42,841 bases of DNA from the IMG/VR virus record IMGVR_UViG_3300045988_007281; one strand, given 5' to 3'. The notes beneath the pieces were generated by a model, which did not search any database, was not told the origin of the DNA, and worked only from the letters and a program-made list of their open reading frames with translations. Source of the DNA: a virus. Position 1 is the first letter of the stretch, and each line of letters begins with the position of its first letter. Below are positions 1-42,841 of the stretch, piece after piece. The translations under genes and the position numbers were made by a program.

Positions 1-99
1 GCGCGTCGGTAGACCTGTCCGACGTGCTCGGCTTTACCGGCTGGGCAACCATCACAGAGCTTGGCCTGCTTGCCTTCAAGCGGGTTTTTGCAAAAAAGA
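1..99. repeat. terminal overlap copy 1 (identical to 42743-42841)
   Basis: Base-by-base identity read directly from both ends of the window. Confidence 0.95.
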
Positions 100-116
100 A
101 TGATCCGGTAGAATAA
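1..116 (+). CDS. holin-like two-TM membrane protein, C-terminal part (gene starts at 42595 and crosses the junction)
   Basis: The frame of the 42595 ORF continues through the overlap and stops at TAA 114-116 (..LLAFKRVFAKKNDPVE*). Confidence 0.6.
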   Translation, partial: ASVDLSDVLGFTGWATITELGLLAFKRVFAKKNDPVE

Positions 117-133
117 CGAAAGGGGTACACAAT

Positions 134-346
134 ATGTATAAGCGAGTGAATTTTGAACCGATGGATAAACACCTGTCGGAAAGCATTCGGGGGAAGCTTG
201 AAGAAGCGGAAGCGCTCATCATGCAGCTCCCGGCGGGAAGGAATAGAAGTATCGCCCTGACAAAGTTGGAGGATACAATGCTTCGTGCGAACCTCGCAAT
301 CTCTGACGCGGTTGCGACGAGAAGCGAAAGCGAAACAAAGGACTGA
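134..346 (+). CDS. small soluble helical protein inside the lysis cassette, function unknown
   Basis: 70 aa. SD AAAGGGG lies 8 nt upstream. Looks like a two-helix hairpin with motif RSIALTKLEDTMLRANLAI. Confidence 0.6.
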   Translation: MYKRVNFEPMDKHLSESIRGKLEEAEALIMQLPAGRNRSIALTKLEDTMLRANLAISDAVATRSESETKD

Positions 347-359
347 AAGGAGCATACAT

Positions 360-578
360 ATGGAAAACATCAAGAAGCGGCTCGGCAATCTGCTGAGCGT
401 CAAATCTATCGTCACACTGGTGCTGACGGCGGTATTTGCGTACATGGCAGTCGCCGGGAAAATCTCGCAGGACTTTATGATGGTGTATACCGTCGTGATC
501 GCGTTTTACTTTGGCACACAGAGCCAGAAAGCGCAGGACGCGATTGACAACGCCACGAAGGAGGATGCGCAGAAATGA
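360..578 (+). CDS. holin (two transmembrane segments)
   Basis: Internal ATG of the 285-578 ORF, preceded by GAAAGGAG. 72 aa with TM stretches SIVTLVLTAVFAYMAVAG and FMMVYTVVIAFYFG and a charged C-terminus. ATGA overlap with the endolysin gene. Confidence 0.7.
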   Translation: MENIKKRLGNLLSVKSIVTLVLTAVFAYMAVAGKISQDFMMVYTVVIAFYFGTQSQKAQDAIDNATKEDAQK

Positions 579-1285
579 GCATCAAGATCGGGCAGGCCAG
601 TCTCGGCGAGACGGGCGGCCGCAATCAGCAGCCCGGCAATCAGACCGGGCGGGAGCTGAATATCTCCAACTGGTACAATGGCCGCTGGCTCGGCATCTTG
701 CGCTACAAGAGCCGCAAAAAAGCCGAGCGGGCCGCGCAGACGTGCGAGGCAGCGATTAAAAACCGGAATATCGGTTACGACATGGCCGACAGGAACACGG
801 CGTATGAGGCCGCCAGAGCCGTCGGGTGGGACGTGAGCAGGATCACAAAGCCAGTGGAGACGGACTGCTCCGCGCTCATGATGCTCTGCGCCGTGGCTGC
901 AGGCTGCGCGTCGGTCGAAGCGCTCTACAAAAAGCAGGGCAACAGCTGCACGACATACTGCATGCTGCACGATTGGCCCGCAACGGGCGATTTTGTATTG
1001 CTGACCGGCAGCAAGTATCTGACGACGGACGCCAATCTCCTGCGCGGGGACGTGCTGGTAAGCGAGGGCCATACCGTGATGGCCCTCGAAGATGGAAAAA
1101 ATGCAGAGGAGGAAACAGAAATGGTAGAAAAGAGCAAGATCATCGTGGACGGCAAGGAAGTCGCCGTTGAGCGCATCCTGAAGAACGGCACGAATTACAT
1201 CAAAGTGCGCGATCTGGCCGCCGCGCTGGATCTCGAAGTGAGCAACAAGGGCAATATCGCTGTGCTGAATCACAAGGAAAAGTAA
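575..1285 (+). CDS. endolysin: NlpC/P60- or Amidase_5-like peptidoglycan hydrolase with a C-terminal copper-amine-oxidase-N-like wall-binding domain
   Basis: Motifs IGYDMADRN..DCSALMM..GHTVM (Cys/His hydrolase pattern). C-terminal IIVDGKEVAVERILKNGTNYIKVRDLAAALDLEV. Located directly after the holin. Confidence 0.75.
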   Translation: MSIKIGQASLGETGGRNQQPGNQTGRELNISNWYNGRWLGILRYKSRKKAERAAQTCEAAIKNRNIGYDMADRNTAYEAARAVGWDVSRITKPVETDCSALMMLCAVAAGCASVEALYKKQGNSCTTYCMLHDWPATGDFVLLTGSKYLTTDANLLRGDVLVSEGHTVMALEDGKNAEEETEMVEKSKIIVDGKEVAVERILKNGTNYIKVRDLAAALDLEVSNKGNIAVLNHKEK

Positions 1286-1298
1286 GGAGGCGGGGCGT

Positions 1299-1547
1299 AT
1301 GTCGCCGCAGGCGCGGGCCAAGCTGCCGCCAGAGCTGGGCAGGCTGACCAGAAAGGATATGGAGGCCGTGATCTATCAGGCCAATCTTGGCCGGGAAAAT
1401 GAGAAGATCGCGCAGCTTTATTTTGTCGACAAGCTCCCGCAGGTCGACGTTGCGACAGAGCTGTTCCTGGGCCGCGCCACGGTCCAGCGCCGCCTGCCGG
1501 AGATCATGCGGGAGATGCAGCGGACTTCCAGCAAACTGTACAACTGA
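1299..1547 (+). CDS. sigma-70 region-4-like HTH regulator
   Basis: SD AAGGAGG 8 nt upstream. 82 aa with LTRKDMEAVIY..KIAQLYFVDKLPQVDVATELFLGRATVQRRLPEIMREM, resembling sigma region 4. Confidence 0.55.
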   Translation: MSPQARAKLPPELGRLTRKDMEAVIYQANLGRENEKIAQLYFVDKLPQVDVATELFLGRATVQRRLPEIMREMQRTSSKLYN

Positions 1548-1550
1548 GAT

Positions 1551-1579
1551 AAGCGCCGAGAAATCGGCGCTTATTTTTA
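1551..1579 (+). terminator. rho-independent terminator
   Basis: Perfect 9-bp stem AAGCGCCGA/TCGGCGCTT, GAAA loop, then ATTTTT. Confidence 0.8.
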
Positions 1580-1599
1580 AAAATTTTTGCATTTCCCTC

Positions 1600-1628
1600 T
1601 TGACTTTTGCGCCCAGTGGGCGTATAAT
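1600..1628 (+). promoter_or_regulatory. consensus sigma-A-type promoter P1 with embedded palindromic operator
   Basis: TTGACT (1600-1605), 17-nt spacer, TATAAT (1623-1628), A/T-rich upstream element. Palindrome CGCCCA-G-TGGGCG at 1610-1622 fills the spacer. Confidence 0.8.
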
Positions 1629-1673
1629 AAGACCATAAGATAAAGCAAGGCGAAAGCCGGAAAGAGGTACACC

Positions 1674-1943
1674 ATGGAAACCAAGATCATCAATAACCGC
1701 TACGAACTCATTACTTGCACTGCCATTGCCACCGAGGCTGGCGACACGGAAGTGCAGGACGCGATCCTCTGCCGCACTATGGGCGCCTGCCTGGGCGACG
1801 CATTTTGCGTGTACTTCGGCTACACGCTGGACGATCTGGACGATCTGGATGATCTCGCCGACGCTGACTGCCCTGATTTCAGCGAAGACACGCTTCGCAC
1901 CGTCCGCATCGACGGTCAGCCCATCAGCGCGTACTGCTTCTGA
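1674..1943 (+). CDS. small acidic protein (89 aa), function unknown
   Basis: SD AAGAGG 6 nt upstream. First gene after P1. Contains LDDLDDLDDLADAD. Confidence 0.65.
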   Translation: METKIINNRYELITCTAIATEAGDTEVQDAILCRTMGACLGDAFCVYFGYTLDDLDDLDDLADADCPDFSEDTLRTVRIDGQPISAYCF

Positions 1944-1946
1944 TCG

Positions 1947-2588
1947 ATGGATCGCATCTGTTCTCAGTGCGGTGCGCACTTCGAAGGATTCTCGCGCGAT
2001 ACAAGATGCCAAAAGTGCCGAAGGACTCCAGTGAGAGCCCTTCGCACAAAGGTTTGCGCGGATTGCGGGAAGAGCTATGAAACATATGGTACGCGCTCAT
2101 TTTACTGCCCGGATTGCAGCGAAGCGCGAAAACGGATTGCCCGCGCAGAATGCAGGAAGCGAAAGGCGGCGGGCAAAACCCGCCCCATCGGCTCAAAGGA
2201 TATCTGCGAGCGCTGCGGAGCCGAATACACTGTAGAGGGCGGTTTGCAGCGTTACTGCCCGGACTGCGCCAAAAAGCGCACGAACGAATACTGCCTCGAA
2301 CGCTTTTACAACGGCGGTGCGGAGCAGAGAAGGGCCCGTACTGATTCCAGAGCCATCGCAACAGCGAACTGCATTGTGTGCGGCAAGCCGTTCCCGCTGG
2401 ATGGGGCGCGTGACAAATGCTGCTCGGAGGAATGCCTGCGTATCCGAGCCCGGCAGCTTACTGCGCTGCATTATCAGGAGCATACCGAGCAATACAAAGA
2501 GCGGTGGCAGCAGTGGTATGCAGAAAACAAAGAAGAGTACCTGGAAAAGAAGAAGTCCGCAAAGAAAAGCAAGGAGGAATCCCGATGA
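1947..2588 (+). CDS. multi-zinc-ribbon protein (four CxxC..CxxC units) with a basic coiled C-terminus
   Basis: CSQCG..CQKC, CADCG..CPDC, CERCG..CPDC, CIVCG..CCSEEC. 213 aa. Confidence 0.65.
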   Translation: MDRICSQCGAHFEGFSRDTRCQKCRRTPVRALRTKVCADCGKSYETYGTRSFYCPDCSEARKRIARAECRKRKAAGKTRPIGSKDICERCGAEYTVEGGLQRYCPDCAKKRTNEYCLERFYNGGAEQRRARTDSRAIATANCIVCGKPFPLDGARDKCCSEECLRIRARQLTALHYQEHTEQYKERWQQWYAENKEEYLEKKKSAKKSKEESR

Positions 2589-2926
2589 AACTCACACCCT
2601 TTATTCGTTTCGCCCTCTACACCGAAACCGACGCATACGCCGACCGCGAAGCATACATTTCCGATATGGCGCTATCGAGCGTCTGGGGCGACGCCGAAGA
2701 CGAAGAGATTCCGGCGGAGCGGCTGGCGCTGCTCGGCGGGATCTGGGACGGCACGCACTGCACGATCCCGGAGCTAATCGAGAAATACGGACTGACGCAG
2801 ACCGGCTTTGCGCAGTATTTCAACGTTCCTCTGCGTACCGTGCAGCATTGGTGCCTCGGCGACCGCGCCTGCCCGCCGTATGTGGCCACAATGGCAGCCG
2901 AGATTTTAGCCTTGAACAATCGATAA
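2585..2926 (+). CDS. HTH DNA-binding protein, candidate autoregulator of P1/P2 (Aca-like position)
   Basis: ATGA overlap with the upstream gene. C-terminal GLTQTGFAQYFNVPLRTVQHWCLGDRACPPYV is a typical XRE-like HTH motif. Last gene of the operon. Confidence 0.65.
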   Translation: MKLTPFIRFALYTETDAYADREAYISDMALSSVWGDAEDEEIPAERLALLGGIWDGTHCTIPELIEKYGLTQTGFAQYFNVPLRTVQHWCLGDRACPPYVATMAAEILALNNR

Positions 2927-2932
2927 AAAAGC

Positions 2933-2966
2933 AAGCGCCGGATGGGCTTCCGGCGCTTATTTTTTA
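2933..2966 (+). terminator. rho-independent terminator (A-run upstream, possibly bidirectional)
   Basis: Perfect 10-bp stem AAGCGCCGGA/TCCGGCGCTT, 6-nt loop, then ATTTTTT. Confidence 0.8.
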
Positions 2967-2986
2967 TAACTTTTTTCATTTTCCTC

Positions 2987-3015
2987 TTGACTTCTGCGCC
3001 CAGTGGGCGTATAAT
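2987..3015 (+). promoter_or_regulatory. consensus promoter P2, near-identical duplicate of P1
   Basis: TTGACT (2987-2992), 17-nt spacer, TATAAT (3010-3015). Same palindrome at 2997-3009. 2978-3031 matches 1591-1644 at 52 of 54 positions. Confidence 0.8.
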
Positions 3016-3053
3016 AAGACCATAAGATAAATTAAATGACGGAGGTAAATAAA

Positions 3054-3257
3054 ATGTACGAAATGAACAGGGATATGATGGCCACCATGATCCGCGACTG
3101 GCTGGCAGACAATGCAGAGGAGATGGCCGACCTGGTCGTCGATTACGGCAGTATCCGGTACGACGATGATGAAGAAGAGTGGATCGCCGACGCGCACGAC
3201 GACAGCACCAGCTACACGCTCAAGGCTTGCAGCGATGGTTTCATCCGCATCTGCTGA
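3054..3257 (+). CDS. small highly acidic protein (67 aa), function unknown
   Basis: GGAGG 8 nt upstream of ATG 3054. Sequence ..YDDDEEEWIADAHDDS.. Confidence 0.65.
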   Translation: MYEMNRDMMATMIRDWLADNAEEMADLVVDYGSIRYDDDEEEWIADAHDDSTSYTLKACSDGFIRIC

Positions 3258-3292
3258 TGATTGCGGCCAACGCAAGCAAGGAGGACGCGGGA

Positions 3293-3832
3293 ATGAACGG
3301 CTATCAGCAAGCGATCCTCATGCTGCTCGGCGTTGATACCTGCGGCAAGTTCCTTGTGCGCTGCGTTGATCGCTGGTACATCGACGCGGTTGCCGAGCTT
3401 TTCCCAACCGCGCCATACCTCCAGCACCGCGCAGATGGAAAGAAAGACTTTTGGGTTGTGAAATCCGCGAAGGTGCATCTTCTCCCGTCCCTCGCCGATG
3501 TGACGGATTGGCAGGGATTTTGCCGCGGTGTGGTGGAGCTGCAAGCTTGCCTTGATCTCTGGCCGCACAAGGTACGTGGCAAGCCCATCAGGACACCACG
3601 GCTGCGGGTTTACGGGCAGCCTGAGCTTTTAACGCAAGTATCCTCGCATTTTCCGGCAGGGCCGAAAAAGCTGCAATTTCGGCGCACGCAGACCGGCGAA
3701 ACGTGCGTCCTGTACTATCAAAGCCCGGCAGAAGTTGCTGATATTCTCGATTCGCTGCACGGCGAACCTTGCAACCACGAACTCTGGGCCCGCTGGGACG
3801 CGCTCATGCAACAAAACAAGCCCGTGGAATAA
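3293..3832 (+). CDS. hypothetical protein (179 aa), possibly a degenerate double-LAGLIDADG-like fold
   Basis: SD AAGGAGG upstream of internal ATG 3293. Segments LMLLGVDTCGKF and GFCRGVVELQACLD loosely resemble the two LAGLIDADG helices. Confidence 0.55.
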   Translation: MNGYQQAILMLLGVDTCGKFLVRCVDRWYIDAVAELFPTAPYLQHRADGKKDFWVVKSAKVHLLPSLADVTDWQGFCRGVVELQACLDLWPHKVRGKPIRTPRLRVYGQPELLTQVSSHFPAGPKKLQFRRTQTGETCVLYYQSPAEVADILDSLHGEPCNHELWARWDALMQQNKPVE

Positions 3833-3850
3833 CCGCGGGCTTAAATTTTG
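3818..3850 (+). terminator. candidate terminator overlapping the stop codon
   Basis: 10-bp stem AAGCCCGTGG/CCGCGGGCTT (one G-U pair), AATAA loop, then AAATTTT. Confidence 0.5.
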
Positions 3851-3925
3851 AACCAAATTGATACACAACTGAGGCACAAGAAGCCGCAAAAAAGCCCATA
3901 CTGGACACACAAAGGAGTGTTCGGT

Positions 3926-4309
3926 ATGGGCTTTTCTTATTTTAATCCAAACCCCGCCGGGCTGAAAGTCGGGGACTGCACCGTCCGGGCCATCGCAAAG
4001 GCGACCGGGAAGAGCTGGGACGAGGTGTATATCGGATTGTGCCTGCAAGGACTCATCATGGGAGATCTGCCGAGCGCAAACAGCGTATGGAGCGCTTACC
4101 TCCGGCAGCAGGGCTTTACCCGGAACGTAATCCCGAACACGTGCCCGGACTGCTATACCGTCGCGGATTTCTGCGCAGATCATCCGCGCGGCGTGTATGT
4201 GCTGGCGTTATCAAGCCACGTTGTGTGCGTGGAGGATGGGACGTATTTTGACACGTGGGATTCTGGGAGTGAAATCCCACTGTTTTATTGGGCAAAGGAG
4301 GAAGCATGA
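3926..4309 (+). CDS. papain-like (Cys/His) fold protein, function unknown
   Basis: AAAGGAG 8 nt upstream of internal ATG. Motifs GDCTVRAIAKA ... SSHVVCVEDGTYFDTWDSG. Confidence 0.55.
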   Translation: MGFSYFNPNPAGLKVGDCTVRAIAKATGKSWDEVYIGLCLQGLIMGDLPSANSVWSAYLRQQGFTRNVIPNTCPDCYTVADFCADHPRGVYVLALSSHVVCVEDGTYFDTWDSGSEIPLFYWAKEEA

Positions 4310-4779
4310 TGTTTGGACAACAGCCGTATGTGTATCAGCAGCCGATTTATAATCAGCCAATCGGCCAACCAATTAGTCAGCCAATTCAGGAGCCAATGAT
4401 GCGTCCGCAGTATCAGCCCGCGCCGCAGATGCCGGCTTACCAACCGCAGCCCCAGCAGCCGCAGAATCAGTCGATCATCTGGATCCCGAACGAACAGGCC
4501 GCAAACGACTTTATCGTCGCGCCAAACAATGCGGTAACGCTTTGGGATATGAACGCGCCGGTCGTGTATGTGAAAAAGGCCGATGCAAGCGGCAAGCCGA
4601 CCATGACAACCTACGATCTCGTAGAGCGCGCACAGGCCGTTATAACGCCCGCAGCGCCGCGAAGGGACATGAGTGAGGAATACGTGACGCGCAAGGAGTT
4701 TGACGAGCTGGTAGCCAAGCTGACGGCCCCCAGCGCCAGACCGGCGAGAAAGGCAAAGGAGGCTGAAAGCGATGGCTAA
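4306..4779 (+). CDS. protein with a ~50-aa Q/P-rich low-complexity N-terminus
   Basis: AAAGGAGG upstream and ATGA overlap. QQPYVYQQPIYNQPIGQPISQPIQ...QPQPQQPQNQ, followed by a globular part. Confidence 0.6.
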   Translation: MMFGQQPYVYQQPIYNQPIGQPISQPIQEPMMRPQYQPAPQMPAYQPQPQQPQNQSIIWIPNEQAANDFIVAPNNAVTLWDMNAPVVYVKKADASGKPTMTTYDLVERAQAVITPAAPRRDMSEEYVTRKEFDELVAKLTAPSARPARKAKEAESDG

Positions 4780-4990
4780 CCCCCTGTTTCAGGCCCTAGG
4801 CGGCGGACAGATGCCCGGGCAGATGGGGCAGTTCCAGAACATGATACAGCAGTTCCGGCAATTCCAGAACAGCTTTCAGGGTGACCCAAAAGCAGAGGTC
4901 GAAAAGCTTGTGCAAAGCGGGAAAATCTCGCAGCAGCAGTTGAATCAGCTGCAGCAGGTGGCGGGGCAATTCCGGCAGCTGCTGCAATAG
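4772..4990 (+). CDS. small Q-rich protein (72 aa)
   Basis: AAGGAGG 9 nt upstream. GQMGQFQNMIQQFRQFQNSFQ.. Confidence 0.55.
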   Translation: MANPLFQALGGGQMPGQMGQFQNMIQQFRQFQNSFQGDPKAEVEKLVQSGKISQQQLNQLQQVAGQFRQLLQ

Positions 4991-5019
4991 TTCGGGAATT
5001 CCGAACAGTTGAACGATCA

Positions 5020-5035
5020 AAATCGTGGCCACGAT
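5020..5035. repeat. perfect 16-bp palindrome AATCGTGGCCACGATT
   Basis: Read directly from the sequence. Preceded by a second hairpin, GTTCGG-GAATT-CCGAAC, at 4989-5005. Confidence 0.8.
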
Positions 5036-5065
5036 TGAGATAAATCTTTTGAATCTACGAAAGGA

Positions 5066-5833
5066 ATGAAAAATATGAGTTTGAATGACGGCGCCCCGAC
5101 CATGACAATGCCCGTCGCGCCTACCGGTATGACAGGCGGCGGCTGGGGCGGCTTCGGCGGCGATAATGGCTGGTGGTTCATCATCCTGTTCCTTGCCATT
5201 TTCTGCGGCTGGGGCGGCAATGGAAACGGCTTCGGCAACAACGGCAGAAATTCCGGCGGCGTTGTAGACGGCTATGTGCTGGCCTCTGACTTCTCCAACA
5301 TCGAGCGCAAGATCGACAGTGTAAATCAGGGACTTTGCGACGGATTTTACCAGCAGGCGCAGCTTGTCAACGGCGCCAACATGGCGATGGCAAACGGCTT
5401 TGCTCAGGCCGAGCTTTCCCGCTGCAACCAGCAGGCCGCGCTCATGCAGCAGCTTAACGCGATGCAGATGCAGGCGCAGGAGTGCTGCTGCGAAAACCGC
5501 GCTGCAATCGCCCAGGTGCGCTATGACATGGCGACGCAGGCGTGCGACACCCGCAACACCGTGCAGAACACCACCCGCGACATCATCGACGCAATGAACT
5601 GCGGCTTCCGCAGCATCGACCAGCGTCTGACGGCGCAGGAGCTTGCGGCGAAGGACGCGAAGATTGCCGAGCAGAACCAGCAGCTTTTCGGCTACCAGCT
5701 GGCGGCGTCGCAGGCGGCACAGAACAATTACCTTGTTTCCACGCTTCGCCCGAGTCCCAGCCCGGCCTATGTTGTAGCGAATCCGTACTGCTGCAACAGC
5801 GGATACAACTACGGCTGCGGCAACTGCGCGTAA
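5066..5833 (+). CDS. Gly/Trp-rich membrane-anchored, Cys-rich coiled protein (alternative start at 5075)
   Basis: GGGWGGFGGDNGWWFIILFLAIFCGWGGNGNGFG, a QECCCENR motif, and C-terminal PYCCNSGYNYGCGNCA. Confidence 0.6.
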   Translation: MKNMSLNDGAPTMTMPVAPTGMTGGGWGGFGGDNGWWFIILFLAIFCGWGGNGNGFGNNGRNSGGVVDGYVLASDFSNIERKIDSVNQGLCDGFYQQAQLVNGANMAMANGFAQAELSRCNQQAALMQQLNAMQMQAQECCCENRAAIAQVRYDMATQACDTRNTVQNTTRDIIDAMNCGFRSIDQRLTAQELAAKDAKIAEQNQQLFGYQLAASQAAQNNYLVSTLRPSPSPAYVVANPYCCNSGYNYGCGNCA

Positions 5834-5907
5834 CAACTCCACATCGTAGAGCTTTTTCGTGGCCTCACGAAAATGGTCGGCCCCCATTGCCGATACTCGA
5901 TAGCAAC

Positions 5908-5941
5908 GCGGCGGGGCAATCGTCCCGCCGCTGTATTTTTT
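5908..5941 (+). terminator. rho-independent terminator
   Basis: GCGGCGGG/CCCGCCGC 8-bp GC stem, then TGTATTTTTT. Confidence 0.7.
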
Positions 5942-5958
5942 ATGAAAGGAATGATTTT

Positions 5959-6381
5959 ATGGCTGAATTTACATCATCCGGGATTCAAACTGTCGCCGCT
6001 GGGCAGAACGTCCCTCTGATCTCCACGGCAGCTTGCGGAAAGCCGTGCATCGTACATCGAGAAGGAAGCGGGCTCGTTACGCTGCGCGGGCTTACGCAGC
6101 AATGCAAGGCGAAGTTCCGCGTATCCTTTGGCGCGAATATCGCTATCCCTACAGGCGGAACAGTAGGCGCCATTACCGCTGCGCTCGCAATCAACGGCGA
6201 ACCTCTGAGCAGCGCCACAGCGACCGTAACTCCTGCGGCTGTTGAGAACTATTTCAACATCTTCGTTTCCACATTCGTGGAAGTCCCGCGCGGCTGCTGC
6301 CTGACTGTAGCGGCGAAGAACACCAGCGCGCAGGCGGTCAGTTTCGCAAATAGCAATATGATTGTCGAGCGCGTATCGTGA
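5959..6381 (+). CDS. small beta-rich protein resembling BclA C-terminal / C1q-TNF-like jelly-roll domains
   Basis: AAAGGA 8 nt upstream. Pattern FRVSFGANIAIPTGG..ALAINGEPL..TVAAKNTS..NSNMIVERV. Confidence 0.5.
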   Translation: MAEFTSSGIQTVAAGQNVPLISTAACGKPCIVHREGSGLVTLRGLTQQCKAKFRVSFGANIAIPTGGTVGAITAALAINGEPLSSATATVTPAAVENYFNIFVSTFVEVPRGCCLTVAAKNTSAQAVSFANSNMIVERVS

Positions 6382-6395
6382 AAGGAGGATGCAAT

Positions 6396-6767
6396 ATGTA
6401 CGATTTGAGAAACCTGCGTGAAATGCTCTGCAAAGAGCTTGACGAAATCGCAGATAAGCGCGAAATGTCTGCGGGCGACCTGGACGCGATCCAGAAGCTG
6501 ACGAGCTCCATCAAGAATACCTACAAGATCGAGATGGCTGAAGACGGCGGCTATTCCCGCGATGGCGAGTGGGAGGCGGATATGCGCGGTACTTACGGCC
6601 GGGGCAGCTCTTACCGTGGCCGCCGCCGTGACGCAATGGGTCGCTACAGCCGCACAGACGCCCGCGAGCATATGCATGCGCAGCTGGAGGATATGATGCG
6701 CGACGCGGACGACGATAAGACCCGCGAAGCGATCCGCCGCTGCATGGAGCAGATCGAGCGGGCATAA
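6396..6767 (+). CDS. hypothetical protein with an R/G/Y/S-rich central segment
   Basis: AAAGGAGG upstream of ATG 6396. GGYSRDGEWEADMRGTYGRGSSYRGRRRDAMGRYSR flanked by helical ends. Confidence 0.6.
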   Translation: MYDLRNLREMLCKELDEIADKREMSAGDLDAIQKLTSSIKNTYKIEMAEDGGYSRDGEWEADMRGTYGRGSSYRGRRRDAMGRYSRTDAREHMHAQLEDMMRDADDDKTREAIRRCMEQIERA

Positions 6768-6779
6768 GGGGGATATGAT

Positions 6780-7127
6780 ATGCTGGATAAAGCCGAGATC
6801 CGCAAGGAGATAGCGCGGCTGGAATATGAGGAATCCAGCTATCCCAATTATGCCAAACTGGCAGATCTTTATGTGATACGCGACAAGATGCAGGAAGAGG
6901 AGCGGGGCGACGGCGGTAGGTATGTGGGTTACTACTCCGGCGCTCCCGCCCCTGTGACCGCAGAACCGGCTACCGTGGGCGAGTACGGGGACAGTGAGTT
7001 TTTGCTTGCAGTAGCTGGGAAAGACCCGGCAAAGGCTTGGGCGGTCGTTGATGAACTTATGGACACATTATCGCTTGTGAACCGAAAAGTCTATGATTCT
7101 ATGCTTCGGAAAATAAAGTCCATGTAG
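6780..7127 (+). CDS. hypothetical protein (115 aa)
   Basis: AAGGGGG 7 nt upstream. Last + strand gene before attP. Confidence 0.6.
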   Translation: MLDKAEIRKEIARLEYEESSYPNYAKLADLYVIRDKMQEEERGDGGRYVGYYSGAPAPVTAEPATVGEYGDSEFLLAVAGKDPAKAWAVVDELMDTLSLVNRKVYDSMLRKIKSM

Positions 7128-7164
7128 CAAAAAATAGGGGAGTCCCCTCGCATTGCGCTGAATC

Positions 7165-7186
7165 TGTAGCATACAATGTAGCATAC
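7165..7186 (+). repeat. two tandem copies of TGTAGCATAC (candidate integrase arm-type sites, P arm)
   Basis: Exact 10-mers at 7165-7174 and 7177-7186. Confidence 0.6.
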
Positions 7187-7267
7187 GGAAAATAATTTTA
7201 TGTTACAGAGCGTGTCATAACTTGATCTTTTGCTTTTTGAAAATACGCAGAAAATAGGGTGAAAAGC

Positions 7268-7312
7268 ATAAAAAAGTACCGATTTTAGATTTAAAACATC
7301 TAAAATCGGTAC
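7268..7312 (-). terminator. terminator directly downstream of the tRNA-like 3' end (minus strand)
   Basis: Perfect 15-bp stem GTACCGATTTTAGAT/ATCTAAAATCGGTAC (7276-7312), followed on the minus strand by T6. Confidence 0.7.
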
Positions 7313-7314
7313 TT

Positions 7315-7379
7315 TGGCGCGGAAGGAGAGATTTGAACTCTCGCGCGCTTTTTAGACGCCTACTCCCTTAGCAGGGGAG
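7315..7379 (-). other. attP core candidate: 3' ~65 nt of tRNA-Ser(GCU), from anticodon arm to CCA
   Basis: Minus strand reads CTCCC-CTGCTAA-GGGAG, a long variable region, GAGAG-TTCAAAT-CTCTC, then CTTCCGC-G-CCA. No D arm or 5' acceptor strand upstream. Confidence 0.7.
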
Positions 7380-7426
7380 AAAAACCCATTGAAAACACTG
7401 GGGAAATTGGCGTTTGTAACATATTT

Positions 7427-7436
7427 TGTAGCATAC
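7427..7436 (+). repeat. third copy of TGTAGCATAC (P' arm), with a degenerate copy TGTAACATA at 7415-7423
   Basis: Exact 10-mer, same orientation as 7165-7186, on the other side of the core. Confidence 0.55.
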
Positions 7437-7441
7437 AGAAT

Positions 7442-8545
7442 TTACTCTGGCGAGTCGTTTTGCAACTGATTTACGGCATCGACCATGCCTTTCATGTCCG
7501 GATGTACGTACCGTTGGGTAGTGGTTATCTTCGTGTGGCGCATGATTTCCTTGATCGTAAACGGATCAATGTTTTTCATTGCGAGGGCTGTAGCGGTTGT
7601 ATGGCGGCATGAGTAAGGTGGTAGCTTTTGCACTCCGGCAAGCTCCAAACACTCATAATATCTCTTGTAAAAATTATCTTTGTTTATGCAGCAGATATTT
7701 CCGACGCGCGATTTGCTTTCTTCGCATAGTTCATGCAGCACCGGCGCAACGAAATCCGGGAAGACCATAGGCGTTTCCTTCCGCTTCTTTGTCTTTATGC
7801 CGCCTCGGACGATCTCATTCTTTTCAAAGTCAATCATATCTTTCTTGAGTTTTAGAAGCTCACCGGGCATCATGCCGGTATAAATCATCGTTAAAATAAA
7901 CCCAATGAAGTGGTCTTTTGCATACGCTTCCCATAGCTTTTTTACGTCGGTGTCGGTGAACGGCTCCGGCGTTTTTTCTTCAAGCTCCGGAAGCTTTATG
8001 TACTTTGCAAGATTCACGGTTGTTTGCTTTTCTGCGATTGCGAGGTTATAACAGTGGGAGAGGACAGTTTTCATATCTTTCCGCGTGTAATAGGTGCTGG
8101 CGTTGCGGTCGATAACATCCTGTATCTGCGCGATGGTAAGCGCGTCGATCTCACGGTCGGCGATTTCTCTCATGCGCTCGAATGCCTTTTCCGCCGCGCC
8201 CTGACGATCAGCCGATAAGGATAGATAATCCCCACGCAGATATGTTTTGTAGTATTCTCTGAGAGTGGGGCTTCGCTGCTCTTCCTTCGGAGGGTTTGCG
8301 GCATATTGGAGGGCGGTGCGCTTTGATGTAAACCCGCCTTTTGTTCGCATCTTTTGCCGAAGCTTGTCGTTCTCGTCTAGGTAAGTTCTTTCTGTCCAAC
8401 GCGCCGTCCACGTCTTCCCTCGCTGGTAAGCGCTTCCTTGCCCGTTCCCGCGCGTCCGGCTTCGCCGCGCTTCCTGTTTTTTCCCGCACCAGCAACAGTA
8501 GGGCGCGCCGTCTGGAATTTCTTTTTTACACTTGATGCACTCCAT
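7442..8545 (-). CDS. int: tyrosine recombinase (phage integrase) with an N-terminal zinc ribbon
   Basis: CIKCKKEIPDGAPYCCWCG at the N-terminus. C-terminal SCRHTTATAL..HTKITTTQRYVH (R..H-x-x-R..Y catalytic pattern). ATG 8545 preceded by GGAGG. Confidence 0.9.
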   Translation of the reverse strand: MECIKCKKEIPDGAPYCCWCGKKQEARRSRTRGNGQGSAYQRGKTWTARWTERTYLDENDKLRQKMRTKGGFTSKRTALQYAANPPKEEQRSPTLREYYKTYLRGDYLSLSADRQGAAEKAFERMREIADREIDALTIAQIQDVIDRNASTYYTRKDMKTVLSHCYNLAIAEKQTTVNLAKYIKLPELEEKTPEPFTDTDVKKLWEAYAKDHFIGFILTMIYTGMMPGELLKLKKDMIDFEKNEIVRGGIKTKKRKETPMVFPDFVAPVLHELCEESKSRVGNICCINKDNFYKRYYECLELAGVQKLPPYSCRHTTATALAMKNIDPFTIKEIMRHTKITTTQRYVHPDMKGMVDAVNQLQNDSPE

Positions 8546-9101
8546 GTTTCCCTCCACGTTCTTTTCGGATCGCGTAGAAAGTAATTGCCGAAGCCAGAAC
8601 TGAACCTACGATCAGGGCGATACACGCCCATGCGGTTACGGACAAGTCTCCATCTCGAATGAGGCCTGCGTTCCGACTCTGCGCATCCGTCACAAGACAG
8701 GCAACCAGGGAAAAGGAGAGCAGCAAACAAAATAGGGCGAGAACGTAACACATTGTATGTGTAGACCTTATCTGCGCGCTCTGTAGGGCTGCTGCTGCCT
8801 CCAGCTTGGCGTTTTCAAGCTCGACACGATGGATCTGCTTGGTCAGCTTTTCCGGGCTTCCGACGGGATTCTCAAGGCCGAACAGCTCGTCGAGCGACAG
8901 ACCAAGCGCTTTACATATTGCGGCCGAGTTATAAAGCCGTGGATCCGCTTGTGTTCCGGCATATAATCGGCTCACGGTGGAGAAGGAAACTCCGGACTTT
9001 TCCGACAGCTCCTCCAGCGTCATTCCGCTGCGATCTTTTGCATTTCTGATTTTCCCATGATACGCGCCGATAAACGGCGCGAGTTCCTGTATTGCGGACA
9101 T
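8526..9101 (-). CDS. membrane-anchored XRE-family HTH regulator (HTH + coiled coil + 2 TM)
   Basis: GGAGG 7 nt upstream of ATG 9101. MTLEELSEKSGVSFSTVSRLYAG HTH. TM stretches MCYVLALFCLLLSFSLVACLV and AWACIALIVGSVLASAITFYAI. The 3' end overlaps the int start by 20 nt. Confidence 0.7.
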   Translation of the reverse strand: MSAIQELAPFIGAYHGKIRNAKDRSGMTLEELSEKSGVSFSTVSRLYAGTQADPRLYNSAAICKALGLSLDELFGLENPVGSPEKLTKQIHRVELENAKLEAAAALQSAQIRSTHTMCYVLALFCLLLSFSLVACLVTDAQSRNAGLIRDGDLSVTAWACIALIVGSVLASAITFYAIRKERGGKHGVHQV

Positions 9102-9397
9102 TGGTGCGCCTCCAATCGCAGATTGTGTTGTTATTTCCTGCATTTTCCGTGTGAAAACGCAAACTATGAGAAGAAAACGCAAAACTCGGGCTTTTTTTAC
9201 AAACATTATCTGGTACAATGAAAACGTAGCAGATAGTTCCTGAGCCCTGCATCTGCTGAAATGGCCCCACCGTATGTTCCAGATACGATGGGGCCGGTCA
9301 AACCAAATATTATATCAAATCATCAGTCCCATAAACTGTACACCATTGTATTCCTGATTCCCAAAAATAACGCGGTCTGTTTGTTCATAATACCATG

Positions 9398-9425
9398 TTG
9401 ATTTTTAGAACAATCGTTCTATAAT
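9398..9425 (+). promoter_or_regulatory. promoter with palindrome in the spacer
   Basis: TTGATT, 16-nt spacer, TATAAT. AGAAC-AATC-GTTCT at 9407-9420 overlaps the spacer and -10. Confidence 0.65.
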
Positions 9426-9445
9426 AAATGACAGGAGGAAAAAAT

Positions 9446-9628
9446 ATGGAGTGCATCAACATCCGGGTAAACAACGGGAGGGTCGACGTGACGGTCGACG
9501 GCGCGAAGCTGACAGACGTGCACAGCGTCAGCGTGGACTACATCAAGGGCATTCCGCTCCTGTTTTCCTGCGTCGCGGACGTAGGCCGGGAGCAGGACGA
9601 GCGGCGGGAGCCACACGTACTGCATTGA
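9446..9628 (+). CDS. small protein (60 aa), function unknown
   Basis: GGAGG 7 nt upstream. GC-rich coding island in an AT-rich spacer. Converges on the 9635-10744 gene. Confidence 0.5.
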   Translation: MECINIRVNNGRVDVTVDGAKLTDVHSVSVDYIKGIPLLFSCVADVGREQDERREPHVLH

Positions 9629-9634
9629 TCTGAA

Positions 9635-10744
9635 TCATCTTGGATTGCAAGTGCCGCAAGCTCCGTATCCGGCGGCTATGGCGTCGTCAGAGGAATCGAA
9701 CCAGATTTCGTTTTCACTTAGTATCTTTTTGGCCCATCGGCAACTCGGTTTGTGGAATTTGTCGCTATCCTTGCTTGCGACGAATTTTCCAGCGGACTTA
9801 CCCTGAGAAGGATCTGGAAAAGTAGTTTCCACAGGTGTGTCTGCCTCGCTGACGTCGGAATTGACGTCAGAAGAGAGCACGTCGGGATTGACATCCTTTG
9901 AATTTGCTTCCTGCAAGAGATTGCCGGACTGATCTATAAAGCGGACATTGATATTATCAACCGGCTCACCCGTGCTGAAATAGTGGTACAGGCCGCCGCT
10001 CATATAAAATGCAAGAGCCATGATAGATTCCTGGAAGCTTACAGTGTCGGAAGACAGCGTGACGGTGAATTTTGTGTAGTCGTCTGCGGCGTCAATCGCG
10101 GTGACGTTCGGGTAGTCCTCAGAGCCTACCATATCGGCAAGGCTGCTGTCGATCTGCTCCGCCATATCCTGCATCAGCTTTTTGTGGCAGGCTTCCGTCA
10201 TAACGTACGTCACGGAGCCGTCCGCATTCAACGTGGCGGACTTGAAGCCGTCTGTCTGCGCGACTTTTGCATCAAGCTCCTCCTGCGTGGCGTTTTCACC
10301 TACGTAGTCGGACGGAATCGTGATTTCAACTGTTCCGCCGCTGAACAGCGTCCCGGAGTGCTTTTCCACATTGAAGGATTGCGAAGATTGTTCAGGTGCA
10401 TCCTGAGCAGTGGACTGTTCGGGCGTTTCCGGCGTCTGGGAAACCGCCTCCTGTGCCTGTGCGGGCGGCTGATCCGCCTGCTTAGGTTGCTTCGGAAAGA
10501 GCAAGATGCCGAGAGCGGCCAATACGGTGACTCCGATCAGAATAAAATTCCTCGAAGAGCCGGTTTTTCTCCTGTTTTTTGCGCCGCATACCTTGCAAAC
10601 GCGTTCACTGGCGTTGATCTGAGCACCGCAAGAGCGGCAGATCATCTTCCGGTTCGGCGTGTCACAGTGCGGGCAGAACTTCTCCCGTTCCGGGAACTCT
10701 GCCCCGCATCTTGGGCACTGCACAATATATTCATTTTTAGTCAT
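9635..10744 (-). CDS. double zinc-ribbon / single-TM / extracellular-domain protein with a C-terminal Cys/His metal-binding motif
   Basis: AAGGAG upstream of ATG 10744. CPRCG..CPHC and CRSCG..CKVCG. TM FILIGVTVLAALGILLF. P/Q/E-rich linker. C-terminal FHKPSCRWAKKI..AGYGACGTCNP. Confidence 0.7.
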   Translation of the reverse strand: MTKNEYIVQCPRCGAEFPEREKFCPHCDTPNRKMICRSCGAQINASERVCKVCGAKNRRKTGSSRNFILIGVTVLAALGILLFPKQPKQADQPPAQAQEAVSQTPETPEQSTAQDAPEQSSQSFNVEKHSGTLFSGGTVEITIPSDYVGENATQEELDAKVAQTDGFKSATLNADGSVTYVMTEACHKKLMQDMAEQIDSSLADMVGSEDYPNVTAIDAADDYTKFTVTLSSDTVSFQESIMALAFYMSGGLYHYFSTGEPVDNINVRFIDQSGNLLQEANSKDVNPDVLSSDVNSDVSEADTPVETTFPDPSQGKSAGKFVASKDSDKFHKPSCRWAKKILSENEIWFDSSDDAIAAGYGACGTCNPR

Positions 10745-10938
10745 CAATGCGGCACTCCTTATATGGTTTGTAAACAATTACATATTACCACTTAGAACCA
10801 GCAACCGCAATGTAGAAGCTGCACAAAAATAAACGTCGGAATTTGGAAGAATGGAGATAGGAGCTGAAATGAACAAAAAAGAAGCCGCGACAATCAAGGA
10901 ATTGGTGGAAACTATATCAAGATTCACGCCCGAAAAAC

Positions 10939-11274
10939 TCAATCTTTTTCTATCTGCTTCGCGAGATTTAATAGAGCGGATGCAAGCTCGGGACGATTCA
11001 TGCAAATCCGAATAATCTGCTGGATATCCTCCGGCAAGTCACGAATAAGCGCTTCGCCATCGGCGGGGCGCTCTTTTTTTATGCCTTTGCCCATCAGTTC
11101 TTCTACTGTTACGCCGAAGTAGTCGGCGATTTTTTGCGCATTTACGTCAGAGGGTTTTGTCTTCCGCGCTTTCCAACAGCTTATTGTTGATTTGTCAATT
11201 CCGAGTTCTCGGCCAACGTATGCAGGGGTTTTGTTTACAGAAGCGCAAAGCGCAACAAAGTTGTCATAAAACAC
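10939..11274 (-). CDS. CI-like XRE-family repressor (GTG start)
   Basis: KTPAYVGRELGIDKSTISCWKARKTKP HTH. AGAGGTG 7 nt upstream of GTG 11274. Faces the switch region. Confidence 0.75.
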   Translation of the reverse strand: MFYDNFVALCASVNKTPAYVGRELGIDKSTISCWKARKTKPSDVNAQKIADYFGVTVEELMGKGIKKERPADGEALIRDLPEDIQQIIRICMNRPELASALLNLAKQIEKD

Positions 11275-11320
11275 AATAATACACCTCTGGAATTGTTAAA
11301 TACGACGAAAGTTGAATTAG

Positions 11321-11328
11321 TTTGCAAA
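11321..11328. promoter_or_regulatory. operator candidate, palindrome TTTGCAAA (within AGTTTGCAAA)
   Basis: Perfect 8-bp palindrome 7 nt upstream of the -35 at 11335. Same 10-mer as 11381-11390. Confidence 0.5.
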
Positions 11329-11334
11329 TAGCGG

Positions 11335-11363
11335 TTGACAGTTGAGAATGTTTGATGTATTAT
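11335..11363 (+). promoter_or_regulatory. rightward promoter candidate
   Basis: TTGACA, 17-nt spacer, TATTAT. Confidence 0.6.
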
Positions 11364-11382
11364 TGCCTTGTGGTTGAAAAAG

Positions 11383-11390
11383 TTTGCAAA
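11383..11390. promoter_or_regulatory. operator candidate, second TTTGCAAA palindrome
   Basis: Identical AGTTTGCAAA 10-mer, about 20 nt downstream of the -10 at 11358-11363. Confidence 0.5.
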
Positions 11391-11718
11391 AGACAAGACC
11401 CAAGCAAATCAACGCTTGCGCCAATGCTAATGTGTTTCTCGCAAATTCATAGTAGCACAAACAGTAAACAATTTCAACAACAAATTTCAAAAGTTGACTG
11501 CGGCGAAAAGAAAAGCCGCCCGTGGTTCGTTCACGAGCGGTTTCCCCCAGAGTTGTTTACCAGAACGCGCTGCACAGGATGGTCGTCTGCATTACTTCGC
11601 ATCCGTCCGAATTGGTAGAGTTCTTTCCACCGGCTTGGCAATGCCATCCTGACACAAAACGAACTTACGCTTCTATGACGCGCCGCTCACTTTGGCAGTT
11701 CTGGCGCTGCCCCTTGCC

Positions 11719-11775
11719 CTAACGCATCACGCCGTTTCTTTGGTCTGGAACTGGCAAGTTCAAAAGTTTGGTCAT
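11719..11775 (-). CDS. 18-codon upstream/leader ORF (MTKLLNLPVPDQRNGVMR)
   Basis: AGGAGG 7 nt upstream of ATG 11775, about 35 nt downstream of the minus-strand promoter at 11815-11844. Stops at TAG 11719-11721. Confidence 0.35.
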   Translation of the reverse strand: MTKLLNLPVPDQRNGVMR

Positions 11776-11814
11776 GACAACCACCTCCTGAATTTACCTA
11801 AAAGGGCTAATGGC

Positions 11815-11844
11815 AGTATAGCACGTCCGGGGCGTTGCAGTCAA
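11815..11844 (-). promoter_or_regulatory. leftward promoter candidate
   Basis: Minus strand reads TTGACT, 18-nt spacer, TATACT, with a TGC immediately 5' of the -10 (extended -10-like). Confidence 0.6.
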
Positions 11845-11871
11845 CAATTTTAACAGAATGGAGGTGTGTAT

Positions 11872-12072
11872 ATGCCTGAAAAATGGACAGGCGTACTGAT
11901 CGGGAAAATGCACAATGCGCGTGTTTCATACGACGATCTTGCCGCAGAGCTTGGACTTACAAAAGGCTATCTGTCCTTGATCTTGAACGGGAAAAGAAAT
12001 CCGCCGGGTGCGAGGAAGCGCTTGGAAGGCGCGGTTAAGGCCGTCATCGAACGAAGAAAGGAGGAAAAATGA
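11872..12072 (+). CDS. Cro-like small HTH protein
   Basis: GGAGG 7 nt upstream of ATG 11872. SYDDLAAELGLTKGYLSLILNGKRNP. Confidence 0.7.
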   Translation: MPEKWTGVLIGKMHNARVSYDDLAAELGLTKGYLSLILNGKRNPPGARKRLEGAVKAVIERRKEEK

Positions 12073-12269
12073 CGCTGGACGATATCCGGGCAATGTCGAA
12101 GCCAACGATCCTAGCAAGCGAAGCGGCGCAGGTGCTCGGCTGCGACCCGCAATGGCTTCGCTTGATGGCGAGGGAACAGCCTGAAAAGCTGGGCTTCCCG
12201 GTCTGCTGCACAAGCAAGCACAGAGTGAAGATCCCGAGAGAGCCGTTTTTGCGGTTTCTCGGAGCATGA
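12069..12269 (+). CDS. excisionase-family/MerR-like HTH protein
   Basis: ATGA coupling. ILASEAAQVLGCDPQWLRLMAR..VKIPREPFLRFL pattern. Confidence 0.55.
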   Translation: MTLDDIRAMSKPTILASEAAQVLGCDPQWLRLMAREQPEKLGFPVCCTSKHRVKIPREPFLRFLGA

Positions 12270-12325
12270 GGAGGAACAAATGAAAGTTAGAACTGCCGGG
12301 AACAGGAACAGAAGGAGGATGCAGC

Positions 12326-12541
12326 ATGGCGGAAGTGAAGACCTACACCCTGACGCTGGATGCGCAGGAGCTGCATGATCTGATCGAGGCGGTGCTGGTC
12401 TGCGAGTGCCAGGCAGCGCAGATCATTAACGGACTCAAGCGAAAGGGACTGGATCTGGACGCGCAGAAGCTCGTGACACAAAACGCCCGTCTGGCGCGTC
12501 TCGTCAGGCGGATGCAGGAGACGAAGGAGGACGCAGAATGA
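12326..12541 (+). CDS. hypothetical protein (71 aa)
   Basis: AAGGAGG 7 nt upstream. ATGA coupling to the next gene. Confidence 0.55.
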   Translation: MAEVKTYTLTLDAQELHDLIEAVLVCECQAAQIINGLKRKGLDLDAQKLVTQNARLARLVRRMQETKEDAE

Positions 12542-12783
12542 GAACCAATCTTGCAGAGCGGCTCGGGTATGAGCCGGAGGAAACGACTGAGGAACGCCGG
12601 GAACGGCTGCGGGAGGAATTAGAGGCCCGCAAGGCGGCGCGGCGGATCGTCAAAGGAATGTGCCTTTGGGTCAGCGGCGCAGCGATGATCCTGTCAGCAA
12701 TGGCAGGGACGGCCGAAATGACGTATGAATGCGTCCTGACCGGCACGGTCGCACTGGCAGCGCTGCTGTACGGGCTGGCATGA
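12538..12783 (+). CDS. hypothetical protein with a hydrophobic C-terminal half (81 aa)
   Basis: Translationally coupled. LWVSGAAMILSAMAG..TGTVALAALLYGLA. Confidence 0.5.
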   Translation: MRTNLAERLGYEPEETTEERRERLREELEARKAARRIVKGMCLWVSGAAMILSAMAGTAEMTYECVLTGTVALAALLYGLA

Positions 12784-12953
12784 CGGAAGCGGATCTGCTG
12801 AAGACTCCCTGCGAGATCTGCAGAGAGCGCGGGCTATGGCGCTCCGGCTGCACCACAGACGGCCGATTCTCCTGCGGCATCTATTGGGAAATCCTGTTTG
12901 AGCAATGGGACGCGACCTGCAAGCTTATCCGAGAGCGCACGAAAAAGAAATGA
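12780..12953 (+). CDS. small Cys-containing protein (57 aa)
   Basis: ATGA overlap with the upstream gene. Internal ATG of the 12729 ORF. Confidence 0.45.
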   Translation: MTEADLLKTPCEICRERGLWRSGCTTDGRFSCGIYWEILFEQWDATCKLIRERTKKK

Positions 12954-13029
12954 CCCCTGCCGCGCGGCAACGCGACAGAGGCCGAAAGGAAAACGATTGT
13001 CGCCCTCATTATAGGGCAGAAAGGAACCT

Positions 13030-13371
13030 ATGTCAAGTTTAACGGATTCCCGCGTTCGACATGGTGCGAAAGCCTGTGTCGAGGCGGTTCGGGCCGACTA
13101 CCCGAAGTTCAACAAATGCCTGCTTTCTCAGTGCGAAGCGCCGGAGAAATACGGCGTGCAGCTTGTTCCGGAGGCAGCCGCGGCGATCAAGGCGCTGGAC
13201 GCGCCCAAGAACCGCAGCGATAAGCGCCGGAAGGTGAACCGGTATTATTTCCGCCTGACGGACGAGCAGGCCAAGAAGCTGGACAGGCTTCTGAAAAAGC
13301 TGGGCTATTCTACGGTTCAGAGCTTCTGTGAAGCGCTAATTCGCCAGGAGGTGAGTCGTAATGGCATATGA
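13030..13371 (+). CDS. hypothetical protein (113 aa), basic with an RHH-like C-terminus
   Basis: AAAGGA upstream. ..YYFRLTDEQAKKLDRLLKKLGYSTVQSFCEALIRQE. Confidence 0.55.
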   Translation: MSSLTDSRVRHGAKACVEAVRADYPKFNKCLLSQCEAPEKYGVQLVPEAAAAIKALDAPKNRSDKRRKVNRYYFRLTDEQAKKLDRLLKKLGYSTVQSFCEALIRQEVSRNGI

Positions 13372-13495
13372 CGGCGAAAACCTGTACTTGAGCATTCCGG
13401 AGCCGGAATACGAGCCGGACGAGCCGGAGGACGAAGACCGTTATTTGTTCCCGCCGCTGTGGCTGGTGGGAAAGATGAAACAGGAGGAAGGATAA
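13361..13495 (+). CDS. small acidic protein (44 aa)
   Basis: GGAGG 9 nt upstream. Ends 1 nt before the ATPase start. Below the ORF-track size cutoff. Confidence 0.4.
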   Translation: MAYDGENLYLSIPEPEYEPDEPEDEDRYLFPPLWLVGKMKQEEG

Positions 13496-13496
13496 A

Positions 13497-14456
13497 ATGG
13501 CAATCAAGAAACCCGCTGAACTGGATTTCAGCAACAAGAAGTTTATGTGCATCATTTCCGGGCAGCCCGGATTGGGCAAGACGACGCTGGCCCTTTCGGC
13601 CCCGAAGCCGTTTTTGTTTGATACGGACAACGGAATCGCCCGCGTTCGCCCGGAGCAGCGCGGCGTGACCTCCGTAGTGGAATCCTACGAGGAAATGCTC
13701 GGCGATATGGATTCCGACGAATACAAGGCGGCTGAGTCCGTCGTGATCGATACCGGCGGTATGCTGGTACAGCTGATGAAGGACTGGGCAAAAAAGCAGG
13801 ACAGCAAGGCCGTGAAGGATGGGCGCGCTATGTACGGCGTGATCAAGGCCGAGTTCGACCGGCTGTGTTACCAGATCCGCACAAAAGACAGGAAGCACCT
13901 GATCGTGGTGTTCCACACGACGGAACAGCAGAAGGGCGACACCATCCAGACGCGCCTTTCCTGCGAGGGCGGCGCGAAGGATATTGTTTGGACGCCTGCC
14001 GATTTTGGTGGCTATATGTTCATGATGGGCAACAAGCGCATGATCGGCTTTACACCGACAGACGAATACTTTGCAAAAGGCTGCTTCGGTGTGCGCGGCG
14101 TGATGCAGCTGCCGGAACTCAAGCCCGGCCAGAAGTCCACGTTCCTAACAGATCTGTTCCGTAAGGCGCAGGAGGATATCAATGCGCAGGCCGCAATCTA
14201 CAGCGGTGAGAAAACCGCATATGACGTGGCGATGCAGGAAGGCCGCGCGTTCATTGCGCTTGTCGGAGATCCCGACACGGCGTTAAAGGCGCGGGAAGGG
14301 CTGGCAAAGATCCATCACGCTCTGACTAGCGCCGCCGAGCTTGGCGCAGAGTTCAAGCACAAGTGCAAGGAACTCGGTCTGAAATACGATAAGGAGATAA
14401 AAGCCTATGTATTGGCTGACACAAAGCCTGCTGAGCAGCTGGAAGCACTTTCTTGA
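13497..14456 (+). CDS. Sak4-like / AAA_24-type RecA-fold ATPase (recombination)
   Basis: Walker A GQPGLGKT, Walker B-like VVIDTGG. Typical position upstream of the nuclease and SSB. Confidence 0.75.
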   Translation: MAIKKPAELDFSNKKFMCIISGQPGLGKTTLALSAPKPFLFDTDNGIARVRPEQRGVTSVVESYEEMLGDMDSDEYKAAESVVIDTGGMLVQLMKDWAKKQDSKAVKDGRAMYGVIKAEFDRLCYQIRTKDRKHLIVVFHTTEQQKGDTIQTRLSCEGGAKDIVWTPADFGGYMFMMGNKRMIGFTPTDEYFAKGCFGVRGVMQLPELKPGQKSTFLTDLFRKAQEDINAQAAIYSGEKTAYDVAMQEGRAFIALVGDPDTALKAREGLAKIHHALTSAAELGAEFKHKCKELGLKYDKEIKAYVLADTKPAEQLEALS

Positions 14457-15036
14457 TGCGGATGATGCGTATGCAGACACGGCGCTGTCCGCCTTCCTCT
14501 CCACGCTTCGGCGTGAAGAGAAGGAAACAACGCAGGCGATGCAGGCTGGCATTGACTTCGAGGCGGCAATCAACAGCACGGTTGCGGGCGTACCGATTGA
14601 GCCTGTCAGCGAGAAATACGACCGGGCTGTAGCAAAGTTTTCCCGTATCTGTACAGGAGGTCAACCGCAAGTGCCGGTTGCCGGGCGGCTTCGTGTGGCG
14701 GGCTTGGATTTCCAGCTTTACGGTGTCTGCGACTATGTAAAGGCCGGAATCATCTACGATATCAAGCGCGTGCAGCGGTACGAATACGGCAAGTATCTGC
14801 ACAGTCCGCAGCACCCGATGTATCTGCATCTGCTACCCGGCGCGTCGAAATTTACATATCTGATCTTCGACGGAACAAGCACCTACACGGAAGCATACCG
14901 ACGCGGCGATTTCGAGCCTATCGAAGATACGATCTCCCACTTTATCAACTGGCTTTTGGCAAATGGATATATCAACGATTATTTTACACATTGGGAAATG
15001 AACACTGAAAGGATGGACAAAGTAGATGGGATTTAA
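14407..15036 (+). CDS. PD-(D/E)XK-family nuclease
   Basis: GVCDYVKAGIIYDIKR (D..D-x-K motif). AAGGAG upstream. Confidence 0.6.
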   Translation: MYWLTQSLLSSWKHFLDADDAYADTALSAFLSTLRREEKETTQAMQAGIDFEAAINSTVAGVPIEPVSEKYDRAVAKFSRICTGGQPQVPVAGRLRVAGLDFQLYGVCDYVKAGIIYDIKRVQRYEYGKYLHSPQHPMYLHLLPGASKFTYLIFDGTSTYTEAYRRGDFEPIEDTISHFINWLLANGYINDYFTHWEMNTERMDKVDGI

Positions 15037-15481
15037 GGCAGTAAAGAATGATGGCGGTCTGATGAAGGCTGGCGACTATGAGTGCTATTTGAAATCGTGC
15101 GGCTACAGCGTAACGAAGAACGGAAATGAGTGCATCAAGTTCGATTTCGTTGTCCGTGAGGACGTCGAGCAGGAATACCAGAAGAAGCACATCTTCAAGA
15201 ACTTCTGGCCCGACCGCGATACCGGAGAGTATGACGCAGACAAGATCGGCAAATATGCAAACGCGCTTGGCATTGAGCCGGGCACAGATTTTGAACTTGA
15301 CGATCTGGTAGGCCGCAACTGCATTTTGCACATGGAGCCGTTTGAGGGAAATGACGGTGTGACACGCGACTGTATCCGGTATCTCAAGCCCAGCAAGGCA
15401 GAACCCTTTGTAACGCCTGCACCGGCTAGCACAGAGGAATTCAAACAGCTTGACGAAAGCGACGACGAGCTTCCGTTCTGA
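15026..15481 (+). CDS. DUF669-like phage single-strand DNA-binding protein
   Basis: N-terminal AGDYECYL..NGNECIKFDF pattern and an acidic C-terminal tip, DESDDELPF. Confidence 0.65.
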   Translation: MGFKAVKNDGGLMKAGDYECYLKSCGYSVTKNGNECIKFDFVVREDVEQEYQKKHIFKNFWPDRDTGEYDADKIGKYANALGIEPGTDFELDDLVGRNCILHMEPFEGNDGVTRDCIRYLKPSKAEPFVTPAPASTEEFKQLDESDDELPF

Positions 15482-15491
15482 GGGCTGACGG

Positions 15492-16331
15492 ATGGGAGAT
15501 AAAAAAGAATACGTCAAGCTGTGGCTGAGTTACAGGAGCTATTTCGAGGCGTACAGTGCTGCTGAGGTGGGGCGCTTGGTGCTGGCTGCGATGGATTATC
15601 GCGAGTCGGGAGCAGAACCAGAGTTCAGCGGGAATGAACGTTTCATTTGGCCTGCGATTCGACGGGACATTGACGAATCCGTAGCGGCGCAAAAAGCCGT
15701 CTCCGCATCCAGAAGTGAGGCAGGAAAGCAGGGCGGTCGGCCTGAATCCGAAAAAGCAAATGCTTTTGACGAAAGCAACGAAAAGCAAAAAAAGCAAATG
15801 CTTTCCGAGGAAAACAAAAAAAGCTATGGACAAAGGAAAAGGACAAAGGAAAAGGACATGGACAGTATTCTTTCCCCCCTTCCCCCCACACTGCGCGAAT
15901 CCGTTGAGAAATGGGTGGCATACAAGGGAGAACGGCGGGAGGAGTATAAGCCTGTCGGCCTGCAAAGCCTTGTTACGCAGATCACGAAAGCCGCAGAGGA
16001 ATATGGCGAGGCTGCAATGGTCGACGTGATAACCCGCTCTATGGCCGCAAATTACAAGGGGATCGTGTTTGACTGGCTGAAAGAGGCCAGCACACGCCCT
16101 GCGGCGCTCGGCCGCGCTGCAAAGCCCGGCTACGGCGCGCAGGGACACCATGACGAGCTGAACCCGCTGGAACGTGCAGCTGTGGACAGGGTGATGGGGC
16201 CGGTGTCAAAGGGCGCTGCCCGATTGCAGCAAGGCGTGCAGCGCCACGGGGACGAACTTGATGCGATCCAGCTGGAGGCGGTCGAGCGAATGCTTGCGGA
16301 AAACAAGGAGGACAAGGAGGACAAGACATGA
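15492..16331 (+). CDS. replisome-organiser-like protein (N- and C-terminal domains joined by a K/E-rich linker)
   Basis: N-terminal KLWLSYRSYFEAYSAAEVGRLVLAAMDY. C-terminal KWVAYKGERREEYKPVGLQSL..ANYKGIVFDWL. Linker DNA carries iterons. Confidence 0.55.
   Translation: MGDKKEYVKLWLSYRSYFEAYSAAEVGRLVLAAMDYRESGAEPEFSGNERFIWPAIRRDIDESVAAQKAVSASRSEAGKQGGRPESEKANAFDESNEKQKKQMLSEENKKSYGQRKRTKEKDMDSILSPLPPTLRESVEKWVAYKGERREEYKPVGLQSLVTQITKAAEEYGEAAMVDVITRSMAANYKGIVFDWLKEASTRPAALGRAAKPGYGAQGHHDELNPLERAAVDRVMGPVSKGAARLQQGVQRHGDELDAIQLEAVERMLAENKEDKEDKT
15752..15804. repeat. two copies of AAAAGCAAATGCTTT (near-palindromic), 38 nt apart
   Basis: 15752-15766 and 15790-15804, inside an A-rich stretch of the organiser gene. 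Confidence 0.7.
15828..15861. repeat. tandem 13-bp iteron GGACAAAGGAAAA x2 plus a partial third
   Basis: 15828-15840, 15841-15853, then GGACATGG. Confidence 0.7.
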
Positions 16332-16501
16332 GATTTGTTTGCGATTGCTGCAACGATCTGACGAACATCGAGGCTGACCGTATGGAGATTCAAGGCGACA
16401 AGCTGATGGTGTACAGCCGCGGGCGGCTGGTGTATGTGGCGGATCTCGGCCAGATCATGCTGGCGAAGCTGACGCCGACGGGAAAGGAAACAAAATGCTG
16501 A
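16328..16501 (+). CDS. small protein (57 aa)
   Basis: ATGA overlap with the upstream gene and overlap with the dcm start. MRFVCDCCNDL.. Confidence 0.45.
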   Translation: MRFVCDCCNDLTNIEADRMEIQGDKLMVYSRGRLVYVADLGQIMLAKLTPTGKETKC

Positions 16502-17364
16502 CGCATCTGAGCCTGTTTTCCGGGATCGGCGGGCTTGATCTGGCTGCCGAGTGGGCCGGATTTACGACCGTCGGGCAGTGTGAGTTTGCCGACTACCCGA
16601 CGAAGGTGCTGGAAAAGCACTGGCCGGACGTGCCGCGCTGGCGTGACGTCCGGACGTTGACAAAGGAGAGTTTTTATGAGCGGACAGGCCTACGAACAGT
16701 TGACGTTATTTCCGGCGGATTCCCCTGCCAGCCCTTCTCCGTGGCTGGAAAGCAAAAGGGCAAAGGGGATGATCGATACCTCTGGCCGGAGATGCTCCGA
16801 GTTATCACCGAGCTGCGCCCGCGTTGCGTTGTCGGTGAGAACGTACCTGGAATCATCAAGATTGCCGCCGGGCAGGTGGTCAAGGATTTGGAGCGTGCTG
16901 GCTATCACGTCGTCGTGTTTAATTTTGAGGCTGCGGCTGTCGGAGCTTGGCACAGACGGTCCAGGGTATTCTTCGTCGGAATCGCAGATGTGGCCGACAC
17001 CGACGACAGTAGGCTGCACGATAGCATCAGAAAAGAGAATCAATTTGATTGCGGACGGGAAAACGACATTTGCAAGCAATCAGGGGGAGCGTGGAGGCTT
17101 ATCCAATCTGCGGGAGCACGTGCTTGCGCGGACGAAAGGCTTGTGGACAACGCCCTGCGCAGCGGATGCGCAGGGATCGCACGGCGGAAACAATCACAGG
17201 AGCTTGCGGACGGACGTTGCTGGACAGCTGAACCCGATGTGGGTCGAGTGGCTCATGGGATTCCCGCTAGGGTGGACAGACTTAAATGCCTCGGAAACGC
17301 TGTAGTGCCGCAGCAGGCATACCCGATTTTCCGGGCGCTGGCGGAGGAGCTAAACAGATCATGA
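16495..17364 (+). CDS. dcm: DNA (cytosine-5) methyltransferase
   Basis: Motifs FSGIGG (I), GGFPCQPFS (IV), GENVPG (VI), HRRSRVFFVG (VIII), LGNAVVPQQ (X). The stretch between VIII and X is low-complexity in this frame. Confidence 0.8.
   Translation: MLTHLSLFSGIGGLDLAAEWAGFTTVGQCEFADYPTKVLEKHWPDVPRWRDVRTLTKESFYERTGLRTVDVISGGFPCQPFSVAGKQKGKGDDRYLWPEMLRVITELRPRCVVGENVPGIIKIAAGQVVKDLERAGYHVVVFNFEAAAVGAWHRRSRVFFVGIADVADTDDSRLHDSIRKENQFDCGRENDICKQSGGAWRLIQSAGARACADERLVDNALRSGCAGIARRKQSQELADGRCWTAEPDVGRVAHGIPARVDRLKCLGNAVVPQQAYPIFRALAEELNRS
16676..17305 (+). other. 209-codon ORF in the +1 frame entirely inside dcm, carrying MTase-TRD-like motifs
   Basis: Own AAGGAG SD 7 nt upstream of ATG 16676. 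Its C-terminal half reads MWPTPTT..LWTTPCAADAQG..QLNPMWVEWLMGFPLGWTDL. Confidence 0.3.
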
Positions 17365-17585
17365 GGCAGGAAGAAAAGCGCATCACGATCAAATTCCGCC
17401 CGGATCAGCTGGCGGACGTGATTGAGGCGGTGAACGCTTACGCGGACGATCTCAAGAATGATCGGGCGCTCCTGTGCGAAATGCCGCGCATCGACCACGA
17501 AACAACGGACGCGCTGCTGGCGCAGGAGACGCGGCTGCAAAAGCTGGCGTACTGGCTCCTGTGCGTGCAGGACGAAGCGCTATGA
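17361..17585 (+). CDS. hypothetical protein (74 aa)
   Basis: ATGA overlap with the dcm stop. Confidence 0.55.
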   Translation: MRQEEKRITIKFRPDQLADVIEAVNAYADDLKNDRALLCEMPRIDHETTDALLAQETRLQKLAYWLLCVQDEAL

Positions 17586-17782
17586 CGGCGCAGATCTACG
17601 CGCCGCGTATGCGGCAGATCCCGCCGCCGTGCGCGAAGGACTGCCCCGGCCGGGAACCCGGATGCAGTGCACGCTGCTGCAGCTGGGCGCTCTATGAGAG
17701 CATCCGGAACCACATCTATGATGTCAACCACCGGGACAAGATCAGTCTGGAGCCGGACATCTGGCCGGGGGCGATGGTATGA
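17582..17782 (+). CDS. small Cys-rich protein (66 aa)
   Basis: ATGA overlap. CAKDCPGREPGCSARCCSW. Confidence 0.5.
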   Translation: MTAQIYAPRMRQIPPPCAKDCPGREPGCSARCCSWALYESIRNHIYDVNHRDKISLEPDIWPGAMV

Positions 17783-18138
17783 GCGACAAAACGAGAAATC
17801 TGCGATACAAGCGTCCGGCACTATCGTTTGATGATCTGCTCGGTGTTCCGACTGCTGGCGAGATAGTTGAGAGCCATGGGCGCAGGCTGAGTTTCGATGA
17901 GGCTGCTGCAAGGATCGGTGAGATCGTTATTCTGAATATCAGCACGGAAAACCATGAGTGGTTCCGGGCTGTGCGGGTGCTGAAAGCGGTGGTAACGCCG
18001 GACGGCGAGCGTCGACTCATCTGTGAGCGGGGGAAGGGCCTATGCTACCTCAGGGATGGGGCCTTCCTGCTGAAAAACAAATACAGGGGAAGCGGAGGAT
18101 GCTTGCCCGAATTTAGTTTGGAGGTTTATAGCGTATGA
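17779..18138 (+). CDS. hypothetical protein (119 aa)
   Basis: ATGA overlap. Full-length ORF in the track. Confidence 0.55.
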   Translation: MSDKTRNLRYKRPALSFDDLLGVPTAGEIVESHGRRLSFDEAAARIGEIVILNISTENHEWFRAVRVLKAVVTPDGERRLICERGKGLCYLRDGAFLLKNKYRGSGGCLPEFSLEVYSV

Positions 18139-18623
18139 CCAAGGAGATTGTGCAGGCGCTGCGGTGCACGTCTACACCGGGCAGCCTGCACGAAGACTGC
18201 ACGGGCTGCCCGTATTACCGGAAAGAGCAGCTGGACGCGGAACTGAAAGAAAAACTGGGAGTGGACACATGGCCAAGCTGCGATATTGACAAGGTTGGCA
18301 CGGACGCAGCCAACCTCATCGAGCGCCTGACCGCCGAGAACGCAGACCTGGGCAAGGAAATCGAGTGGAAGGACATGGTCATTGCCCTCGCCCAGCGAGA
18401 GCAAGCAAAGGCAGAAGCCGAGAGGGACGCGCTGCTCGAGATTGCTAAAAATGGAAAAGATTGCGATACGTGCAAAAATTGTGCGGTATGCATCAAGCCC
18501 GGGACAGACGTTGCGCACTGGTGCGATAGATGTGAGGAAAAATGCCGTTGTTACGGGTGCGGAGGCGACCACTGGGAATGGCGCGGATTGCCGGAAGAGC
18601 CGGAGGGAGGAGAAAAGGCATGA
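18135..18623 (+). CDS. Cys-rich coiled-coil protein (162 aa)
   Basis: GGAGG upstream. CTGCPYY.. and CDTCKNCAVC..CDRCEEKCRCYGCGG. Confidence 0.55.
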   Translation: MTKEIVQALRCTSTPGSLHEDCTGCPYYRKEQLDAELKEKLGVDTWPSCDIDKVGTDAANLIERLTAENADLGKEIEWKDMVIALAQREQAKAEAERDALLEIAKNGKDCDTCKNCAVCIKPGTDVAHWCDRCEEKCRCYGCGGDHWEWRGLPEEPEGGEKA

Positions 18624-18880
18624 GCAAAATCAAAAAGGTAGGATTTGGGTATACGGTGCCGAAAGAACGGTACCAGGAAGCCGCGGAGAATATCCAAAAG
18701 CTTGGCGCTATGTACGCAGAGTACCTGCAGAAGAAAAATTTCGATGGGCTTGGAGAGCAAGATGCGCAAGAGCTCATGGCCGACATCCTGCTTGCCTGCA
18801 CTGCGCTGCTCTATGTCGCAGAATTTGCGGCAGATAAATGCCATATGGTGCCGCTGCCGGGAAAGGATGGAAAAGCATGA
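18620..18880 (+). CDS. hypothetical protein (86 aa)
   Basis: ATGA overlap. Internal ATG of the 18542 ORF. Confidence 0.5.
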   Translation: MSKIKKVGFGYTVPKERYQEAAENIQKLGAMYAEYLQKKNFDGLGEQDAQELMADILLACTALLYVAEFAADKCHMVPLPGKDGKA

Positions 18881-19164
18881 AGATTTACATCGCCGGTAAA
18901 ATCACCGGAGACCCGAATTACAAGATGAAATTCCGCATGACGGCGAAGCACATACAGGAGCTGTATCCTCTCGCGGTGATCTTGAATCCGGCGGAACTGC
19001 CGGAGGGTCTGACACCGAAGGACTATATGCGGCTGTGCTTCGGGATGATCGACGCGGCGGATATCCTGTTCGCGCTGCCGGATGCGAAGGAAAGCAAGGG
19101 CGCAAAGTTGGAAATTGCGTATTGCAGATATGTTGGGAAAGGGGTTTTGAAATGGAACGATTGA
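18877..19164 (+). CDS. DUF4406 / nucleoside 2-deoxyribosyltransferase-like protein
   Basis: MKIYIAGKITGDPNY..DADILFALPDAKESKGAKLEIAY pattern. ATGA overlap. Confidence 0.55.
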   Translation: MKIYIAGKITGDPNYKMKFRMTAKHIQELYPLAVILNPAELPEGLTPKDYMRLCFGMIDAADILFALPDAKESKGAKLEIAYCRYVGKGVLKWND

Positions 19165-19688
19165 CTGAATGGAATGGCGAACAAACCCGTCATGCCTATT
19201 ACCCGCGCTGCTTTAAAGAACCGTGCTACGGCAGCGGGTGCAAAATCAAGGATTGCCCGTTTGAAATAGCGGTATGTGAGCGACTCGCAGCCTACGAGGA
19301 TACGGGGCTGACGCCAAAAGAGGTAACTGCGCTAGGAGAACTGTTCGATTACGCGCTGAAAGAATCAAAAACGCTGACTGAGCAGCTTACATTGCTCCAT
19401 CACATCCGCGAGCTTGCCGAGGCCGACAAGGACGGGCGCGTGGTCGTGCTGCCGTGCAAGGTGGGAGATACGGTGTGGTTTAAGACATACAAAAATAACG
19501 CGCGAGATTGCATTGGCGTGCAACCACATGAGGTTACAAGAATATCAGCAAGCATCATTGTTCCGGGGGAAATTGTGGATATCGGTATCCCTGTGGACCA
19601 GATCGGTGTGAGAGTATTTTTGAGCGAGACCGAAGCGGTTGCGGCTGACGCGAAACCTCCGGCTGGAAATTCCATTTTGGAAGTTTAG
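19152..19688 (+). CDS. hypothetical protein (178 aa)
   Basis: AAAGGGG 8 nt upstream of internal ATG. RLAAYEDTGLTPKEV motif, common in Firmicutes phage early genes. Confidence 0.55.
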   Translation: MERLTEWNGEQTRHAYYPRCFKEPCYGSGCKIKDCPFEIAVCERLAAYEDTGLTPKEVTALGELFDYALKESKTLTEQLTLLHHIRELAEADKDGRVVVLPCKVGDTVWFKTYKNNARDCIGVQPHEVTRISASIIVPGEIVDIGIPVDQIGVRVFLSETEAVAADAKPPAGNSILEV

Positions 19689-19701
19689 GAGGCGAAGCAG
19701 G

Positions 19702-19989
19702 ATGGAACGGATGACAAGCCGAGATGAGGATTGCGTGCTGGGCAGGAAATGGAGGGCAAGAAGGATGATTAAAAACAGAGTGTGTTTTACCGTCCGAGGA
19801 GAGTTCGGAGCGCAGATGAGCTTCGAATCAGAAAACACGATCCCGTATGAAGATCTGTGCAAGTGTATCAATAAAGATACGCTGATAGAGCTGATGTGCC
19901 TTGACGTAGTCGGCTATACCGGCGACGATATTCAGTTCATCACGCCAGAAGAGTACGACGAGCGCTTTGGAGATGACGAAGATGCCTGA
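19702..19989 (+). CDS. hypothetical protein (95 aa)
   Basis: AGGAGG about 10 nt upstream of ATG 19702. Confidence 0.5.
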   Translation: MERMTSRDEDCVLGRKWRARRMIKNRVCFTVRGEFGAQMSFESENTIPYEDLCKCINKDTLIELMCLDVVGYTGDDIQFITPEEYDERFGDDEDA

Positions 19990-20368
19990 GGAATACATCA
20001 GCCGCGAGACGGCACTGGAAGATTTTGAAGCCTGCAACGCAGGAAATCCAAGATGGACGCCGCAGCGGGTAAAAACGCTCCTGCTGCGTCAGCCCGCCGC
20101 CGACGTTGCGCCGGTGGTGCGGTGCAGGGACTGCAAGCATCGGACGGAATATGGAAACTGCGGGCATCCACGGCAAAAAGGTGTTTTGCCATCGGCATAT
20201 CCATACGATTTTTGCAGCTACGGAGACCGGCGGGTTGACCATCTTGCATTGGAAGCGGAAACCACGCAGATCATTGACGGATGCTGCACCGCCTGCGGTG
20301 CATTTATGGACTGCTGCGAAGCGGCAGAATATAAGTTTTGCCCGTATTGCGCGAAACGGATAGTATGA
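19982..20368 (+). CDS. Cys-rich hypothetical protein (128 aa)
   Basis: Overlaps the upstream stop. CRDCKH..CGH and CCTACGAFMDCCE..CPYC. Confidence 0.5.
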   Translation: MPEEYISRETALEDFEACNAGNPRWTPQRVKTLLLRQPAADVAPVVRCRDCKHRTEYGNCGHPRQKGVLPSAYPYDFCSYGDRRVDHLALEAETTQIIDGCCTACGAFMDCCEAAEYKFCPYCAKRIV

Positions 20369-20412
20369 AAGGCTTGCGGTTTGCTCGTGGGAGCGCGAAA
20401 GGAGGAAAGCTG

Positions 20413-20601
20413 ATGCAGGATTGCTGCTTGACTTGCAAGAACCTGGAATACAGAAAGAACTACGTTTATCCGTACCGGTGCTTGAAACACAAGGCGGAAC
20501 GGTTCTCGGAGAAGGAATTGGAACGGAGGTTCTTTTCCGGAGAGGAATGCAAAGACTTTGAACAAAGGAGGTGGCCTGATGGGAACGATTCTGGCGATTG
20601 A
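20413..20601 (+). CDS. small Cys-containing protein (62 aa; alternative start at 20365)
   Basis: AAAGGAGG 7 nt upstream of ATG 20413. Confidence 0.45.
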   Translation: MQDCCLTCKNLEYRKNYVYPYRCLKHKAERFSEKELERRFFSGEECKDFEQRRWPDGNDSGD

Positions 20602-21082
20602 CCCCGGTAATATCAAATCTGGCTATGTGGTGGTTGAGCACGACGGCGAGGAAATTCGCCGCGTGCTGGAGGCCGGGAAAATCGAGAATCCGGCAGTGAC
20701 AGATATGCTGGATCGGAAGCTTTATGCGAACTGCATAGACGTCGCGATTGAGATGGTGCAGGGGATGGGGCAAACCGTAGGGCAGGAAGTGTTCGACACC
20801 TGTGTCTGGGTCGGGCGATTCTGGGAAATTGCATTGAGATCTGGCGGATATGAGCCGAAAAGGATATACAGGCGAGAAGAAAAGCTGTACCTGTGCGGCT
20901 GCCTGAGCGCGAAGGATAAGAATATCCGCCAAGCGCTGATTGACAGATACGGAGGTGTAGGGACGAAAAAAGAGCCGGGCTTCTTTTATGTGAACGGCAC
21001 GAAGTTTGCAAAGGATATGTGGGCGGCGATGGCGGTAGCAGTGACGTATTTCGATAAGTACATCAAGGGGGTAAAGCTATGA
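20579..21082 (+). CDS. RuvC-like Holliday-junction resolvase
   Basis: AAGGAGG 7 nt upstream. N-terminal ILAIDPGNIKSGYVVV (RNase H-fold first acidic motif). Confidence 0.65.
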   Translation: MGTILAIDPGNIKSGYVVVEHDGEEIRRVLEAGKIENPAVTDMLDRKLYANCIDVAIEMVQGMGQTVGQEVFDTCVWVGRFWEIALRSGGYEPKRIYRREEKLYLCGCLSAKDKNIRQALIDRYGGVGTKKEPGFFYVNGTKFAKDMWAAMAVAVTYFDKYIKGVKL

Positions 21083-21420
21083 GCAAGACGCAGCGCAAGC
21101 CGCCAAGACCGCCGATGCAGCTGACGTGCGATGCCTGCTGGAAAACGTTTATGCGGGCTCCGTCAAAGTACAAGGCAAAATACAACTTTTGCAGCGAGGC
21201 GTGCGCCTGGGCGGCACATGGGAAAGCTGTGATGGGCCGGGCGGAGCGCGTGCAGATCCTGATTACACGATCAATCCCGGTATACCCGGAAATGCGGCCC
21301 GTTCGCGGGCGGATATATCCTGCCGAGAAATACAAATACAGGACAAACCGGACGGGCTACGTCGTCGAGGTGGGCGGCAAACGCGTATGTGTGAGGGTGG
21401 ACGAATGCAGGGAAATCTAG
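21079..21420 (+). CDS. hypothetical Zn-binding-like protein (113 aa)
   Basis: ATGA overlap. CDACW..CSEAC. Confidence 0.5.
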   Translation: MSKTQRKPPRPPMQLTCDACWKTFMRAPSKYKAKYNFCSEACAWAAHGKAVMGRAERVQILITRSIPVYPEMRPVRGRIYPAEKYKYRTNRTGYVVEVGGKRVCVRVDECREI

Positions 21421-21635
21421 GGCTTACACCGGTGCAGGCTCCGTGCAAAGGCTGTGCGGACAGGCACACCGGCTGTCACACGGACTGCACCCGATACATA
21501 GCATTCCGCCGGGAGGCGGACAGATACAAGCAGGAGCAATCAAAGGACGCGGCGAGATATGCAACGACAAGGGGCTGTATGCGGACGCTGCACGATGCGA
21601 ACCGCGCAAAGCGGGAGGGGAGGCAACATTACTGA
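21405..21635 (+). CDS. small Cys/His-rich protein (76 aa)
   Basis: Internal ATG with GAGGGTGG upstream. CKGCADRHTGCHTDC. Confidence 0.45.
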   Translation: MQGNLGLTPVQAPCKGCADRHTGCHTDCTRYIAFRREADRYKQEQSKDAARYATTRGCMRTLHDANRAKREGRQHY

Positions 21636-21925
21636 TGAGCACGCCGCGATACGGCTGGTGGGCCTATGCAAAATGGATGATCCGCAGCTATAAGGGCGGC
21701 GGGCTGATGACGAAGGCCGAGCGTGCTGCCGTTGCGGATGCAATCGCGGAGACGGAACAGCTCGTTGACGGCGCGGAGCGACTCCGGCTCATAGATTTGG
21801 TTCTTTGGAAGCGGACGCACACCTTACAGGGCGCTGCGATGGCGGTTTATGTGTCCGAACGCACCGCGCAGGAGTGGCACAGGCAATTTATTCGCCTTGT
21901 GGGGCAAAAAAGAGGGCTTTTATGA
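21635..21925 (+). CDS. late-gene transcriptional activator candidate (RinA/ArpU-like, sigma-r4-like HTH)
   Basis: Last early gene, immediately upstream of the late box. ..LQGAAMAVYVSERTAQEWHRQFIRLVG. Confidence 0.5.
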   Translation: MSTPRYGWWAYAKWMIRSYKGGGLMTKAERAAVADAIAETEQLVDGAERLRLIDLVLWKRTHTLQGAAMAVYVSERTAQEWHRQFIRLVGQKRGLL

Positions 21926-21932
21926 AAAAGTC

Positions 21933-21967
21933 TGCGTCCCAGAGCCAAATTTAACATTTACTATAAG
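21933..21967 (+). promoter_or_regulatory. late box 1: TGCGTCCCAGAGCCA plus a -10-like TACTATAAG
   Basis: The 15-mer is identical to 31560-31574. TACTAT starts 11 nt after the box. Confidence 0.5.
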
Positions 21968-21968
21968 G

Positions 21969-22000
21969 GCGTAGAGATCAACTCTACGCTCTTCTTCATC
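21969..22000 (+). terminator. terminator-like hairpin abutting late box 1
   Basis: GCGTAGAG-ATCAA-CTCTACGC, then TCTTCTTC. Confidence 0.45.
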
Positions 22001-22035
22001 GGCACCGCAGCGTTCTGCGGAAACCTCCTCCTCCT

Positions 22036-22093
22036 GTTCTCGTGTTCTCCGGTGTGAATAAATATATTTATTCACACACGGAGACACGAGAAC
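22036..22093. repeat. 58-bp near-perfect inverted repeat (perfect 24-bp palindrome core at 22053-22076)
   Basis: TGTGAATAAATA|TATTTATTCACA core. The arms extend to about 28 bp each, with two single-nt bulges. Confidence 0.85.
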
Positions 22094-22142
22094 GAAAGAA
22101 TGAGGTGGCTGGCCGGTGATCGGGCTTGATGGGGAGGACAAC

Positions 22143-23336
22143 ATGGAGGTAAAAAACAGAAAGCTTTCCAGCATTACTGCATACGGGAAAAATGCGAAAA
22201 AGCATGACAAGACGCAAATCAACAACGTTGCGGAGAGCATCAAGCAGTACGGTTTTGTGCAGCCGATTGTGATTGACCGTGACGGCGTGATCGTAATCGG
22301 GCATTGCCGCGCTTTGGCGGCAAAGAAGCTGGGTATGGAAGAAGTGCCTTGCGTCTGCGTGGACGATCTGACACCGGAGCAGGTGAACGCCCTGCGGCTG
22401 GTGGATAACAAGAGCAACGAGAGCGATTGGGACTTTGACCTGTTGGCTGATGAACTGCCCGGTCTCGACCTGTCGGCGTTTGACTTTGAATGGGGTCTGC
22501 GTGATGAACTGAACGATTCCGTTGTCGAGGATGATTATGAACCTGTCATTCCGGCGGAGCCGAAGAGCAAGCTTGGCGATGTGTACCAGCTTGGAGACCA
22601 CCGCCTTATGTGCGGAGACAGTACATCTCTGACTGATGTACAAAAGCTTGTGGGGGGGGCACAAATCGATTTGCTCCTTACCGACCCTCCGTACAATGTG
22701 GACTATCAGGGCACCGCCGGTAAAATCAAGAACGATAACATGGAAGATGCAGCCTTTAGGCAGTTCCTGACGGATGCATTCTCCAATGCGACGATGGTTA
22801 TGAAACCCGGCGCTCCGTTTTACATTTGGCATGCAGACAGTGAAGGGTATAACTTCCGTGGCGCGTGTAAAGATTCAATGCTGCGCGTCCGGCAGTGCCT
22901 GATTTGGGTAAAGAATTCCCTCGTAATGGGGAGACAGGATTTCCAGTGGAAACATGAGCCTTGCCTGTACGGTGAAAGCGAAATTGAAGAGGACGCGCAT
23001 GAGCCTTGCCTTTACGGATGGACGGAAGGCAAGAAGCACTACTTCTTCAAGAACCGCAGGCAGACAACTGTTCTGAATTTCGATAAGCCTGTCAAATCTG
23101 CGGAGCATCCGACCATGAAGCCGATTAAACTGTTCGACTACCAGATGCAGTGCTCCAGTAAGCCGGGAGAGAACGTGCTCGATCTGTTCGCTGGCTCCGG
23201 CACAACGATCATGGCAGCGGAGCAGAATGGCAGACACGCTTTCTGCATGGAGTACGATCCGAAGTATGCCGATGTCATTGTTGACCGGTGGGAGAAGTTT
23301 ACGGGGAAGAAAGCGGTGTTGCTGAATGACGATTGA
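22143..23336 (+). CDS. ParB-like N-terminal domain fused to an N6A/N4C DNA methyltransferase (beta class)
   Basis: GGGGAGG upstream of ATG 22143. ParB-type IVIDRDGVIVIGHCRALAAKKLG. MTase motifs TDPPY (IV) and DLFAGSGTT (I). Confidence 0.8.
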   Translation: MEVKNRKLSSITAYGKNAKKHDKTQINNVAESIKQYGFVQPIVIDRDGVIVIGHCRALAAKKLGMEEVPCVCVDDLTPEQVNALRLVDNKSNESDWDFDLLADELPGLDLSAFDFEWGLRDELNDSVVEDDYEPVIPAEPKSKLGDVYQLGDHRLMCGDSTSLTDVQKLVGGAQIDLLLTDPPYNVDYQGTAGKIKNDNMEDAAFRQFLTDAFSNATMVMKPGAPFYIWHADSEGYNFRGACKDSMLRVRQCLIWVKNSLVMGRQDFQWKHEPCLYGESEIEEDAHEPCLYGWTEGKKHYFFKNRRQTTVLNFDKPVKSAEHPTMKPIKLFDYQMQCSSKPGENVLDLFAGSGTTIMAAEQNGRHAFCMEYDPKYADVIVDRWEKFTGKKAVLLNDD

Positions 23337-23431
23337 AGAAGCACGGGCGATTATAGCCAAAACCAGCAGCCCGTATTTGAAGCGGGACATGGAGAAGTTT
23401 ATCAAACGCCAGCAGAGAAAGGAGGGCGCGT

Positions 23432-23770
23432 ATGGCAAGGCCAAGAAAGGAAATAGATCAAAAACAGTTTGAGAACTTATGCGGCCTGCAATGCACGCTT
23501 GAGGAAATCTGCGGTTGGTTTGGTGTGACTGATAAAACACTGGATAGTTGGTGTAAACGCACCTATCATGCCAGTTTTTCCGAGGTATTTAAGCAAAAGC
23601 GAGGAGCGGGGAAAATTTCACTGCGCCGGAGCCAGTGGCGGCTTGCGGAAAAGAACGCGAGCATGGCTATTTGGCTCGGGAAGCAATACTTAGAGCAGCG
23701 TGATGAGCCAGAAGAATCGATTGACGTGGAGGATACGGACGCTTATCTGAAAGAAGCGGGTATCGAATGA
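23432..23770 (+). CDS. terS: terminase small subunit
   Basis: AAAGGAGG upstream. N-terminal HTH-like FENLCGLQCTLEEICGWFGVTDKTLDSW. Directly precedes terL, with overlap. Confidence 0.75.
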   Translation: MARPRKEIDQKQFENLCGLQCTLEEICGWFGVTDKTLDSWCKRTYHASFSEVFKQKRGAGKISLRRSQWRLAEKNASMAIWLGKQYLEQRDEPEESIDVEDTDAYLKEAGIE

Positions 23771-25035
23771 AAAGTTCGACAATCCACCCAGCGTTCGGGG
23801 ATAAGCATAAGGAATATATTAGAAATGCAACGCGCTGCATTATTTCTGTTGCAGAAGGTGCTGTTCGAGCGGGAAAAACCATCGACAATATAGCCGCCTT
23901 TGCAACGATGATAAACAAAGGCACGCCTGATAGAATCCATTTGGCGACCGGCTCCACAGCGGCGAACGCTAAGCTGAACATTGGAGACGCGAACGGATTC
24001 GGGCTTGAATATCTATTTCGCGGTCGGTGCAGATGGACGAAGTATAAGGGAAACGAGGCTCTTGTAATTAAATCCTGTGGGCGGGATTATGTAGTTATTT
24101 TTGCGGGCGGAGCGAAAGCGGACAGCTTTAAAAAAATACGCGGCAACTCATACGGAATGTGGATTGCAACCGAGATCAACCTTCACCATGAGGATACGAT
24201 CAAGGAGGCGTTCAATCGACAGCTTGCCGCAAAACTTCGACGTGTTTTTTGGGATTTAAACCCTTCGTCGCCTGGACACTGGATTTACCAGAATTACATA
24301 GACCGATTCCCGGAACAATTTGGAGCGCGGTATAATTACCGGCACTTTACTATCCGAGACAATGCAACGATTACAGCCCAAAGGCTTGCGGAAATCGAAA
24401 GCCAGTATGATATAAAAAGCATCTGGTATCGACGGGATATCCTTGGTGAGCGCTGCATTGCGGAAGGGCTTGTGTATCCGATGTTTGGCGATTCCTGCAT
24501 CGTGCAGGACATACCGGACACCGGCGATTATTACATTTCCATTGACTACGGCACGCACAATCCGTTTTCGGCTGGCTTGTGGTGCGTGACGAAAACGGAA
24601 GCGGTGCGAATCGGAGAGTATTATTACTGCGGGCGAGAAGAACGGAAAGAAAAAACGCCGGAAGAGTATTATTCAGAGGTCAAGCGCCTCGCAGGCGGGA
24701 GGGATATAAAATGCCTAATTGTAGACCCGTCGGCGGACGCTTTTATTGCCACCGTAAAGAAGCACCATGAGTTCAAAGTTCGTGGGGCTGTGAATGATGT
24801 ATTGCCCGGCATACAGACAACGGCTGAGATGATTGCGTCTGGGAAGCTCAAAATCCATGAGAGCTGCGAGGACGCCATCCGCGAATTCGGGCTTTACAGG
24901 TGGGACGAAAAAGCAGAATCTGACCGCGTCGTGAAGGAAAACGACCACACTATGGACGAAATCAGGTACATGGTGATGACGGCCTTGAAAAAACACTTCA
25001 AAGAACACAGATTTGTGCCGGAGCTGGCGCGGTGA
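23767..25035 (+). CDS. terL: terminase large subunit (PBSX/headful-type)
   Basis: Walker A-like AEGAVRAGKT. 422 aa. Followed by the portal gene. Confidence 0.85.
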   Translation: MKSSTIHPAFGDKHKEYIRNATRCIISVAEGAVRAGKTIDNIAAFATMINKGTPDRIHLATGSTAANAKLNIGDANGFGLEYLFRGRCRWTKYKGNEALVIKSCGRDYVVIFAGGAKADSFKKIRGNSYGMWIATEINLHHEDTIKEAFNRQLAAKLRRVFWDLNPSSPGHWIYQNYIDRFPEQFGARYNYRHFTIRDNATITAQRLAEIESQYDIKSIWYRRDILGERCIAEGLVYPMFGDSCIVQDIPDTGDYYISIDYGTHNPFSAGLWCVTKTEAVRIGEYYYCGREERKEKTPEEYYSEVKRLAGGRDIKCLIVDPSADAFIATVKKHHEFKVRGAVNDVLPGIQTTAEMIASGKLKIHESCEDAIREFGLYRWDEKAESDRVVKENDHTMDEIRYMVMTALKKHFKEHRFVPELAR

Positions 25036-25043
25036 GGTAAAAG

Positions 25044-26390
25044 ATGAAAACATATCAGGATTTTTTAGAGGTTGCCGAGAAATCGGATCGGGACAGAATG
25101 GAATTTGTTCTGGCGGCGATCAACGATCATAAAAACTCGGATCTGTACCAGCAGGCAAAGATTGCGCGGGAATACGACGAGCACCGAAATGTTACCATCA
25201 TTACCGTGCAGAAGCTGCTTTATACGCTATCCGGGAAGGCCATCCCGGACAACTATAGCGCAAATTACAAGCTCCGCAGCGCATTCTTTCCGATTTTCAT
25301 GCGGCAGGAAACACAGTATCTGCTCAGCAACGGCGTGATACTGAAAAACGCCGAGAACAAGAAGCGGCTCGGCAAAAAATTTGACAATCAGATTCAGGAA
25401 TTGGCGCGCTCGGCGCTCGTCGGCGGCGTGGCCTATGGCTTCTGGAACCTCGATCATCTGGAAGTGTTCACGGCCCTGGAATTTGTGCCGCTGCTGGATG
25501 AGGAAAACGGATCGCTTCGCGCCGGTATTCGGTTCTGGCAGGTGGCTGCGAACAAGCCGCTGCGGGCGACACTGTACGAGCCGGACGGATTCACACAATT
25601 CATCCGCAGGAGCGGGAAAGAGATGGAGATTTTAGCACCGAAACGCGGCTATATCTCCGTCGAAGCCTCGTCTGAGGTGGACGGAACAGAAATCTTGGAG
25701 TATCAGAATTACCCCGGATTCCCGATCATCCCCATGTACGGCAATCGCGCCCGGCAGTCCGAGCTTGTTGGCCAACGCGAGGCAATCGACTGCTATGATC
25801 TGATCAAATCCGGTTTCGCGGATACCGTAGATGACGCATCGATTATCTACTGGACGATCTCCAACGCAGGCGGCATGGACGAAATCGATATGGCGCGGTT
25901 CAAGGAAACCATGCGGCGGATCGGCGTCGGCCTTGTGGACGATGACGGCGCAAAGGCGGAGGCCCACACGCTTACGATTCCAGTCGAGGCGCGGGAAGCG
26001 CTGCTGAGCAGACTCAGCGACGATCTTTACAGGGACTTTCAGATGCTGGACACCACGAAAATACAGGGCGGGCAAAAGACGGCGACCGAGATCACGGCGG
26101 CATACCAGCAGATGGACAACAAGGTTGACGAATTCGAATACTGCGTCGGTGATTTCCTGTATCAGCTTTTTGCACTGAACGGCATTGACGATGAGCCGAC
26201 ATTTACGCGCTCGAAGATCGTGAACCAGCTGGAGCAGACGCAGATGGTGCTGATGGCTGCGCAGTACCTTGACGACGAAACGATTCTGAGCAAGCTGCCG
26301 TGGCTTACGCAGGAGGAAATCGCAAACATTTTGAAGAGGAAAAGCGCGGAAGAATTAGAGCGATATTCCACGAAAGATATGGAGGAATAG
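25044..26390 (+). CDS. portal protein
   Basis: 448 aa, immediately after terL. SPP1-like size and position. Confidence 0.8.
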   Translation: MKTYQDFLEVAEKSDRDRMEFVLAAINDHKNSDLYQQAKIAREYDEHRNVTIITVQKLLYTLSGKAIPDNYSANYKLRSAFFPIFMRQETQYLLSNGVILKNAENKKRLGKKFDNQIQELARSALVGGVAYGFWNLDHLEVFTALEFVPLLDEENGSLRAGIRFWQVAANKPLRATLYEPDGFTQFIRRSGKEMEILAPKRGYISVEASSEVDGTEILEYQNYPGFPIIPMYGNRARQSELVGQREAIDCYDLIKSGFADTVDDASIIYWTISNAGGMDEIDMARFKETMRRIGVGLVDDDGAKAEAHTLTIPVEAREALLSRLSDDLYRDFQMLDTTKIQGGQKTATEITAAYQQMDNKVDEFEYCVGDFLYQLFALNGIDDEPTFTRSKIVNQLEQTQMVLMAAQYLDDETILSKLPWLTQEEIANILKRKSAEELERYSTKDMEE

Positions 26391-26394
26391 ACGT

Positions 26395-26700
26395 ATGAGC
26401 AGCATGGTACAGGGTGATGCGTACAGCCTCGATGTTACGATCAAAAACAACGGTTCCCCCATCAATATTTCGGATGTCAGGACGGTTGAGTTCACTTTAT
26501 TCAATTTCAAAAAAAATTATCCGGGGGACGCGGAATACTCGGACGGAAAGTTCCACATTCCCCTCACCCAGCAGGAGACCTTTCGGCTCCCGAAGATCTG
26601 TCAGATGCAGGTGCGCGTGAAATTCAAGAGCGGTGACGTGATTGGCTCGGAGATCAAGCAGATCGACGTTGCGCACGCGCTTTCAAAGGCGGTGTTGTGA
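26395..26700 (+). CDS. small beta-sandwich-like structural protein (101 aa)
   Basis: GGAGG upstream. Alternating beta pattern QGDAYSLDVTIKNNG..VEFTLFNF..QMQVRVKF. Confidence 0.55.
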   Translation: MSSMVQGDAYSLDVTIKNNGSPINISDVRTVEFTLFNFKKNYPGDAEYSDGKFHIPLTQQETFRLPKICQMQVRVKFKSGDVIGSEIKQIDVAHALSKAVL

Positions 26701-26948
26701 TGGGCGGCATTGAATTTGGACTCAAGAACCGCGACCCGATCGACGTTTCCTTTAACGTTTCCGTGCGTGCTGGCGGCGGCTCCGGCGGAGGATACAACAT
26801 CGGCCCCGGCCTGAAGCTGGACGCGGAAACGAATACGCTCTCCGTTGATACGGCGGAGATCGTGGAGAAGGACAACACCAAGCCCGTAACCTCCGCCGCC
26901 GTGTTTGCGGAGGTAGGCAACATCAACGCGCTGCTCGCGACGATTTAA
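26700..26948 (+). CDS. small fibre-like protein (82 aa)
   Basis: TGATG overlap. Gly run, then GLKLDAETNTLSVD..NTKPVTSAAVFAEVGNINALL. Confidence 0.5.
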   Translation: MGGIEFGLKNRDPIDVSFNVSVRAGGGSGGGYNIGPGLKLDAETNTLSVDTAEIVEKDNTKPVTSAAVFAEVGNINALLATI

Positions 26949-26960
26949 GGAGAGGATTTT

Positions 26961-27842
26961 ATGAGCACACAGACTGAAATTACAAGATTACAGACCGCGC
27001 GGAACAAGCTGCGCACATGGCTCGTCGGCCTCGGCCTCGCCGCGAGCACGGACAAACTCGACGCGCTGACCGACAAGGCCGCCGCTATCAAGAATAACGG
27101 CGCGGTCGACGCGCAGGTCAAGGAGGGCGAGTCCTACACCGTACCGAAGGGCTACCACGACGGCACCGGCACGGTCAAGGGCGTCGGAGGCGGCGGCAAC
27201 TACCAGCTGCAAGCCAAGACCGTCACGCCGACGAAGGAGCAGCAGGCCGTCACGCCCGATCAGGGCTATTACGGCCTGTCCGGCGTGACCGTCGGCGCGA
27301 TTCCGGAAAACTATCAGGACGTGTCCGCCACGACCGCCGCGCCCGCTGACGTGCTGGCGAATAAAGTCTTTATCGATGCAGACGGCGTAACGCAGGCTGG
27401 CACCATGCCGGACAACGGCGCGGTCGAAAAGGTCCTGGACGCGACGGCCGGCAATCAGGAATACACCGTCCCGGCGGGCAAGCACTCCGGCGCGGGCAAG
27501 GTATCCGTCGTGCTGGAAACCAAGTCCGCCACGCCTGCCGAGACCGCGCAGGACATTACGCCCACAAAGGGCAAAGTCCTCGGCAAGGTCAAGGTCGGCG
27601 CGATTCCGGACAAATACAAGGACGTTTCCGGCGTGACTGCCGGAGCCGCCGACGTGCTGGACGGCAAGTTTATCGTGCTGGCAGACGGCAGCAAAGTCGA
27701 GGGCACGATGGCAAACAACGGCGCGATTGCAAAGACCATCGACGGCCTCACGCAGACCAGCGTAGACATCCCCGCAGGCTATACCTCCGGCGGCACAGTC
27801 AGCCTGACGGACGACATCGAAAACGCCCTCGCCGCGATCTAA
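26961..27842 (+). CDS. repeat-containing fibre-like protein (293 aa)
   Basis: AAGGAGAGG upstream. N-terminal TEITRLQTARNKL helix. Three internal repeats of the type TMPDNGA..YTVPAGKHSG.G.V / TPTKxQ.ITP..GAIPxxYxDVS..TAxxADVL. Confidence 0.6.
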   Translation: MSTQTEITRLQTARNKLRTWLVGLGLAASTDKLDALTDKAAAIKNNGAVDAQVKEGESYTVPKGYHDGTGTVKGVGGGGNYQLQAKTVTPTKEQQAVTPDQGYYGLSGVTVGAIPENYQDVSATTAAPADVLANKVFIDADGVTQAGTMPDNGAVEKVLDATAGNQEYTVPAGKHSGAGKVSVVLETKSATPAETAQDITPTKGKVLGKVKVGAIPDKYKDVSGVTAGAADVLDGKFIVLADGSKVEGTMANNGAIAKTIDGLTQTSVDIPAGYTSGGTVSLTDDIENALAAI

Positions 27843-27855
27843 AGGAGGAACAGAC

Positions 27856-28998
27856 ATGAGCGTACAGACCGAGATCGACCGCATTATCACGGCAGTCGGC
27901 GCGGCGTATGACGCAGTGGAGGCCAAAGGCGGCACAGCCCCTGCGGCACAGACCATCGAAGGGCTTGCCGCAGTAATCGGTACGATTCAGACCGGAATCG
28001 CTCTGCGGCTGATCGTAACAGTATCTGCCGGTGCGACGGTCACGGCGACGAACGGCTCAAAAACGATCAGAGGAACATCTGGCAGCACCGGCGTTTGCAC
28101 GCTTACCGTACCGGAAGCCGGAACATGGAGCGTATCTGCTACGCTGGACGGGAAAACATCTGACACAAAAGCCGTAACTATTACGGACAGTTACGCGGTG
28201 TCGCTTAATTTTGTATATCCGACACTGAATAAAAATACTTGGGAAACAATAAAAGATATATCCGACGCGGGACAGGGCGCGAACTATTGGAGCGTCGGTG
28301 ACCGAAAGGCTGTAACGCTAAACGGCACGGTTGGACATCTTACACTATCTAATTACACAACATATGCGTTCATTATTGGATTTAACCATAACGCGAGCCT
28401 AGAAGGGGAAAACCGTATCCATTTCCAACTTGCAAAGACCGCGCTCTCCGGCGGTACGGACGTGTGTTTCTGCGATAGTTACTATACCTCGCCCGTTTCG
28501 ACAACCGGCTATTTCTCTATGAACAGTAGTGCAACGAACTCCGGCGGATGGGCGAGCTCGCAAATGCGTACAAATATTTGCGGGACAAGCCTCTTGAGCT
28601 ATTCCGGAACGATTATCGCAGTCATTCCGGCGGCGCTCCGTGCAGTCCTAAAGTCCGTTACCAAGTACACGGACAATACGGGAAATAATAGCACATCCGC
28701 GAGTGCGGTCACGGCGACAAAGGATTACTTTTTCCTCCTCTCGGAGTTTGAGGTTTTCGGGAGCATTTCGAGAGCAAACTCGAACGAGGCGAGTAAGCAA
28801 GCGCAGTACGCCTATTATTCCGCTGGAAACAGCAAGGTAAAGTACAAGCACAACGGAACGAGCACCGCCGCTCGTTGGTGGCTCCGTTCTCCGCTTGCGA
28901 GCAGCTCCGACGGTTTCGAGAATGTGAACACCAACGGGACAGTCGAAGACCGCACCGCGCGCGCTTCCTTCGGCTTCGCGCCCGGCTTTTGCGTATGA
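27856..28998 (+). CDS. fibre-like protein with a DUF6273-like C-terminal domain (WWLRSP motif)
   Basis: AAAGGAGG upstream. N-terminal TEIDRIITAVGAAYDAV helix, paralogous to the 26961 gene. C-terminal ..ARWWLRSPLASSSDGFENVNTNG. The C-terminal part looks AT-richer by eye. Confidence 0.6.
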   Translation: MSVQTEIDRIITAVGAAYDAVEAKGGTAPAAQTIEGLAAVIGTIQTGIALRLIVTVSAGATVTATNGSKTIRGTSGSTGVCTLTVPEAGTWSVSATLDGKTSDTKAVTITDSYAVSLNFVYPTLNKNTWETIKDISDAGQGANYWSVGDRKAVTLNGTVGHLTLSNYTTYAFIIGFNHNASLEGENRIHFQLAKTALSGGTDVCFCDSYYTSPVSTTGYFSMNSSATNSGGWASSQMRTNICGTSLLSYSGTIIAVIPAALRAVLKSVTKYTDNTGNNSTSASAVTATKDYFFLLSEFEVFGSISRANSNEASKQAQYAYYSAGNSKVKYKHNGTSTAARWWLRSPLASSSDGFENVNTNGTVEDRTARASFGFAPGFCV

Positions 28999-29009
28999 GG
29001 GAAAAGCGC

Positions 29010-29381
29010 ATGGAGTATATCGTGTATAAGCGGTTCCGTGGACATGGCATCGATGGAGAATTTAATCTCCGATACGGAACTGTGGTATCGGAGATCGAAG
29101 GATTCCTATTCGCAAAGGGTGGTAGGCGGATATGCGCTGTAACATCCGAAAACGGATGGGGGCATTTCAGGCCGAACACACCAGAGGGCGCGATGCGGCA
29201 GAAAATGCTGAATGATCTGTACCGATGGTATGAAAAAAACGGCTGCGGTGAAGACTTTACGGATGAAAAATGGCCGGGGCAGGAAAACGGCTACTGGAAA
29301 AATCGACTGCGTACCGCAAGCACAGAGCGATTAGAGAAAATTTATCAAGAGAAATTTGGAGGGATACCATGTATGCAGTAA
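29010..29381 (+). CDS. hypothetical protein (123 aa)
   Basis: GAGGGA 7 nt upstream of the internal ATG. Confidence 0.5.
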   Translation: MEYIVYKRFRGHGIDGEFNLRYGTVVSEIEGFLFAKGGRRICAVTSENGWGHFRPNTPEGAMRQKMLNDLYRWYEKNGCGEDFTDEKWPGQENGYWKNRLRTASTERLEKIYQEKFGGIPCMQ

Positions 29382-29680
29382 AACAAGACGGCGCATTTGC
29401 AGGTTATGCGGACAGTATTGTGCCCATCCGACTGCACGGCAACGGTTGTTATGTCCCGTGCAAGGAAGATCAGGCAGAAGGATTTTGCGCGAAGATGGCT
29501 GTGATTATTACAGATAGAGAAGGAACTGAACATCAGGTGCTTTCTGATAGGGTGTTTCATCTCGCCGGTTACACGTTGAAAGGTACGGAACCGGAGGGCA
29601 GCTATGAGGAAATGGGTGCGGCACTGCCACTCACAGATGCAGAGAACGCGGCGAAAATTTTACTTGGGGAGGCGGAATAA
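29369..29680 (+). CDS. hypothetical protein (103 aa)
   Basis: GGAGGG 5 nt upstream. Overlaps the upstream gene by 13 nt. Confidence 0.5.
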   Translation: MYAVKQDGAFAGYADSIVPIRLHGNGCYVPCKEDQAEGFCAKMAVIITDREGTEHQVLSDRVFHLAGYTLKGTEPEGSYEEMGAALPLTDAENAAKILLGEAE

Positions 29681-29681
29681 C

Positions 29682-30101
29682 ATGAGCACCTACACCGAGC
29701 GGGCGCGGGCGCTGCGCCCCTATATCGTCAAAAGCGCCGCCAGTCTCACTGACGCCGACGCGAGTCTCGCGCCGGAGCTTTTCACCCGCCTGACCGGCTC
29801 CGGCAGCCTCGTCAAATCCGGCACGCGCATCAACTGGGGCGGCACCATCAAGCGCGCCGCCTCCGACCTCTGGGACACGGCCCAGAACACCCCGGACGCC
29901 GCCCCGGCCCTCTGGGAAGACATCGCCTACAAGCAGGGCTTCCGCATCATCCCCGAGACCATCACCGCCGGCCTTGCATTCTCCAAAGGCGAAAAAGGCT
30001 GGTGGCAGGACGAGCTCTACGAATCCCTGCTCGCCGCCAACGTCTGGAACCCATCCGTTAACCCGGACGGGTGGAAGAAGATCACGGAAGAAGGTACATA
30101 G
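29682..30101 (+). CDS. hypothetical protein (139 aa) of a type usually found between tail fibres and the lysis cassette
   Basis: Internal ATG 29682, 1 nt after the upstream stop. ..DAAPALWEDIAYKQGFRIIPE..WWQDELYESL.. Confidence 0.5.
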   Translation: MSTYTERARALRPYIVKSAASLTDADASLAPELFTRLTGSGSLVKSGTRINWGGTIKRAASDLWDTAQNTPDAAPALWEDIAYKQGFRIIPETITAGLAFSKGEKGWWQDELYESLLAANVWNPSVNPDGWKKITEEGT

Positions 30102-30103
30102 CC

Positions 30104-30172
30104 ATGGACACCAAGGCAATCATCGTCACCCTCGTCTGCGCCGTGCTCGGCAAGGCGGATAGAAGCGTATGA
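30104..30172 (+). pseudogene. 22-codon truncated copy of the N-terminus of the 42236 lysis-cassette gene
   Basis: MDTKAIIVTLVCAVLGKADRSV versus MDTKTIIVTLACAALGSSALT.. DNA homology of about 60 nt includes the AAGGTACA upstream. Confidence 0.5.
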
Positions 30173-31167
30173 GCACAAGCAACACCGTCGGGCAGAAAAT
30201 GACCGACGCAGAGCTCGCGAAGCTTGAAAAGCGGATTGCTGCGATATACAGGGAAGCGTATAACGATCTGACGGATACGATCAGGGATTACTTCGGTAAA
30301 TTTGCAGCGCGCGACGCGGTGGAAAAGGAGCGGCTGGACGCTGGCGATATCACAGAGGAACAATACAAGCAATGGCGGCTTGCGCAGATCGGGCGTGGAA
30401 AGCGCTTTGAGGCGCTACGGGATAAGGCCGCCGAGCGCATGACAAATGCAAACGTTGCTGCTGTTGCGTATGTCAACGATGCAACGCCGGGCATTTACAG
30501 TTTGAACCGGAATTTCGCGGCGTACACCATTGAGCAGGTCACCGGTGACGTTGGCTTCGATATCTGGGACGAACAGACCGTGAAGCGCCTGATCTCAGAG
30601 CAGCCGGAGCTTATGCCGTACTATCCGGAAAAGCGGGCGCTCAATCGCGGGATAGATCTTGCATACGGGAAAAAGCAGATCACGGCCAGCGTAACCAGTT
30701 CCATTTTGCAGGGCCGGAGCATCAAAGGCATGGCGGATGATCTGCAAAGCCGCATTACCACCATGAACCGCGACAGCGCCATCCGGACGGCCCGCACAGC
30801 CGTCACTGGCGCACAGAACGCCGGACGTCTGGATTCCTATTATGCTGCCGAGAAAATGGGAATCAAGTGCAGAAAACAATGGATGGCGACGCTCGATGGA
30901 AGAACCCGCCACTCCCACGCCATGCTCGACGGAGAAATCGTCGACAACGACAAGAAATTTTCCAACGGTTGCCGATACCCAGGCGACCCAAACGGCCCAC
31001 CGTCCGAAATCTATAACTGCCGCTGCACGCTGGTATCCGAGATTGAAGGAATCAACGCCTCCGGAGGCAAGCGCCGCGCCAGGAACCAGGCGACCGGACG
31101 GAATGAGCTGATTGAGAATATGAGCTATGCTGAATGGGCAGGGTGGAAAAAGAAAAATGGACGTTAA
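30169..31167 (+). CDS. head morphogenesis protein (SPP1 gp7 / Mu F-like)
   Basis: ..TLDGRTRHSHAMLDGEIV..YPGDPNGPPSEIYNCRCTL motif. Confidence 0.8.
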   Translation: MSTSNTVGQKMTDAELAKLEKRIAAIYREAYNDLTDTIRDYFGKFAARDAVEKERLDAGDITEEQYKQWRLAQIGRGKRFEALRDKAAERMTNANVAAVAYVNDATPGIYSLNRNFAAYTIEQVTGDVGFDIWDEQTVKRLISEQPELMPYYPEKRALNRGIDLAYGKKQITASVTSSILQGRSIKGMADDLQSRITTMNRDSAIRTARTAVTGAQNAGRLDSYYAAEKMGIKCRKQWMATLDGRTRHSHAMLDGEIVDNDKKFSNGCRYPGDPNGPPSEIYNCRCTLVSEIEGINASGGKRRARNQATGRNELIENMSYAEWAGWKKKNGR

Positions 31168-31555
31168 ATTTATCGACAACTCCGAAGAAGTGAAGTCTGC
31201 TATGCACGACGCGCTGCTTCGTGCGCTTGAAAAGATCGGAATGACGGCTGAAAAGTACGCGAAGCGGCTTTGCCCAGTGGACACCGGCAATCTGAGGAAC
31301 AGTATCACGCACCGCGTAGATGAAGGGGAACCGGCTGCATACATCGGAAGTGACACGGAATATGCCGCATACGTCGAACTCGGAACCGGCAAGTATTATC
31401 CGGGTGGGAGACCTACGCCGTGGGCGTATCAGGATGCGAATGGGAACTGGCACTGGACGGCTGGAAACAAAGCACAGCCGTATTTGAAGCCCGCAGCAGC
31501 GGATCATGCGGCGCAATACCGGAAAATCGTCGAAGATGAGATGAAAAACGGATAA
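31157..31555 (+). CDS. HK97 gp10-family protein
   Basis: CPVDTGNLRNSITH..YAAYVELGTG motif. Confidence 0.65.
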   Translation: MDVKFIDNSEEVKSAMHDALLRALEKIGMTAEKYAKRLCPVDTGNLRNSITHRVDEGEPAAYIGSDTEYAAYVELGTGKYYPGGRPTPWAYQDANGNWHWTAGNKAQPYLKPAAADHAAQYRKIVEDEMKNG

Positions 31556-31559
31556 AGAT

Positions 31560-31591
31560 TGCGTCCCAGAGCCATAAATATACGGTATAAG
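31560..31591 (+). promoter_or_regulatory. late box 2: TGCGTCCCAGAGCCA plus a -10-like TATAAG
   Basis: The 15-mer is identical to 21933-21947. TATAAG starts 11 nt after the box. Confidence 0.5.
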
Positions 31592-31592
31592 T

Positions 31593-31631
31593 GTGGTAAC
31601 AGCAAAGAAATGACTGTTGCCACATTTTTTG
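31593..31631 (+). terminator. rho-independent terminator abutting late box 2
   Basis: 10-bp stem GTGGTAACAG/CTGTTGCCAC (one G-U pair), 11-nt loop, then ATTTTTT. Confidence 0.6.
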
Positions 31632-31677
31632 TTCTGTCGCGGCAAAGCACCGCCGACAAGGGAAAGGAAGATAGAAC

Positions 31678-32268
31678 ATGGCACTGACGCGAAAGCTCCT
31701 GAAGGGCATGGGGCTTACAGAAGAGCAGATGGATACGATCATTGAGGCGCACACCGATACCGTCGACGGGCTGAAAAACGACCTTGCACGGTATAAGGCA
31801 GACGCTGAAAAGCTCCCCGGAGTACAGGCGGAGCTTGAAAACCTGAAAGCCAAAGGCGACGATGGCTGGAAGGATAAGCACGACAAGGTCAAAAAGGAAT
31901 TTGAAGACTACAAAAGAGAGCAGATGCAGAAGGAAACCAAGAGCGCGAAAGAATCCGCGTATCGGGAACTTTTGAAGTCTGCGGGTATCAGCGAAAAACG
32001 AATTGATTCGGTTTTGAAGGTCACCGATCTTTCTACGGTTGAATTGGAAGACGGCAAGATCAAGAACGCCGATGATTTGAAGAAGTCCATCAAGGAAGAG
32101 TGGGCAGATTTCGTTGTTACCACGAAACAGAAGGGCGCGGACACCCAAGACCCGCCCGCAAACAACGGCGGCGCTATGAGCCGGGACGACATCTTCAAAA
32201 TCAGGGACGCGTCTGAACGGCAGGCAGCAATTGCCGCAAATCTCAATTTGTTCGGAAAGGAAGAATAA
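31678..32268 (+). CDS. scaffolding protein
   Basis: Charged coiled-coil 196-aa protein immediately upstream of the capsid gene. AAAGGAAG upstream. Confidence 0.75.
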   Translation: MALTRKLLKGMGLTEEQMDTIIEAHTDTVDGLKNDLARYKADAEKLPGVQAELENLKAKGDDGWKDKHDKVKKEFEDYKREQMQKETKSAKESAYRELLKSAGISEKRIDSVLKVTDLSTVELEDGKIKNADDLKKSIKEEWADFVVTTKQKGADTQDPPANNGGAMSRDDIFKIRDASERQAAIAANLNLFGKEE

Positions 32269-32269
32269 T

Positions 32270-33433
32270 ATGGCAGCAAAAAACAACCTGACCATGACGA
32301 GCGACGTTCAGGTAACCGCTCGTGAAATCGATTTTGTAACCCGCTTTGCGCGGAACTGGCAGCACCTGCGCGACATTCTCGGCATTATGCGCCCCATCAA
32401 AAAGCAGCCGGGCACCGTCCTGAAATCCAAGACCGCAAGCGTGACGCTCGCGCAGAGCGTCGGTGAGGGCGAAGAAATCCCCTACTCCAAAGCGACTGTC
32501 ATCGAGAAGGACTATGCGAACATCAACGTCGAAAAGTACGCGAAGGCGGTCTCCATCGAGGCAATCAAGGAATACGGCTATGATGTCGCAGTCGCGATGA
32601 CCGACGAGGCGTTCCTGTATGAGCTGCAGACCAATGTCACCAATCGGTTCTACGATTACCTGAATACCGGACTGCTGACCGTCAGCGAAACCAACTGGCA
32701 GCGCGCGCTTGCGATGGCGAAGGGCGCTGTTATCAACAAGTTCAAGCAGATGCACAGAACCGCTACAAACGTTGTCGGCTTTGTGAACGTCATGGACTTG
32801 TATGACTACCTCGGCGGCGCTGATATCACCATCCAGACTGAGTTTGGATTCCAGTACATCAAGAATTTCATGGGCTACAGCACGGTCTTCCTGCTGTCCG
32901 ACGATGAGATCAAGCGCGGCCGCGTGATCGCGACGCCGGTTGAAAACATCGTTCTGTACTATATCGACCCGGCTGACAGCGATTTCGCCCGTGCCGGTCT
33001 TGACTACAGAACTGATGGCGAAACAAACCTTGTCGGCTTCCACGTGCAGGGCAATTATTCCACCGCCGTCTCCGAGTCCTTTGCGATCATGGGGCTCACC
33101 CTGTTTGCGGAGTACCAGGACGGCATTGCCGTTGCTGACATTGACGAGACCCCGTCGCTCGGCACGCTGACGGTTACCTCTGCGGCGGGCACGGCGACAG
33201 GTGACACGAAGATCACGGTAACGCCCGCGAAGGAAGCAAGCGGCAACGTCTACAAGTACAAGGTAGGCGATTCGGCTGAGACTGTCACCTACGGCCAGAA
33301 CGTCAGAACGTGGCCGACGTGGGACGGCAAGTCCGATGTCACGGCAGCGACGGGCAAGAAGATCACAGTCGTTGAGGCTGACGCGACTTACAAAGCGCAG
33401 AAGGCTGGCAATGCGACGGTAGAGGCGAAGTAA
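32270..33433 (+). CDS. major capsid protein with a C-terminal Ig-like extension
   Basis: 387 aa, directly after the scaffold. C-terminal TLTVTSAAGTATGDTKITVTPA..KITVVEADATYKA resembles a Big_2-type Ig domain. Confidence 0.8.
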   Translation: MAAKNNLTMTSDVQVTAREIDFVTRFARNWQHLRDILGIMRPIKKQPGTVLKSKTASVTLAQSVGEGEEIPYSKATVIEKDYANINVEKYAKAVSIEAIKEYGYDVAVAMTDEAFLYELQTNVTNRFYDYLNTGLLTVSETNWQRALAMAKGAVINKFKQMHRTATNVVGFVNVMDLYDYLGGADITIQTEFGFQYIKNFMGYSTVFLLSDDEIKRGRVIATPVENIVLYYIDPADSDFARAGLDYRTDGETNLVGFHVQGNYSTAVSESFAIMGLTLFAEYQDGIAVADIDETPSLGTLTVTSAAGTATGDTKITVTPAKEASGNVYKYKVGDSAETVTYGQNVRTWPTWDGKSDVTAATGKKITVVEADATYKAQKAGNATVEAK

Positions 33434-33449
33434 TGGGGGTGGCGGTGTG

Positions 33450-33869
33450 ATGCTGACTGAATTATGTGGCGTGCTTCGGAACTGGTTTGAAACTGACAGA
33501 ATCAGTGGCACGTACACGGTCGAAAACGGCAGCATCACACTGCCGTTTTTGCAAAACGGGCAGTTTTTCCGCGTGGTGGGATCTGTTTTCAACGACGGAG
33601 TTCACCAATACCCGGATTACGCGATGGCAGACGAGACATTTGACGGCTCTATCTGGCCGATGGCCGTCCCCTCCGCTGTCCTTGCCCTCGAAGCTGAGAT
33701 CAGAGCATGGCAGGAGAAAAACGGCGACGCAGCAGCAAGCCCGTTCACCTCGGAAAGCTTCGGCGGGTATAGCTACTCGAAGGGATCAAGCGGAAGCACG
33801 TCCGCGAGCGGGACTGTGACATGGCAGACGACGTTTAAGTCGCGCATGAACCAATGGAGGAAGATCTGA
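33450..33869 (+). CDS. head-tail connector (gp6-like adaptor)
   Basis: Position after the capsid gene. 139 aa. Confidence 0.55.
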   Translation: MLTELCGVLRNWFETDRISGTYTVENGSITLPFLQNGQFFRVVGSVFNDGVHQYPDYAMADETFDGSIWPMAVPSAVLALEAEIRAWQEKNGDAAASPFTSESFGGYSYSKGSSGSTSASGTVTWQTTFKSRMNQWRKI

Positions 33870-33870
33870 T

Positions 33871-34221
33871 ATGAGCTTACTTGATGATTTTGCCCGCCCG
33901 TGCGTGCTGCTCGAAAAAAGCCGCACACCGGATGGAGCGGGCGGATATATCACCACATGGACGGATGGCGCGGAGTTTATGAACTATCAGGCGCTTGACA
34001 CGTCCATGGAGGCGCGCAGAGCGGAGAAAGAGGGCGTGACAAGCGTTTACTCGGTGCTTGTGCAAAAGGCCGTACCAATCGATTATAACGACTTCTTCAG
34101 CGACAAGACGACCGGCGAGACGTACCGCGTCACGTCCGAGCCGAAGGACAAACAGACGCCGAAGTCCGCAAGCTTCGCCCTGAAATACTTCACTGCTGAA
34201 AAGAAAGCACTGCCGACATGA
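33871..34221 (+). CDS. head-closure / head-tail adaptor protein
   Basis: Position and size (116 aa) in the connector block. Confidence 0.55.
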   Translation: MSLLDDFARPCVLLEKSRTPDGAGGYITTWTDGAEFMNYQALDTSMEARRAEKEGVTSVYSVLVQKAVPIDYNDFFSDKTTGETYRVTSEPKDKQTPKSASFALKYFTAEKKALPT

Positions 34222-34586
34222 CAAAAGACAAAGCATTGCACGCGTGGTTTTCACAGTTCCTGACGGCGTATCCGACTTCGAGCGTGCCGGACGACGCCGT
34301 TTTCCCGTGGCTGACCTATGAACTGATCACAGGCGCGTGGGACAGCGGAGAAATCGGCCTGACAGTAAATCTGTGGTACTACACCACGCAGGAAGCAGAA
34401 CCGAACGCGAAAGCGCAGGAAATCTCGGACGCTATCGGCTTGGGCGGCGTGTTTGTGCCGTGTGACGACGGCGCAATCTGGATCAAGCGCGGATCTCCGT
34501 GGTGCCAGAACGTCCGGGACGATTCTGATGCAAATATCAAGCGGCGGTACTTGAACATTACAGTCGAGTACATCACCGCAAACTGA
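34218..34586 (+). CDS. tail completion / terminator-like protein
   Basis: ATGA overlap. 122 aa, immediately upstream of the major tail protein. Confidence 0.5.
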   Translation: MTKDKALHAWFSQFLTAYPTSSVPDDAVFPWLTYELITGAWDSGEIGLTVNLWYYTTQEAEPNAKAQEISDAIGLGGVFVPCDDGAIWIKRGSPWCQNVRDDSDANIKRRYLNITVEYITAN

Positions 34587-34599
34587 AAGGACTGATTTC

Positions 34600-35190
34600 A
34601 TGGCAAAATTCACAAAAATACCTGCTGATACCTTCAAGCAGCTGCAAATCAACGCCGGTGTAATTCTGAGCGATTTCACACCGGCGACCGGTGCGTTTGA
34701 ACCAGAAAATCAGCTGGGCGCAACGACCGGCGGCATTACGTTCGCGGCGACACCGACGTTCTCTGACTACGGCGAAGATGTAGATAATTGCCCCAAGAAT
34801 ACACTCGAACTGAAACGGCTGGATGACGTGGACGTAAAGTGTTCCGGAACGTTTGTCACGGTGACGACCACATCTGCCAAATCCCTTATGGCGGCGGCGG
34901 ACATCGACGGCACGGACGCAACGAAAGTTGTTCCGCGCCGTGACCTGGACAGTTCCGACTTCAAGGACATCTGGCTTGTCGGCGACTACTCTGACAAGAA
35001 CGGTGCAACCAATGGCGGCTTTATCGCAATCCGTTTGATGAATGCGCTTTCTACGGGCGGCTTCCAGCTGAAGACTGCCGACAAGAACAAAGGCCAAATG
35101 GCGTTTGAGTACACCGCGCATTACTCGATCTCAAAGCAGGATGTTGTGCCGTATGAGCTGTACATCAAGGCCGGTACGGCAGAAACCTGA
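34600..35190 (+). CDS. major tail protein
   Basis: GAAAGGA upstream. 196 aa, followed by the G/GT chaperone pair and the tape measure. Confidence 0.75.
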   Translation: MAKFTKIPADTFKQLQINAGVILSDFTPATGAFEPENQLGATTGGITFAATPTFSDYGEDVDNCPKNTLELKRLDDVDVKCSGTFVTVTTTSAKSLMAAADIDGTDATKVVPRRDLDSSDFKDIWLVGDYSDKNGATNGGFIAIRLMNALSTGGFQLKTADKNKGQMAFEYTAHYSISKQDVVPYELYIKAGTAET

Positions 35191-35202
35191 TAGGAGGCCG
35201 AT

Positions 35203-35571
35203 ATGAAACTTTCGGAATTCAGCACCGATAAGGCGGCAGATGTCCTCTGCGAAATCAGCGTATACGCGCTGAACATCGTGTCAGACGAAGAACTCAGGGG
35301 AAGCCTGAAAAAGCTGACAGACGACGAAAAGCCGCAGACAGTCGGCGAGAGGTACGCAATCGGCGTGCAGCGCATCGGCCAGTGGATCCCGCTGATCCTG
35401 AAAAAGCATAGAGAAGACGCGTTCAGCATTCTGGCTGTGGTAAACAGCGTGACAGTTGACGCGATCCTGGAGCAGAACGTTCTCGTTACAATGCGGCAGA
35501 TCCGGGAACTGGCAGAGGACAAAGATCTCACTGATTTTTTCAAATCGTGCGCGTCGGAGGCGAAAGCGTAA
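35203..35571 (+). CDS. tail assembly chaperone G
   Basis: AGGAGG upstream. Acidic 122-aa protein with a slippery heptamer near its 3' end. Confidence 0.8.
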   Translation: MKLSEFSTDKAADVLCEISVYALNIVSDEELRGSLKKLTDDEKPQTVGERYAIGVQRIGQWIPLILKKHREDAFSILAVVNSVTVDAILEQNVLVTMRQIRELAEDKDLTDFFKSCASEAKA

Positions 35572-35864
35572 CGCTTGCGCTTCTGGCAGCTCCAAAAATA
35601 AGCGCCGGAGGGCTGATTCGCCTTTTGCCGATTTTAATAAAGCGGCAGAACGAGGAATCAGCCTTTCGCATTTATGCGGCGGAGTGTATGCGCACGATCA
35701 CGGAAAACACAGCGAAATTCGCGGGCGGAAGCTTTGTGCAGGCAAAGTATACCGACATCATCAGCCCGAAGCCGCAGGACAACCGAACCTGCGAGGAGAT
35801 CACCGCCGACGTTGTACGCCGGTGCGGATTGAAGGTGAAAAAATCCAAAGATGAATCTGTTTGA
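35203..35864 (+). CDS. tail assembly chaperone GT (-1 frameshift fusion product)
   Basis: The -1 frame is open from the heptamer to TGA 35862-35864 and overlaps the tape-measure start. Confidence 0.7.
35535..35541 (+). promoter_or_regulatory. -1 programmed frameshift heptamer T_TTT_TTC
   Basis: In the zero frame GAT TTT TTC, giving X_XXY_YYZ. 30 nt before the G stop codon. Confidence 0.75.
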
Positions 35865-37878
35865 ACTTTTTGTAAAAATCGGCGCCGATACGTCCGAGGC
35901 AGACAAGGGCATCGACGAAACCGGGAAGAAAACATTCGGCCTCGGCGAGAAGATTAAAAACGGCCTTGCTACTGTCGGCAAGGCTGCGGTAGTCGGCGTG
36001 ACGGCAGCGGCGACGGCAATCGGCACGATCGGCACAAAGGCGGTCCAGGCATACGCAGACTATGAGCAGCTCGTCGGCGGCGTGGAGACGCTTTTTAAGG
36101 ATAGCCAAGATAAAGTCATGGAGTACGCAAACAACGCGTATAAAACCGCTGGGTTGTCTGCGAATGAGTACATGGAGACGGTGACAAGCTTTTCTGCATC
36201 CCTGCTGCAGTCTCTCGATGGGGATACCAGTGCAGCGGCAGAAAAAGCAAATTTGGCGCTGACTGATATGTCCGATAATGCCAACAAAATGGGATCGGAC
36301 ATGACTTTAATCCAAAATGCATATCAGGGCTTCGCAAAAGCAAACTATACGATGCTTGATAACCTCAAGCTCGGCTACGGCGGCACGCAGGCCGAAATGC
36401 AGCGCCTCCTTGAAGATGCGGAGAAAATTTCCGGTATCAAATACGATATTTCCAGCTATGCGGATATCGTAGATGCAATCCATGTCGTGCAGACCGAAAT
36501 GGGCATCACCGGCACGACCGCAAAAGAAGCCGCGTCCACGATTCAAGGATCTTTCGGCATGGTGAAAGCCGCATGGAAGAACCTCGTGACCGGCCTTGCT
36601 GACCCGGATCAGGATCTCGGAACCCTCGTCGGAAACTTCACGGATTCCGTTGTCGCTGCGGGCAACAACCTGATCCCGCGCATTCAGGAGCTTTTGCCGC
36701 GCATTGTGGAGACGATTACTACGCTGATGGTAACCGTAAGCACGCAGCTTCCGGGCATACTCGGATCCACCCTTCCCTCGCTTATTGAGGGCGCATCAAA
36801 TCTGGTTACCGGGCTTATGTCCGCGCTCCCGGAGATCCTTACCGTTCTGGGCGATATCGCGCCGACGGCAATTGGGATTCTCGTTCCGGCCATAGTCGAG
36901 CTTCTGCCGGAAATCATTCAAACCGGCATAGACGTTGTTATCTCCCTGGTACAAGGCATTTCGGAGACGCTTCCGGAATTGATCCCGGCGGCAACAGAAG
37001 CAATCATCAAAATCGCTGAAACGCTAACCGACCCTGGAAATCTCGGAAATTTGGTAGATGCGGCGCTTGAGATCATCCTCGCTCTGGCGGACGGGATCAT
37101 TGATGCCGTTCCGAGGCTGCTTGAGGTGGCTCCCAAGATTATCACAAATCTCATCACCGCGCTTATTGAAAACTTCCCCAAAATCATCGAATCCGGCGTA
37201 AAGCTTGTTATGTCGCTCGTCGACGGCCTGATTAAATCCATTCCGCAGCTTACTGCGGCTGTACCAAAGCTTATTATCGGAATCGTGCAGGGAATTCTTG
37301 ACAATCTTCCGCAGATCATCATGTCCGGCCCGCAAATCATTATGGCGCTTATTGAGGGCCTTATTAGCGCAATCCCGGATCTTGTCATGTCGATCCCAAC
37401 GATAATCAAATCGATTGTAGATACGTTCCTCGGATACGATTGGGGCAGCATCGGAACAAATATCGTTGACGGTATCAAAAACGGATTTCTGCATATGTGG
37501 GAGAGCCTAAAGCGGACGGTAAGCGATATGGTCGATGGCCTTGTAAGCGGTGTCAAGAGCATCCTCGGTATTGCGTCCCCGTCTAAAGTCTTCGCCGGAA
37601 TCGGCGGCTACATGGCAGAAGGACTTGGACAAGGCTTTGACCGCGAAATGACTGACGTTCGGAAGAATATCGAGGATCAAATGACCTTTGGCACAACATC
37701 CTTCTCCGTGTCCGGCGCGGCAAAGTCCTCCGTCGGTGTTGTGAACGGTCTGCTTGCCAACAATCAGCCGAACCCGCTGACACAGGTGAATCTTGTCGTT
37801 GACGGCCAAACGCTGGCGCGGGTACTGTTTGACCCGCTGCGAGGCGAAATTCTGCAAAGGGGTGTGTCACTTGCGTAG
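35851..37878 (+). CDS. tape measure protein
   Basis: 675 aa, helical and repetitive. Canonical position after G/GT. Confidence 0.85.
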   Translation: MNLFELFVKIGADTSEADKGIDETGKKTFGLGEKIKNGLATVGKAAVVGVTAAATAIGTIGTKAVQAYADYEQLVGGVETLFKDSQDKVMEYANNAYKTAGLSANEYMETVTSFSASLLQSLDGDTSAAAEKANLALTDMSDNANKMGSDMTLIQNAYQGFAKANYTMLDNLKLGYGGTQAEMQRLLEDAEKISGIKYDISSYADIVDAIHVVQTEMGITGTTAKEAASTIQGSFGMVKAAWKNLVTGLADPDQDLGTLVGNFTDSVVAAGNNLIPRIQELLPRIVETITTLMVTVSTQLPGILGSTLPSLIEGASNLVTGLMSALPEILTVLGDIAPTAIGILVPAIVELLPEIIQTGIDVVISLVQGISETLPELIPAATEAIIKIAETLTDPGNLGNLVDAALEIILALADGIIDAVPRLLEVAPKIITNLITALIENFPKIIESGVKLVMSLVDGLIKSIPQLTAAVPKLIIGIVQGILDNLPQIIMSGPQIIMALIEGLISAIPDLVMSIPTIIKSIVDTFLGYDWGSIGTNIVDGIKNGFLHMWESLKRTVSDMVDGLVSGVKSILGIASPSKVFAGIGGYMAEGLGQGFDREMTDVRKNIEDQMTFGTTSFSVSGAAKSSVGVVNGLLANNQPNPLTQVNLVVDGQTLARVLFDPLRGEILQRGVSLA

Positions 37879-38242
37879 AATTAAAATCACGGACGGCACA
37901 AACACAGTCACCCTTCTGCGTGATCTCGTGTTCACGATTCAGCCAAAGGATATTGGCGCAACCGCGACAATGGCATCCGGAAAGACCGTCATGGACATCA
38001 TCGGCGTAAAAAATGAGCTGAAAATCCCGACCGGGTGGCTATCCGTTTCCGATTTGCGGAAGCTCCGCAGCATGATCAACACGAAACACGTGTTGAGCGT
38101 GACATACCCGGATGTAGACGGCGACAAAACACGGGATTTTCTGTTCAGTCAGCCGGAATACAAGGCCATTATTTACGATGAGGACGGGGTTTCCCAATGG
38201 TGCGGCGTGACCATCACCGCAACGCAGCAAGGGGTGGACTGA
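37871..38242 (+). CDS. distal-tail-like protein (TTG start)
   Basis: AAAGGGG 8 nt upstream of TTG 37871. Overlaps the tape-measure stop. 123 aa. Confidence 0.45.
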   Translation: MRRIKITDGTNTVTLLRDLVFTIQPKDIGATATMASGKTVMDIIGVKNELKIPTGWLSVSDLRKLRSMINTKHVLSVTYPDVDGDKTRDFLFSQPEYKAIIYDEDGVSQWCGVTITATQQGVD

Positions 38243-39756
38243 TGCAAAAGGTATCGAGCAATTACGCACCGTTTACACCGGTGCGTGAGGTTGGTATGCT
38301 TGTCCGGTTTTACATTGTCGACCCGTCGGCAAAGAAGAACGGTACGGCCTCTGCATCGGATTCGGCACCAGGCACAAGCGCCGCCGAAACGATCAGCGAC
38401 AGAGAAACCATATCCGGGAAGTTCGCTGGGCTTGAATTAAACCGGTGGGTTCTGGATGGGACAATCGATATTCCGAACGATAGCTTTGACGGGCAGCATA
38501 TTGGCTGGTGGAGCGGAGGAGTATCAAACGAGAGCGCCGAAATGGCAAGCACAATTACGTTTGAATTCTCCGCGCCGGTATCCACGATTGGTTGGGCGAT
38601 GCTGTTTGATGAAAAAATGAACCAATACCCGGCGCAGATCACAATTACCGCGTATGCGAGCGACGGATCGACGGTCGCAGCCGGAACAAAGATGATCACG
38701 CAGGCGCGGCAGAACATCAGCATGACTGCCGCAAATTACACAAAGCTGACGATTCGATTTGACAAGACGTTCCTGCCAAAGACACGCGCCCGGCTGCGGC
38801 AGATCGATTTCGGCCTGACGGAAACCTACGAAAACGACACAATGGCCGACGTGAAGATCATAGAGGAAGCATCCATTTCCTGCGAATCGTTCCCGTCCCG
38901 GCAGATTTCCTTTACATTCGACAACGCGGATCATCGGTACAACATTCTGAACCCGGACGGCGTTTTCTCCGTGGTTCAGGATGGACAGAAATTGCTCGCC
39001 AGATGCATTGTAAACGGAGAGAGCATAGACGTTGGCGAGTTCTTTTTTACGTCCGTAACGGCGCGGGATTCCGGCGTCACGGCACAGCTTGTCGGAAATG
39101 ACATGGCAGCAACACTCGAACGTGCGACATATGAGAATGGAAACGCTACCGCGTGTGAGCTTCAGGCCGCAGTTTCGTCGGTTCTGGATGGATACGACAT
39201 CAATGTTATTTACGGGGATGAGGCTGCAGCAAAAACCGTCGTACCGGCCGTTCCACGCAAAACAACACGCCGAGAAGCGATCCGGCTATTGGCGCAGGCG
39301 GCTATGTGCTCCGCGTGGTTTGATCGATCCGGAAACCTGCACATCGCGGAGCTTTCAGCAGGCGCAGTATTGGGAGAAATAACGCCGGATGAGCTTTATA
39401 ACTATGACGGTGTTTCCATATCTGAGGCAGTCGACTGCGTAGAGTTGCACGTTAAGAGCGACTACGCGAATATCGATACGACAATCACCGCTGGGAGCGG
39501 AAAAAACATCAAGAGCGTAAATAACCCGTGCGTAGCGCCTGCAAACTATCAGAGTGTGGCCGCGTGGCTGCTTGCGCAGTATAATCGCCGAAAGATCTAC
39601 AGCGTGAAAAACCGGGGCAACCCAGCGCTCGAAACCGGCGACACCATCAAAATCTCCGACGCATTCGCACAAAACGAAAATGCTGTGCAGACCGGTATGG
39701 AACTGACGTTCAGCGGCGGCGGGGTTTATGTCGTAACAAAAGGAGTTGGCGCATGA
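38242..39756 (+). CDS. tail tip / baseplate-hub-like protein
   Basis: TGATG overlap. 504 aa in the Tal position. Confidence 0.6.
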   Translation: MQKVSSNYAPFTPVREVGMLVRFYIVDPSAKKNGTASASDSAPGTSAAETISDRETISGKFAGLELNRWVLDGTIDIPNDSFDGQHIGWWSGGVSNESAEMASTITFEFSAPVSTIGWAMLFDEKMNQYPAQITITAYASDGSTVAAGTKMITQARQNISMTAANYTKLTIRFDKTFLPKTRARLRQIDFGLTETYENDTMADVKIIEEASISCESFPSRQISFTFDNADHRYNILNPDGVFSVVQDGQKLLARCIVNGESIDVGEFFFTSVTARDSGVTAQLVGNDMAATLERATYENGNATACELQAAVSSVLDGYDINVIYGDEAAAKTVVPAVPRKTTRREAIRLLAQAAMCSAWFDRSGNLHIAELSAGAVLGEITPDELYNYDGVSISEAVDCVELHVKSDYANIDTTITAGSGKNIKSVNNPCVAPANYQSVAAWLLAQYNRRKIYSVKNRGNPALETGDTIKISDAFAQNENAVQTGMELTFSGGGVYVVTKGVGA

Positions 39757-40244
39757 GCACGATTATCGATACCCTCATCACCAATCGGACGCAGGCGGAC
39801 GTGGAGCGGGTGCGGGAGCTGGCGGCGAAGGGCTTTTCCGCCATGACCGCAGCCGAGCAGGCGGAATGGCTGGCCGGGATGAAGGGCGCGTACAACGCCG
39901 CTGATCTCGATCGCGTGGGAACCGCCCTGAACTATCTGGCGGCGCGCCTCAGCTCGATCTGCGGCAAGAGCATCGCGTGGACGGCTAAAACCGATTGGGC
40001 CGTAACGGACATTATAACGGCCTCACAGGCCGAGGCATACCGCAAGCAGATACAGGACATTCGCGACGCGCTTGCGTATCCTGCCGGGACGCCGGACGTG
40101 CCGCAGCTGGCGCGCCTGACCTACATCGGCGCGAATGATATCGAGCGCATTCTTGCGCTCTGCGAAGACTTAATCGTCAACGTTGCAAAATCTTTTCGCC
40201 ACACCGGCGCGGCGGAGTGCGCCGCAGGAGGATTACTCACATGA
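39753..40244 (+). CDS. tail-fibre-associated protein
   Basis: ATGA overlap. ITNRTQADVERVRELAAKG..MKGAYNAADLDRVGTALNYLA pattern, seen upstream of fibres in Clostridia phages. Confidence 0.55.
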   Translation: MSTIIDTLITNRTQADVERVRELAAKGFSAMTAAEQAEWLAGMKGAYNAADLDRVGTALNYLAARLSSICGKSIAWTAKTDWAVTDIITASQAEAYRKQIQDIRDALAYPAGTPDVPQLARLTYIGANDIERILALCEDLIVNVAKSFRHTGAAECAAGGLLT

Positions 40245-41773
40245 AAGATAGGCAGCCAACACAGGTTTTAGCCAACGGCGCGATCCGCTACGGCGTCTAT
40301 AACGCCGACGGCACGCTCAACCACTACGAATACCTCAAGCGCGAGGACGCGCCTACCGTCGAGGGTACGCCACTCAACAAGGCAAATCTGCTATCCGATG
40401 CAACCGCCGCGAAGATCTGGCCCGGCTCGAAGAAGCCGGACGACCCGACCGTGAACGACGCGCTCGGCAAGCTTTCGGAGGGTACGGCCAAAGTCGGCGA
40501 CATCACTATCACCGCCCGCACCGACCTCTCCGACGCATGGATCCCGTGCGACGGGCGCACTGTATCGCAGGAACAGTATCCAAGCCTTTGCGCCGTCCTG
40601 CGGACGCCGGACAGCCCGGCGATTTGGACGGAAAAGACCGTATCAACAAACGTCGGAGCGGGCGGCGACGCGCTTTCCTACGAAAACGGCCACTGGTTCC
40701 GCACGTACCGGGACGCGACATCCGCACACATTCTGGTGTCGGACGACGGCGAGACGTGGGTAGAATGGCCGATTCCGCAGAACTTCTGGACCGACTCGAC
40801 AACACTTACTTCTCGAATTGTAGCAGCAAATGCTGTAAAGTACTACAATAATCAATATGTATGTAGCGTGTTAGTACTGTGCGCTACAACATCAGGCACA
40901 AAATACAGTTGGGGTGTTCTATTTGCAAGAGAGGTATTTAACGCATTTCAAATCGATTCCCCAGGGGTCTTCAACTGGTATGATTCAGATCGGGTAGAAG
41001 ACTTTACAGGTACGCGTGCAGACATATATTGGGATGGCCGCTACTTCTTTATAGTAGATATAGAGGACGTTCCATACGCCTCAATCGCCTTATTTCGATA
41101 TACAGATCAGCTTACAGCTAAAACCAGACCAGCAACTAGCTCGGAAACATCGTGGACTGCTGGATCGCAACTCCCTGGGCATTCTCTGCAGAAGATTCTC
41201 GTTCCGGCAGCAGGCGATGGCATTTTTGTCGTAACTATACGTCCTTCCGGCTCTAATGTCGAAAACTCATACGGGTGGCTTTCATACTTCCAAGGTGTTA
41301 CAGCCTCACGACTTGACAAAAACCTGAACACACTTAAACCAACAGATTCTATTGAGTATGAAGCCTTTTTTGAGGTGAATAACGATGTATACCTATACTA
41401 CACACTCGACAGGTCTGAATATTATCGCTGCAAGATAACGGTTGGAAGCACACTGGACGTATCGACGTCTAGGATAACTGAAGGCGATAGAATACAGTAT
41501 GCGATAAGCTGCAGCGATCAGGTTGTAGGGGTGTACGATTCGACGGTTAAAGTAGCAGAAGATATAGAGCAAGGATGGGATTTTTCGGCCTCACTTCCTA
41601 AAGCCATTGGTAACTATCCTGTTGCAGCAGGCACCATCGTAAGACTGCCATACAAGTCTCAGGGCACGATTGTACAGGATGGTGTCCACGATTTTGCGTA
41701 CGACAACAAGAAAATCCCTGTCATTACACCCGATAGTCGCAGCAAAGCCTATATCAAGGCACTGGAGGAGTAA
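40241..41773 (+). CDS. tail fibre / receptor-binding protein (collar-like N-terminal part, AT-richer C-terminal domain)
   Basis: AGGAGG upstream. DAWIPCDGRTVSQEQYPSLCAVL collar motif. N-terminal ~125 aa is paralogous to the 41776 gene. Confidence 0.7.
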   Translation: MKDRQPTQVLANGAIRYGVYNADGTLNHYEYLKREDAPTVEGTPLNKANLLSDATAAKIWPGSKKPDDPTVNDALGKLSEGTAKVGDITITARTDLSDAWIPCDGRTVSQEQYPSLCAVLRTPDSPAIWTEKTVSTNVGAGGDALSYENGHWFRTYRDATSAHILVSDDGETWVEWPIPQNFWTDSTTLTSRIVAANAVKYYNNQYVCSVLVLCATTSGTKYSWGVLFAREVFNAFQIDSPGVFNWYDSDRVEDFTGTRADIYWDGRYFFIVDIEDVPYASIALFRYTDQLTAKTRPATSSETSWTAGSQLPGHSLQKILVPAAGDGIFVVTIRPSGSNVENSYGWLSYFQGVTASRLDKNLNTLKPTDSIEYEAFFEVNNDVYLYYTLDRSEYYRCKITVGSTLDVSTSRITEGDRIQYAISCSDQVVGVYDSTVKVAEDIEQGWDFSASLPKAIGNYPVAAGTIVRLPYKSQGTIVQDGVHDFAYDNKKIPVITPDSRSKAYIKALEE

Positions 41774-41775
41774 CT

Positions 41776-42204
41776 ATGCAGGACAGACAGGGCACAAACG
41801 ATCTTGCGAACGGCGCTGTCCGGTACGGGGTATATGGCGCGGCTGGAAGTCTGCTGCGCTACGAATGGATCCGTCCGGAGGACGAGCCGCTGGAAGCTGG
41901 AACGCCGCTCACGGCCGGGAACCTGCTGACGGCACAGAGCGCTGCAAAGATCTGGCGAGCGGGCGACGCACCGGCGAACCCGATGGTAAACGAGGCATTC
42001 GGGAAGCTGTCGGAGCCGAATTATCACATCGGCGATATCCTCACGACCGTCCGCGTCCTCGATGCCCCGTGGCACGCCTGCGACGGCTCGACCTTCGATC
42101 AGACGGCCTACCCGGCCCTCTACGCCGTCCTCGGCGGCACGACGCTGCCGACGATCAGCTATTCCAGCGATACCACCACCTACATCAAAATGGCGGACGA
42201 TTAG
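41776..42204 (+). CDS. short tail-collar-domain fibre protein
   Basis: GGAGGAG upstream. APWHACDGSTFDQTAYPALYAVLGG. Confidence 0.65.
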   Translation: MQDRQGTNDLANGAVRYGVYGAAGSLLRYEWIRPEDEPLEAGTPLTAGNLLTAQSAAKIWRAGDAPANPMVNEAFGKLSEPNYHIGDILTTVRVLDAPWHACDGSTFDQTAYPALYAVLGGTTLPTISYSSDTTTYIKMADD

Positions 42205-42235
42205 CCCGGCAAATAAAAGAGAAAGGTACAGAAAA

Positions 42236-42580
42236 ATGGACACCAAAACCATCATCGTCACCCTCGCCTGCGCCGCGCTTGGCTCATCCGCGCTGACGGC
42301 GGTAGTAAACGCCGTCGTCGGCGCGATACAGAAAAAGCGCGGCAAGGCCACGACGCAGGAAACGCATCTTGCAGAGATCGACAAAAAGCTCGGGAAAATG
42401 CAGGAGCATCAGGACGAGCAGTATCTGGCGATCCTCCGCCTTACGATCATGAGCGAGGAAATGCCAATGGCCGAGCGCCTGATCGCCGGAGAGAAGTATA
42501 AAAAGATGGGCGGGAACGGCGACGTAAAAAAGTTTTTGCACCAGCTGGAGGCGCAATGCGGACATAGCAGTGCGCAATAA
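42236..42580 (+). CDS. N-terminally membrane-anchored coiled-coil protein, first gene of the lysis cassette
   Basis: Internal ATG with GAAAGG upstream. TIIVTLACAALGSSALTAVVNAVVGAI TM followed by a helical region. Confidence 0.6.
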   Translation: MDTKTIIVTLACAALGSSALTAVVNAVVGAIQKKRGKATTQETHLAEIDKKLGKMQEHQDEQYLAILRLTIMSEEMPMAERLIAGEKYKKMGGNGDVKKFLHQLEAQCGHSSAQ

Positions 42581-42594
42581 ATTGGGAGGCAGAT

Positions 42595-42841
42595 ATGCGG
42601 GTAAAAGGCAAGTGGAGCAAGGGCGAAATGGCGCGAACCATTGTGTTGTATCTGCTCCAGCTCATCACGACGGTAATTGTCTGGGCCTGCGCTCTGAAAA
42701 CCGTCGCCGTCCTAATTGCAGTCATCCGCAGCCCGGAGCTCGGCGCGTCGGTAGACCTGTCCGACGTGCTCGGCTTTACCGGCTGGGCAACCATCACAGA
42801 GCTTGGCCTGCTTGCCTTCAAGCGGGTTTTTGCAAAAAAGA
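42595..42841 (+). CDS. holin-like two-TM membrane protein, N-terminal part (continues at 1-116)
   Basis: GGGAGG 5 nt upstream of ATG 42595. The ORF is still open at the window end. Confidence 0.6.
   Translation, partial: MRVKGKWSKGEMARTIVLYLLQLITTVIVWACALKTVAVLIAVIRSPELGASVDLSDVLGFTGWATITELGLLAFKRVFAKK
42743..42841. repeat. terminal overlap copy 2 (identical to 1-99)
   Basis: Base-by-base identity read directly from both ends of the window. Confidence 0.95.

Follow-up and report, generated by a model that had tools for sequence, protein, structure and literature searches.

A predicted Aca10-type, self-limiting accessory regulon with exchangeable cargo in a phage of a probable gut Firmicute

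Introduction

What does a phage operon encode that starts from a strong, palindrome-bearing promoter, passes through genes of no nameable function, and closes with a helix-turn-helix (HTH) gene? Such an operon occurs in the 42,841-nucleotide stretch of viral DNA analysed here (IMG/VR record IMGVR_UViG_3300045988_007281; hereafter the window). The initial annotation read it as an acr/aca locus, in which small inhibitors of host defence are followed by a regulator that represses their common promoter. This reading makes two separate claims, one on the regulatory circuit and one on the payload, which are taken here in turn.

Anatomy of the two operons

Three proteins had been annotated for the P1 operon, and all are confirmed (Table 1): one acidic with 89 residues, one of 213 residues with four zinc ribbons, and one of 113 residues whose C-terminus is an XRE-type HTH. 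The elements do lie in the range originally given (1551-2926); this range, however, omits the terminator of the operon as well as a second operon behind promoter P2 (2987-3832), in which the acidic protein acid67 is encoded ahead of p179. P1 and P2 lie in the two copies of a direct repeat (71 nt, 93% identity). Sites with at least 11 of 12 positions of the promoter consensus number just four in the entire 42.8 kb of the window, P1 and P2 among them, and the P1-type promoter is kept in about 70 related loci. The palindrome that had been noted in the strong promoter is present in the spacers of both P1 and P2, its only two occurrences in the window. The P2 operon encodes no regulator, and O2 is predicted to bring it under the control of HTH113; in loci with two promoters, both operators are of the same class in all cases (15/15).

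Both promoters are flanked by terminators. The hairpin ahead of P1 also precedes the promoter in relatives, and the gene that follows the P2 unit has its ribosome-binding site and ATG within the hairpin that closes this unit. The leader is conserved ahead of unrelated first genes, with a folding z-score of -0.45. Control at the RNA level, as reported for Aca2, is unsupported here, as Rfam gave no RNA family in the region and the leaders fold without structure. The accessory position of the operon past the lysis genes was correctly recognized from the outset, as it lies between an endolysin (Pfam ELLD, 1.2e-59) and a tyrosine integrase; a gene of the Acb2/Tad1 family is found 1.3 kb upstream.

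Table 1. Features of the two operons and their surroundings, in coordinates of the window.
Feature	Position	Strand	Description
Endolysin	575..1285		upstream of the P1 operon
Terminator of the preceding late/lysis transcript	1552..1573	+	aagcgccga-gaaa-tcggcgctt followed by a T-run; predicted from the sequence, would insulate P1
Direct repeat, copy 1	1574..1644		pairs with copy 2
P1	1600..1628	+	TTGACT, 17-nt spacer, TATAAT; sigma-70-type, 11/12 consensus positions
O1	1610..1622	.	palindrome CGCCCA-G-TGGGCG inside the P1 spacer; predicted site of an HTH113 dimer, Aca10-type
5' leader	1629..1673	+	conserved, essentially unstructured, CCATAAGATAAAGCAAGGCGAAAGCCGG..., ribosome-binding site at its end
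acid89	1674..1943	+	89-aa acidic ORFan in the variable first-gene slot; candidate inhibitor
ZnR213	1947..2588	+	213 aa, pI 9.3 (basic); four Cys4 zinc ribbons, charged helical tail
HTH113	2585..2926	+	113 aa; predicted Aca10-like autorepressor, last gene of the P1 operon
P1-operon terminator	2933..2958	+	10-bp stem, then T-run
Direct repeat, copy 2	2961..3031		pairs with copy 1
P2	2987..3015	+	duplicate of P1, TTGACT-17-TATAAT, 11/12 consensus positions
O2	2997..3009	.	identical to O1, inside the P2 spacer
acid67	3054..3257	+	67-aa acidic ORFan, pI 4.05; first gene of the P2 operon
p179	3293..3832	+	179-aa protein of the P2 operon
Hairpin closing the P2 unit	3890..3935	+	19-bp stem; -30.5 kcal/mol, z -6.8
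Tyrosine integrase	7442..8557	-	downstream of the operon

Operator and recognition helix change together

That the palindrome did not arise by chance is apparent from the comparison across promoters rather than from the window alone. The half-sites fall into four classes (CGCCCA, CGCTCA, CACGCA, and CACCCA), whose two arms always change jointly: complementarity between the arms is 98.1% over 37 distinct promoter sequences, and every cell that deviates, at the two variable positions of the half-site, from the commonest pair is altered on both arms (22/22). The observed values were reached by none of 500 shuffles. As judged from this comparison, the palindrome is under selection.

The class of the operator is matched by the recognition helix of the terminal regulator. 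In HTH113 the recognition motif reads RTVQ-H-WC-L-G-D-R-A-CP, and across the family (RTVQxWCxGxRxCP) the variable residues HLDA go with CGCCCA, GLEA or GIET with CGCTCA, DARG, DGRG, or DGRS with CACGCA, and NGQE with CACCCA. This pairing holds without exception in 84 of 84 promoter-protein pairs (47 unique). The rule was seen on a first set of promoters and then carried over to loci with promoters that had escaped the initial pattern; it held for three later cases (the L063 group, L055, and L022), and also for the fusion protein of L001, which is 32% identical. Recombinant proteins separate the helix from the remainder of the chain: that of L028 is of the window type in its N-terminal half, yet has a D..R helix and a CACGCA operator, and those of L072-74 have an N-terminus of the L013 type, yet a G..E helix and a CGCTCA operator. 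Such recombinants break the confounding of class and helix with descent. The sigma-like neighbour sig82, which served as negative control, is 100% identical across loci of different operator class and is thereby ruled out as the binder of the operator. The pairing supports HTH113 as the specificity partner of the palindrome, to which it almost certainly binds.

The terminal regulator as a probable distant relative of Aca10

HTH113, whose start codon overlaps the stop codon of ZnR213 (ATGA), consists of a three-helix N-terminal domain (residues 1-57) and an XRE HTH (residues 61-111). Its match to Pfam HTH_3 (E 0.022) is below threshold, and it matches phrog_25567 with an E-value of 3.7e-11. The AF2 model (pLDDT 93) is confident also in the extra three-helix domain; Foldseek searches with this model matched generic XRE folds alone, all of them with E above 0.001, and left the N-terminal domain without a match. 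Among the matches listed, Aca10 (7xi5) is the one of highest sequence identity.

In Pseudomonas citronellolis, Aca10 (PDB 7XI5; Lee et al., NAR 2022, PMC9410881) is encoded in the acrIC7-acrIC6-aca10 operon. It is a single-domain protein of about 65 residues that dimerises via helix 4 (G49, E52), the exchange G49Y abolishing dimerisation and yielding a monomer (PMC9410881). The dimer binds AATACGCTCA-T-TGAGCGTATT, which overlaps the -35 and -10 elements, the minimal site being ATACGCTCATTGAGCGTAT; R34 and R44 are important in DNA binding, R44 being the most critical (PMC9410881). The likeness to the window extends to the layout of the operon, with the XRE HTH gene in last place behind variable upstream genes, and to the operator, whose palindrome has one central base, occupies the -35/-10 spacer, and extends into the -10 hexamer.

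By sequence, an operator of the ATACGCTCA-N-TGAGCGTAT type lies over the -35/-10 region of the regulator's own operon. Class-B relatives carry TTGACTTTT-ACGCTCATTGAGCGTAT-AAT, which has 18 of the 19 bases of the experimentally determined P. citronellolis Aca10 operator in the same register and at the same place in the promoter; a second group of gut phages has all 19; and the CGCCCA operator of the window is a symmetric variant with 14 of 19, likewise in place and register. In IMG/VR, a scan for the Aca10 site located copies in the -35/-10 interval of loci whose GC content spans 38-70%, with either Aca10 itself or graded intermediates downstream, and these intermediates, which share the operator, bridge the HTH113 and Aca10 groups. 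Proteobacterial loci marked by the operator hold genuine anti-CRISPR genes or homologs of them, L094 being of the acrIC7-acrIC6-aca10 type and L139 having a homolog of AcrIF11/H3.

The protein comparison is in line with this where the two groups are aligned directly. Aligned by hhalign to seven proteobacterial Aca10 proteins, the HTH113 family scores a probability of 94.2% (E 1.2e-7), over only 37 columns, and pairwise BLASTP gives E 8e-7. Across the whole PDB the match to Aca10 is weak: a single-sequence search finds it at E 0.32 and a profile search at E 0.033, with two generic XRE proteins ranked ahead. In the hhalign alignment R84 and R94 fall on R34 and R44, the DNA-binding arginines of Aca10; over 55 HTH113 homologs, R84 is invariant and R94 nearly so. 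By sequence, HTH113 is probably a distant, N-terminally extended relative of Aca10. It is not a plain Aca10, because it has 113 residues, an extra domain that is conserved in HTH113 and absent from the 65-residue Aca10, and a tyrosine (Tyr99, at least 90% conserved in the 55 homologs) at the position of G49, where tyrosine breaks the Aca10 dimer. The setting differs as well: Firmicute gut phages here against Proteobacteria there, an altered specificity class in the window (an H..D helix with a CGCCCA half-site), two promoters per regulator, and a cargo that is unrelated to AcrIC6, AcrIC7, and AcrIF11, similarity to which was sought and is absent.

The acrIIA1 loci of Listeria prophages offer a second comparison. 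Like the locus in the window they belong to temperate phages of Firmicutes, adjoin the lysis genes at the end of the prophage, and have variable small neighbour genes. AcrIIA1 is described as a bifunctional HTH protein, both Acr and Aca (Osuna et al. 2020, cited in PMC8008677 and PMC9410881); it has two domains and autorepresses its strong promoter via a palindrome. Its HTH is N-terminal, whereas that of HTH113 is C-terminal; the two sequences have no similarity; and HTH113 is not known to have any Cas9-directed activity.

Exchange of the cargo among related phages

About 75 related loci of gut phages keep the promoter and HTH113 constant and shuffle the genes in between, which belong to at least 11 families. 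The first slot is taken by acid89, acid67, s72, s91, or s65, the middle slot by ZnR213, ZnR-HTH236, m125, m119, p179, or CxC214, or by nothing; acid89 is combined with four distinct genes in the middle slot, and p179 with four in the first. This shuffling of partners rules out obligate pairs of a small and a middle gene in the manner of toxin-antitoxin systems. Two hallmarks of acr-aca loci are seen: a strong inverted-repeat promoter in one operon with an HTH gene, and a single aca gene that follows differing upstream genes. In one phage (L002) the same genomic slot holds a second regulator family with a palindrome promoter of its own. Because the related loci mostly come from one large gut virome dataset, they represent a limited independent sampling. 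A scan of GTDB genomes gave just one MAG, labelled Bacteroidales and probably a binning artefact, which is why we only infer the host of the phage, probably a gut Firmicute (Faecalibacterium or another member of the Oscillospiraceae).

Acid89 (pI 4.05; 19 D/E against 5 K/R) contains LDDLDDLDDLADAD and has homologs in only 35 clusters, all within the same phage group. Its AF2 model (pLDDT 78) is beta-rich and found no match in the PDB by Foldseek, and in the viral library BFVD only its own ortholog. Searches of the PDB by sequence and profile gave nothing significant for acid89, acid67, ZnR213, or p179. The absence of a nameable function, remarked on early, is thus borne out: by sequence, none of the five operon proteins of the window matches a known anti-defence or defence family in Pfam, PHROGs, NCBIfam, PADLOC, or PDB, nor do the representatives of the other cargo in Pfam; apart from the PDB searches, these scans yielded only sub-threshold matches to zinc ribbons and HTH domains. 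The cargo resembles known anti-defence proteins neither by sequence nor, for acid89, by fold, and it is the architecture that points to the function of the payload.

The zinc-ribbon protein fits the role of a small inhibitor less well than originally proposed. ZnR213 has 19 cysteines, arranged in four Cys4 units (C5/C8/C21/C24, C37/C40/C54/C57, C87/C90/C104/C107, and C142/C145/C158-159/C163); every one of its Pfam zinc-ribbon matches is below threshold, and its homologs form 15 clusters. Its core forms one protein with an HTH113-like HTH in L001 and with the p179 domain in P0140, fusions that place it in a domain network that includes the regulator; as the sequences stand, it is probably not free cargo in the sense of an independent inhibitor gene. 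It may still have an effector role despite the fusions, since fusions of known Acr and Aca proteins exist. The genes of the P2 operon belong to the same pool, as in other phages acid67 occupies the first slot of the HTH113 operon and p179 sits within that operon; elsewhere p179 has zinc ribbons, a CxC domain, or an HTH as its fusion partner. The network of fusions between the mid-size proteins and DNA-binding domains is no less to be expected of regulators than of inhibitors.

Proposed regulon and alternative readings

The anatomy of the operons, the specificity link between operator and helix, the homology to Aca10, and the shuffling of the cargo are supported by sequence comparison; from these we infer repression, its timing, the mode of dimerisation, and an anti-defence role of the cargo. 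On phage entry or induction, host RNA polymerase would fire P1 and P2, and the unstructured leaders would allow acid89, acid67, ZnR213, and p179 to be made in a burst. HTH113, encoded last in the P1 operon, would build up and dimerise, probably via its N-terminal three-helix domain; bound to CGCCCA-G-TGGGCG, the palindrome that fills the -35/-10 spacer of both promoters, its dimer would occlude the polymerase and throttle both operons to low, self-regulated expression. The small acidic proteins of the first slot would be the exchangeable payload, most likely inhibiting host defence systems, and ZnR213 and p179 would be regulator partners of a zinc- or DNA-binding type, either co-regulators or DNA-directed effectors. 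We consider it rather probable that the module is in this sense an Aca10-type self-limiting accessory regulon, in a temperate phage of a gut Firmicute, with a swappable cargo that is most likely directed against defence. The second regulator family in L002 and the nearby gene of the Acb2/Tad1 family also speak for this reading. Of the acr/aca reading first proposed, the self-regulating architecture of HTH and palindrome stands, and its regulatory half is well supported, because operator and helix are paired, the cargo is a mosaic, and both the operator and the HTH core resemble those of Aca10; its effector half remains a prediction, in which the zinc-ribbon protein is probably not a free inhibitor. 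The genes behind P1 and P2 are good candidates for new counter-defence proteins.

The same HTH113 circuit could also serve an autoregulated moron or lysogenic-conversion cassette, whose payload would have its effect in the lysogen, instead of countering host defence during infection, through superinfection exclusion, action against competing phages, or altered host physiology. The terminator-bracketed place between lysis genes and integrase is the classical moron position, negative autoregulation of a consensus promoter in a prophage would yield a steady low expression that suits conversion or exclusion genes equally, and the four operator specificities resemble heteroimmunity groups. We nevertheless regard this as unlikely: the regulator and the operator type are found alongside proven Acr genes, first genes that are small, acidic, and quickly exchanged are what one expects of inhibitors, and the PADLOC defence models gave no meaningful match among nine proteins of the window (the five operon products and four neighbours). 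A more regulatory interpretation, in which ZnR213 and HTH113 form a split antitoxin or regulator of the MqsA type, with the small first gene as toxin or modulator and control of phage development or abortive processes as the outcome, draws on the zinc-ribbon-HTH fusions of relatives. One of these, ZnR-HTH236, matches Pfam MqsA_antitoxin at E 6.8e-5 (below threshold), and the L001 fusion protein is the sole HTH in its operon; Aca10 itself matches the MqsA-type HTH model TIGR03830, also below threshold; the order of a small gene first and an HTH gene last is that of mqsRA; and an MqsA-type protein, as is predicted here, binds a palindrome in its own promoter. MqsA antitoxins (PF15731, TIGR03830), however, combine one zinc ribbon and the XRE HTH in a single protein beside an MqsR/RelE-like toxin, whereas the window has separate genes for four ribbons and for the HTH, no MqsR-like toxin (searches found no RelE/MqsR-like or other toxin match), and interchangeable partners. 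The first-slot proteins, mostly acidic, from at least five unrelated families and freely paired, are unlike those of cognate toxin-antitoxin pairs, and several operons have no zinc-ribbon gene, all of which makes such a unit quite improbable.

The shuffling itself could have another origin if the mid-size genes descended from, or were related to, free-standing selfish genes of the homing-endonuclease type and moved by their own mobility, with no selection for counter-defence behind it. Fusion partners in the p179 family include an HNH-associated repeat, NinG, AP2-neighbouring CxC modules, and HTH domains, two putative LAGLIDADG-like motifs were read by eye, and there is a weak profile match to the homing endonuclease 2dch (E 0.14, not significant). 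Against this, ZnR213, p179, and CxC214 showed neither a nuclease domain nor a catalytic motif, and the small first genes, which have no such features, shuffle as well, so that this origin appears highly improbable.

Implications

Within the preferred reading of a self-limiting anti-defence regulon, the operator classes may have arisen from conflict over repression in trans. A resident prophage, or a host decoy, that makes an Aca-like repressor could switch off the counter-defence operon of a related phage on its arrival and leave that phage open to host immunity, and escape would require operator and helix to be switched together; the zinc-ribbon and p179 partners, as sensors or co-repressors, could make the repression conditional. 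Taken as a whole (operator/helix pairs born of this conflict, conditional repression through fused partners, and more than 10 anti-defence families under its control), this scenario is doubtful; if true, it would provide a natural set of orthogonal repressors and operators over more than 10 anti-defence families in phages of gut Clostridia.

We found no anti-defence proteins or Aca regulators in the literature for phages of Faecalibacterium-like gut commensals. Tools based on guilt by association require a known neighbouring Acr (PMC9765179) and would thus miss this locus. The Aca10-type palindrome promoter offers a marker at the DNA level by which such operons can be found across phyla, and the more than 10 families of small ORFans behind it form a shortlist of candidate defence inhibitors for a major gut bacterium. 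The four operator states form a series in which one or two residues of the recognition helix vary with two half-site positions, and thus represent potential orthogonal repressors. From elements of Pseudomonas to phages of Clostridia, the operator sequence is conserved, while the protein has diverged almost past recognition by sequence.

Layout of the module and its promoters

The genome in the window is that of a temperate, siphovirus-like phage of the human gut; at the DNA level it is related only to contigs of faecal phages, apart from one short stretch that matches Faecalibacterium phage Aster. Promoters P1 and P2 are two copies of one 71-nt element, 93% identical to each other; both read TTGACT-17-TATAAT with CGCCCA-G-TGGGCG inside the spacer (palindromes O1 and O2). 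No more than four sites in the 42.8-kb window, these two included, agree with the consensus at 11 or more of 12 positions. The initial annotation had proposed an acr/aca-like operon here, with a palindrome-bearing promoter ahead of three genes, and all of its elements are found in the window sequence; its description of the products also holds, acid89 being acidic (pI 4.05), ZnR213 (pI 9.3) carrying four Cys4 ribbons, and HTH113 ending in an XRE HTH.

Coordinates of the module and of neighboring features in the window
Feature	Position	Strand	Remark
70-aa protein	134-346	+	just 5' of holin and endolysin
Endolysin	575-1285		
sig82 (82-aa sigma-70 region-4-like protein)	1299-1547	+	3' of endolysin
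Terminator	1552-1573		3' of sig82
Promoter P1	1600-1628		followed by three genes
acid89	1674-1943		P1 operon
ZnR213	1947-2588		P1 operon
HTH113	2585-2926		P1 operon
Terminator	2933-2958		3' of the three P1 genes
Promoter P2	2987-3015		followed by two genes
acid67	3054-3257		P2 operon
p179	3293-3832		P2 operon
Strong hairpin	3890-3935	+	3' of the two P2 genes
phrog_3754 gene	3926-4309		next gene after the hairpin
252-aa protein, phrog_16490	5075-5833	+	between module and integrase
139-aa protein, phrog_20016	5962-6381	+	between module and integrase
Probable attP region	7130-7440		adjoining integrase
Direct repeats	7165-7190, 7415-7440		in probable attP region
Perfect inverted repeat, 18 nt	7273-7290, 7298-7315		in probable attP region
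Segment similar to phage Aster	7314-7384		
Tyrosine integrase	7442-8557	minus	
CI-like repressor	8526-9218	minus	
Promoter-like site	11335-11363	plus	11/12
FuFi-1 RNA	11510-11726	minus	early/lysogeny region
Promoter-like site	13036-13008	minus	12/12

The hairpin closing the P2 unit (stem of 19 bp, -30.5 kcal/mol, z -6.8) carries a ribosome-binding site in its loop and the ATG of the next gene in its 3' arm; it is kept in relatives such as L004, and may be a terminator and a translational gate at once.

Co-variation of operator and recognition helix

The comparison drew on 14 loci retrieved by exact protein matches and by similarity at the DNA level, on 62 loci from IMG/VR and on one MAG; the homologs of HTH113 form 87 clusters, all metagenomic. 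Promoter, leader (CCATAAGATAAA...) and HTH113 are constant across these loci, while the genes between them vary. Over 37 distinct promoter sequences, the half-site varies at two positions, yielding four classes (CGCCCA, CGCTCA, CACGCA and CACCCA); variant cells are altered on both arms in 22 of 22 cases, 98.1% of cells are complementary, and none of 500 shuffles reaches the observed palindrome values. The HTH113 motif RTVQxWCxGxRxCP corresponds one-to-one to operator class in all 84 promoter-protein pairs (47 unique): helix residues HLDA occur with CGCCCA, GLEA or GIET with CGCTCA, DARG, DGRG or DGRS with CACGCA, and NGQE with CACCCA. This rule, seen on the first promoter set, then held in loci not captured by the initial promoter pattern. 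The fusion protein of L001 (32% identical) follows it too, pairing helix RRTLEDWEGDRRSCP with operator CCACGCA-T-TGCGTGG. The protein of L028 combines the N-terminal half of the window protein with a D..R helix, behind operator CACGCA; those of L072-74 have an L013-type N-terminus, a G..E helix and operator CGCTCA. In loci with two promoters, both are of the same class (15 of 15). Judged from these sequences, the pairing is not explained by relatedness alone, and HTH113 very likely binds O1 and O2. The sigma-like protein sig82 was ruled out as determinant of operator class, since it is identical in sequence among phages of differing class.

Relationship to Aca10

The best single-sequence PDB match of HTH113 is Aca10 of Pseudomonas citronellolis (7XI5, E 0.32). 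In the acrIC7-acrIC6-aca10 promoter, the site of the Aca10 dimer, AATACGCTCA-T-TGAGCGTATT (minimally ATACGCTCATTGAGCGTAT), overlaps -35 and -10; R34 and R44 matter for DNA binding, R44 most of all, and the dimer is abolished by G49Y (PMC9410881). Class-B promoters among the compared loci carry TTGACTTTT-ACGCTCATTGAGCGTAT-AAT, equal to 18 of its 19 bases, their right arm extending into the -10 hexamer as in Pseudomonas. R84 and R94 of HTH113, invariant or nearly so among homologs, align with R34 and R44; the best NCBIfam model is common to both proteins, below threshold for both. Compared profile to profile, the HTH113 family and seven proteobacterial Aca10 proteins align with 94.2% probability and E 1.2e-7, over 37 columns only. 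In database-wide searches the significance is weak.

A scan of IMG/VR for ACGCTCANTGAGCGTAT yielded 70 stretches of 38-70% GC, in which sites in promoter context are mostly followed by one to three small genes and then an HTH of RT.Q.W..G.R type. It recovers the P. citronellolis-type locus encoding Aca10 (L094), further proteobacterial Aca10 proteins (L080, L093, L095, L107, L139), a low-GC 64-aa form (L102), and a second group of gut phages, with proteins of 105-130 aa that share 33-44% identity with HTH113 over its length. Promoters of this group (L086, L099, L100, L103, L124 and others) contain the exact 19-bp Aca10 site; roughly 30 nt 5' of the -35 they have another inverted repeat similar to it, GTGCTCAATGAGCAC or ATGCTCATTGAGCAC, an arrangement reminiscent of certain Aca families whose promoters have two repeats. 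In proteobacterial L139 (IMGVR_UViG_2728369079_000006), the Aca10 operator and homolog are accompanied by a preceding AcrIF11/H3 homolog: the product of the first gene is closely related to PDB 8dwq, 'H3 protein' (E 1.4e-98), and distantly to AcrIF11 (6kyf, E 1.1e-4).

HTH113 differs from Aca10: its AF2 model (pLDDT 93) has an additional three-helix N-terminal domain, for which a fold search with the model found no structural match, and Tyr99, at least 90% conserved among homologs, occupies the position of G49, where G49Y breaks the dimer. It is therefore not a plain family member, and is better regarded as an extended Aca10 relative with a switched specificity.

Cargo genes and their fusions

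The first slot of related loci holds acid89, acid67, s72, s91 or s65, and the middle slot ZnR213, a 236-aa ZnR-HTH fusion, m125, m119, p179, CxC214, or nothing; acid89 has four alternative partners in the middle slot, and p179 has four in the first slot. The p179 gene lies in the P2 operon in the window and within the HTH113 operon in other phages. The module is found either on the same strand 3' of endolysin-sig82, or converging on sig82 and adjoining a serine recombinase, and therefore moves between phage backbones. Variable genes beside a constant regulator are typical of an accessory hot spot. Homologs of acid89 form 35 clusters, all within these phages; its model is beta-rich (pLDDT 78), with no fold neighbor in the model search and no PDB sequence neighbor, and no PDB neighbor was found for acid67 either. 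The other first- and middle-slot families have no Pfam match. Window proteins gave no meaningful PADLOC or NCBIfam match, and a comparison of the cargo with AcrIC6 and AcrIC7 showed no likeness.

ZnR213 (15 homolog clusters) has a core of ribbon 1, a CxxCGKPF...CCSxxC unit and a helical tail. In L001 this core is joined to an HTH113-like protein, represented by its C-terminal two-thirds; the fusion, the sole HTH of that operon, connects the second and third genes of the window as a Rosetta stone. P0140 joins the core to the p179 domain, other p179-family members carry further zinc ribbons, a CxC module or an HTH113-like HTH, and the second gut-phage group has CxC-AP2-ZnR proteins 3' of the HTH gene. 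Given these fusions, ZnR, p179, CxC and HTH belong to a single network of domains, and the first-slot genes, small and mostly acidic, are alone in behaving as free payload. Because Acr-Aca fusions are known (AcrIIA1, AcrIIA13, AcrIIA15 and AcrIF24, cited in PMC9410881), the ZnR213/p179 fusions fit a co-regulator and an effector alike.

Proposed mechanism and alternatives

The whole is best explained, with reasonable probability, as an Aca10-type self-limiting regulon with a counter-defence payload. P1 and P2 would fire upon genome entry or induction, the unstructured leaders of their transcripts permitting a burst of payload, until HTH113 accumulates and its dimer occupies both spacer palindromes, blocking RNA polymerase; the payload would most likely act in counter-defence. 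Shut-off of P1 and P2 by HTH113 is predicted with high confidence, and anti-defence is a candidate role for the payload, at about even chances.

The same circuit could carry moron genes benefiting the lysogen, which appears rather unlikely. A split MqsA-like regulatory or toxin-antitoxin-like unit is another alternative, which we consider improbable. That the shuffling of the cargo is due to mobile homing-endonuclease-like genes is the most doubtful account.

Aca regulators with palindromes in their promoters are already well established. Novel features are the occurrence of the Aca10 operator-regulator pair in gut Firmicute phages, the modelled N-terminal domain of HTH113, four co-varying specificity classes, a single predicted regulator for two promoters, the zinc-ribbon/p179 fusion network, and a set of uncharacterised cargo families; no earlier description of the HTH113 module was found in the searched literature. 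AcaFinder-type screens need a known Acr neighbor (PMC9765179).

Related slots and neighboring features

In L001 (MT835551.1, 5155-6240, minus) the same module is inverted, with a 95-aa acidic gene and the single 230-aa fusion gene, and its palindrome is shifted by one base. The equivalent slot of L002 (MT835513.1, minus strand, around 5464) holds another promoter, with spacer palindrome CGCTAATATTAGCG / TTGACAACGCGCTAATATTAGCGTATAAT, followed by a function-unassigned cargo gene of 128 aa and then by an XRE HTH that is Cys-rich, 93 aa long and not related to HTH113; the same design is thus used by a second family of regulators. In this phage group sig82 is always directly 3' of the endolysin, whichever strand carries the lysis genes.

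The 70-aa protein near the start of the window, whose gene is independent of P1 and P2, matches the Acb2/Tad1 hairpin domain of Pfam with 34.3 bits, above the gathering threshold of 27 (E 2.8e-8), and weakly matches PDB 9ptq, 'Acb2 homolog 43'; it may be a cyclic-nucleotide sponge that counters CBASS or Thoeris. The 252-aa (Gly/Trp- and Cys-rich) and 139-aa proteins are conserved and function-unassigned. Phage Aster and several faecal phage contigs share about 86% identity with the window at 7314-7384. The FuFi-1 RNA is full-length (Rfam RF02986; 100.6 bits, gathering score 59.6), with two promoter-like sites close to it.

Follow-up and report, generated by a model that had tools for sequence, protein, structure and literature searches.

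Cis-antisense RNAs in phages include lambda OOP, the lambda PRE transcript and P22 sar, and prophages can also carry morons, which are autonomous inserts made up of a promoter, a gene and a terminator. In the switch of coliphage 186 and P2-type phages, the promoters pR and pL stand face to face (Callen, Shearwin and Egan 2004, cited in PMC5001618 and PMC11318856), and interference mechanisms at both short and long promoter spacing have been established for 186 and lambda (PMC5001618). A similar layout has been proposed for prophages phi5 and phi12 of Clostridium clostridioforme LM41, where convergent promoters predicted by software in the repressor-cro region were read by analogy with 186 (PMC11318856). 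Control of convergent operons by antisense RNA together with interference has been established for pCF10, where the prgQ/prgX system with its Anti-Q and Qs RNAs has a 223-nt overlap and forms a duplex that is cleaved by RNase III (PMC3181467).

FuFi-1 is among the few orphan bacterial RNA motifs flagged by their discoverers as likely to have a sophisticated biochemical function. Weinberg et al. (2017) described it as a motif with features of such a function, and the main text of that publication gives no function for it and does not place it among the motifs with a gene association (PMC5737381). We found no role for FuFi-1 in the searchable literature. Here we describe a FuFi-1 gene in a viral stretch of 42,841 nt (IMG/VR record IMGVR_UViG_3300045988_007281), referred to below as the window. 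With modest confidence, we read the 597-bp gap between its CI-like and Cro-like genes as a compact convergent-promoter switch joined to an inserted FuFi-1 cassette, in which the cro message comes from a promoter beside CI (PR) and runs antisense to FuFi-1.

Results

The CI-like repressor gene (10939..11274, minus strand) starts with GTG and encodes a 111-aa protein with an XRE-type helix-turn-helix. Pfam returned HTH_3 (1.4e-7) and Phage_CI_repr (1.5e-3) for this protein, the PHROG families matched by the gene are those of transcriptional regulators/repressors, and an integrase is encoded on the same strand at 7442-8557. The Cro-like gene (11872..12072, plus strand) starts with ATG, encodes 66 aa with an HTH_3 domain and is preceded by the Shine-Dalgarno sequence GGAGGTG at 11860-11866. 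From the gene calls, the spacing between the two genes is exactly the 597 bp reported in an earlier sequence-only reading of this DNA, and every sequence feature listed in that reading was found where it had been placed. Its statement that the gap holds no credible ORF is borne out in that no ORF has a convincing ribosome-binding site, although mechanical ORFs of up to 88 aa are present. We depart from it on the nature of the gap, which is not one long non-coding switch but ~220 bp of switch plus ~365 bp of inserted cassette with a known RNA gene. The FuFi-1 gene, its terminator, a third promoter-like site and an 18-codon ORF-like element were all absent from the earlier reading.

The Rfam covariance model for FuFi-1 (RF02986) matched 11726..11510 on the minus strand over its full length (model positions 1-175 of 175) with 100.6 bits, compared to a gathering cutoff of 59.6 (E 8.8e-21). 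This was the sole Rfam match in the window, and it was still the sole match at E <= 1 within 11200-11950; the FuFi-1 copies of relatives scored 82-98 bits. The Rfam core measures ~217 nt, and the variable hairpin carries an insertion of ~45 nt. The conserved single-stranded nucleotides of the class are present as CAUAGAA, UGCA and GGUAAACAA (consensus AUAGAA, UGCA and GGUAAAcAA), whereas the first hairpin is off consensus (GCAGCGCCAGAACUGC versus GCaGAACcAAAACuGC). The 3' hairpin of the Rfam model is a predicted intrinsic terminator (11540..11507, minus strand), in which a 9-bp stem (11540..11516) with seven G-C pairs is followed by CUUUUCUUUU, giving the U-tail CTTTTCTTTT. When the same hairpin is read rightward, its tail is merely UUUCCCCC.

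The hairpin that follows the AUAGAA element in FuFi-1 has the loop GUUCGUU in the window (11658..11664, minus strand), which is complementary to the terminator loop AACGAAC (11531..11525), and the two loops are predicted to form a kissing-loop pseudoknot. Complementarity of 6-9 nt between these loops was present in 36 of 41 distinct FuFi-1 sequences, and across the 41 sequences the mean pairing was 6.8 within a sequence versus 3.85 between sequences. RNAalifold on the eight closest FuFi-1 copies gave no information on the Rfam fold, as their conserved core does not vary. The closest genome matches to the window CI were an uncultured Clostridia MAG and an Oscillospiraceae MAG, and the viral relatives of the window apparently come from gut-type metagenomes; the host of this FuFi-1-bearing virus may well be a member of the Firmicutes (Clostridia).

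Promoters, start sites and terminators are consensus predictions throughout, and the promoter scan covers sigma-70-type sites only. The best rightward promoter adjoins the CI end of the gap and not cro, as had been noted earlier. This PR-like early lytic promoter (11335-11363, plus strand, TTGACA-17-TATTAT, 11/12) has a predicted start at ~11370, and when the CI-side region was shuffled 2000 times with its composition preserved, this score was reached 10 times. A site with a TG-extended -10 faces it (11477..11449, minus strand, TTGAAA-17-TACTAT, 9/12, predicted start ~11442), placing the two predicted starts ~72 nt apart, and CI is probably transcribed from this site. The third site, also with a TG-extended -10, is the putative promoter of the FuFi-1 unit (11844..11815, minus strand, TTGACT-18-TATACT, 10/12, predicted start ~11808). 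In agreement with the earlier reading, the consensus scan gave no promoter in divergent orientation adjoining either gene, so that the usual back-to-back PRM/PR pair is absent; the gap does not have the arrangement of a lambda-type switch, with divergent promoters next to each gene and shared operators between them. The CI promoter score of just 9/12 counts against our reading of the gap as a whole, as does the tally of promoter-like sites, which does not exceed chance (3 found versus 1.6 +/- 1.4 expected).

The site at 11844..11815 had been taken for the CI promoter, which would make the CI and cro mRNAs overlap by ~440 nt. The site is indeed present, is good by consensus and points at CI, and some read-through of the terminator stem at 11540..11516 would reach the gene. 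However, a full FuFi-1 gene and a good intrinsic terminator intervene, and a separate CI-directed promoter lies past the terminator in every comparable locus, as well as in L175, a relative with an empty site. Moreover, 11844..11815 lines up with the TG-extended -10 that FuFi-1 units carry in unrelated phages, even where the downstream gene is not CI, and therefore most likely drives FuFi-1 rather than CI; in loci L087, L100, L107 and L238, strong promoters also precede the start of the Rfam model by 78-96 nt. We consider its assignment to CI very unlikely. What remains of the proposed overlap is that the rightward transcript would run against leftward transcription for hundreds of nucleotides. 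Because the transcript from 11844..11815 should stop at ~11507, before CI, the overlap would be that of the cro leader with a small RNA and not with CI mRNA, and read-through of the FuFi-1 terminator is the sole case that would bring the CI and cro mRNAs to overlap. Convergent transcription between the cro leader and the small RNA is likely.

No rightward promoter was found by the consensus scan between 11507 and 11871. With none near cro, the cro message would have to originate next to CI and extend for ~500 nt, passing FuFi-1 in antisense, and the predicted FuFi-1 unit (~11808..11507) lies wholly inside, and opposite to, the predicted leader from PR to cro (~11370-11871).

The two TTTGCAAA palindromes that bracket PR, already recognized in the earlier reading, lie at 11321 and 11383, 62 bp apart, and are parts of an 18-nt direct repeat, GTTGAAnnAGTTTGCAAA, at 11311 and 11373. 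We refer to the repeat copies as the operator-like sites O1 (11311..11328, plus strand, GTTGAATTAGTTTGCAAA), which ends 6 nt upstream of the PR -35, and O2 (11373..11390, plus strand, GTTGAAAAAGTTTGCAAA), which lies 62 bp from O1 and covers ~+4 to +21 of the rightward transcript. Two further operator-like sites on the minus strand, O3 (11462..11479) and O4 (11838..11855), overlap the -35 of the CI promoter and of the FuFi-1 promoter, respectively, and constitute the 18-bp direct repeat found on either side of the cassette. The 15-nt operator core GTTRAAWWWGTTKRC has four copies in the window, all inside the gap, against 0.13 expected for a pattern that was derived from those same four copies. 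An inverted repeat is present as well, with its left arm at the cassette boundary (11493..11505, plus strand, GTTGACTGCGGCG) and its right arm at 11833-11845. The O4 copy may be a mere by-product of cassette insertion.

Comparison with relatives indicated that the gap is modular. The segment ~11493-11855 appears to form a self-contained cassette in the same orientation as CI, with a TG-extended promoter, a 5' leader, the Rfam core and the intrinsic terminator, and the part of CI that encodes the N-terminal HTH moves together with 11275-11500 among relatives. L036 and L041 have a FuFi-1 of 74% identity in place of the window copy, and five relatives have instead the gene for a 43-aa protein (phrog_5079, E 3.7e-9) in the same promoter/terminator arrangement; the inverted-repeat arms found at 11493 and 11833 recur on both sides of the protein-coding alternative in L042 and L046. 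We found no cro-directed promoter inside the different cassette of L042. At the empty site of L175, the cro-CI gap measures ~210-219 bp and has face-to-face promoters, with predicted starts ~59 nt apart, and an operator motif related to that of the window. The anatomy of the gap, a switch plus a cassette, is evident from sequence and comparison. The unit of promoter, gene, terminator and flanking repeats is moron-like, and its slot holds FuFi-1, a divergent FuFi-1, the phrog_5079 ORF or nothing. On this comparison, the space between the switch and cro is an exchangeable cassette slot, and since an unrelated protein gene can occupy it, whatever it carries may be no part of the switch.

When the region was compared in related phages, the same three-promoter layout was present in at least five distantly related lineages. 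It was found in the heteroimmune relatives L019, L048 and L049 and in the unrelated lineages L110/L150, L087, L135/L142/L173 and GenBank MT835537.1; among these layout-sharing loci, CI identity over the HTH region is merely 26-41%, both to the window CI and across lineages. A cro-directed promoter of 10-12/12 stands beside CI in ten loci (L019, L048, L049, L110, L150, L087, L135, L142, L173 and L238), in eight of them no more than 18 of 2000 shuffles attained its score, and operator pairs 62-64 bp apart also bracket it in L110, L150 and L135. The heteroimmune relatives and the unrelated lineages likewise have a CI-directed promoter just past the FuFi-1 terminator that faces PR, as does L175, and the facing predicted starts are 42-84 nt apart in ten further loci and L175. 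Going by these predicted promoters, convergent-promoter switches like that of 186 recur among apparent gut Clostridia phages.

These loci also bear on whether a conventional cro-proximal promoter, weak, activated or dependent on an alternative sigma factor, was missed by a scan limited to sigma-70-type sites, in which case the long leader would be irrelevant. The interval 11794-11823 does offer a weak TTTACC-18-TATAGC (8/12). However, only ~5 nt separate O4 from the cro Shine-Dalgarno, and the sequence upstream is swappable cassette, entirely different in L042-type relatives that have the same cro. None of the ten loci has a cro-directed promoter between cro and the FuFi-1 3' end that compares with the one beside CI (sites there reach at most 9/12). 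We find a hidden cro promoter extremely improbable.

To place FuFi-1 more broadly, we searched for it in other viral loci. A first DNA pattern, CATAGAA..TGCA..GGTAAACAA, returned 20 loci and was rejected as giving chance matches (0 of 11 tested were FuFi-1); the working pattern was taken from the 5' hairpin. Most of the 95 other viral FuFi-1 loci have a small HTH gene next to FuFi-1 on the other strand, and the RNA is usually antisense to a small cro-like gene. Among 81 informative loci, FuFi-1 is convergent just 3' of the small HTH gene in 64 (class A), 47 of which pair this gene with a divergent CI-like gene, and lies inside the cro-CI gap in 7 (class B). Where class A loci have two good promoters, the layout is back-to-back in 25 of 27. 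On inspection, the bidirectionality of the terminator showed no clear difference between the classes. The FuFi-1 core and the kissing loop are kept across phages with unrelated flanking genes. A blastn search with the window region and a canonical FuFi-1 unit against 50,697 GenBank phage records had a single match, an unannotated faecal phage.

Upstream of the Rfam model, the window has an 18-codon ORF-like leader element (11775..11719, minus strand, MTKLLNLPVPDQRNGVMR and a stop) with a strong Shine-Dalgarno, AGGAGGTG, at 11789..11782. A Shine-Dalgarno, a start codon and an 'xKxLLxLP' element lie 5' of FuFi-1 in 81 of 93 loci, as counted with a regular expression that required the motif [LMCIF]P[VACL]. 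The coding signature of this ORF is weak, with third-position entropy barely above that of positions 1 and 2, and a 1-nt indel (CCTGTTC / CCCTGTTC) keeps the nucleotides but not the reading frame; the element may be either a peptide or an RNA/DNA element. Separately, sequestration of the cro Shine-Dalgarno by CACCTCC at 11783-11789 was considered and rejected: the fold of 11740-11890 came without that pairing (z-score -0.43).

The window, 7 other class B loci and 47 class A loci all have FuFi-1 upstream of the CI-like gene and pointing the same way, with only the small antisense cro gene standing between FuFi-1 and CI in the class A loci. This geometry is that of lambda PRE. The unit might accordingly be a PRE-like establishment leader or attenuator whose terminator is read through upon a signal, when a ligand or protein binds or when the Leu-rich leader ORF is translated; read-through would yield CI mRNA in the window and anti-cro plus CI mRNA where cro intervenes. 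The conserved Shine-Dalgarno, start codon and short Leu-rich ORF-like element that precede the structure would suit such a role. However, the covarying kissing loop fixes the terminator loop in the fold, as if the terminated RNA were the product, the U-tracts are strong, and a separate promoter is predicted for CI in both layouts. In addition, 11 mostly low-GC loci have no detected co-directional CI-like gene downstream, and a non-systematic search identified no alternative antiterminator pairing. We think attenuation an improbable function.

The conservation of FuFi-1 itself raises a different possibility. A plain cis-antisense RNA would have no need of the multi-helix fold, the conserved nucleotides in the loops or the covarying kissing loop, and their presence points to a further function or a different one, in trans. 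FuFi-1 could be moron-like cargo that acts in trans on a host factor or a competing phage from a permissive slot and leaves the switch unaffected. This would fit the autonomous build of the unit, the presence of the phrog_5079 gene in the same slot of other relatives, the empty slot of L175, the constancy of the core and kissing loop amid unrelated flanks, and the judgement of Weinberg et al. that the motif is biochemically sophisticated (PMC5737381). Control of the FuFi-1 promoter by the immunity operator was unsupported as a general rule: across 32 class A loci, the FuFi-1 promoter region and the cro-CI intergenic region had a longest common word of 9.3, versus 8.8 in mismatched loci. Since these promoter regions share no operator words above background, repressor control of the FuFi-1 promoter is not general, a point in favor of trans-acting cargo. 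However, the placement of FuFi-1 is non-random, mostly adjacent and antisense to a cro-like HTH gene in the 81 informative loci, within the first few hundred nucleotides of the early transcript; the FuFi-1 promoter of the window bears a copy of the switch operator motif; and cro transcription must cross FuFi-1 wherever FuFi-1 occupies the gap. We regard a purely trans-acting role as possible but unlikely.

Discussion

In the reading that we favor, a compact immunity switch of the coliphage 186-like convergent-promoter type (~11275-11480) would be operated by a strong PR beside CI and the weaker CI promoter opposite it. In a lysogen, CI on O1 and O2 would shut PR, and the CI and FuFi-1 promoters would fire. 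Firing of PR would lead to sitting-duck or occlusion interference at the nearby CI promoter, and polymerases from PR would meet those from the FuFi-1 promoter ~440 bp away, giving collision interference. With no promoter of its own, cro would depend on mRNA from PR, with a leader antisense to the whole FuFi-1 unit. FuFi-1 is perfectly complementary to this leader and therefore could act as a lysogeny-side brake on cro, by interference and/or an RNA duplex. We infer the transcript ends and the regulatory effects in this scheme from the predicted sites.

A broader proposal, which we put forward tentatively and at rather less than an even chance, is that FuFi-1 is a dedicated RNA part of lysis-lysogeny circuits in Firmicutes/Fusobacteria phages, always antisense early in the cro/early transcript, usually upstream of and co-directional with the repressor gene, and lysogeny-promoting. 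If so, an orphan structured-RNA class would gain a biological role, as an OOP/PRE-like antisense brake or a signal-sensing conditional terminator, and its full unit would comprise the promoter, the Leu/Pro-rich leader ORF-like element, the pseudoknotted core and the terminator. The consistent placement of FuFi-1 at a control point of temperate phages, by XRE-type regulators, provides a concrete and testable context for the class. For annotation, the lesson is to look for RNA genes in an over-long 'non-coding' cro-CI gap before calling an exotic switch.

The window copy resembles the published FuFi-1 motif in its full-length model match, its conserved elements and its 3' rho-independent terminator, and differs in the extra ~45-nt insertion and the diverged first hairpin (PMC5737381). 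It also lies inside a phage cro-CI gap, whereas the published main text lists no gene association for the motif (PMC5737381), and, like most viral copies, it has a conserved 5' leader outside the Rfam model. As in morons, the cassette is autonomous, is exchanged or absent in close relatives, has short flanking repeats and is oriented for prophage expression; unlike in morons, the cargo is a structured RNA rather than a protein, and the insertion lies inside the lysis-lysogeny control region, where it would have to be crossed by the early transcript. With OOP, sar and Anti-Q it would share the form of a short terminated RNA opposite an early or regulatory transcript, to which convergence adds interference, but those RNAs are element-specific, whereas FuFi-1 keeps a conserved pseudoknotted fold in phages with unrelated flanks. 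In pCF10, Qs begins with a short peptide ORF, much as the FuFi-1 unit begins with an ORF-like leader (PMC3181467), although no RRNPP-type peptide receptor lies near the FuFi-1 of the window.

Among the convergent-promoter switches, LM41 phi5 and phi12 are Clostridia prophages that likewise have predicted face-to-face promoters between repressor and cro; theirs is a bioinformatic report whose account of the two prophages mentions no RNA gene in the gap (PMC11318856). The 186/P2 switch, as described in the sources cited above, is matched in that the lytic and lysogenic promoters are predicted to converge tens of nucleotides apart, the lytic promoter is the stronger, in the window going by consensus scores (11/12 versus 9/12), and the repressor would, through interference, act indirectly and positively on its own promoter. 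This resemblance is one of predicted layout and not of family membership, with Pfam giving the generic HTH_3 and Phage_CI_repr. The window repressor is a small XRE-type HTH protein of a probable Clostridia phage, and, unlike the 186 switch as described in those sources, the window adds a second leftward promoter ~440 bp off and a terminated structured RNA before cro.

FuFi-1 RNA in the cro-CI gap

The gap between the leftward CI-like gene and the rightward Cro-like gene (11275-11871) contains a structured RNA. FuFi-1 RNA (RF02986; 11726..11510, minus strand, model positions 1-175, 100.6 bits against a cutoff of 59.6) was the single Rfam match in the whole window at the gathering threshold, and rescanning 11200-11950 at E <= 1 gave no Rfam match besides it. 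The RNA, a new copy within an already known family, retains the conserved AUAGAA, UGCA and GGUAAACAA elements, and a scan independently found an intrinsic terminator (11540..11516, minus strand, tail CUUUUCUUUU) that is the last helix of the model. In its main text, the paper describing FuFi-1 presents it as one of four highly conserved motifs with downstream terminators and gives it no function and no gene association (Weinberg et al., 2017; PMC5737381); we found no mention of it in the searchable literature outside that paper.

AUAGAA is followed by a hairpin whose loop complements that of the terminator (in the window, GUUCGUU at 11664..11658 and AACGAAC at 11531..11525). Complementarity of 6-9 nt was present in 36 of 41 distinct FuFi-1 sequences, with many different loop sequences, and averaged 6.8 nt within a sequence vs 3.85 nt for mismatched partners. 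The two loops appear to covary across the family as a predicted kissing interaction, possibly unreported in the accessible literature. Because the two loops are complementary across the family, the terminator is taken to be part of the FuFi-1 fold, which favors the terminated RNA as the functional product of the unit.

The gap as a short switch with an inserted cassette

Relatives were compared at 58 CI loci and 62 cro loci in IMG/VR (comparison loci carry L-numbers). The CI HTH domain and 11275-11500 are inherited together at 96-99% identity, and 11501-11871 forms a separate block in this mosaic. L019, L048 and L049 carry the same FuFi-1 block with a different CI-proximal region; in L036 and L041, FuFi-1 is only 74% identical and its variable hairpin is replaced (Rfam 94-98 bits). 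In five loci without FuFi-1, the slot holds a 43-aa basic ORF (phrog_5079 match, 3.7e-9) with the same kind of promoter before it and a terminator after it. This lysine/serine-rich ORF (MPKNSVRTSAKVASKASKTLSSKKSSKTSKQLAASALSNRRSK) lies at 3594-3725 in both L042 and L046 and occurs also in L043, L045, L047 and L174. Since the FuFi-1 fold is conserved and its slot exchangeable, the RNA might act in trans, in addition to or instead of in cis, a reading we consider possible but rather unlikely.

Two kinds of repeat flank the cassette, one inverted (GTTGACTGCGGCG at 11493-11505, partner at 11833-11845) and one direct, of 18 bp (11462-11479 and 11838-11855). In L175, which is from an Oscillospiraceae MAG and more distantly related (56% identical CI N-terminus, 34% identical cro), there is no insert and the cro-CI gap is only ~210-219 bp. 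The sequence-only reading had described a very long switch; the 597-bp length stands, but comparison argues for a short switch plus an inserted FuFi-1 cassette rather than one long switch.

Predicted promoters and operator-like sites in the gap

A promoter scan exactly reproduced both promoters of the sequence-only reading, one rightward (PR; plus strand, 11335-11363, TTGACA-17-TATTAT, 11/12) and one leftward (minus strand, 11844..11815, TTGACT-18-TATACT, 10/12, with TG). It also gave a third promoter-like site missed by that reading, a TG-extended TTGAAA-17-TACTAT (minus strand, 11477..11449), here taken as the probable CI promoter; PR and this site face each other with predicted starts ~72 nt apart. 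The two TTTGCAAA palindromes reported at 11321 and 11383 are indeed present; each forms the end of one copy of an 18-nt direct repeat, GTTGAAnnAGTTTGCAAA (11311 and 11373). The 42.8 kb contain four copies of the operator core GTTRAAWWWGTTKRC, all of them in the gap (11311 and 11373, plus; 11464 and 11840, minus), against an expectation of 0.13, a count that is partly circular because the pattern was built from the same four copies. Among these operator-like sites, O1 and O2 flank PR on both sides, and O3 and O4 overlap the -35 boxes of the CI and FuFi-1 promoters, respectively. At corresponding positions, L175 carries a related motif, (G/A)TTGAAAAAGTTAAC. The bracketing of the rightward promoter is real and a recurrent design feature: in L110, L150 and L135, operator pairs of differing sequence, 62-64 bp apart, bracket a cro-directed promoter.

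The CI-proximal segment 11275-11500 is 35% G+C, vs 54% for the genome and 53% for the cassette, which fits a promoter- and operator-dense region beside an insert of other origin.

The probable FuFi-1 promoter and its conserved leader

The leftward promoter had been read as that of CI, an assignment we do not retain. Its -10 box (11815-11820), 88 nt before the start of the Rfam model, aligns with the conserved -10 of FuFi-1 units; near-consensus promoters stand at similar distances in L087 (12/12, 96 nt), L107 (89), L100 (78) and GenBank MT835537.1 (84 nt). Because of this alignment and shared spacing, 11844..11815 is most likely the FuFi-1 promoter. The predicted transcript should run from ~11808 to 11507, roughly 300 nt, and end before CI. 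PRE-like read-through of the unit into CI has an attractive geometry; we judge it improbable, and weaker than action in trans. The favored product remains the terminated RNA.

Upstream of FuFi-1 in unrelated viral contigs is a conserved 5' extension that is absent from the Rfam model and matched no separate Rfam family. It comprises, in order, a TG-extended -10, a small hairpin, a GGAG(G) Shine-Dalgarno-like sequence, a start codon (mostly TTG) and a short MTKLLxLP... element, followed in most loci by ~150 more conserved nt before the Rfam core. Most viral contigs (L079-L173; e.g., L108 7091-7323, minus strand, and L099 ~5000-5211) show ~200 conserved nt 5' of the model, with GGAG, a TTG/ATG start and a 'MTKLLTLPVLLR'-like element of 11-18 codons. 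In 81 of 93 loci, the sequence 5' of FuFi-1 can be read as a Shine-Dalgarno, start codon and 11-25-codon ORF with an xKxLLxLP(V/A/C) core; this count is partly built in by a regex demanding [LMCIF]P[VACL] and includes a few that may be spurious (e.g., the L100/L135 group). In the window, AGGAGGTG and an ATG at 11775 open an element reading MTKLLNLPVPDQRNGVMR to a stop. Some substitutions in the leader ORF are synonymous, but variability is barely higher at third positions, and a single-nucleotide indel preserves the nucleotide motif, not the frame; the element may encode a peptide or may act as RNA or DNA.

Predicted face-to-face promoters across lineages

In the short gap of L175, a CI-directed promoter lies beside cro and a cro-directed TTGACA-17-TAAACT beside CI, with predicted starts ~59 nt apart. 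The window has the same face-to-face pair, and the cassette sits between the pair and cro. The resulting order is FuFi-1 promoter, FuFi-1, terminator, CI-directed promoter and, 40-85 nt on, a cro-directed promoter (10-12/12) beside CI. When the region was compared across related phages, the face-to-face pair was found to recur in several distantly related groups: the layout is present in the heteroimmune relatives L019, L048 and L049 and in the unrelated groups L110/L138/L150, L087 (where the scan gave no CI-directed site) and L135/L142/L173. MT835537.1 has the same three-promoter layout, with FuFi-1 at 95.6 bits and a gap again of exactly 597 bp, even though its proteins are unrelated to those of the window. 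This unannotated 'Bacteriophage sp.' from human faeces (L238, 26021-31121) carries FuFi-1 between 147-aa CI-like and 66-aa cro-like genes. Over the HTH, CI proteins from these groups are only 26-41% identical to the window CI and to one another, so the groups are distantly related lineages.

For 8 of the 10 loci scanned, no more than 18 of 2000 shuffles reached the score of the cro-directed promoter, and none of the 10 had a cro-directed site above 9/12 between cro and the FuFi-1 3' end. L042-type relatives, whose cassette sequence is wholly different, likewise have no cro-directed promoter there; the cassette boundary is only ~5 nt from the cro Shine-Dalgarno. Because window-type, other and L042-type loci all lack a cro-proximal promoter, we conclude that the predicted cro mRNA starts at ~11370, with a leader of ~500 nt antisense to the whole FuFi-1 unit. 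The FuFi-1 terminator should not stop this transcript, because its hairpin read rightward is followed only by UUUCCCCC.

FuFi-1 opposite cro in other viruses

A search of IMG/VR with a 5'-hairpin pattern gave 95 further loci (66 distinct RNAs); all 11 tested were true FuFi-1 (80-146 bits). Genes around the 81 loci with sufficient flanking sequence were mapped by ORF calling of our own and with an HMM built on the neighboring XRE-family cluster. In 64 of the 81, a small HTH gene directly 3' of FuFi-1 converges with it, typically ~8 nt from the terminator; in 47 of these 64, that gene is divergently paired with a larger HTH gene. Pfam searches of three such loci gave the order early genes (DUF2800 / PD-(D/E)XK), FuFi-1, cro-like HTH, CI-like HTH (ImmR-type or S24 LexA-type, with an M78 ImmA-like protein next where present) and, further on, integrase. 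Where FuFi-1 is downstream of cro, the cro/CI promoters are conventionally back-to-back (25 of 27 loci); FuFi-1 lies inside the cro-CI gap in seven loci and also in the window family and in MT835537.1. Common to these arrangements is a FuFi-1 encoded opposite cro, in the first few hundred nt of the predicted early transcript, and usually co-directional with CI.

On the IMG/VR contig L088, a pair of type II hammerhead ribozymes (118-181 and 503-566, plus strand; 60.6 and 45.1 bits) lies within 1 kb of the FuFi-1 gene (1007-1171, minus strand).

The switch genes and their surroundings

Inspection of 10400-12400 and the ORF list bore out two genes 597 bp apart: a 111-aa CI-like gene (10939-11274, minus strand, GTG start at 11274; Pfam HTH_3, weak Phage_CI_repr, PHROG repressor families) and a 66-aa Cro-like HTH gene (plus strand, ATG at 11872). 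These labels are reasonable because the integrase (7442-8557) shares the CI strand and the rightward HTH gene heads a block with an AAA_24 protein. In relatives L020-L058, residues 1-68/76 (HTH) and 58-111 of the CI-like protein occur separately with different partners, a mosaic that suggests domain shuffling at the immunity gene.

Within the CI coding region and antisense to it is a strong plus-strand terminator-like hairpin (11048-11082; 11 pairs, 8 G-C, then CTTTTTTTAT). A 54-aa ORF on the same strand (10851-11015), overlapping the 3' end of CI, lies just upstream of the hairpin. The hairpin may be a chance feature or a stop for antisense transcription running into CI. Two more leftward genes (8526-9218 and 9635-10777, minus strand) lie between integrase and CI; one product is an XRE-type HTH protein of 230 aa whose C-terminal segment is hydrophobic, and the other, 380 aa long, has a double zinc ribbon at its N-terminus and an Ada-like metal-binding match at its C-terminus. 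Either could have a role in immunity or induction. Bases 1-99 recur exactly at 42743-42841, so the window probably represents an entire phage genome of 42,742 bp, circular or terminally redundant, with an assembly overlap.

A model for the switch and its precedents

At the sequence level, the comparisons establish the anatomy of the gap, the modularity of the cassette, the missing cro-proximal promoter and the recurrent face-to-face pair. In the model we propose, CI at O1 and O2 would repress PR, and PR, when active, would interfere with the CI promoter ~72 nt from it; for 186 and lambda, interference by sitting-duck and occlusion mechanisms is established (PMC5001618). Polymerases from PR would also collide with those from the FuFi-1 promoter ~440 bp away, and FuFi-1 RNA, fully complementary to the cro leader, could damp cro expression.

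The surprise of a long switch is explained away, and an orphan structured RNA gains a testable biological setting. The systematic antisense placement of FuFi-1 at cro, its insertion inside convergent switches and its unmodelled conserved leader all appear to be unreported in the accessible literature. The face-to-face switch itself resembles those of 186 and P2 in layout, and bioinformatic predictions of face-to-face promoters exist for Clostridium clostridioforme prophages (PMC11318856). A precedent for the proposed antisense and interference control by FuFi-1 is the pair of convergent prgQ/prgX operons of pCF10, in which a 223-nt overlap leads to interference and RNase III-dependent antisense control (PMC3181467).

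Follow-up and report, generated by a model that had tools for sequence, protein, structure and literature searches.

A phage cytosine methyltransferase gene carries a second conserved coding sequence within its own. Specifically, in the 42,841-nucleotide stretch of viral DNA analyzed here (the window; IMG/VR record IMGVR_UViG_3300045988_007281), the plus-strand ORF alpha (16495–17364, frame 1, 289 amino acids) encodes the catalytic polypeptide of a C5-methyltransferase (C5-MTase). A second plus-strand ORF, beta (16676–17305, 209 amino acids), lies wholly inside alpha in the +1 frame and is a candidate second subunit. We put the probability at roughly three in four that the locus specifies a two-polypeptide C5-MTase of the M.EcoHK31I type, with alpha as the catalytic chain and the nested beta as its partner. 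This two-in-one design, known from one E. coli enzyme, recurs in methylase genes of phages and prophages by the thousand.

The initial annotation of this DNA had placed both ORFs at these coordinates and offered three explanations for them: a pair of frameshifts, compensating indels or assembly errors, and a second protein overprinted on dcm. The overprinted protein and the underlying reading of the motifs hold up in the analysis below; the frameshifts and the indels or assembly errors do not.

The Catalytic Polypeptide

Alpha contains every C5-MTase motif that the initial annotation assigned to frame 1. Motif I, FSGIGG, for SAM (AdoMet) binding, lies at 16516–16533 (residues 8–13, within the PF00145 match), and motif IV, GGFPCQPFS, which carries the catalytic cysteine, at 16714–16740 (residues 74–82). 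These are followed by motif VI, ENV (16837–16845, residues 115–117), motif VIII, RRSRVFFVG (16954–16980, residues 154–162), and motif X, GNAVVP (17293–17310), which, as LGNAVVP (residues 266–272), is invariant among relatives. Pfam PF00145 matches residues 3–170 (1.6e-36), TIGR00675 also matches, and alpha corresponds to phrog_363 (2e-81). Motifs I–VIII align with those of M.HaeIII and M.HhaI (E ~1e-13), and HMMER weakly aligns alpha motif X with motif X of M.HaeIII. AF2 modeled alpha with a pLDDT of 30, because the homologues in the alignment are too alike.

The stretch between motifs VIII and X is of a different character. Curated C5-MTase profiles (PF00145, TIGR00675, PADLOC) cover frame 1 only to about residues 165–185, and neither these profiles nor frame conservation reveals a target-recognition domain (TRD) or a motif IX between motifs VIII and X of the alpha polypeptide. 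Present instead is a variable region (16984–17229, residues 164–245) that is open in frame 1 and rich in G, R, E, S, A, and Q. The alpha VIII–X segment is not under purifying selection, and residues 164–245 probably serve as a disordered linker leading to motif X. The adjoining segment, EPDVGRVAHGIPARVDRLKCLGNAVVP (17230–17310), comprises the lead-in to motif X and the motif itself; it includes invariant alpha columns and is dual-coded with the motif IX-like segment of beta.

The Nested ORF and Its Start Signals

Beta opens with a recognizable set of initiation signals. A +1-frame TGA stop codon (16658–16660) stands directly upstream of a Shine–Dalgarno (SD) sequence, AAGGAG (16663–16668), which, as initially annotated, precedes the ATG at 16676 by 7 nt. 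In most Clostridia loci, the arrangement is "aaaggag," a 7–8 nt spacer, and ATG. Across 69 diverse loci, a start codon is present no more than 15 codons upstream of beta's conserved N-terminal motif in 67, and an SD-like core precedes a beta start in 57, versus 25% of random windows drawn from the same genes. These signals suggest that beta is translated from its own SD and ATG.

Alignments delimit an N-terminal domain of approximately 100 amino acids (16676–16975) that is overprinted on alpha motifs IV–VIII. Conserved in it are the sequences QLTLFP.DS and TSGR.C, a helix (residues 45–60), and a beta-hairpin (residues 68–90). We propose that this domain is the part of beta that docks onto alpha. 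The middle region (16988–17227) contains two PTPxAxD-type units in the +1 frame, MWPTPTT (16988–17008) and LWTTPCAADAQG (17141–17176), which are proposed target-recognition modules. Next comes the motif IX-like segment, LNPMWVEWLMGFPLGWT (17228–17278), which is nearly invariant across the family and, as had been noticed at the outset, shares its bases with frame-1 EPDVGRVAHGIPARVDRLKCLGNAVVP. The beta stop codon (17305) falls inside the alpha-frame motif X. Beta corresponds to phrog_1008 (1.2e-18), and no family in Pfam, NCBIfam, or PADLOC recognizes it.

Selection on Two Frames at Once

An open +1 frame that looks alike among relatives could be a passive consequence of alpha conservation and codon usage, with no second product made. 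Over motifs IV–VIII, part of the conservation of beta must indeed follow that of alpha: the bases of GGFPCQPFS in alpha motif IV read ADSPASPSP in the beta frame, so the DSPASPS of beta is simply the +1 reading of a catalytic motif. Codon shuffling makes such a by-product very improbable. When frame 1 was shuffled among synonymous codons, preserving both the alpha protein and its codon usage, the +1 frame was stop-free in 0.0001 of 20,000 trials, with a mean of 5.6 stops expected. The same shuffle gave a probability of <5e-5 for the Tadhana gene and 2.5e-4 for that of R9.1. The +2 frame, by comparison, contains 12 stops in the window gene and 12–18 over the genes shuffled. Taken by halves, the probability that the +1 frame stays free of stops over motifs IV–VIII is 0.0076 for the window and 0.001 for Tadhana; for the VIII-to-X half of the window gene it is 0.036, which agrees with the initial estimate that openness by chance was a matter of a few per cent.

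Synonymous sites of alpha likewise argue against a by-product, since they are constrained specifically within the overlap. The fraction of identical codons, scored at identical alpha residues in pairs of proteins <60% identical, is 0.53 and 0.63 inside the beta overlap versus 0.35 and 0.39 outside. The value of 0.53 belongs to the stretch encoding the beta N-terminal domain (versus 0.35 outside the overlap), where stratified p values range from 1e-7 to 4e-5. The value of 0.63 belongs to the alpha lead-in and motif X, and the fraction climbs to 0.95–1.00 at G250, P257, and D261. The constraint in the overlap is significant in each degeneracy class; at four-fold sites, the fractions are 0.54 versus 0.30 (p = 1.4e-7).

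Between motifs VIII and X, conservation resides in the beta frame and not in alpha. Specifically, frame competition over this region yields 59.7 for beta, 34.0 for alpha, and 33.4 for the non-coding frame. The initial annotation had read methyltransferase motifs across the VIII-to-X interval in the +1 frame, and the frame scores bear this out; the GFP..W there resembles motif IX. Among 74 close relatives, the alpha wobble position is the most variable codon position at 16495–16960 and again after 17254; at 17143–17254, the beta wobble position is the most variable. Beta is under purifying selection over its full length. Conservation of the +1 frame, avoidance of stops, and synonymous constraint together support the second protein that the initial annotation had listed as its last explanation.

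A Widespread Architecture

The same arrangement recurs wherever the family was examined. In 82 of 82 viral loci and in all 80 genome loci, an alpha C5-MTase ORF is overlapped at +1 by a beta ORF, which is wholly nested in 72 of the genome loci. These genome loci come from Bacillota, Bacteroidota, Chloroflexota, Planctomycetota, Verrucomicrobiota, Pseudomonadota, and others. Phages Lc-Nu, Lilo, Che9d, yong1, and C72C1 (5/5) also possess a nested +1 beta, as does K1G. In total, a nested +1 ORF is found in 167 of the 167 loci examined, isolated phages (Paenibacillus phages among them) included; these loci were gathered by their likeness to alpha or beta, and the counts describe that set rather than all C5-MTase genes. 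A comparison of homologues had been proposed as a check on stops in the +1 frame and on synonymous sites, and it finds the +1 ORF in every one of these loci and constraint at alpha synonymous sites. Free-standing beta genes number zero: in every examined locus, beta lies within a C5-MTase gene.

Database searches extend the family further. Beta has 2803 relatives among clusters at 90% identity and matches 16713 clusters at 50% identity at E<=1e-3. At E<=1e-10 there are 3,614 such 50% clusters, from many phyla, and a nested second ORF is the rule in this family, which includes the well-studied phages Che9d, Lc-Nu, and K1G. The two-frame architecture is thus both old and broadly distributed. Most genome records leave the nested ORF unannotated or call it just "hypothetical," "Mte8-like," or a second "methyltransferase," and literature searches turned up no account of such an ORF inside phage methylases.

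This breadth bears directly on the idea that the window contig contains compensating indels, an assembly error, or a decaying pseudogene. True frameshift mutants of the gene are known; a 1-nt insertion breaks both frames in mycobacteriophages OfUltron and Ochi17 and their relatives. In the window, however, both frames are intact, and their arrangement is the family norm in independent assemblies and in finished genomes of isolated phages. Because the same architecture appears in every related locus examined, we regard an error or indels in this contig as effectively excluded.

One Chain or Two

The two ORFs could also be joined during translation. In this scenario, a +1 frameshift after motif VIII and a −1 frameshift before motif X, both programmed, would produce a single chain reading frames 1, 2, and 1 in turn. 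Such a composite does resemble a complete canonical C5-MTase (motifs I–VIII, a recognition region, IX, and X), and rare alpha-to-beta frame fusions exist in databases (P0153, P0127, and P0253), although these are isolated entries that are probably sequencing errors or mutants. The initial annotation located the shifts near the two ends of the VIII–X interval, but there is no X_XXY_YYZ slippery heptamer at 16900–17100 or at 17200–17305, and Rfam finds no element at the switch points. In the first switch region, every codon position is hypervariable. Nor do relatives share a second shift site: the Tadhana beta ends 78 nt before GNAV, and others run through motif X. Finally, the beta SD, ATG, and first 100 codons would be useless to a frameshifted product, yet they are conserved and selected. 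The double frameshift is improbable because it lacks a heptamer, would cross a hypervariable junction, and leaves the conserved start signals and the selected N-terminal 100 codons without a role. The 1-2-1 composite probably depicts an ancestral single-chain enzyme and not a present-day product.

Profile searches treat the composite much as they treat alpha. On the composite, on a natural protein that joins beta to motif X, and on C-terminal fragments, the Pfam PF00145 match never extends beyond residue 164. In phmmer searches against the PDB, the composite does no better than alpha by itself.

A Two-Subunit Model

The proposal is that each polypeptide supplies what the other lacks. Alpha would contribute a large catalytic domain with motifs I–VIII, then an unconstrained linker, and then the motif X helix. 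Beta, made independently in the +1 frame from the SD and the ATG at 16676, would fill in what alpha misses: its ~100-amino-acid N-terminal domain, overprinted on motifs IV–VIII, would dock onto alpha; the PTPxAxD modules, one or several, would constitute the target-recognition region; and the segment LNPxWVEWLMGFPxGWT would serve as motif IX. By analogy with M.EcoHK31I, we infer that beta binds alpha and brings motif IX and the TRD to it, and that neither chain is active without the other. Together, alpha and beta may form an orphan methylase with which the phage shields its DNA from host restriction, and nesting one gene in the other would guarantee their co-inheritance and co-transcription.

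The assignment of motif IX is a proposal from sequence patterns. The beta pattern LxPx6MG[FY]Pxx[WY] matches M.HhaI residues 274–289 (LHPRECARVMGYPDSY) in spacing. Aligned with hhalign against M.HhaI, the beta profile has motif IX (residues 266–290) as its sole match, at non-significant E values of 0.18 and 0.077, and the profile of beta joined to motif X matches motif X (residues 296–309), also not significantly; the M.HhaI-family profile used in these comparisons is shallow, as a search with M.HhaI gave only orthologues at least 71% identical. Natural fusions point the same way. Beta runs in frame through motif X in seven relatives (P0229, P0156, P0181, P0195, P0231, P0239, and P0246), and in P0229 and P0246 a single chain carries the LNP motif and then motif X, the order of IX and X in canonical enzymes.

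Structure prediction and structure searches lend the model no support. AF2, given a 42-sequence alignment, modeled beta with a mean pLDDT of 58.8 and was confident only at residues 40–95 (pLDDT 69–84) and 187–194. Foldseek matched the beta model to nothing in the PDB at E<=0.001, and the beta profile retrieved no PDB sequence at E<=10.

A beta that is real and selected need not be a methyltransferase subunit; it could be a regulator, an anti-defense factor, or a DNA-binding protein that happens to be overprinted on dcm. Compatible with such a role, no family or structure match assigns beta a function, its N-terminal domain is without a recognizable relative, and its match to motif IX is statistically weak. 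Several observations nonetheless make a role outside the enzyme unlikely. Beta is always within a C5-MTase gene in the examined loci, and alpha itself lacks both a conserved TRD and a conserved motif IX. The conserved C-terminal segment of beta sits just before motif X, which is the place of motif IX, and some relatives have it joined in frame to motif X. M.EcoHK31I, moreover, provides a precedent for a nested subunit. We consider it most likely that beta is the DNA-recognition subunit of the enzyme.

A Modular Middle Region

Beta varies most where recognition is proposed to reside. In its middle region, the first, second, and third codon positions are all hypervariable. PTPxAxD units are gained, lost, and swapped in multiples of 3 nt, and the beta-frame motif is always preserved. 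Phages that share 90% identity or more over alpha residues 1–160 (95% or more in most cases) display 11 module combinations among them.

Exchangeable recognition modules have precedents. The C5-MTases of Bacillus phages SPR, phi3T, and rho11s and the Type I subunit HsdS derive their specificity from exchangeable tandem recognition modules. The beta PTPxAxD units, which differ in number and kind among near-identical phages, are similar by description; however, the SPR-type modules lie in frame in one methyltransferase chain, and HsdS belongs to another enzyme class. We entertain, at somewhat less than even odds, a stronger version of the two-subunit model, in which alpha/beta C5-MTases of phages and prophages make up a very large family of ancient origin and the nested beta is their complete, exchangeable specificity subunit. 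Here, the N-terminal domain would dock on alpha, the tandem PTPxAxD modules would be swappable and perhaps multiple target recognizers, and the C-terminus would be motif IX. If so, shuffling of beta modules would let phages retarget methylation with the catalytic core untouched, as HsdS does in Type I systems; few overlapping gene pairs in prokaryotic viruses would be longer or more widely conserved than this one of ~200 dual-coding codons; and the M.EcoHK31I TRD, which publications place in the alpha chain, would have to be reconsidered.

Practical consequences would follow if beta is the recognition subunit. Prediction of specificity from the annotated protein alone would be bound to fail, alpha cloned alone would give an inactive enzyme, and the mosaic middle would represent a natural library of recognition modules.

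Comparison with Known Systems

Reviews regard two-polypeptide C5-MTases as exceptions, naming M.AquI and M.EcoHK31I. M.EcoHK31I was reportedly described as a two-polypeptide C5-MTase by Lee, Kam, and Shaw in 1995. In this enzyme (E. coli HK31, YGGCCR), the whole coding sequence of the beta chain lies inside the alpha gene in a different frame; beta carries motif IX and is required together with alpha, and its N-terminus, upstream of motif IX, is needed to associate with alpha (PMC2836561, PMC3404938). The literature assigns the predicted TRD to alpha. The window locus is similar by description: beta is nested in the alpha gene in another frame, and alpha has motifs I–VIII and X. It differs in that beta holds the conserved, modular sequence and the corresponding alpha region is unconstrained, whereas the M.EcoHK31I TRD was put in alpha. 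In addition, M.EcoHK31I is part of a restriction-modification system, and the window gene is a phage orphan located in a replication module. A tblastn search of plasmids returned no E. coli match.

M.AquI, also a natural two-subunit C5-MTase, is said to have been described as a split enzyme by Karreman and de Waard in 1990. The large subunit of this enzyme (Agmenellum quadruplicatum, CYCGRG) has motifs I–VIII, and the distal part of the variable region, IX, and X belong to the small subunit (PMC3404938). Motif X is thus in the small subunit of M.AquI, and its ORFs are consecutive; in the window, motif X is in alpha, and beta is nested. Relatives in which beta includes motif X (P0229, P0246, and L134) are closer to M.AquI than is the window gene. 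The canonical enzymes M.HhaI (PDB 10mh) and M.HaeIII (1dct) resemble alpha over motifs I–VIII, but their TRD and motif IX form part of that one chain, lying between VIII and X, rather than a separate protein from another frame.

Outside methyltransferases, the locus offers a clean, deeply conserved test case for selection on two proteins in one DNA sequence. The Rz/Rz1 genes of phage lambda are a same-strand pair in which one gene is wholly nested in the other at +1 and the products cooperate. Rz and Rz1 have another function, and the alpha/beta overlap, at 630 nt, exceeds theirs in length and persists across bacterial phyla.

Two Overlapping Reading Frames

The window is a phage-like sequence of roughly 43 kb, in which the gene under study has as its neighbors genes for a Sak4-like annealing protein, an SSB, a ParB-domain methyltransferase, and the large terminase. 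The gene harbors two ORFs. The frame 1 ORF, called alpha (16495-17364, plus strand, 289 aa), carries C5-methyltransferase motifs I, IV, VI, VIII, and X. Matches of alpha to Pfam PF00145, TIGR00675, and many PADLOC MTase models are confined to residues 1 to about 165-185, and those to M.HaeIII and M.HhaI cover motifs I-VIII. The nested ORF, called beta (16676-17305, plus strand, 209 aa), is open in the +1 frame. Its ATG is preceded by AAGGAG at a distance of 7 nt and, five codons upstream, by a stop in the +1 frame. The initial annotation was correct in all details checked: both ORFs, the alpha motifs, and the AAGGAG spacing.

We measured how often the +1 frame would be open by chance by shuffling synonymous codons inside alpha, leaving the alpha protein and codon usage unchanged. 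For the window, the +1 frame was stop-free in 1 of 10,000 trials; the corresponding figures were 0 of 20,000 (Paenibacillus phage Tadhana) and 2.5 per 10,000 (Lacticaseibacillus phage R9.1). In the +2 frame, these three contain 12-18 stops. Tested separately, the half of beta lying over motifs IV-VIII gave P = 0.0076 (the window) and 0.001 (Tadhana).

The nested architecture is widespread. In a first set of 82 loci (80 IMG/VR contigs with alpha 70-99% identical, plus Tadhana and R9.1), both frames are open with beta at +1 in every case; beta length runs from 195 up to about 280 aa, with alpha length varying along with it. A beta profile scan, restricted to one genome per species, yielded 80 loci, all with beta at +1 over an alpha ORF possessing C5-MTase motifs. 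Beta is wholly nested in 72 of these, and the remainder are truncated by contig ends or broken. The 80 loci belong to Oscillospiraceae and other Clostridia, Bacillus, Paenibacillus, Bacteroidota, Chloroflexota, Planctomycetota, Verrucomicrobiota, Chlorobiota, several proteobacterial classes, and one candidate-phylum bacterium. Beta is also present inside distant alpha homologs picked irrespective of beta: Lc-Nu ORF40, Lilo, mycobacteriophage Che9d gp80, Bacillus phage yong1, and C72C1. We therefore reject an artefact of a single contig, given recurrence in 82/82 loci, and the indel or assembly-error reading offered initially does not hold, the arrangement being the same in 82/82 and 80/80 loci.

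Selection Acts on Both Frames

Three tests of selection agree. First, in 74 distinct close relatives, diversity at the nucleotide level is maximal at the alpha third codon position over 16495 to about 16960 and once more beyond about 17254. Between about 17143 and 17254, the maximum falls at the alpha first position, which is the beta third position, and between about 16960 and about 17143 all three positions are highly variable. Second, we scored same-codon usage at residues identical in alpha across 2,373 pairs of diverse genes (alpha <60% identical). Usage is 35% before the beta start and 39% after the beta end, versus 53% over motifs IV-VIII and 63% over the motif IX-like/motif X lead-in stretch; the excess persists in 2-, 4-, and 6-fold degenerate classes (Mann-Whitney p 3e-4 to 1e-7). 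For example, alpha Leu96, whose wobble base sets the Ser of the conserved TSG in beta, uses one codon in 73% of pairs, versus 16-22% for leucines outside the overlap. Alpha codons are constrained in the overlap, and +1 stops are avoided. Third, from motif VIII to the motif X lead-in, the mean pairwise local alignment score is 59.7 for the beta frame, as against 34.0 for the alpha frame and 33.4 for the non-coding +2 frame. Alpha is open, unconstrained, and G/R/E/S/A/Q-rich there, and appears to act as a linker, with beta dictating its sequence.

Proposed Independent Translation of Beta

We propose, from conserved start signals, that beta is translated independently from its own start. Among 69 diverse loci with a recognizable beta N-terminal motif, a start codon lies no more than 15 codons upstream of that motif in 67, and an SD-like core precedes a start in 57, against a background of 25% of random windows from the same genes. 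Most Clostridia-type loci share one layout: seven codons ahead of the conserved QLTLFP lies an ATG, preceded by aaaggag and a spacer of 7-8 nt.

The rival explanation, also raised initially, is that ribosomes enter the +1 frame by frameshifting and produce a single frame 1/+1 frame/frame 1 chain (the 1-2-1 composite). This reading is not supported. Both proposed switch points lack a slippery heptamer, and an Rfam search returned nothing there. Selection on the first 100 beta codons would be pointless were the +1 frame entered solely by a shift after motif VIII. Moreover, the beta end differs by lineage relative to motif X: inside it in the window, 78 nt short of it for Tadhana, and, in some relatives, with no stop before motif X, such that beta reads through it in frame. 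An overprinted second protein, by comparison, is supported by the family-wide nested ORF, the selection, and the conserved start signals.

Three predicted proteins in the databases (P0153, P0127, and P0253) begin in the alpha frame but run on in the beta frame. Indels or sequencing errors in metagenome contigs probably account for them, and they illustrate how gene callers mix both frames.

Beta Modules and a Possible Motif IX

Beta has 2,803 relatives among 90%-identity clusters. Among 1.84 billion 50%-identity representatives, 16,713 matches reach E<=1e-3, of which 3,614 also reach E<=1e-10; the weaker ones may share only the C-terminal motif. No curated family in Pfam, NCBIfam, or PADLOC covers beta. 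The segment at 17228-17302 (LNP..GWT) alone matches phrog_26627 and phrog_27243, both of unknown function, and small "DNA methyltransferase" PHROGs.

Alignments divide beta into three parts. The first is an N-terminal domain that includes QLTLFP.DS, PGSE.A..MTVTSGRKC, an amphipathic helix, and a hairpin; the second comprises between one and about ten tandem units, each starting (W/L)PTP.A.D; and the third is an almost invariant C-terminus, GGQLNP.WVEWLMGFP.GWTDL. AF2 models the N-terminal domain at pLDDT 69-84, with low overall confidence for beta alone. Where alpha residues 1-160 are >=95% identical, beta middles are <40% identical in 39% of phage pairs. Eleven module combinations occur across related phages, nearly all pairs of which share >=90% identity over alpha residues 1-160. 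A mosaic middle beside a near-identical alpha core is the pattern that a specificity determinant would be expected to show.

The C-terminal motif has canonical motif IX spacing (LNPMWVEWLMGFPLGW versus LHPRECARVMGYPDSY in M.HhaI, the latter sequence verified against PDB 10mh). With hhalign, the beta profile gives a single match to M.HhaI, exactly at motif IX (E = 0.18), and matches motif IX of a shallow M.HhaI-family profile at E = 0.077; at these values, the assignment is suggestive only. In relatives where beta and motif X form one in-frame fusion, the LNP motif is followed by 25-40 residues and EP..IPRVA.G...RV.RLK.LGNAVVP, the same IX-then-X order as in canonical C5-MTases. Such in-frame continuation occurs in P0229, P0156, P0181, P0195, P0231, P0239, and P0246, and in locus L134 (1797-2780). 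These variants resemble M.AquI, whose small chain carries IX and X, and phrog_1008 seems to include this type. In Tadhana (2120-2300), the alpha frame under the beta LNP motif reads SRLGGVLDGLSDWLDRYK, which resembles the motif X lead-in in degenerate form, and the genuine EPARIETGVQNRVGRLKALGNAV comes after it. A local duplication seems to have parted the two overlapping motifs.

A Proposed Two-Chain Enzyme

C5-MTases consist of a large domain (built of motifs I-VIII plus X) and a small domain (the variable region, or TRD, and motif IX), and their fragments can complement each other (PMC3404938). In E. coli M.EcoHK31I, the beta ORF sits wholly inside the alpha gene in a second frame, beta is needed together with alpha, and removing 41 or more N-terminal residues of beta abolishes their association (PMC2836561). 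Our locus has the same anatomy; on this basis we propose a two-chain enzyme. Alpha would supply the catalytic core and motif X. Beta, translated separately, would dock via its N-domain and supply recognition modules and motif IX. One difference is that the conserved variable region lies in beta here, whereas it is predicted to lie in alpha of M.EcoHK31I. Plausibly, the VIII-to-X segment of an ancestral single-chain enzyme slipped out of frame, was rescued by independent upstream initiation, and later recruited an N-terminal extension for docking. If so, the 1-2-1 composite would be the ancestor, not the product.

Supposedly exceptional, this two-polypeptide kind appears to be common, old, and under-annotated. 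All plasmid matches lie beneath "DNA cytosine methyltransferase" genes. Paenibacillus larvae phages have the nested ORF annotated as a second "DNA-cytosine methyltransferase," on which their genome paper does not comment, and in the part of the literature covered we found no paper treating it as a general phage-methylase feature. E. coli Kagunavirus phages carry it as a "putative Mte8-like protein," a name whose origin we sought and did not find. In the proteobacterial subfamily of Escherichia phage K1G (L168, 807-1631 and 895-1587), which has GEQV in place of ENV, the annotated "Mte8-like" ORF begins upstream of motif I.

Mycobacterium phages OfUltron (L170, 359-1118), Jinglebell, Modragons, and Ochi17 have, relative to Che9d gp80, a single T inserted after motif VI. 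The insertion disrupts alpha and beta, and in the annotation alpha is split into genes 75 and 76, each called "DNA methylase." These phages are natural knock-outs and possible controls.

Other Features of the Window

A 57-aa Cys-rich ORF (MRFVCDCCND...; 16328-16501, plus strand), without a match in a PHROG search, has a stop that overlaps the alpha start (ATGCTGA). A second, unrelated DNA methyltransferase has an N-terminal ParB-like domain (22116-23336, plus strand; phrog_498, 1.7e-153), bringing the orphan methylases of the phage to at least two. Directly downstream is the large terminase gene (23767-25035). Finally, an Rfam FuFi-1 RNA (RF02986) is present full length at 11510-11726 on the minus strand (100.6 bits versus a gathering score of 59.6).
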